From: a virus | Lineage: Duplodnaviria; Heunggongvirae; Uroviricota; Caudoviricetes | Strand: one strand, 5' to 3' | Virus record (IMG/VR): IMGVR_UViG_3300029104_000077 | Location: 1-4,330 of that record | Length of the DNA stretch: 4,330 nt | Part shown: in pieces, positions 1 through 4,330 of the stretch | Layout of the letters: every line of letters begins with the position of its first letter | How positions within the stretch are numbered: the stretch's first letter is position 1 | Made by a program: the position numbers and the translations under genes | Notes under the pieces: model-generated | The model's database searches: none | What the model was told of the DNA's origin: nothing | The model's input: only the letters and a program-made list of their open reading frames with translations

Positions 1-630
1 GCAAAAAATGACCCGTTAACAGTTGACCCGTCAAATATTGACCCCTCAACGGTTGGCCCGTCAAATTTTGATGGATCAACGGTTGATAAAAAACTGCCGG
101 TCAGGGGGGCGATGATTGACCCCGATCCGTCAGTATTAAAACCTGATCCGTCAGATAAAAGATCTTCTTGTCCGGACGTTTCACTGCCGGACGAAAAACA
201 ATCATCACCAGTTGAGCGATTTCTGGAGAAACACCCGGATGCGCATACCTGGAATGTACCGAAGCGACAGTGGGGTACCCGTGAAGATGTCGCCTGTGCG
301 CAGTGGATTTGGGGACGGGTTGTGGCGTTGTATGAACAGGCCGCCAGTGATGATGGTGAGGTGTCACGCCCCCGAGAACCTAACTGGACGACCTGGGCGA
401 ATGATGTGCGCATGATGCGTATGCTGGATGGACGTAGTCACCGGCAGATTTGTGAAATGTTTGGGCGTGTCCAGCGGGATTCGTTCTGGGTAAAAAACAT
501 CATGAGTCCGGCAAAACTCCGGGAAAAATGGGATGAACTGGTTATCCGCCTGGGGCGTTCGCCCGCGCAGCGTTGCGTGAATCACATTTCTGAACCGGAC
601 ACTGAAATACCGCCTGGATTCAGGGGGTGA
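1..630 (+). CDS. Phage replication initiator (lambda O-like), C-terminal portion; 5' end lies upstream of the window
   Basis: Frame 1 is open from position 1 with no stop until TGA 628-630, so the track ORF 112..630 is only the internal-Met part of a longer gene. Positions 1-170 encode a D/P/S-rich low-complexity linker (..DPLTVDPSNIDPSTVGPSNFDGSTVD..DPDPSVLKPDPSD..) coincident with the DNA-level iterons, followed by a globular-looking C-terminal region. It sits 6 bp upstream of a DnaC-like loader gene. An origin embedded in the initiator gene is the established lambdoid arrangement; assignment by organisation, not by recognised sequence identity. Confidence 0.55.
   Translation, partial: AKNDPLTVDPSNIDPSTVGPSNFDGSTVDKKLPVRGAMIDPDPSVLKPDPSDKRSSCPDVSLPDEKQSSPVERFLEKHPDAHTWNVPKRQWGTREDVACAQWIWGRVVALYEQAASDDGEVSRPREPNWTTWANDVRMMRMLDGRSHRQICEMFGRVQRDSFWVKNIMSPAKLREKWDELVIRLGRSPAQRCVNHISEPDTEIPPGFRG
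9..98. repeat. Tandem 15-bp direct repeats (iteron-like), about 5 good copies plus a degenerate sixth; core TGACCCGTCAA with internal dyad TGAC-CC-GTCA
   Basis: Seen directly: tgacccgttaa (9-19), tgacccgtcaa (24-34), tgacccctcaa (39-49), tggcccgtcaa (54-64), tgatggatcaa (69-79), degenerate tgataaaaaac (84-94); constant 15-bp register. Each core contains the inverted half-sites TGAC/GTCA. Confidence 0.75.
9..164. other. Candidate phage origin of replication (iterons + A-rich tract + GATC cluster) inside the initiator coding sequence
   Basis: Iteron array 9-98, A-rich stretch gataaaaaactg (85-96), a second 10-bp direct repeat GATCCGTCAG at 124-133 and 145-154, and four GATC sites at 74, 124, 145 and 161. 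Location within the initiator gene just upstream of the helicase-loader gene matches the lambda ori-in-O arrangement (established knowledge). Confidence 0.6.
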
Positions 631-636
631 CGTGGC

Positions 637-1383
637 ATGAAAAACATTGCGGCAGCCGGGGTTCTTGAACGTATTCGCAGACTTGCACCACAGGGGGCGG
701 TTCCACCGTACCGGACGGTGGAGGAGTGGCGGGAATGGCAGCTTGCTGAAGGACGAAAACGCAGCGAGGAGATTAACCGCCAGAATCGCCAGTTGCGGGT
801 GGAAAAAATCCTGAATCGTTCGGGCATCCAGCCTCTGCACAGCAAATGCTCGTTTGCGAATTATCAGGTGCAGAACGACGGGCAAAAACACGCGCTGAGC
901 CAGGCAAAATCCATCGCTGACGAACTGATGACCGGGTGCACGAATTTTGTGTTCAGCGGTAAAACCGGCACCGGGAAAAATCACCTTGCAGCGGCGATGG
1001 GCAACCGGCTGATGGCGAAGGGGAGCAGCGTGATTATCGTCACCGTGTCTGACGTCATGAGTGTGTTGCATGACAGCTACGACAACGGCCAGTCCGGGGA
1101 AAAATTTTTACAGGAGCTTTGCGGGGTTGATTTGCTGGTCCTGGATGAAATAGGCGTTCAGCGTGAGACGAAAAACGAGCAGGTGGTATTGCACCAGATA
1201 ATTGATCGCCGGACAGCATCACTGTGCAGTGTCGGGATGTTAACAAACCTGAATCATGCCGCAATGAGTACGCTTCTCGGTGAGAGGATTATGGACCGCA
1301 TGACCATGAACGGTGGTCGATGGGTGACGTTTAACTGGGATAGCTGGCGTCCAAATGTCAGCAATCAGAGGGTTGTGAAGTAA
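637..1383 (+). CDS. DnaC-family replicative helicase loader (prophage-encoded DnaC paralog, AAA+ ATPase)
   Basis: 248-aa ORF with ATG at 637 preceded by GGGGG (623-627). The translation contains segments I recognise as near-identical to E. coli DnaC: NRSGIQPLH..CSF.NY, Walker A FSGKTGTGKNHLAAA, Walker B DLLVLDEIGVQ, GMLTNLN, LGERIMDRM. Size and position immediately after the initiator fit a lambdoid replication module that uses a DnaC-type loader instead of lambda P. Confidence 0.9.
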   Translation: MKNIAAAGVLERIRRLAPQGAVPPYRTVEEWREWQLAEGRKRSEEINRQNRQLRVEKILNRSGIQPLHSKCSFANYQVQNDGQKHALSQAKSIADELMTGCTNFVFSGKTGTGKNHLAAAMGNRLMAKGSSVIIVTVSDVMSVLHDSYDNGQSGEKFLQELCGVDLLVLDEIGVQRETKNEQVVLHQIIDRRTASLCSVGMLTNLNHAAMSTLLGERIMDRMTMNGGRWVTFNWDSWRPNVSNQRVVK

Positions 1384-1404
1384 TTTTTGTCGGAGGACGT
1401 TTTA

Positions 1405-2121
1405 ATGGAAACCGTATTTGACGCACTGAAAGCACTGAAAAAAGCCTCTTCACAGGTAGTGGCATCGCGCCTTGGAATCAGCCGTGAAGAGGCGGTCAAC
1501 GAACTGTGGAAACTGAAGCGCCGCGGTGAAGCGGATAACAAGGGTTCGATGTGGTGGCTGATTCAGGCTGGTGAAAGTGAACCAGTGTCACCGGTACCGA
1601 AAGTGACAGCGCAAATGCTGACAGAGGCGATTGAACAACATGGCCCACAAACGGCGGATGAACTGGCACTGATGTTCGGAATTACCTCCCGCCGGGCGAA
1701 TTCATCGCTGGCAATGGCAATCAGCAAAGGGCGTCTGATTCGCGTGAATCAGGGCGGTAAATTTCGTTACTGCATGCCGGGCGATAATTTACCAGCAGAG
1801 CCGGAAGCTGCATCCGCAGCGGAAACGGATGGTAAAGCCTTTCCTCAGCCAGCAGGAGTTGCGTTACCAGTCCAGGAAACAACGACACAGGAAGAAATGA
1901 AAACAGAAATCGAGGAAGACATTGTGAAGTTACAGCCATCGGTCACTGAAGCGAAAGCAGATGACCTGATTCTACCATCGCTGCATGTGGCTAACCGCGA
2001 GCTGCGCCGGGCGAAAAGTGATGTTCAGAAGTGGGAGCGAGTCTGTGCTGCGCTACGGGAACTGAACAAACACAGGGATATTCTCCGGGATATTACCGCC
2101 ACCAGAGAGCAGCAGCGGTGA
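1405..2121 (+). CDS. Hypothetical phage protein with two winged-helix-like segments and an acidic, coiled-coil-like C-terminus
   Basis: ATG at 1405 preceded by GGAGG (1392-1396) at 8-nt spacing, preferred over the TTG at 1387 used by the ORF track. 238 aa. Two internally similar segments ([32 protein letters not shown] and [37 protein letters not shown]) resemble HTH recognition helix plus wing; the C-terminal third is E/Q/K-rich. No family confidently recognised. Confidence 0.6.
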
Positions 2122-2435
2122 GTGGCTGGAAGAAGTGGCGCTGGGCTGAAATCCTGATACTCCGGCAGTGTGCGGGAACGATGAAAGTCGAAAGCATCGG
2201 TTATCTGATTGGCCGTAGTGAGTCAGCCGTCAGGACGAAAGCGCGGGAACTGGGTCTCAGCATGATGTTACGGGGTGATTATCACCAGTCAGCCAAATGT
2301 TCACAGCGTGATATTGAGCTGGCGCGGCAACTGCATCAGCGTGGTGTACCCCGACGGGAAATTGCCGAAAAGTTTGGGATGAAGTTGGGCGCAGTGAATA
2401 ACTACGTTTATTTCGACAGGAGGGTTCAGGAGTGA
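2118..2435 (+). CDS. Small putative DNA-binding protein with two HTH-like motifs (N-terminal GcrA-like / sigma-70 region-4-like motif)
   Basis: Frame open from 2031, but the GTG at 2118 overlaps the upstream stop (gGTGA, 2118-2121) in a coupled arrangement; ATG 2181 is an alternative start. Residues [46 protein letters not shown] resemble the W..E..L..L..G.S...IA..LG....AV..K..RLGL pattern of GcrA-type N-terminal DNA-binding domains; a second HTH-like segment is [34 protein letters not shown]. The motif begins right at 2118, which supports that start over 2181. Confidence 0.5.
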
Positions 2436-2734
2436 GGGTGAGGGTTTATATCGCCGGTCCGATGACGGGATATGAAAATTTTAACCGCGAGGCATTTCAC
2501 AAAGCGGAAGAGGTGCTGAAACGGGAAGGGCATACCGTTTTAAACCCGGCAGTACTTCCGGACGGGCTGACTCAGCCACATTACATGGATATTTGCATGG
2601 CAATGATTCGTTGTGTGGATGCGATTTACATGCTGAAAGGCTGGCAGCAGTCGGCAGGTGCAAGGGCTGAGCTGGCACTGGCGGAGAAACTGGGCCATGC
2701 GGTGATTTTTCAGGAGGTGGGCAGTGAATATTGA
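2432..2734 (+). CDS. DUF4406-like small protein (nucleoside 2-deoxyribosyltransferase-like fold), function unknown
   Basis: 100-aa ORF; GTG start at 2432 overlaps the upstream TGA (2433-2435), with AGGAGG at 2418-2423. N-terminal VYIAGPMTG..NFNREAF, then AIYMLKGWQQSAGARAELALAEKLG with a Glu in the expected position. This matches my memory of the ~93-122 aa phage/bacterial DUF4406 family with one invariant Glu, related to nucleoside 2-deoxyribosyltransferases. Not verified by search. Confidence 0.7.
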   Translation: MRVRVYIAGPMTGYENFNREAFHKAEEVLKREGHTVLNPAVLPDGLTQPHYMDICMAMIRCVDAIYMLKGWQQSAGARAELALAEKLGHAVIFQEVGSEY

Positions 2735-3026
2735 CCCGGCGATAACGATTGATATGGCCCTGAACACCGGCCTGGCGCTTCTTGGTTATTTCTACATCAT
2801 GTTCTGCAGCGGACGATGGCTGTCACTGTTGTTCATGAAAAAATGGAATAAACGCCGTAAGCAGGAGCAACGCCAGAAGGCAATGGATGCATTTTTCGAA
2901 GCCTTCGGGATTGACGGCATGGAACCAGGGGATCCAGCTCGCGCAATTAGCAGAGGGGGCGTAGTAATCCTTGTATACCGGAGTGAAGAGAAAAATGAGC
3001 GAGATCAACTATCAGGCACTGCGTGA
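2724..3026 (+). CDS. Small predicted single-pass membrane protein (hypothetical)
   Basis: GTG start at 2724 with AGGAGG (2712-2717) at 6-nt spacing, 8 nt before the upstream stop (2732-2734). 100 aa with one hydrophobic segment (ALNTGLALLGYFYIMFCSGRWLSLLF) followed by a strongly basic stretch (KKWNKRRKQEQRQK), i.e. a positive-inside single-pass topology. The last ~10 codons overlap the next gene's start, so the exact extent is uncertain. Confidence 0.45.
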   Translation: MNIDPAITIDMALNTGLALLGYFYIMFCSGRWLSLLFMKKWNKRRKQEQRQKAMDAFFEAFGIDGMEPGDPARAISRGGVVILVYRSEEKNERDQLSGTA

Positions 3027-3624
3027 GGCGGCAGTAGCAATTGAAACAGTAGCAACGCCTCAAAAATTGCTGGCATTTCGTATGAAAGTCACACCTCAGG
3101 TTGTGCTGGCGCTACTGGATGAACGAGATGCATTAAACGAACGCATAGCCGAACTGGAGGCTAATTTAGCGGAGCTGGCCGAAGACCAACAGAAAGCGAT
3201 TGAGTCAATTAAGCAGGCTGATGCGGCTGTTAAGTTGGCACACGAGAAGTTTTCGGAGCTGGCAGCGGAGAATGCGGCGCTTAAACAGTCGGAGAAGGAA
3301 TTTAATAACTTCTGTCGTCAGGAGTACTACGGTTGGGAGGACAACTTCACGGAAACCCCAGCCACCGATGCTTTTCTGGCTGAAATTCGTGCGGAAGCAC
3401 GCAACGAGGGGATTAACTATACCGCCAGCCGTCTTGCTGCTGCGTTCAATCACGGATTTATCAATAAGTCTTTGCGTGAAGTTTTCGACGTTACGCGCAT
3501 GATTCTGTCAGCGAAAGAAGAGTTGGCTAATGAACCGCATCCGATTGATGGCCTGTCTGGTGAATATGCGGAAAAATCCCTAGAAGAATGGGCGGAACAG
3601 ATTCGCAAAGGAGGCAACCAGTGA
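2995..3624 (+). CDS. Ea22-like (ead/Ea22 family) phage protein, paralog 1
   Basis: ATG at 2995, preferred over TTG 2971. 209 aa. N-terminus MSEINYQALREAA.. and the segment VTPQVVLALLDERDALNERIAELEANLAEL followed by a long coiled-coil-like region match my memory of the lambda Ea22 N-terminal module (MSEINSQALREAAE...LLDERE...). Not verified by search. Confidence 0.6.
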   Translation: MSEINYQALREAAVAIETVATPQKLLAFRMKVTPQVVLALLDERDALNERIAELEANLAELAEDQQKAIESIKQADAAVKLAHEKFSELAAENAALKQSEKEFNNFCRQEYYGWEDNFTETPATDAFLAEIRAEARNEGINYTASRLAAAFNHGFINKSLREVFDVTRMILSAKEELANEPHPIDGLSGEYAEKSLEEWAEQIRKGGNQ

Positions 3625-4330
3625 GCAAGATTGACTATCAGGTACTGCGTGAAAAGGCAGAAAAAGCAACGTGTGGTGAGTGGTCTCTCGAATATGGAGA
3701 GAGCCGATTTGATGGTGATGATGCACTAATTCATCGCGAGGCTGCTGGATATATTCCCATTTGCAGAATTGAAGGAGCGCATCCTGAAAGCGGTTTCGAT
3801 GAAGATTTCCAAATGGAACAGCAGGCCAATGCTGAATTCATAGCAGAGGCCAATCCGGCTACTGTGCTGGTACTGCTGGATGAACTGGAAGCCGCAGAGA
3901 AGCGCAACGCAAAATTACAAAGCGAGAATGCATACATCCGCAACCGGTACAAAGAACTGGACCTATTAATCGGGAAAAACATTCTTGTCATGCAGGCTGC
4001 GATTATCGAATGGCAGGCAACTGGCGACGCTAAAAGCGGACTGGCATGGATTTATAACACACTGTTTGGCCCAGGCGAGTTGCCGGACGAATCTGAGAAA
4101 GATGCTCAGGCCTACTTTAATCGCAAATATGCACCGATTGACGAAAAGCTTATGGCGCTTCACAAGTGGTTTTGGGAACAAAGTGAAGCCGAATTCGCAT
4201 CAAAGGAGAGTGATATGAGCGCTATTACCAAAGAGCGACTGCTGACAATCAGGCAGTGGCGCGAAACATACGTACCTGGTAGCAACGTTGTACTGCCAGC
4301 AGAAGAAGCGGAAGAACTGGCACGGATTGC
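3621..4330 (+). CDS. Ea22-like phage protein, paralog 2 (3' end beyond window)
   Basis: GTG at 3621 overlaps the upstream stop (GTGA, 3621-3624), with AGGAGG at 3609-3614 at 6-nt spacing. I translated the frame by hand and found no stop through 4330; it is absent from the ORF track only because it has no in-window stop. N-terminus MSKIDYQVLREKAEKATCGEW.. and ..ANPATVLVLLDELEAAEKRNAKLQSENAYI.. share the module seen in paralog 1; the rest diverges. Confidence 0.6.
   Translation, partial: MSKIDYQVLREKAEKATCGEWSLEYGESRFDGDDALIHREAAGYIPICRIEGAHPESGFDEDFQMEQQANAEFIAEANPATVLVLLDELEAAEKRNAKLQSENAYIRNRYKELDLLIGKNILVMQAAIIEWQATGDAKSGLAWIYNTLFGPGELPDESEKDAQAYFNRKYAPIDEKLMALHKWFWEQSEAEFASKESDMSAITKERLLTIRQWRETYVPGSNVVLPAEEAEELARI

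Follow-up and report, generated by a model that had tools for sequence, protein, structure and literature searches.

Positions 8–94 of the viral DNA stretch analysed here (4,330 nucleotides; the window), probably together with a flank reaching to ~195, very likely form the replication origin of a lambdoid, Rac-like E. coli prophage, placed inside the gene for the prophage's own initiator. This assignment, drawn from sequence comparison, gives a prophage replication module a likely origin and does not change how origins of this kind are understood to work. DNA matching window 1–700 occurs in 1,891 of the 5,426 complete genomes of E. coli, in most cases with 80–90% identity.

The initiator gene and its repeat array

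The window opens within a reading frame that runs off its left end. A 10.7-kb segment of the E. coli SMN152SH1 chromosome (L001), 99.7% identical to window 1–700, supplied the upstream part of this gene and gives a full length of 969 nt encoding 322 amino acids (L001 4662–5630), with window position 1 corresponding to gene nucleotide 340. We traced the initiator through E. coli genomes and protein-level searches, as megablast against the phage collection reached only the loader region, with matches starting at window 570. Upstream of the initiator in L001 lie a LexA-family repressor, a Cro-like gene and a YdaT-family gene, and the gene order of the module is that of Rac ydaS-ydaT-ydaU-ydaV. 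The full-length protein matches the PHROG 391 profile "replication initiation O-like" from end to end (E 5.7e-106, residues 1–322 against profile 1–298 of 298), and the next gene encodes a DnaC-type helicase loader (NCBIfam PRK12377, E 7e-153; DnaC equivalog model, E 1e-89; PHROG 50). An initial sequence-only reading had taken the upstream gene for a replication initiator, and the PHROG match and the loader gene that follows argue for that identity and against a gene of another kind.

Features of the initiator–loader region are as follows.

1–630, + strand: 3′ two-thirds of the replication initiator gene, open from position 1, stop codon at 628–630
8–19, + strand: putative iteron unit 1, ATGACCCGTTAA, two mismatches to the consensus
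23–34, + strand: putative iteron unit 2, TTGACCCGTCAA, identical to the consensus
38–49, + strand: putative iteron unit 3, TTGACCCCTCAA, one mismatch
53–64, + strand: putative iteron unit 4, TTGGCCCGTCAA, one mismatch; TTGACCCGTCAA occupies unit 4 in most relatives
68–79, − strand (inverted): putative iteron unit 5, TTGATGGATCAA, reverse complement TTGATCCATCAA, two mismatches
83–94, + strand: degenerate sixth unit, TTGATAAAAAAC, carrying an A6 tract
577–627, + strand: initiator C-terminal tail, VNHISEPDTEIPPGFRG, resembling the DnaT tail
637–1383, + strand: gene for the DnaC-type helicase loader, which shares 80% identity with YdaV of the Rac prophage

The array comprises five 12-bp near-palindromes at window 8–79 with the consensus TTGAC-CC-GTCAA, set at a pitch of exactly 15 bp with 3-bp spacers between the 12-mers. 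Tandem Repeats Finder reports a period-15 array at 9–64 (3.7 copies, 75% matches) as well as one of period 30 at 2–86, and a weak further unit spans the window start. A search of the whole window for TTGACCCGTCAA with at most two mismatches returned only positions 8–19, 23–34, 38–49, 53–64 and 68–79, against a chance expectation of ~0.34 matches per whole window and a count reached in 0 of 200 shuffles; across the 10.7-kb genomic context all matches likewise fall within the array. The five to six 15-bp tandem repeats first noticed here are therefore present as five units and a degenerate sixth, with two adjustments: the units occur in both orientations rather than as simple tandem copies, and the proposed shared core TGACCCGTCA is found exactly only once (24–33), the other units lying within one or two bases of it. 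Unit 5 is consistently the inverted one and reads CTGAGGGGTCAA in some alleles. Half-sites TTGAC and GTCAA lie 7–8 bp apart and units 15 bp apart (~1.4 helical turns) in mixed orientations; half-sites merely 7–8 bp apart are unusual for winged-helix dimers. An A-rich stretch had also been described as following the repeat core, and the A6 run lies in unit 6, where 84–94 forms a short A-tract; relatives similarly carry an A5–A7 run after the last unit.

The initiator protein has a single Pfam match above cut-off, to HTH_36 (27.7 bits against a cut-off of 25), and the lambda O family PF04492 (Phage_rep_O) is absent from Pfam results for the full-length protein even at E values up to 1. By these profile searches the protein lies outside the lambda O Pfam family. 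Databases label it only as a "helix-turn-helix domain-containing protein"; one record carries the name "Replication protein 15", which leads to phi80 gp15, a protein that has only the C-terminal domain in common with it. A search of solved structures with the initiator sequence matched the DnaT tail only. We ran AlphaFold2 on a close homologue (P0001, 320 aa, 88% identical to the window protein) with a 37-sequence alignment, and the model contains a winged helix at residues 1–104 and a confidently predicted helical domain at residues 178–297, separated by residues 109–173 with pLDDT below 50, a predicted disordered linker. Foldseek returned weak matches for the modelled N-terminal domain, all of them winged-helix DNA-binding regulators (best E 4.7e-3), and no informative match for the modelled C-terminal domain. 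According to this model the repeats sit in the segment coding for the disordered inter-domain linker, a placement that would leave the DNA able to hold binding sites while being translated.

The individual units bear on whether this particular copy is still active. Unit 4 reads TTGGCC in the window, a minority G variant of the TTGACC present in 59 of 81 related loci, unit 6 is degenerate, and an inverted unit that relatives carry at the G-rich spacer (TTAAGGGGTCAA) is degenerate in the window. Prophages of this kind are often cryptic, Rac being an example, and the family could function as described here while the window copy has decayed in a defective prophage and no longer replicates. We regard such decay as unlikely: the initiator and loader reading frames are intact, near-identical alleles occur in several genomes, and four or five good units remain, where two iterons suffice in vitro for lambda (PMC7466680). 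A point against the origin reading itself is that close E. coli alleles tolerate substitutions in the unit cores. The window copy may nevertheless not fire, since the prophage is possibly defective.

Repeats constrained as DNA within a protein-coding linker

As originally noted, the repeats are in frame with the initiator reading frame, which extends past the window's left end and has its stop codon at 628–630, and they encode a D-P-S-rich linker (NDPLT VDPSN IDPST VGPSN FDGST VDKK in the window frame). A period of 15 bp corresponds to five codons, which makes a peptide repeat an alternative to be tested. On that account the array would be nothing but a low-complexity D-P-S linker generated by replication slippage, encoded by DNA without a function of its own, and the in-frame five-codon period, the predicted disorder of the encoded stretch and the change of copy number by whole units all fit it; the linker is anywhere from 73 to 110 residues long, and the difference between close alleles amounts to exactly one 15-bp unit. 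We gathered 80 close relatives from viral contigs and 67 loci from one-genome-per-species contigs, plus phage records, and measured constraint in 12 homologues of the same N-terminal type with 48–61% protein identity, drawn from Escherichia, Shigella, Klebsiella, Erwinia, Mixta, Edwardsiella, Pantoea and Citrobacter.

Units phased at 15 bp with TGAC..TCAA arms are present in all 12 same-type homologues. Where two homologues share a residue, they also share its codon far more often within the linker (0.80 over all pairs, 0.69 over between-subgroup pairs) than within the two folded domains (0.50 and 0.49 over all pairs, Mann-Whitney p 1e-16; 0.36 and 0.46 over between-subgroup pairs, p 3e-6), and amino-acid identity among the 12 is lowest in the linker. 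Serine is encoded by TCA in 49% of linker cases compared with 13% elsewhere (Fisher p 1.7e-15), a strong bias that likewise counts against a peptide repeat. Orientation is similarly informative. The window's subgroup contains 27 units in forward and 14 in inverted orientation; the former encode IDPST, VDPSN or IDPPT, whereas the latter, TTGAGGGGTTAA being one example, retain the DNA motif yet encode the unrelated peptides VEGLT, VKGSM, NDGLT or FDGST. The residue preceding the Asp codon varies among V, I, F, N and S, yet the last base of its codon is almost always T, the base that extends the palindrome arm. Finally, sister families carry repeats of 22 and 23 bp at the same place in the gene, and as these periods are not multiples of three they cannot be peptide repeats. 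Given the units in both orientations, the codon identity, the TCA bias and the other periods in relatives, these comparisons show that the repeats are constrained as DNA rather than as peptide, and we consider a function in the peptide repeat alone very improbable. The suggestion that the same DNA must serve both coding and binding-type constraints is supported by the codon identity, TCA bias and inverted units. The array is a clean case of such overlapping constraint, with putative binding-type sites within DNA that codes for a predicted disordered linker, and the inverted units are what make it visible.

Repeat type and N-terminal domain type among relatives

The same C-terminal domain is found joined to many different N-terminal domains, and each N-terminal type comes with its own periodic repeat at approximately nucleotides 300–520 of the gene, a pairing seen across more than 60 loci. 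The types are listed below as N-terminal type; members; repeat period or spacing; motif.

Window type (HTH_36); window, SfIV, Klebsiella phages; 15 bp; TGAC..TCAA
mEp460 type; mEp460; 23 bp; GGTCAAAATG
MSQIFEIVQ type; L103, L107, L112, L114; 22 bp; AATCGCGGAAC
Second HTH_36 type; L102, L104, L113, L115, L120; 21–24 bp; motif varies by gene
Distant Phage_rep_O type; Xenorhabdus and others; 12 bp, mostly 3+3 copies; CCGCACATAA
Phage_rep_O; L149 (Pfam E 1e-33); 20–24 bp spacing; ATCCCTCAAAA, lambda-like

The C-terminal domain of mEp460 is 76% identical to that of the window protein. Matches to PF04492 among the relatives occur in L149, L117 and L125. The L149 motif resembles the lambda iteron, and this row of the list can therefore serve as a positive control. 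Across these loci the repeat type appears specific to the N-terminal domain type, with the caveat that the repeats abut the N-terminal coding region, so that their co-variation with this domain could partly reflect physical linkage. The list of paired types could guide origin prediction, replicon typing and the prediction of incompatibility among lambdoid prophages.

This pairing bears on which protein binds the array. A binding protein is not identifiable by sequence alone, and the element could instead be regulatory and bound by a host factor (IHF, Fis, DnaA or SeqA) or by another phage regulator such as the YdaT/CII-like protein encoded upstream; GATC sites cluster beside the array, and one exact match to the DnaA box lies ~70 bp upstream. 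Against this, the repeat type tracks the N-terminal domain of the initiator across the >60 loci while the C-terminal domain stays constant, the equivalent repeats of lambda are experimentally established initiator sites (PMC7466680), and the GenBank record of phi80 marks the equivalents there as gp15 sites. DnaA boxes show no enrichment (20 matches with at most one mismatch in the 10.7 kb, 21 expected), the lone exact box is not preserved in SfIV, and we found no promoter-like sites. Binding by a protein other than the initiator is accordingly very unlikely in our estimate, the initiator being the probable binding protein.

Several other classes of element were considered and set aside. A DnaA-dependent origin does not fit a region that has no DnaA-box cluster and whose exact box is not conserved in SfIV. 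Plasmid-type iteron origins, bound by Rep monomers, have direct repeats of ~17–22 bp in one orientation and spaced by some two helical turns, unlike the 15-bp spacing and both orientations found here. TTGAC resembles a −35 hexamer, and an array of promoters was rejected as a scan of L001 4500–5700 turned up neither sigma-70-like promoters nor terminators. Single-strand hairpins are marginal (z −1.95 and −1.87 on the two strands), and this slight structure is attributable to the palindromic units. No Rfam family matches the window.

Right-hand flank, proposed mechanism and known origins

The element reaches beyond the 9–98 first given for it: besides the weak unit at the window start, related elements together with a conserved box continue to ~195. 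To the right of the array the order is A-tract, G-rich spacer, GATC-bearing iteron-like sequences and conserved box, with the following features.

116–154, + strand: iteron-like GATC elements, TTGACCCCGATC (116–127), GATCCGTCAG (124–133) and CTGATCCGTCAG (143–154)
130–169, unstranded: candidate unwinding region, least stable 40-mer inside the gene, ~67% A+T, dG z 2.3
164–194, unstranded: conserved right-hand box, CTTCTTGTCCGGACG...GCCGGACG

The right-hand box holds the 8-bp palindrome GTCCGGAC (170–177) and a second CCGGAC (188–193), and is common to relatives with unrelated N-terminal domains. Same-residue codon identity reaches 0.86–0.91 in the box and 0.82–0.91 in the GATC elements and box together, and third-codon positions in this right-hand part are conserved as much as first and second positions. 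Type-A relatives preserve the iteron-like GATC elements as DNA sequence. The GATCCGTCAG elements might be read as additional type-specific iterons, but one copy, the distal one, also stands behind a different repeat type in L106; this leaves the role of the iteron-like GATC elements uncertain, and that copy probably forms part of a right arm common to several types and not of the type-specific array. Together, the conserved flanking elements suggest that the origin probably extends right to ~195.

Four of the seven GATC sites in the window fall within 74–164, three of those four in 130–169, and the cluster occupies the same position in 12 of 12 genes of the window type. The A+T-rich region at 130–169 is modest (z 2.3, ~67% A+T). 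The phi80 origin region holds CAGTATTAAAAGATCTTC, similar to this candidate unwinding region, and the phi80 sequence right of the gp15 sites, CAGTATTAAAAGATCTTCGTCCGAGAA, can be compared with CAGTATTAAAACC...GATAAAAGATCTTCTTGTCCGGACG at window 131–178. On sequence grounds the best candidate for initial unwinding is 130–169 and not the A-tract at 84–94. The resulting order resembles the three-part layout of the lambda origin, in which the repeats are followed by a stretch that opens easily and then by a right arm with a palindrome.

From homology of organisation we infer a pathway of initiator binding, unwinding and loader recruitment. The winged-helix N-terminal domain would bind the 12-bp near-palindromes TTGAC-CC-GTCAA every 15 bp in either orientation, and the resulting multi-protein complex would destabilise the adjoining A+T-rich, GATC-rich stretch at ~130–170. 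The initiator C-terminal domain and its DnaT-like tail would then bring the DnaC-type loader encoded at 637–1383, leading to loading of host DnaB, and transcription of the initiator gene would run through the origin, as in lambda. The sequence IPPGFRG is common to the tails of E. coli DnaT, Rac YdaU and the window initiator, making the tail at 577–627 a candidate docking peptide for the DnaC-type loader. A bolder version of this pathway, which we think improbable, would have the winged-helix initiator coat the close-packed array as a continuous spiralling filament rather than a lambda-style wrapped complex, with the GATC-bearing iteron-like sites coupling firing to Dam methylation and SeqA and with the IPPGFRG tail acting as a portable docking peptide for DnaC or a DnaB–DnaC complex. 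How DnaT recruits the helicase is an open question (PMC13377028), on which a portable IPPGFRG docking peptide would bear if this version were true.

Comparison with lambda places the window within a familiar design. In both, putative or established initiator-binding repeats lie mid-gene between a DNA-binding N-terminal and a partner-recruiting C-terminal domain, an A+T-rich stretch, only moderately unstable in the window, lies right of the repeats, and the next gene encodes a helicase-delivery protein. The window's A+T-rich region is weaker than that of lambda. The N-terminal domain is HTH_36 in the window and Phage_rep_O in lambda, and the partner is a DnaC-type AAA+ loader in place of lambda P. 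Unit number varies among relatives in both systems, lambda having four iterons and Stx phages six (PMC7466680). Each iteron of lambda spans 19 bp and forms an imperfect inverted repeat (PMC7466680), in contrast to the 12-bp near-palindrome at 15-bp spacing and in both orientations in the window; the sequence-only reading had likewise noted that the 15-bp unit differs from the lambda iteron.

Lambda, P22 and phage L are all described as having initiator-specific repeats inside the initiator gene (PMC8022706); those of lambda and Stx phages have been studied biochemically (PMC7466680). P22 and L resemble the window in carrying type-specific repeats within the initiator gene (gene 18) that are taken as the origin, and differ from it in repeat and initiator sequences and in their partner, a DnaB-type helicase (gp12). 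Phage L, with six imprecise copies of an 11-bp motif (PMC8022706), offers a precedent for short units, and its origin assignment was likewise derived from sequence. For the 15-bp repeat of the window, searches of open-access PMC and bioRxiv by sequence string and by keyword found no description. The repeats are very probably binding sites of the prophage initiator within its own gene, an ordinary lambdoid arrangement with a repeat type undescribed in that literature.

In the phi80 GenBank record (JX871397), gene 15 carries four annotated gp15 binding sites at the corresponding position. The gp15 C-terminal domain is 34% identical to that of the window protein (E 4e-25), and the DNA right of the sites is similar to the window's. 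In contrast, the phi80 N-terminal domain is unrelated, its four sites are 15–16 bp long, TTCCCGAAAACGG-like and spaced at 21 bp, and its partner gene 14 is lambda P-like. The Rac prophage shares with the window the gene order, the loader (80% identical to YdaV) and an IPPGFRG tail at the initiator position. Rac YdaU is a DUF1376 protein similar to the window protein in the tail only, and its own internal repeats are AAGCAGATGTTCAA-like.

Repeat alleles and a conserved box to their right

Alignment of the 15-bp-spaced repeats with related alleles reveals variation in both unit number and unit sequence. Some close E. coli alleles (L020-L032) lack exactly one 15-bp unit compared with window 8-22, and these shorter genes measure 954 nt rather than 969 nt. 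At unit 4, TTGACC is present in 59 of 81 loci and the TTGGCC of the window is a minority variant. Further to the right lies another element:

164-194: box CTTCTTGTCCGGACG...GCCGGACG, including the palindrome GTCCGGAC

DNA-level conservation of the box extends to relatives with unrelated N-terminal domains and unrelated repeats, and phi80 has similar DNA on the right-hand side of its annotated gp15 sites. Among close relatives, the N-terminal half of the initiator gene and its repeats are nearly invariant whereas the C-terminal half is far more variable, a sequence pattern that indicates a recombination junction just right of the putative origin, from nucleotide ~511 of the full-length gene in its E. 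coli chromosomal context (L001) onwards, or window ~170 onwards.

The Rac prophage gene ydaU, which occupies the initiator position, carries internal repeats of its own (L153, 3472-3578), with four AAGCAGATGTTCAA-like copies and perfect inverted repeats TGTTCAAACA that together may form the repeat part of a Rac origin.

GATC sites and Dam-family methylase genes

Immediately right of the repeats, a 91-bp stretch (74-164) holds four of the seven GATC sites in the window. All genes with the window-type N-terminal domain (12/12) have a GATC cluster at the equivalent position, and so does the type with 22-bp repeats. Such clustering suggests possible Dam/SeqA control. In two Klebsiella phage relatives (L083, 2357-3181; L085, 2142-2951) the DnaC-type gene is absent after the initiator gene. 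In L085 the very next gene after the initiator gene encodes a Dam-family adenine methylase, and in L083 such a gene follows after one short ORF; these methylase genes may be connected with the GATC cluster of the putative origin.

The initiator C-terminal tail

E. coli DnaT ends in VNTVSEPDSQIPPGFRG; the final 17 residues of the initiator, VNHISEPDTEIPPGFRG (window 577-627), match this terminus at 13 of 17 positions and are very similar to the C-terminus of Rac YdaU, VNTVSLPDSAIPPGFRG. Outside this tail the three proteins share no relatedness, and each of the three genes sits immediately 5′ of a DnaC-type loader gene. The mechanism by which DnaT recruits DnaB/DnaC was stated to be unknown in a 2026 paper (PMC13377028); the tail common to initiator, DnaT and YdaU may be the docking peptide. 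At the 3′ ends of initiator genes from L086-L152, at least three tail types terminate the common C-terminal domain: ..IPPGFRG, ..HWNSxEAWENxL and ..QDYRAGVxADGSF. By a crude motif scan of these loci, a DnaC-like gene lies downstream of the ..QDYRAGVxADGSF tail in every case and of the ..IPPGFRG tail in some loci only.

Genes downstream of the loader

The remainder of the window (1405-4330) is ordinary lambdoid early-region cargo:

1405-2121: DUF1627 protein, occupying the YdaW position
~2118-2435: small helix-turn-helix protein
2432-2734: DUF4406 protein
2724-3026: DUF4752 protein
2995-3624: Ead/Ea22-like gene, first of a tandem pair
3621-4218: Ead/Ea22-like gene, second of the pair
4215 (start): further ORF

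Separately, two contigs labelled as metagenome-assembled genomes (MAGs) of Bacillota (L094) and Veillonella parvula (L096) harbour an initiator gene of the mEp460 type, which is characteristic of Escherichia phages; both contigs are probably binning contaminants.

Follow-up and report, generated by a model that had tools for sequence, protein, structure and literature searches.

The question raised by this locus is what a protein of only 100 residues, carrying the label DUF4406, does for the prophage that encodes it. The window, which is the whole stretch of 4,330 nucleotides analysed here, comes from the early-right region of a lambdoid, Rac-like prophage of E. coli, and the DUF4406 gene occupies positions 2432..2734 on the plus strand within its replication operon. 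The reading favored here, which has about an even chance of being correct, is that the protein acts on deoxynucleoside monophosphates (dNMPs), either as an N-glycosidase or as a phosphodeoxyribosyl-transferase, through a covalent intermediate on Glu80. It would in this respect resemble the phage enzyme DmtZ.

The coding sequence at 2432..2734 is identified by the list of open reading frames, by its match to Pfam PF14359, by a RefSeq entry at identical coordinates (WP_096857751.1, 'DUF4406 domain-containing protein') and by its pattern of substitution. Its start codon in the open reading frame list is GTG, and a Shine-Dalgarno-like AGGAGG can be read in the sequence at 2418..2423 on the same strand, 8 nt 5' of this codon. 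The start overlaps the stop codon of an upstream gene for an HTH DNA-binding protein (2118-2435, limits from RefSeq) in the tetranucleotide GTGA at 2432..2435 (+), which suggests translational coupling inside the operon. At the other end, the final 11 nt (2724..2734, +) also belong to the DUF4752 gene downstream (2724-3026), as placed by the open reading frame list, Pfam and RefSeq. Overlaps at both ends constitute a tightly packed operon arrangement. The median dN/dS over 31 pairwise comparisons of the gene with distinct enteric homologues is 0.079, and the protein is thus maintained by selection. This is a real, working gene under strong purifying selection.

The sequence had been described at the outset as phage DNA, and its relatives place it in a lambdoid prophage. 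Strain OkiPb01717 is 99% identical to the window over positions 1-3002. Its genes are ordered integrase, excisionase, exonuclease, dicB, LexA-family repressor, Cro/CI-family regulator, YdaT, O-like replication protein, DnaC-like loader, DUF1627, HTH protein, DUF4406, DUF4752 and Ead/Ea22, followed by RusA, an antiterminator and lysis genes. The same arrangement is found in the O111:H11 strain 8D and in phage Rac-SA53 ('rac19', 92% identical), except that these two carry a different gene in the slot immediately upstream of DUF4406. Of 5,426 complete E. coli genomes, 1,210 (about 22%) contain a version of DUF4406 with at least 80% nucleotide identity. Homologues were also found in 582 of the 50,697 phage records searched and in 366 plasmids, almost all of which are non-mobilizable phage-plasmids. 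A search of 1.84 billion representative proteins with the family profile (E<=1e-3) returns at least 21,483 clusters at 50% identity. This is a very common prophage gene, and its DUF4406 label is already public annotation in more than 1,200 E. coli genomes.

Membership in DUF4406, which the preliminary description had proposed from the letters alone, is borne out by a profile search. Pfam PF14359 matches the protein over its full length (residues 4-93 to model positions 2-91 of 91) with E=2.2e-37 and 127.8 bits, where the cut-off is 22. The N-terminal YIAGPMTG motif that had been pointed out occupies residues 6-13 (nt 2447-2470), and the conserved Glu noted in the context SAGARAELALAEKLG is E80 (nt 2669-2671) within residues 74-88 (nt 2651-2695). 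All five residues that are invariant or nearly so in the family, G9, F22, S74, G76 and E80 in window numbering, are present, and the same five are conserved in 86 relatives found by searching with a fusion protein (see below). The PHROG family phrog_355, annotated 'nucleoside 2-deoxyribosyltransferase', also matches (E=1.7e-47). Related Pfam families appear only as weak matches below threshold. These are DUF1937, DUF7768 and Nuc_deoxyrib_tr (PF05014), the last with 14.8 bits and E=0.033 against a cut-off of 28.8.

NCBIfam has no model that matches the 100-residue protein, a sequence search of the PDB gives insignificant matches only (E >= 0.02), and the N- and C-terminal extensions of 20 longer representatives contain no Pfam domain except DUF4406. 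Rfam finds no match anywhere in the window. The preliminary description considered the function of phage DUF4406 proteins to be not established. A literature search agrees with this view: it found DUF4406 mentioned in passing only, no mention of PF14359, DUF1937 or PF09152, and no biochemical data on any DUF4406 protein.

The predicted structure places the protein in the superfamily of the nucleoside 2'-deoxyribosyltransferases (NDTs), as had also been proposed. An AlphaFold2 model built with 55 homologues in the input is confident (pLDDT 93.1, pTM 0.86) and shows four strands (residues 4-8, 35-37, 64-67 and 90-93) and three helices (15-31, 48-59 and 75-87) that form a small alpha/beta domain. 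The best Foldseek matches in the PDB are NDTs from T. brucei, Chroococcidiopsis, Leishmania and Bacillus, followed by MilB, BcmB and human and rat DNPH1. In a viral structure library the matches are phage proteins labelled 'deoxyribosyltransferase', together with two proteins in which the domain is fused to dATP/dGTP diphosphohydrolase. The model has the flavodoxin-like alpha/beta fold of the superfamily, with the nucleophile Glu at the start of the helix that follows strand beta3. The assignment to the NDT-superfamily fold is secure. The protein is nevertheless 30-60 residues shorter than all characterized relatives. It consists of beta1-beta4 and three helices, and the chain stops after strand beta4, 20 residues past E80, so that the C-terminal extension contributing to the composite active site of DNPH1 and NDTs is absent.

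Residue equivalences were taken from three independent alignments: the family HMM with TbPDT, and hhalign comparisons with human DNPH1 and with phage DmtZ. The hhalign input for DNPH1 consisted of 132 representatives, which are the DUF4406 set at 50% identity, and the DNPH1 sequence was verified against PDB chains. These alignments are individually insignificant (hhalign E-values 0.04-0.18) yet mutually consistent, and the fold matches support them. All three place the glycine-rich loop and the conserved Glu of the DUF4406 protein at catalytic positions.

In DNPH1, the S98 hydroxyl and the backbone NH groups of I29, R30, G31 and G100 contact the substrate phosphate, while E104 and the NH of G27 bind the 3'-OH (PMC10483697). 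Strand beta1 and its loop in the DUF4406 protein (2447..2470, +) supply the matching residues, with G9, M11, T12 and G13 equivalent to DNPH1 G27, I29, R30 and G31. Similarly, the segment S74-A-G76-A-R-A-E80 (2651..2671, +) reproduces the S-x-G-x3-E spacing of DNPH1 S98-G100-E104, which provides the phosphate-binding Ser and Gly and the nucleophile. The nucleophile Glu (E104 in DNPH1, E98 in LlNDT) corresponds to E80 in all three alignments, and the S74-x5-E80 interval equals that between S98 and E104. These positions barely vary. G9, F22, S74 and E80 are each 100% conserved in the 132 representatives, G76 is 99% and G13 94% conserved, and S74, G76 and E80 are kept in 84-85 of 86 fused relatives.

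Three of these equivalences bear on the type of substrate and reaction. S74 lies opposite an Asp of the nucleoside-specific TbPDT. Because NDTs use Asp at this position to bind a 5'-OH, and the nucleotide-specific DNPH1 and MilB have Ser there, Ser74 points to 5'-phosphorylated substrates. The triad Tyr of the superfamily corresponds to Y6, whose counterparts are Y24 in DNPH1 and Y6 in DmtZ and which is Tyr in 85% and Phe in 14% of the 132 representatives. MilB, which has Phe at this position, accepts ribose; a Tyr, as in the window protein, points to deoxyribose. Finally, the pair N38-P39 after strand beta2 (2543..2548, +) contains the Pro found in deoxyribosyl-transferases (the TbPDT Pro and DmtZ Pro57), whose role is stated in PMC12884076. 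P39 is conserved in 98% of the 132 representatives and in 80 of 80 fused relatives.

The wall of the pocket that faces the base is less constant. In DNPH1 the base stacks on I29 and I76, D80 lies ~5 Å from E104 and beside I76 and W83, and residues S128', A129' and M130' from the partner subunit complete the active site (PMC10483697). The active-site face of helix alpha2 in the DUF4406 protein carries Y51, C55 and M58 (2582..2605, +) at the positions of I76, D80 and W83. The acid/base residue of the triad, which is Asp in DNPH1 (D80) and LlNDT (D72) and Asn in TbPDT and DmtZ, is thus replaced by Cys55 in all three alignments. Position 55 across the 132 representatives is Cys in 62%, Asp in 17%, and Ala, Thr, Gly or Ser in the remainder. 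As judged from these alignments, the invariant core of DUF4406 comprises the residues that grip a deoxyribose 5-phosphate together with the nucleophile, whereas the wall facing the base and leaving group (51, 55, 58) varies. Asp53 was considered as a relocated catalytic Asp and judged unlikely to be one. It is conserved in 39% of the family, sits on a different helical face, two residues (~200 degrees) away from the active-site face, and co-occurs with R60 at i+7.

Variation in helix 2 divides the family into two types. In the Asp-type, found in Pseudomonas phages, actinophages and many Proteobacteria, this helix reads [C/Y][L/M]-R-x-D-L, and 79 of 85 relatives from the fusion-query search have the classical Asp. 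A Cys-type, with the sequence Y-M-D-I-C, comprises the window protein together with its enteric and Vibrio relatives; in this clade Cys55 and D53 each reach a conservation of at least 90%. Systematic differences between Cys-type and Asp-type proteins occur at positions 19 (R/F), 51 (Y/C), 53 (x/R), 55 (C/D) and 58 (M/E-A).

Asp-type genes are repeatedly associated with enzymes that turn dNTPs into dNMPs. In Pseudomonas phage phi297, a gene for a PF04447 (DUF550) dATP/dGTP pyrophosphohydrolase lies directly upstream of DUF4406, and in one IMG/VR viral locus (L146) the two domains share one polypeptide. A search with this fusion as query finds PF14359 and PF04447 together in 81 of the best 120 clusters. 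DUF4406 is the N-terminal domain in ~62 of the retrieved fusions and the C-terminal domain in ~24, and with two domain orders the fusion must have arisen more than once. DUF550 is also encoded no more than 3 kb away in 52 of 80 phi297-like viral loci. The MazG pyrophosphohydrolase gene of mycobacteriophage Nebkiss is immediately downstream of DUF4406, and a weaker MazG-like (PRA-PH) gene is two genes downstream in phage Ariel. The DUF4406 genes of these two phages are mis-annotated, as dCMP deaminase in Nebkiss and as MazG in Ariel. These associations support a two-step route for the Asp-type in which a dNTP would first be converted to a dNMP, which would then either be split into free base and deoxyribose 5-phosphate or receive a new base.

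The enteric genes do not share this association. An HMM made from the fused partners detects DUF550 near none of 80 enteric loci, none in the window and none in the locus L001, and no DUF550 is annotated in 27 kb of near-identical prophage. The idea of a fixed partner gene in the enteric prophages was rejected, since the commonest immediate upstream gene occurs in 14 of 53 loci and the commonest downstream gene in 8 of 53. Enteric neighbors of DUF4406 are mosaic, and the pyrophosphohydrolase link is limited to the Asp-type subfamily. With Cys55 and with neither a DUF550 nor a MazG partner found, the window protein stands outside the Asp-type module.

The closest precedent for the proposed function is DmtZ of Z-genome actinophages, described from Gordonia phage Ghobes and Arthrobacter phage Wayne. 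This enzyme has an NDT fold, hydrolyses dAMP and moves its deoxyribose 5-phosphate to 2-aminoadenine, and its gene adjoins or is fused with that of the dNTPase DutZ (NAR 2026, PMC12884076). Like the DUF4406 protein it is phage-encoded and NDT-folded. It acts on a dNMP, which is the probable substrate class here, and it combines a non-acidic, hydrolase-like phosphate pocket with the transferase-type Pro, as does DUF4406. Its location beside or within a dNTP-to-dNMP hydrolase parallels that of Asp-type DUF4406 with DUF550 or MazG. The DmtZ residues Y6, P57, N77, G99 and E103 align with Y6, P39, C55, G76 and E80 of the window protein (hhalign E=0.18). The two proteins differ in that the triad Asp is replaced by Asn77 in one and by Cys55 in the other. 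Furthermore, DmtZ is 161 residues long and has a lid, the C-terminal Trp124, contributed by the second monomer, whereas the DUF4406 protein has 100 residues and no such extension. DmtZ serves 2-aminoadenine phages, but this prophage lacks PurZ and other Z-genome genes. DmtZ is not itself a member of DUF4406, since its only Pfam match is to PF05014, at 18.3 bits.

DNPH1 (Rcl), a 2'-deoxynucleoside 5'-phosphate N-hydrolase of ~145-174 residues, has Asp80 where the DUF4406 protein has Cys55. Its sequence similarity to the latter is insignificant, and the DUF4406 protein has no counterpart of the DNPH1 E55/H56 helical element or of the helical extension at 128-133 that the partner subunit contributes. 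MilB and BcmB are CMP (hydroxymethyl-CMP) N-glycosidases from antibiotic biosynthesis clusters. MilB (~158 residues) has Phe instead of Tyr and uses Arg23 for the phosphate. NDTs of PF05014 such as LlNDT, TbPDT and CtNDT align with the DUF4406 protein at the Pro after beta2 and at the nucleophile Glu, and the KIYIAGP of the latter is nearly identical to the N-terminus of TbPDT. However, they have the Asp that binds a 5'-OH, not phosphate, at the Ser74 position, are ~140-160 residues long, and complete their neighbor's site with C-terminal residues. PA1492 (PDB 1T1J) belongs to another Pfam family, DUF1937. It is a structural-genomics protein of 125 residues that adds no mechanistic information.

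These comparisons lead us to the following scheme. The protein would be a minimal NDT-superfamily enzyme of ~100 residues, made early in lytic growth from a transcript shared with the prophage replication genes. It would bind a 2'-deoxynucleoside 5'-monophosphate, with the 5'-phosphate and sugar held by S74, G76 and the G9-G13 loop. A ribose 2'-OH would be kept out by Y6, which would also tune E80, and the base would be sandwiched between M11 and Y51. Attack of E80 on C1' would expel the base and leave a covalent 5-phospho-deoxyribosyl-enzyme intermediate. This could be resolved by water, giving an N-glycosidase like DNPH1, or by another base, giving phosphodeoxyribosyl transfer as in phage DmtZ. 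In either case a particular dNMP would be removed or re-based in the pool that feeds phage DNA synthesis. The scheme is supported because the fusion and neighbor partners of the Asp-type, DUF550 and MazG, make dNMPs, and because the functional residues of DmtZ all line up with the DUF4406 protein. It is weakened because Cys55 occupies the triad position and the classical acid/base is missing, because the extension that supplies Ser128', Ala129' and Met130' in DNPH1 is also missing, and because the pyrophosphohydrolase link holds for the Asp-type only. The statistical weakness of the similarity to characterized enzymes (14.8 bits for PF05014, hhalign E-values as above) counts against it as well.

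The replaced triad residue could also mean that turnover has been lost while the sugar-phosphate pocket of NDTs is kept, leaving a nucleotide binder that serves as a sponge, sensor or regulator. Such a role is unlikely, although it would fit the missing partner-completing extension as well as Cys55. Moreover, the nucleophile Glu of DNPH1 also hydrogen-bonds the 3'-OH, and an invariant Glu could therefore reflect binding alone. The sequestration of signalling nucleotides by small phage proteins is a known counter-defence strategy. Against a pure binder, position 55 is variable even among relatives that are fused to a catalytic dNTPase partner, and the residue that tunes the nucleophile, Y6, is kept in 85% of representatives. 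Loss of the triad Asp need not abolish activity, to judge from related enzymes: TbPDT and DmtZ, which bear Asn, are active (PMC12884076), and the D80A variant of DNPH1 still gave a measurable pH-rate profile.

If the protein is indeed a dNMP-specific N-glycosidase or base-exchanger, the enteric Cys-type might be specialized for conflict instead of housekeeping, with a base pocket that may have been remodelled (Y51/C55/M58 versus C/D/E-A of the Asp-type). Two versions of this idea can be envisaged, and that either holds is quite improbable. In the first, the enzyme may destroy a non-canonical or signalling-precursor deoxynucleotide, such as the hydroxymethyl-dCMP or hydroxymethyl-dUMP of superinfecting phages with modified DNA. 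Both belong to the class of nucleotides on which DNPH1 and MilB act. In the second, depletion of dAMP or dIMP may blunt dITP-based immunity of the Kongming type, by analogy with the T5 phosphatase Dmp, which does so.

A different link to conflict would exist if the protein were an N-glycosidase acting on NAD+, on ADP-ribose-derived or on other signalling nucleotides, serving prophage defence or counter-defence in the manner of TIR proteins or of the NDT-like retron Ec86 effector. This is very unlikely. PADLOC defence models find nothing beyond noise in the protein or its neighbors, no TIR family appears among its Pfam matches even at E<=1, and NDT, MilB and PA1492 structures score above those of TIRs. 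The Ser-x-Gly-x3-Glu spacing is that of the DNPH1 mononucleotide phosphate site, and no sensor or regulator partner is present.

The least probable role, despite the phrog_355 annotation shared by many GenBank records, the NDTs and PDTs that lead the Foldseek matches and the conserved transferase-type P39, is classical nucleoside 2'-deoxyribosyltransferase activity in salvage base exchange between deoxynucleosides, since an invariant Ser replaces the 5'-OH-binding Asp as in phosphate-specific enzymes, PF05014 scores well short of its cut-off, and the relatives are coupled to producers of dNMPs rather than nucleosides.

With dNMP base release or exchange as the favored activity, a very large family would acquire a specific, testable function. 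It has at least 21,483 clusters, and besides the ~22% of complete E. coli genomes it is represented in hundreds of cultured phages and in many phage-plasmids. The family divides into an Asp-type wired to dNTP pyrophosphohydrolases, like DutZ-DmtZ of Z-genome phages, and a stand-alone Cys-type with a different base pocket. Should the proposed activity prove true, temperate phages would gain a widespread step of nucleotide-pool editing, and nucleotide-based conflict between phage and host might gain a new participant. If the protein is an ordinary salvage enzyme, the result is mainly a correction of annotation.

A minor observation concerns the start of the gene. A second in-frame GTG at 2438 has its own AGGAG and would give an alternative product of 98 residues, and some homologues begin at the equivalent position. 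It is possible that 2438, instead of 2432, is the true start. The choice between the two has no effect on the other conclusions about the protein.

At least 81 protein clusters carry DUF4406 and the dATP/dGTP pyrophosphohydrolase domain PF04447 (DUF550) on one protein, and either domain can come first. Such fusions, one of which is encoded at positions 1888-3327 of an IMG/VR locus (L146; others are represented by proteins P0323-P0430), come from Proteobacteria, one actinobacterial MAG and uncultured phages. Two mycobacteriophages also have a pyrophosphohydrolase gene near DUF4406. In phage Nebkiss a clear MazG gene is located directly downstream of the DUF4406 gene. In phage Ariel the gene two places downstream gives a PRA-PH match that is weak and sub-threshold.

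The two mycobacteriophage proteins carry other names in GenBank. Ariel gp162 (L007, 3977-4357) is recorded as a 'MazG-like pyrophosphatase' and Nebkiss gp126 (L008, 4010-4297) as a 'deoxycytidylate deaminase'. Both names are wrong. The two are DUF4406 proteins, with scores of 84-87 bits. Comparable misnaming is seen across actinophage records.

A longer DUF4406 version of 203 aa is encoded on the E. coli plasmid pMTY12355_3 (L175, 3501-4109) and is also represented by proteins P0148-P0176. It is frequent on P1-like phage-plasmids of about 92 kb, where it adjoins Ref and Icd-like genes. Its C-terminal extension of about 105 residues has no Pfam match, and might stand in for the C-terminal part of the nucleoside 2'-deoxyribosyltransferase fold that is missing from the 100-aa window protein.

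Near-identical prophages differ in the gene directly upstream of DUF4406 (window 2118-2435 versus 9146-9541 of the related-prophage locus L174). Where the window encodes an HTH 'DNA-binding protein', O111:H11 strain 8D has DUF977 and Rac-SA53 has LygF. The recombination joint is therefore located where the DUF4406 gene begins. A DUF1627 (YdaW-like) gene (1387-2121, + strand) encodes a protein with two winged-helix-like segments and a weak, sub-threshold likeness to AlkZ-like DNA glycosylase and AbiEi antitoxin HTH domains. The DUF4752 gene (2724-3026, + strand) overlaps both of its neighbors. Its product looks like a small membrane protein because its N-terminus contains a hydrophobic stretch (ALNTGLALLGYFYIMFCSGRWLSLLF).

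The C-terminal part of an O-like replication initiator occupies positions 112-630 on the + strand, the start of its gene lying upstream of the window. The final ~24 residues (ending QRCVNHISEPDTEIPPGFRG) correspond to the C-terminal ends of DnaT (NF002770) and of several phage replication-protein PHROGs that differ from one another elsewhere. At least one further O-like protein in related loci has this tail joined to a different remainder. Such sharing between otherwise dissimilar O-like proteins suggests that the tail may be a portable docking motif for a helicase loader.

At the right end of the window (3631-4330), where GC content drops to about 0.47, neither strand has an ORF longer than 86 aa and Rfam gave no match. 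The corresponding region in related prophages contains gene fragments and is situated upstream of hokD.

Follow-up and report, generated by a model that had tools for sequence, protein, structure and literature searches.

A DUF4752 family gene with a predicted single-pass membrane product in the early operon of a Rac/Qin-like lambdoid prophage

We analyzed a 4,330-nt stretch of viral DNA (hereafter the window) and conclude from its sequence and from that of its relatives that the open reading frame (ORF) at positions 2724–3026 does encode a protein and belongs to an already catalogued family, DUF4752/PHROG 667. Across related phages and prophages the gene has differing neighbors, and by this sequence evidence it acts as a mobile accessory cassette tied to no fixed partner. 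It is probable, in our view and with some reservation, that this promoterless cassette of the early operon encodes a predicted N-out/C-in membrane protein that would act on a host membrane-associated process. An initial annotation of the DNA had proposed a small membrane-protein gene here; the gene is real, but its membership of a catalogued family had not been recognized.

Identity and Coding Status of the Gene

A sequence check placed a 100-codon ORF plus stop on the plus strand, from the GTG at 2724–2726 to the TGA at 3024–3026 (Table 1). The list of ORFs in the window also contains a spurious 100-aa ORF at 3200–3502, so that a length of 100 codons is not in itself significant; what length alone could not show, namely that the ORF at 2724–3026 is real, follows from homology and selection. 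Residues 7–90 of the product align with positions 1–84 of the 84-position Pfam profile DUF4752 (PF15944) at 133.3 bits (E 3.2e-39; gathering threshold 27 bits), and residues 1–93 align with positions 1–93 of 94 in PHROG 667 (E 8.6e-42). A prophage of E. coli OkiPb01717 is 99% identical to the window across positions 1–3002, and RefSeq labels the ORF there as "DUF4752 family protein," as it does in O111:H11 strain 8D.

Among 16 distinct alleles, dN/dS was 0.25 in the annotated frame and 1.2–1.8 in four other frames, while the antisense frame that shares the third codon (wobble) positions gave 0.32; variable sites numbered 23, 13, and 42 at the first, second, and third codon positions, respectively. 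The frame was intact in all but two of 85 related loci (viral contigs and annotated records). Counting the window together with these 85 fetched loci, the 90-codon core was intact in 84 of 86 sequences, and the reading frame, for which conservation in related prophages had been the crucial question, is kept from E. coli to Xenorhabdus.

These data bear on the possibility that the ORF is a chance or non-expressed frame, or that a much shorter product is made from an internal start codon. We regard this as extremely improbable and as already largely refuted. The same-sized spurious ORF elsewhere in the window, the lack of conservation in the final 10 residues, and the existence of frameshifted copies in some prophages would all be in keeping with a chance frame. 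Such a frame would nevertheless be hard to reconcile with a DUF4752 match that spans the whole profile, with a low dN/dS confined to the annotated frame and the wobble-sharing antisense frame, with a start position that is kept, together with a dedicated ribosome-binding site, whichever of three unrelated contexts lies upstream, or with homologues that retain the same architecture at 20–30% identity. A short product is opposed by conservation near the start: T8 does not vary in close relatives, and in the intact set (alignment A2) conservation exceeds 90% at I9, T11, and A12, indicating that the N-terminus before Met11 is under constraint.

TABLE 1. Coordinates of the DUF4752 gene, its parts, and its neighbors in the window.
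Feature	Position	Strand	Evidence
Upstream neighbor, DUF4406 gene, nucleoside 2-deoxyribosyltransferase-like	2432..2734	+	PF14359 E 2.2e-37; PHROG 355
Shine-Dalgarno AGGAGG, 6 bases 5′ of GTG	2712..2717	+	Sequence
DUF4752 family gene, GTG start	2724..3026	+	Pfam, PHROG, RefSeq annotation of 99%-identical prophage, dN/dS
11-nt overlap with end of DUF4406 gene (stop TGA 2732–2734)	2724..2734	+	Sequence
Hydrophobic helix, putative transmembrane anchor, residues 11–37	2754..2834	+	Hydropathy, invariant columns, AlphaFold, dN/dS 0.17
Lys/Arg-rich juxtamembrane stretch, residues 38–52 (MKKWNKRRKQEQRQK)	2835..2879	+	Charge
C-terminal mini-domain, residues 53–90, predicted end of long helix, then beta-hairpin	2880..2993	+	AlphaFold, motif, dN/dS 0.11
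Conserved gene junction CTTGTATACCGGAGTGAAGAGAAAAATGA, encodes LVYRSEEKN	2970..2998	+	Silent variants of junction in about 80 loci
Non-conserved tail, residues 91–100 (NERDQLSGTA)	2994..3023	+	Read in +2 frame of Ea22-like gene
32-nt overlap with first Ea22-like gene (ATG 2995–2997, +1 frame)	2995..3026	+	Sequence
Downstream neighbor, first Ea22-like gene, 209 aa	2995..3624	+	PF13935 E 2.8e-10; PHROG 614 and 368

Operon Organization

The window is part of a Rac/Qin-like lambdoid prophage and corresponds to its rightward early operon, in the order O-like gene with iteron-like repeats, DnaC-like ATPase, DUF1627, HTH protein, DUF4406, DUF4752, and two Ea22-like genes, and successive genes from DUF1627 onward overlap by 4–32 nt. 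A promoter scan found no sigma-70-like promoter across the window. The three weak terminator-like hairpins found in the window are fewer than shuffled sequences give and none is convincing, and no Rfam family matched within the window at E values up to 1.

Several observations on the neighboring genes can be recorded here. The DUF4406 protein matches PHROG 355 (nucleoside 2-deoxyribosyltransferase) with an E value of 1.7e-47 and Pfam Nuc_deoxyrib_tr weakly, and its gene may be a nucleotide-metabolism accessory gene. The two Ea22-like genes stand in tandem (2995–3624 and 3621–4330), joined by a GTGA overlap, and both begin with an MS(E/K)I(N/D)YQ.LRE motif. The DUF1627 protein (1405–2121) matches its family with an E value of 8.6e-83 and also has a weak PADLOC match to SWIM_XIII (E 6e-4) and weak winged-helix matches. 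In phage lambda, ori is situated inside gene O; at 2–90 of the window, within the 3′ part of the O-like gene, about six copies of a TTGACCCnTCAA-like unit recur with a 15-nt period, and these look like origin iterons of the lambda kind.

Variable Ends and a Conserved 3′ Junction

At its 5′ end the gene is preceded by a start context, ...caggaggtgggca GTG, that is common to 16 related loci. The initial annotation had described the position of the ORF, a good Shine-Dalgarno sequence, and a GTG start coupled to the DUF4406 gene, and each of these descriptions was borne out, the position exactly; judged from the sequence, the 11-nt overlap gives translational coupling to that gene. Relatives have one of three different genes upstream, and the DUF4752 gene overlaps it by 4 or 11 nt. 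The start codon varies with the upstream gene (GTG after a DUF4406 or TraR-like gene, ATG after a MarR-like gene), as do the first 5–7 codons.

The 3′ end is closed in about 80 loci by a junction with the consensus CTTGTATAyCGGAGyGAAGAGAAAAATGA, encoding LVYRSEEKN. This junction carries the ribosome-binding region and the ATG of whichever gene comes next, and it stands before at least four different downstream sequences. In this arrangement the ATG of the next gene is always inside the conserved junction GAGAAAAATGA, and the DUF4752 frame continues past the junction to the first stop within that next gene, making the overlap a by-product. Counted from the ATG, the overlap in relatives is 14, 32, or 47 nt: 14 nt when the next gene starts ATGAGCAAGATTGAC or ATGAGCGAGATTAAC, 32 nt in the window, where it starts ATGAGCGAGATCAACTATCAGGCACTGCGTGAG, and 47 nt with a gene starting MTITKQRVE. 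Because the sequences diverge after the shared ATG, the length of the overlap depends on which gene comes next.

The overlap of about 32 nt with the Ea22-like gene in another frame, as originally reported, is thus correct to the nucleotide. The Ea22-like gene of the window starts MSEINYQ, with ATC AAC at the codons where relatives have ATT GAC or ATT AAC, creating TGA or TAA in the DUF4752 frame; lacking either stop, the window allele has a tail six codons longer. The tails that follow ...EEKN are, depending on the locus, NEQD, NERD, NERDQLSGTA, or NDDHKTTSRKNHISP. In the window allele, residues 91–100 have a pLDDT of 44–49 and are not covered by the Pfam match. They are read-through, the functional product being about 90 residues long. 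The weak C-terminal region that had cast doubt on the ORF is therefore real in the sense that conservation and the Pfam match end at about residue 90 and the tail is predicted with low confidence, but the ORF itself is genuine.

Past window position 3002, within the junction region, the identity to the OkiPb01717 prophage is lost, and the conserved N-terminus of the Ea22-like genes thus appears to be a recombination joint. Variation at both the 5′ and the 3′ ends marks each end of the DUF4752 gene as such a joint. A programmed +1 frameshift at GAGAAAAATGA, fusing the protein to Ea22, was considered and rejected, since it finds support in no feature and unrelated genes follow the same junction.

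Predicted Architecture and Membrane Topology

The first 10 residues are acidic (net charge −2) and variable. The hydrophobic segment that follows, residues 11–37, is the most conserved of the protein, with N14, G21, Y24, R31, and W32 invariant in close relatives, and it is predicted as helix with a pLDDT of 87–91 by AlphaFold. Residues 38–55 carry a net charge of +6. Codons 38–55 (2835–2888) gave a dN/dS of 3.7, with hardly any synonymous change and several replacements, from very small counts; this value may be noise or may reflect constraint at the nucleotide level. The C-terminal mini-domain contains the family motif A..F.DAF.L....G....V.T.GG..I...R, and its predicted beta-hairpin has strands at 72–75 and 81–84. 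AlphaFold was run twice, on 23 and on 46 aligned sequences, and both times gave one helix from residue 5 to about residue 60, followed by the hairpin. Mean pLDDT was 72.7 and 75.7, and the pTM of 0.33–0.37, together with a pLDDT of 61–74 in the C-terminal domain, makes the tertiary arrangement uncertain. Inspection of the sequence found no signal peptide, and a reading of the protein as a lipoprotein or signal-peptide-bearing protein was rejected, both a lipobox and a basic n-region being absent.

We infer that the product is a single-pass inner-membrane protein with its N-terminus in the periplasm and its C-terminal domain in the cytoplasm. The positive-inside bias is present in the window allele, which has a charge of −2 on the N-terminal flank and +6 in residues 38–55, and family means are −0.6 on the N-terminal side versus +3.0 over the 15 residues that follow the hydrophobic segment. 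Of the transmembrane helix and Lys/Arg-rich stretch predicted earlier, the hydrophobic residues 11–37 and the +6 stretch hold good, whereas the transmembrane call is weaker for this particular allele. Its mean Kyte-Doolittle hydropathy over 19–21 residues is 1.41–1.50, which is marginal and below the usual 1.6, its helix contains Arg31, and the Hessa-scale sum for the helix is positive.

A soluble protein, in which the hydrophobic helix would serve as an oligomerization interface or as an in-plane membrane-binding helix, is an alternative that we consider unlikely. It would account for the low hydropathy of the window allele and its positive simple Hessa sum, and for the conserved Lys or Arg inside the hydrophobic stretch of most of the distant members (YI..K...W). 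It sits less easily with the family as a whole, in which the hydropathy has a median of 1.72 and is 1.6 or more in 40 of 67 members, or with the asymmetry of flank charge, which is consistent with a transmembrane helix. Two further points against it are that the hydrophobic stretch extends over 26–28 residues within one continuous predicted helix, and that a weak resemblance to HemY_N, a membrane-anchor region, recurs in six members.

Distribution and Genomic Context of the Family

A word-indexed search returned 57 clusters, nearly all of them of E. coli or Shigella origin. An exhaustive profile search returned 63 representative clusters, defined at 50% identity, including members of 82–108 aa that are just 20–30% identical to the window protein. 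Three long repeat proteins (P0075, P0108, and P0110) were set aside, their spurious multi-copy matches being due to cystatin-like or TPR repeats. Homologues occur in genomes of Citrobacter, Pseudocitrobacter, Dryocola, Erwinia, Yersinia, Rouxiella, and Xenorhabdus and in 135 phage records, so that the family extends through temperate phages of the Enterobacterales; the phage records include Stx1 and Stx2 phages, Salmonella P22-like phages (L and BTP1), mEp043, HK106, the P1-like phage D6, and phages of Klebsiella, Hafnia, and Erwinia. BTP1_045 and mEp043 gp31 were confirmed as family members, and the DUF4752 profile matched 29 of 29 diverse members. The shared architecture, consisting of an N-terminal hydrophobic helix, a basic stretch, and the C-terminal motif A..F.DAF.L / G....V.T.GG..I...R (alignments A3 and A5), is kept at 20–30% identity in Citrobacter, Yersinia, Erwinia, Xenorhabdus, Klebsiella, and Salmonella P22-like phages. 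Alignment A3 was too divergent to seed a scan of genome contigs, and a narrower alignment was used for that purpose. In phage Phi24B the interval from the TraR-like gene to ea22 contains no DUF4752 gene, and vb_24B_1c of the same phage was rejected as a distant member, its translated product bearing no resemblance to the family.

The neighbors of the gene differ from phage to phage, which is the basis for regarding it as a cassette without a fixed partner. Stx phages of the VT2-Sakai type carry it in their leftward exo-xis region, where it is flanked by a TraR/Orf73-like zinc-finger gene on one side and a truncated Ea22-like gene on the other, and in other Stx1 phages it comes after a small MarR-like gene. 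In BTP1 and several other genera it is found after the replication genes and before NinB-type genes, and in Xenorhabdus it is 3′ of the lysis cassette. An Ea22-like gene is often, though not obligatorily, the downstream neighbor. At locus L089 (4252–4551) of Dryocola clanedunensis, the gene that follows the DUF4752 homologue, via an ATGA overlap, is not Ea22-like but encodes a small protein of 99 aa that is also predicted to be a membrane protein.

Frameshifted DUF4752 copies are present in some resident prophages, indicating that the gene is dispensable there. Variants such as P0044, P0051, and P0057 go out of frame right after the A-run at 2838–2843 (K39–K40), the first two regaining the original frame further on, and P0042 and P0054 lose the frame near codon 57 (codons 57–58, about 2892–2897). 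These recurrent variants reflect either real decay in prophages or assembly errors. Chimeras were also seen among the relatives P0088, P0090, and P0103, one joining an Ea22-like N-terminus to the DUF4752 C-terminal mini-domain and another joining the DUF4752 membrane helix to DUF4406. They suggest recombination between adjacent cassettes, and suggest that the C-terminal domain can occur in proteins that lack the anchor.

Possible Function

Database and literature searches gave little to build on. The DUF4752 protein had no family match in PADLOC-DB at E values up to 1 and no match in NCBIfam. A profile sequence search of the PDB returned designed TPR proteins alone, by way of the basic helix, a compositional effect, and Foldseek comparisons of the first AlphaFold model with the PDB and of the second with BFVD yielded nothing with E < 0.08, only short helical matches. 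DUF4752 was mentioned in no paper found, nor were PF15944, phrog_667, STMMW_03601, BTP1_045, or F850_gp31, and matches to "H0158" were in unrelated papers; papers on modeling and omics of the exo-xis region do not discuss the gene. The role of toxin, exclusion factor, or regulator first suggested for the product is accordingly without direct support, there being no PADLOC match, no promoter of its own, and no structural or literature match.

The proposal that we prefer is one of a small membrane protein that modulates a host process. The gene moves as a cassette between early-left (exo-xis/ea) and early-right (nin-like) operons and, in the window, would be translated within the rightward early operon, 3′ of the replication genes and coupled to its neighbors. 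The product would insert in the manner of the Pf3 coat protein, with no need for a signal peptide. Its periplasmic tail would be tiny and variable, with selection falling on the membrane helix and the cytoplasmic domain, a distribution that most likely places its action at the inner face of the membrane. There it would bind a host membrane-associated protein from the cytoplasmic side during lytic growth.

Other functions would suit a protein of this general build. A superinfection-exclusion or anti-phage defense factor serving the lysogen, comparable to SieB, HK97 gp15, or T4 Imm, might be expected as a small phage membrane protein, as this one is predicted to be, sited in an accessory region and widespread among prophages. 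We nevertheless think this role quite unlikely, given that no PADLOC family matched at E values up to 1, that SieB was matched by just one of 29 members (E 0.25), and that the periplasmic part amounts to about 10 variable residues. The organization of the locus also argues against it: the gene is embedded and coupled inside an early lytic operon and has no promoter-like site, and so is not organized as a moron, the term for an accessory gene that brings its own promoter. Copies also decay in resident prophages.

Involvement in lysis timing, as a holin-like or antiholin-like protein, or a membrane-damaging toxin of the Hok type, is likewise improbable in our judgment. General features of holins are present in the small size, the one hydrophobic helix, and the highly charged C-terminus, and the Xenorhabdus gene is a few genes 3′ of an endolysin and spanin cassette. 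Yet the Xenorhabdus loci already have a holin-like gene 5′ of the endolysin, while in E. coli, Salmonella, Citrobacter, Yersinia, and Erwinia the gene is part of early operons far from the lysis genes, and in the window it adjoins replication and Ea22-like genes rather than a lysis cassette; Holin_9 was matched by one of 29 members (E 0.15). As for a Hok-type toxin, a separate hokD gene is present elsewhere in the same prophage type, no RNA family matched in the window, and a 100-aa, operon-coupled gene contrasts with a toxin of about 50 aa that has an antisense RNA locus of its own. The exclusion or defense, holin-like or toxin, and soluble readings are less well supported than the proposal of a membrane modulator.

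Comparison With Known Systems

The closest comparison is with the family itself (VT2-Sakai orf78, mEp043 gp31, and BTP1_045 in Pfam DUF4752/PHROG 667), with which the window protein shares full-length membership, the 82–108 aa size class, and the same architecture. Family members and the window gene alike belong to early accessory operons of temperate enterobacterial phages. The window allele differs from other DUF4752 genes in its GTG start in the DUF4406 context and its six-codon longer read-through tail, and in nothing essential.

The Pf3 major coat protein has a short acidic N-terminal tail, one hydrophobic span, a basic C-terminal side, and no signal peptide. DUF4752 proteins, as predicted, would have these features in common with it, and the likeness, which is one of topology alone, would imply N-out, C-in insertion. 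Unlike the Pf3 coat, to which they have no sequence similarity, they have an extra, predicted cytoplasmic region of about 55 residues and are not virion proteins. Lambda CIII is an inhibitor of FtsH and has an amphipathic, peripheral helix that does not span the membrane. With CIII and with bacterial small membrane proteins (PMC12648545), DUF4752 would share small size, lack of enzymatic activity, and early expression, although there is no homology to either; by analogy with these modulators, it would be likely to act by binding a larger membrane-associated host protein. Holins, SieB, and HK97 gp15 are small phage membrane proteins with charged cytoplasmic tails, as the DUF4752 product is predicted to be, but DUF4752 differs from them in its place within an early operon, where it has no promoter of its own, and no profile match to them was significant.

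Implications

The finding mainly confirms annotation: the gene is a real and ordinary member of a catalogued, uncharacterized family. Its junction provides a small, clear example of the overlapping start/stop joints that allow accessory genes to be swapped between phage operons, and also illustrates that one altered codon in a neighboring gene can determine how long an overlap is.

Prophages of E. coli commonly carry members of the family; Shiga-toxin phages are among them, and there the gene is found inside the exo-xis region. The exo-xis region influences prophage induction, and orf73 (TraR-like) of VT2-Sakai and ea22 have been reported to favor lysogeny. From its position between the TraR-like orf73 and ea22 in Stx phages, DUF4752 could influence the lysis-lysogeny or induction outcome. 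We see a slim chance that the family forms a new class of phage single-pass inner-membrane modulators that would set this outcome, and hence Shiga toxin release, by binding a membrane machine of the host, FtsH/HflKC or the divisome for example; if so, the conserved membrane helix and the cytoplasmic hairpin would be the parts that contact the host machine. [quoted passage not shown]

Follow-up and report, generated by a model that had tools for sequence, protein, structure and literature searches.

Ea22 proteins of phage lambda and of the Stx phages have a three-part architecture, form tetramers with a dimeric C-terminal domain (CTD) and have a pro-lysogenic phenotype, as judged on deletion (Goddard 2024, PMC10834534; Dydecka 2020). 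The CTD of lambda Ea22 has been solved by NMR and is a mixed alpha/beta dimer (Goddard et al. 2024, PMC10834534). Mosaic Ea22 variants (V1, V2 and V3) and the presence of two variants in one genome have been published (Dydecka 2020; Donaldson 2021, PMC8614690), and a 63-aa segment has been described in the Ea22 variants of Stx phages. The fused Ea22 of phi24B (V2, with DUF551) has been compared with the split L0069 and L0065 of 933W (Donaldson 2021, PMC8614690). A further determinant, Ehly2, is reported to lead to release of ClyA when cloned in E. coli (Oscarsson 2002).

Here, we analyzed a pair of adjacent genes, ORF1 and ORF2, in a 4,330-nt stretch of viral DNA (the window) and compared them with these proteins and with related loci and proteins (L and P numbers).

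Results

An Ea22-like gene pair behind the replication genes

The features of the pair are collected in Table 1. Upstream of ORF1 and ORF2 are genes for a DnaC-like loader and for DUF1627, DUF977-like, DUF4406 and DUF4752 proteins, and downstream are hok, DUF968, rusA and Q. The pair thus sits downstream of the replication genes, unlike lambda ea22, which lies in the exo-xis region of the pL operon. ORF1 starts, with ATG, 32 nt before the DUF4752 gene ends. At least 24 public contigs encode the exact ORF1 protein in the context seen here, and L006 and L009 carry arrays of two to three Ea22-like genes behind replication genes; in the relative L001, the ORF1/ORF2 pair (96% identity) is found between anti-RecBCD and xis/int, an early-left context. 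ORF1 has 96% nucleotide identity to genes annotated as "ead/Ea22-like family protein" in L001 and L003. The GTG start of ORF2 was called by PGAP in L001 and L002; in L009 and by some gene callers the start is an alternative upstream ATG at 3588. No RNA family was matched within the window (Rfam), and no internal promoter or terminator signal exceeded chance between 2700 and 4330.

Table 1. Features of the ORF1/ORF2 locus, in window positions
Feature	Position	Strand	Details
ORF1	2995..3624	+	209 aa; ead/Ea22-family protein, lambda type, without N-terminal insert (ORF list, translation)
Conserved family N-terminus MSEINYQALREAA of ORF1	2995..3033	+	shared segment 1
ORF1 hinge VLALLDE	3103..3123	+	coiled-coil start; shared segment 2; crossover point
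Second hinge LAAENAALK in ORF1 coiled coil	3259..3285	+	module boundary
ORF1 C-terminal module (TPATDAFLAEIRAEARNEGINY...IRKGGNQ)	3355..3621	+	predicted helical, low confidence
ORF1/ORF2 junction ATTCGCAAAGGAGGCAACCAGTGA	3601..3624	+	Shine-Dalgarno AAAGGAGG (3607-3614); GTGA stop/start overlap; codes IRKGGNQ
ORF2	3621..4330	+	GTG start; ead/Ea22-family protein, Stx-phage type; no stop inside the window (translation)
ORF2 insert/N-domain, about 60 aa (CGEWSLEYG...ANAEFIAEANPAT)	3660..3863	+	absent from ORF1 and lambda Ea22 (alignment)
ORF2 hinge VLVLLDE	3864..3884	+	shared segment 2
ORF2 C-terminal module (KRNAKLQSENAYIRN...WFWEQSEAE)	3897..4192	+	as in 933W L0069 (Ea22_V1) and "enterohemolysin 2"
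13-nt deletion site (GCGCGCYGCTGGC)	4192..4193	+	versus L001, L002 and L009 (alignment)
Conserved 3' junction ATTCGCATCAAAGGAGAGTGATATG	4193..4217	+	Shine-Dalgarno AAGGAG (4203-4208); former ORF2 stop TGA 4211-4213; next-gene ATG
Third gene start (MSAITKERLLTIRQWRETY...)	4215..4330	+	107 aa in L002 and L010

Both proteins belong to the Ead/Ea22 family

Membership of PF13935 (Ead_Ea22; IPR025153) is defined by a match above the curated gathering score of 27 bits. ORF1 matched with 41.3 bits (E 2.8e-10, profile positions 57-124) and ORF2 with 74.9 bits (E 1.2e-20, profile positions 1-102), in agreement with an earlier note on this DNA that had called both genes Ea22-like. The family N-terminus MSxI(N/D)xQ(A/V)LRE is present in both: ORF1 opens with MSEINYQALREAA and ORF2 with (V/M)SKIDYQVLREKA, and the two align with the N-termini of lambda Ea22 (NP_040612; MSEINSQALREAA) and 933W L0069. 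The ORF1 peptide also opens these two proteins and most relatives. Both proteins also contain the P..VLxLLDE hinge that opens the central coiled coil of the family. Residues 79-134 of ORF2 were modeled by AF2 as a single long helix (pLDDT 80-90), and residues 44-124 of ORF1 gave only weak, coiled-coil-type matches in a profile search. NCBIfam returned only coiled-coil noise for ORF1 and ORF2, and every PHROG match was to a family of unknown function. The C-terminal (K/R)GE tripeptide of the family is missing from both, as ORF1 terminates in ...IRKGGNQ and ORF2 has lost ...IRIKG(G)E through a 13-nt deletion; intact ORF2 alleles in L002 and L009 keep this ending. In the family, this tripeptide is encoded where a conserved AAAGGAG Shine-Dalgarno/stop-start junction lies.

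ORF1 and ORF2 are in the same Pfam family as lambda Ea22 and have its VLxLLDE hinge and coiled coil; ORF1 also has its short N-terminal type, and the lambda 3' junction, ATTCGCATCAAAGGAGAGTGA, equals that of intact ORF2 alleles. By contrast, the lambda CTD (beta1-beta2-alpha1-beta3-beta4-alpha2) has no sequence similarity to the C-domains of ORF1 and ORF2, which are predicted, at low confidence, to be all-helical. The C-domain of ORF2 aligns residue for residue with that of Ea22_V1 of Stx phages (933W L0069) and is 97% identical to that of "enterohemolysin 2" (P0045); it is the C-domain found in the Ehly2 determinant of phage C3208. The N-terminus is of the long, insert-bearing type in both ORF2 and 933W L0069/Ehly2, but the insert sequence differs, ORF2 is without their 54-aa ERNQQYIKRR... 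coiled-coil block, and their ...RAAGIRIKRGE end was lost in ORF2 through the deletion. The C-module of ORF1 is carried by P22 Ead/Eae-type proteins annotated as "Eae protein" or "DUF4752 domain-containing" (P0223, "Eae protein"; P0158-P0163), which differ from ORF1 in having other N-terminal modules (MKQMSLIEMDGFLKGKC..., MESNIKGLVAAGHEM...) and no PF13935 match.

Structural models added little to these assignments. The alignments used for both proteins were deep but nearly invariant. The C-part of ORF1 was modeled with a pLDDT of 51; the ORF2 model had a pLDDT of 63.7 as a whole, 37-48 in the poorly modeled insert and 53-90 in the helices of the C-module. Foldseek found no fold match for ORF2 in the PDB (best E 8), and a sequence search of PDB chains with ORF1 and ORF2 gave no meaningful match, lambda Ea22 chains included, the weak FKBP3 match of ORF1 having an E of 0.44.

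The two genes have two short segments in common

The earlier note had described near-identical starts at 2995 and 3621, and a script confirmed 27 of 33 identical nucleotides; in a repeat search this similarity extended to 39 nt at 82% (2996-3034 versus 3622-3660). The VLxLLDE segment that the note had seen in both genes was recovered as a second repeat of 30 nt at 80% (3102-3131 versus 3863-3892), coding VLALLDE in ORF1 and VLVLLDE in ORF2. When the codons of ORF2 were shuffled 300 times, no 33-mer matched ORF1 at more than 24 of 33 positions, and the match between the starts is therefore not due to chance. Between ORF1 and ORF2, BLASTP aligned nothing but the hinge and 13 aa at the N-terminus (9/13, E 0.004). 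The proposed shared N-terminal module accordingly holds for these roughly 13 residues and the hinge, but not for the region between them, where ORF2 has its insert of about 60 aa and ORF1 has none. Beyond the VLxLLDE segment the divergence is as complete as had been claimed: profile-profile comparison of the C-terminal parts found no homology (hhalign probability 0.8%). Exact matches between ORF1 and ORF2 run for no more than about 10 nt, a short stretch for recombination of the RecA type.

Modules are shuffled, with breakpoints at hinges and gene boundaries

The C-module of ORF2 (KRNAKLQSEN...WFWEQSEAE, about 100 aa) had 964 database matches; the best 120 were 95-99% identical and sat on 15 N-part clusters, one of them that of ORF1. 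In P0005 and P0112, the N-module of ORF1 is fused directly to the C-domain of ORF2 at the VLALLDE hinge. Conversely, N-domains at least 90% identical to that of ORF2 were followed by 13 C-part clusters, joined right behind the VLVLLDE hinge, and the L001 copy of ORF2 has a 54-aa extra coiled coil inserted at this hinge. The C-module of ORF1 had 1439 database matches, and the best 100 complete ones fell into 13 N-part clusters, mostly not Ea22-like. This module is nearly invariant across relatives, with megablast matches starting at 3353-3359. Other megablast matches start at about 3254, and in relatives with the ORF1 C-domain LAAENAALK is the point at which unrelated N-parts are joined. In L003, gene 2 follows the ORF1-type N-module as far as the VLALLDE hinge and then has a lambda-type coiled coil. 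These combinations support the module shuffling that had been suspected from the sequence.

Homology breakpoints fell at 2998, 3608, 3653, 3890 and 4192, that is, at gene starts, hinges and the conserved 3' junction. Homology of L002 to the window resumes at 3608, and the ORF1/ORF2 junction sequence is also found ahead of Ea22-like genes whose upstream neighbors are unrelated, as with DUF2737 in L001 and gene 2 of L006. The suggestion that the short shared segments serve as recombination substrates is in keeping with these data, as the segments coincide with breakpoints in related prophages. The hinges vary synonymously; their conservation may serve protein function, with their use in crossover only incidental.

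Lambdoid phages are mosaics with "linkers" at gene boundaries, as in the modular theory of Susskind and Botstein and the work of Juhala et al. in 2000 and Clark et al. in 2001, and De Paepe et al. in 2014 reportedly described relaxed recombination by Rad52-like recombinases. As in these linker mosaics, short conserved gene-boundary sequences coincide with breakpoints here. Unlike gene-boundary linkers, the exchange points of ORF1 and ORF2 also lie within genes, at the two hinges, and the unit of exchange is therefore the protein sub-domain rather than the gene.

Within modules, dN/dS against orthologous copies was 0.06-0.12, and the C-domains were 95-100% identical across dozens of differing fusion partners. 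The diversity of the locus therefore stems from recombination and not from the diversifying selection that the earlier note had proposed; judged from these sequence comparisons, the pattern is one of purifying selection on modules and recombination between them.

A 13-nt deletion fuses ORF2 to the next gene

Intact alleles of ORF2 end in ...ERAAGIRIKG(G)E*. The 13-nt deletion shifts ORF2 off this ending and, because it took out the usual stop, ORF2 reads in frame through the ATG of the third gene; the former stop is now out of frame. The interval 2995-4330 does not hold two complete genes: the note overlooked that ORF2 is a read-through fusion and incomplete inside the window. Its full length, taken from the near-identical contigs L010 (99.8% nucleotide identity) and L007, is 305 aa. 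L007, L008, L010 and L011 have the exact deletion junction, L001-L006, L009 and L012-L014 do not, and the fused 305-aa ORF occurs in four assemblies besides the window. The junction had no exact match in GTDB representative genomes or IMG/VR, and the allele was not found in 5,426 complete E. coli genomes, where all single-piece matches listed span 224 rather than 211 nt.

The 3' junction is identical in nucleotide sequence at the ends of lambda ea22, L002 gene 2 and L003 gene 2, despite their unrelated C-domains. In the window, the third-gene stretch doubles as an in-frame C-terminal extension of ORF2. The N-terminal module of the third gene also opens DUF551 proteins, among them the 280-aa one of L001, whose start it matches; the appended 107-aa module itself contains no DUF551 or other Pfam domain, and its PHROG matches are of unknown function. 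In phi24B/933W, as in ORF2, a small rearrangement where two genes meet decides whether the Ea22 core and a downstream module are joined or separate. The phi24B fusion carries DUF551, whereas that of ORF2 is a simple 13-nt deletion and its module lacks this domain.

Discussion

Our best explanation, to which we give a probability of about 80% with the function and fusion allele included, is that ORF1 and ORF2 are two translationally coupled Ea22 chimeras built of portable modules in the early-right accessory region of a lambdoid, E. coli-type prophage. The parts would be a family N-terminal helix, MSxIxYQxLRE; an optional insert of about 60 aa, present in ORF2 and missing from ORF1 and lambda Ea22; the P..VLxLLDE hinge, opening a coiled-coil stalk of variable length; and an interchangeable C-terminal domain. 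Prophages would reassort these modules by recombination at the conserved hinges and at gene-boundary junctions that combine a Shine-Dalgarno sequence with a stop/start overlap, and ORF1 and ORF2 would therefore be independent assemblies from a common pool of parts. In the allele of the window, the 13-nt deletion has removed the stop of ORF2 and created a 305-aa fusion with the product of the next gene.

The earlier note had also considered duplication and had pointed to diversifying selection; on such a reading, one ancestral gene was duplicated locally in tandem and the C-terminal halves then diverged fast under positive selection. Two adjacent genes of one family with common starts and a common hinge fit such a history, and the tandem pair of L003, which shares 133 nt at 92%, could be a recent partial duplication. 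Yet local duplication is improbable for the pair studied here, because ORF1 and ORF2 have only about 70 nt in common and near-identical copies of each gene occur in other contexts: L002 is without ORF1, and L003 has ORF1 beside a different neighbor. The low dN/dS within modules, the near-identity of each C-domain on other partners in many genomes and the lack of detectable homology between the two C-domains also speak against it. Still further from the data is a chance resemblance between two unrelated families, which the note had named as the outcome that would refute its view. The pairwise similarity is indeed tiny, but both proteins exceed the PF13935 gathering threshold, no shuffle reached 27/33, and the N-terminal peptide and hinge recur throughout the family; we give this reading practically no weight.

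A third rival concerns the C-module of ORF2 only. PADLOC model PDLC02890 ("DpdH") matched residues 90-190 of ORF2 (E 4.7e-37) and all tested proteins with its C-domain, though not lambda Ea22, so that the C-module might be a relative of DpdH from the Dpd 7-deazaguanine restriction system with a role in defense or anti-defense, such as that of a decoy. The literature describes genuine DpdH as an ATPase of the replication type and calls DpdH/I BrxC-like. A helical model of 127 positions is incompatible with this description, only profile positions 13-111 aligned with both model ends unmatched, ORF2 has no ATPase domain in Pfam, its context is a prophage rather than a dpdA-K island, and none of the best 120 relatives listed was named DpdH or fell outside prophage-type proteins. 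We consider the link very improbable; the simplest reading of the label is a mislabeled or contaminated sub-model. A more serious competitor concerns the fusion alone: the deletion could mark the decay of ORF2, the long read-through ORF being accidental and functionless. The conserved ...ERAAGIRIKGE ending is lost, the gene calls derived from NCBI for L007 and L008 give no product over the fused stretch, and the allele is rare in the genome collections searched. Against this, the frame remains open for 305 aa with no more than the last 10 residues exchanged, the allele is found again in four assemblies, natural fused and split Ea22 forms with downstream domains are known (phi24B versus 933W), and the downstream gene retains its own Shine-Dalgarno sequence and ATG. 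On balance we lean away from decay but regard it as a real possibility.

Under the modular reading, homology suggests that ORF1 and ORF2 probably assemble into coiled-coil oligomers, scaffolds from which paired C-domains are presented to host or phage partners. By the same reasoning, they would act early after infection or induction and tilt the outcome toward lysogeny and host survival. This putative pro-lysogenic role is carried over from homologues in lambda and Stx phages that have other C-domains and lie in another operon (pL).

More tentatively, and with the odds against it, the N-terminal 39 nt, the VLxLLDE and LAAENAxLK hinges and the ATTCGCA(TC)AAAGGAG...TGA/start junction may together make up a standardized in-frame "socket" system, in which case the conserved pieces would be more than remnants of common ancestry. 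Lambdoid prophages would use it to exchange effector C-domains, and N-domains, between Ea22-like scaffolds of both early operons (pL and pR). Small deletions at junctions, such as the 13-nt one, would capture new C-terminal modules, and co-translated neighbors with a common N-terminal helix and hinge would hetero-oligomerize, so that a tandem array could display mixed C-domains. The (K/R)GE motif would then be the protein-level shadow of the socket, that is, of the Shine-Dalgarno sequence and coupling signal.

Ea22 mosaicism and the occurrence of two variants per genome have already been published (Goddard 2024; Dydecka 2020; Donaldson 2021); module exchange in ORF1 and ORF2 is an ordinary, previously described trait of E. 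coli prophages, and the locus is no new kind of element. What the window offers is a clear case, with its hinges mapped, of module exchange below the level of the gene, together with a mundane explanation of the C-terminal (K/R)GE motif, the embedded Shine-Dalgarno/coupling junction. The fused and split ORF2 alleles are a natural pair for asking whether appended C-domains matter. Ea22-like genes are among the most abundant mechanism-obscure genes in prophages of E. coli, Shigella and Salmonella, including Stx phages, in which Ea22 holds back lytic development and, with it, the release of toxin.

Two adjacent ORFs share their starts and an internal hinge

The earlier note had described two adjacent Ea22-like genes, our ORF1 and ORF2, with near-identical starts, a common VLxLLDE segment and a shared N-terminal module. 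The likeness is real: the start 33-mers are identical at 27 of 33 nt, a score reached by none of 300 codon shuffles (shuffle maximum 24), and a repeat search lengthened the match to 39 nt (82% identical) and recovered a second shared 30-mer, 80% identical, that encodes the VLxLLDE hinge (VLALLDE in ORF1, VLVLLDE in ORF2). The shared module is present but very short, as the proteins align only over residues 1-13 and at the hinge. Profile-profile comparison of the C-terminal parts revealed no similarity. Both proteins passed Pfam PF13935 (Ead_Ea22), ORF2 over profile positions 1-102 and ORF1 over 57-124 only, and a segment of ~60 aa between the N-terminal helix and the hinge occurs in ORF2 and not in ORF1. 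For the start of ORF2 we favour the GTG, based on the family-conserved N-terminus and the Shine-Dalgarno (SD) sequence. An in-frame ATG at 3588, 11 codons before GTG 3621 (MGGTDSQRRQPV-SKIDYQ), is the start chosen by some gene callers (related loci L003 and L009 and several database entries).

In alignments, ORF1 has the short form of lambda Ea22 (N-terminal helix, ~20-aa linker, hinge and coiled coil), and ORF2 the long form of Stx-phage Ea22. The C-domain of ORF2 is the same as that of 933W L0069, the Ea22_V1 of Goddard et al., and is 97% identical to that of a protein named 'enterohemolysin 2'. 933W L0069 and gene 2 of the related locus L001 carry a 54-aa coiled-coil block right after the hinge that ORF2 lacks.

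Features and homology breakpoints (DNA, versus other prophages) in the window
Feature	Position	Strand	Remarks
O-like initiator gene, 3' end	window start		iteron-like repeats at 15-nt spacing
DnaC-type helicase loader	after O-like gene		NF009043, E 7e-153
DUF1627, DUF977-like HTH gene, DUF4406, DUF4752	in this order after loader, before ORF1/ORF2 interval		
ORF1	ATG 2995 to TGA 3624	+	209 aa
ORF2	GTG 3621 onward	+	GTGA overlap with ORF1 stop, 7 nt past AAAGGAGG
Junction string 1	4193-4217		GGCATTCGCATCAAAGGAGAG-TGA, then (T/G)ATG; encodes ...IRIKGE in intact alleles
Junction string 2	3601-3624		CAGATTCGCAAAGGAGGMAACCAG-TGA overlapping GTG AGC RAR ATT RAC TAT CAG; encodes ...IRKGGNQ
Breakpoint	2998		ORF1 ATG
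Breakpoints	about 3175, 3254, 3353-3359		internal boundaries of ORF1
Breakpoints	3608, 3620		ORF1/ORF2 junction
Breakpoint	3653		end of shared N-terminal segment of ORF2
Breakpoint	3890		just past ORF2 hinge
Breakpoint	4192		3' end of ORF2 C-module

Modules are exchanged, probably at the shared segments

Module shuffling, which the earlier note had suspected, was borne out by database searches with three single modules as queries; the proteins returned were 90-100% identical over the query and different elsewhere. The ORF2 C-domain, in 101 complete proteins, was joined to N-terminal parts of 15 clusters; the ORF2 N-domain was joined to C-terminal parts of 13 clusters. The ORF1 C-domain was found with 13 clusters of N-terminal parts, mostly not Ea22-like, joined via a second hinge in the coiled coil, LAAENAxLK. 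Five database proteins (P0005, P0012, P0082, P0086 and P0112) combine the ORF1 N-module with the ORF2 C-domain, joined at VLALLDE, and gene 2 of L003 continues from the same N-module and hinge into a coiled coil of lambda type, followed by a third C-domain. The ORF1 C-terminal module (residues 89-209, window 3259-3621) is widespread on non-Ea22-like proteins (P0121-P0240). Its N-terminal partners include MKQMSLIEMDGFLKGKC... and MESNIKGLVAAGHEM..., in proteins some of which bear the name 'Eae protein' or 'DUF4752 domain-containing'; they join at LAAENAxLK, and a further swappable sub-module lies ahead of TPATDAFLAEIRA.

At the DNA level, the short shared segments coincide with breakpoints (2998, 3653 and 3890), in line with their proposed role as recombination substrates. 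The VLxLLDE hinge varies synonymously around a conserved CTGCTGGATGA core; its conservation therefore probably serves the protein, with crossovers taking advantage of it. Homology to the related locus L002, which has a different, frameshifted gene at this place, stops exactly at the ORF1 ATG (2998), and thus ORF1 behaves as a cassette with bounds at 2998 and 3608. The whole 1.6-kb interval was collinear in none of 5,426 complete E. coli genomes, and pieces of it were present in 2,481.

Diversifying selection, also suggested for this locus, was not supported. Against orthologous copies, ORF1 gave dN/dS values of 0.12 and 0.08 and the ORF2 N-part gave 0.06, and the C-domains of both ORFs were nearly invariant across partners. 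The modules are under purifying selection and the diversity is combinatorial.

Gene ends, possible coupling and a fusion allele

Ea22-like genes with unrelated C-domains carry one of two common nucleotide strings at their 3' ends, and string 2 also ends an unrelated DUF2737 gene upstream of the Ea22-like gene in L001. A terminal (K/R)GE tripeptide was reported in Ea22 proteins by Dydecka 2020, its significance being unknown to those authors. We found that the motif overlies an AAAGGAG Shine-Dalgarno sequence, 6-8 nt ahead of the next start codon. Lambda ea22 (L004 1040-1070, minus strand) keeps the string with no ATG after it, which fits a relic junction. Judged from these sequences, the motif may exist through translational coupling, recombination or both.

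ORF2 has no stop codon up to base 4330, and is thus incomplete in the window; it stays in frame through ATG 4215, the start of a third gene with its own AAGGAG. Alignment with L001 and L002 revealed a 13-nt deletion at 4192/4193 in the window; L009 likewise keeps the 13 nt. Through it the normal ending, ...ERAAGIRIKG(G)E-TGA, is lost and ORF2 is fused in frame to the next gene. By chance, a GAATTC site was created at the junction. Neither the GTDB representative genomes nor IMG/VR contained an exact match to this junction. Among complete E. coli genomes, every single-piece match listed had the extra 13 nt, the deletion allele being absent from these genomes. Four draft or metagenome contigs, located by exact-protein look-up with ORF1, do contain it (NCBI assemblies L007, L008 and L011 and ENA metagenome contig L010). 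Their fused ORF is 305 aa: residues 1-191 are the Ea22 part, after which come a FASKESD linker and the 107-aa downstream protein. By comparison, L009 has the intact split form and is 99.5% identical to the window over 1-4192. In related locus L013 (1839-2699), the reading frame of an Ea22-like gene that combines the ORF2 N-domain with a Cys/His-rich C-part continues across the IRIKGE junction (...AGIRIKGERCGNKTRR*), another case of junction alteration.

Genomic setting

The window, 4,330 bases long, is a piece of a lambdoid prophage operon with its genes on a single strand. In near-identical contigs the interval is followed by hok, DUF968, rusA and a Q-like antiterminator. Because replication genes precede ORF1 and ORF2 and these genes follow, the pair lies in the early-right (nin-like) accessory region. 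L006, L009 and L012-L014 likewise have two or three Ea22-like genes arrayed behind replication genes. In L001 the pair recurs, 96% identical and in the other early operon, flanked by an anti-RecBCD gene and xis/int. The DUF4752 gene (2724-3026) overlaps the start of ORF1 (2995) by 32 nt. Inside the O-like initiator gene, window 2-61 and 121-154 hold three overlapping 30-nt repeat copies, 15 nt apart, with a TTGACCCGTCAA-like core, and a CCYGATCCGTCAG pair; these are probably origin iterons. The HTH gene (GTG 2031-2435) has other alleles in otherwise near-identical prophages: window 2095-2428 is replaced by DUF977 in L002 and L012 and by a 93-aa gene in L007, another cassette-like swap.

Function and relation to published work

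Ea22 forms a tetramer, with a coiled coil at its centre and a dimeric CTD that is separable (Goddard 2024, PMC10834534; Dydecka 2020). In lambda and Stx phages deleted for it, lytic development is faster and survival and lysogeny are lower, and no partner is known. The ehly2 determinant, which carries the ORF2 C-domain, is reported to cause ClyA release and not to encode a haemolysin itself (Oscarsson 2002). Searches of PDB, NCBIfam and PHROG returned nothing informative. The predicted structure models were of poor quality, and a fold search with that of ORF2 gave no match. ORF2 residues 90-190 (window 3888-4190) matched PADLOC-DB model PDLC02890, 'DpdH', at E about 1e-37, as did the Ea22_V1/Ehly2 C-domain in every protein tested. 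We regard this label as erroneous because true DpdH is an ATPase of a BrxC-like pair; PDLC02890 seems to be a mislabelled or contaminated model, and could give false Dpd calls in prophages. The two products have the architecture of coiled-coil scaffolds with exchangeable C-domains, which we infer they would present, early in development, to targets of host or phage origin.

The three-part architecture and the insert that lambda lacks have been published, as have the dissimilar CTDs, the mosaic nature of Stx-phage ea22 genes and two variants within one genome (Dydecka 2020; Goddard 2024; Donaldson 2021); pairs of this kind already carry the RefSeq annotation 'ead/Ea22-like family protein (x2)'. 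The finding of the earlier note is therefore correct but ordinary. Fused and split Ea22 have likewise been described, in phi24B versus 933W (Donaldson 2021, PMC8614690). What we add for the family is small: the early-right location, mapped internal hinges with partner counts, a proposed SD-based explanation for the (K/R)GE motif and the fusion allele with its 13-nt deletion.
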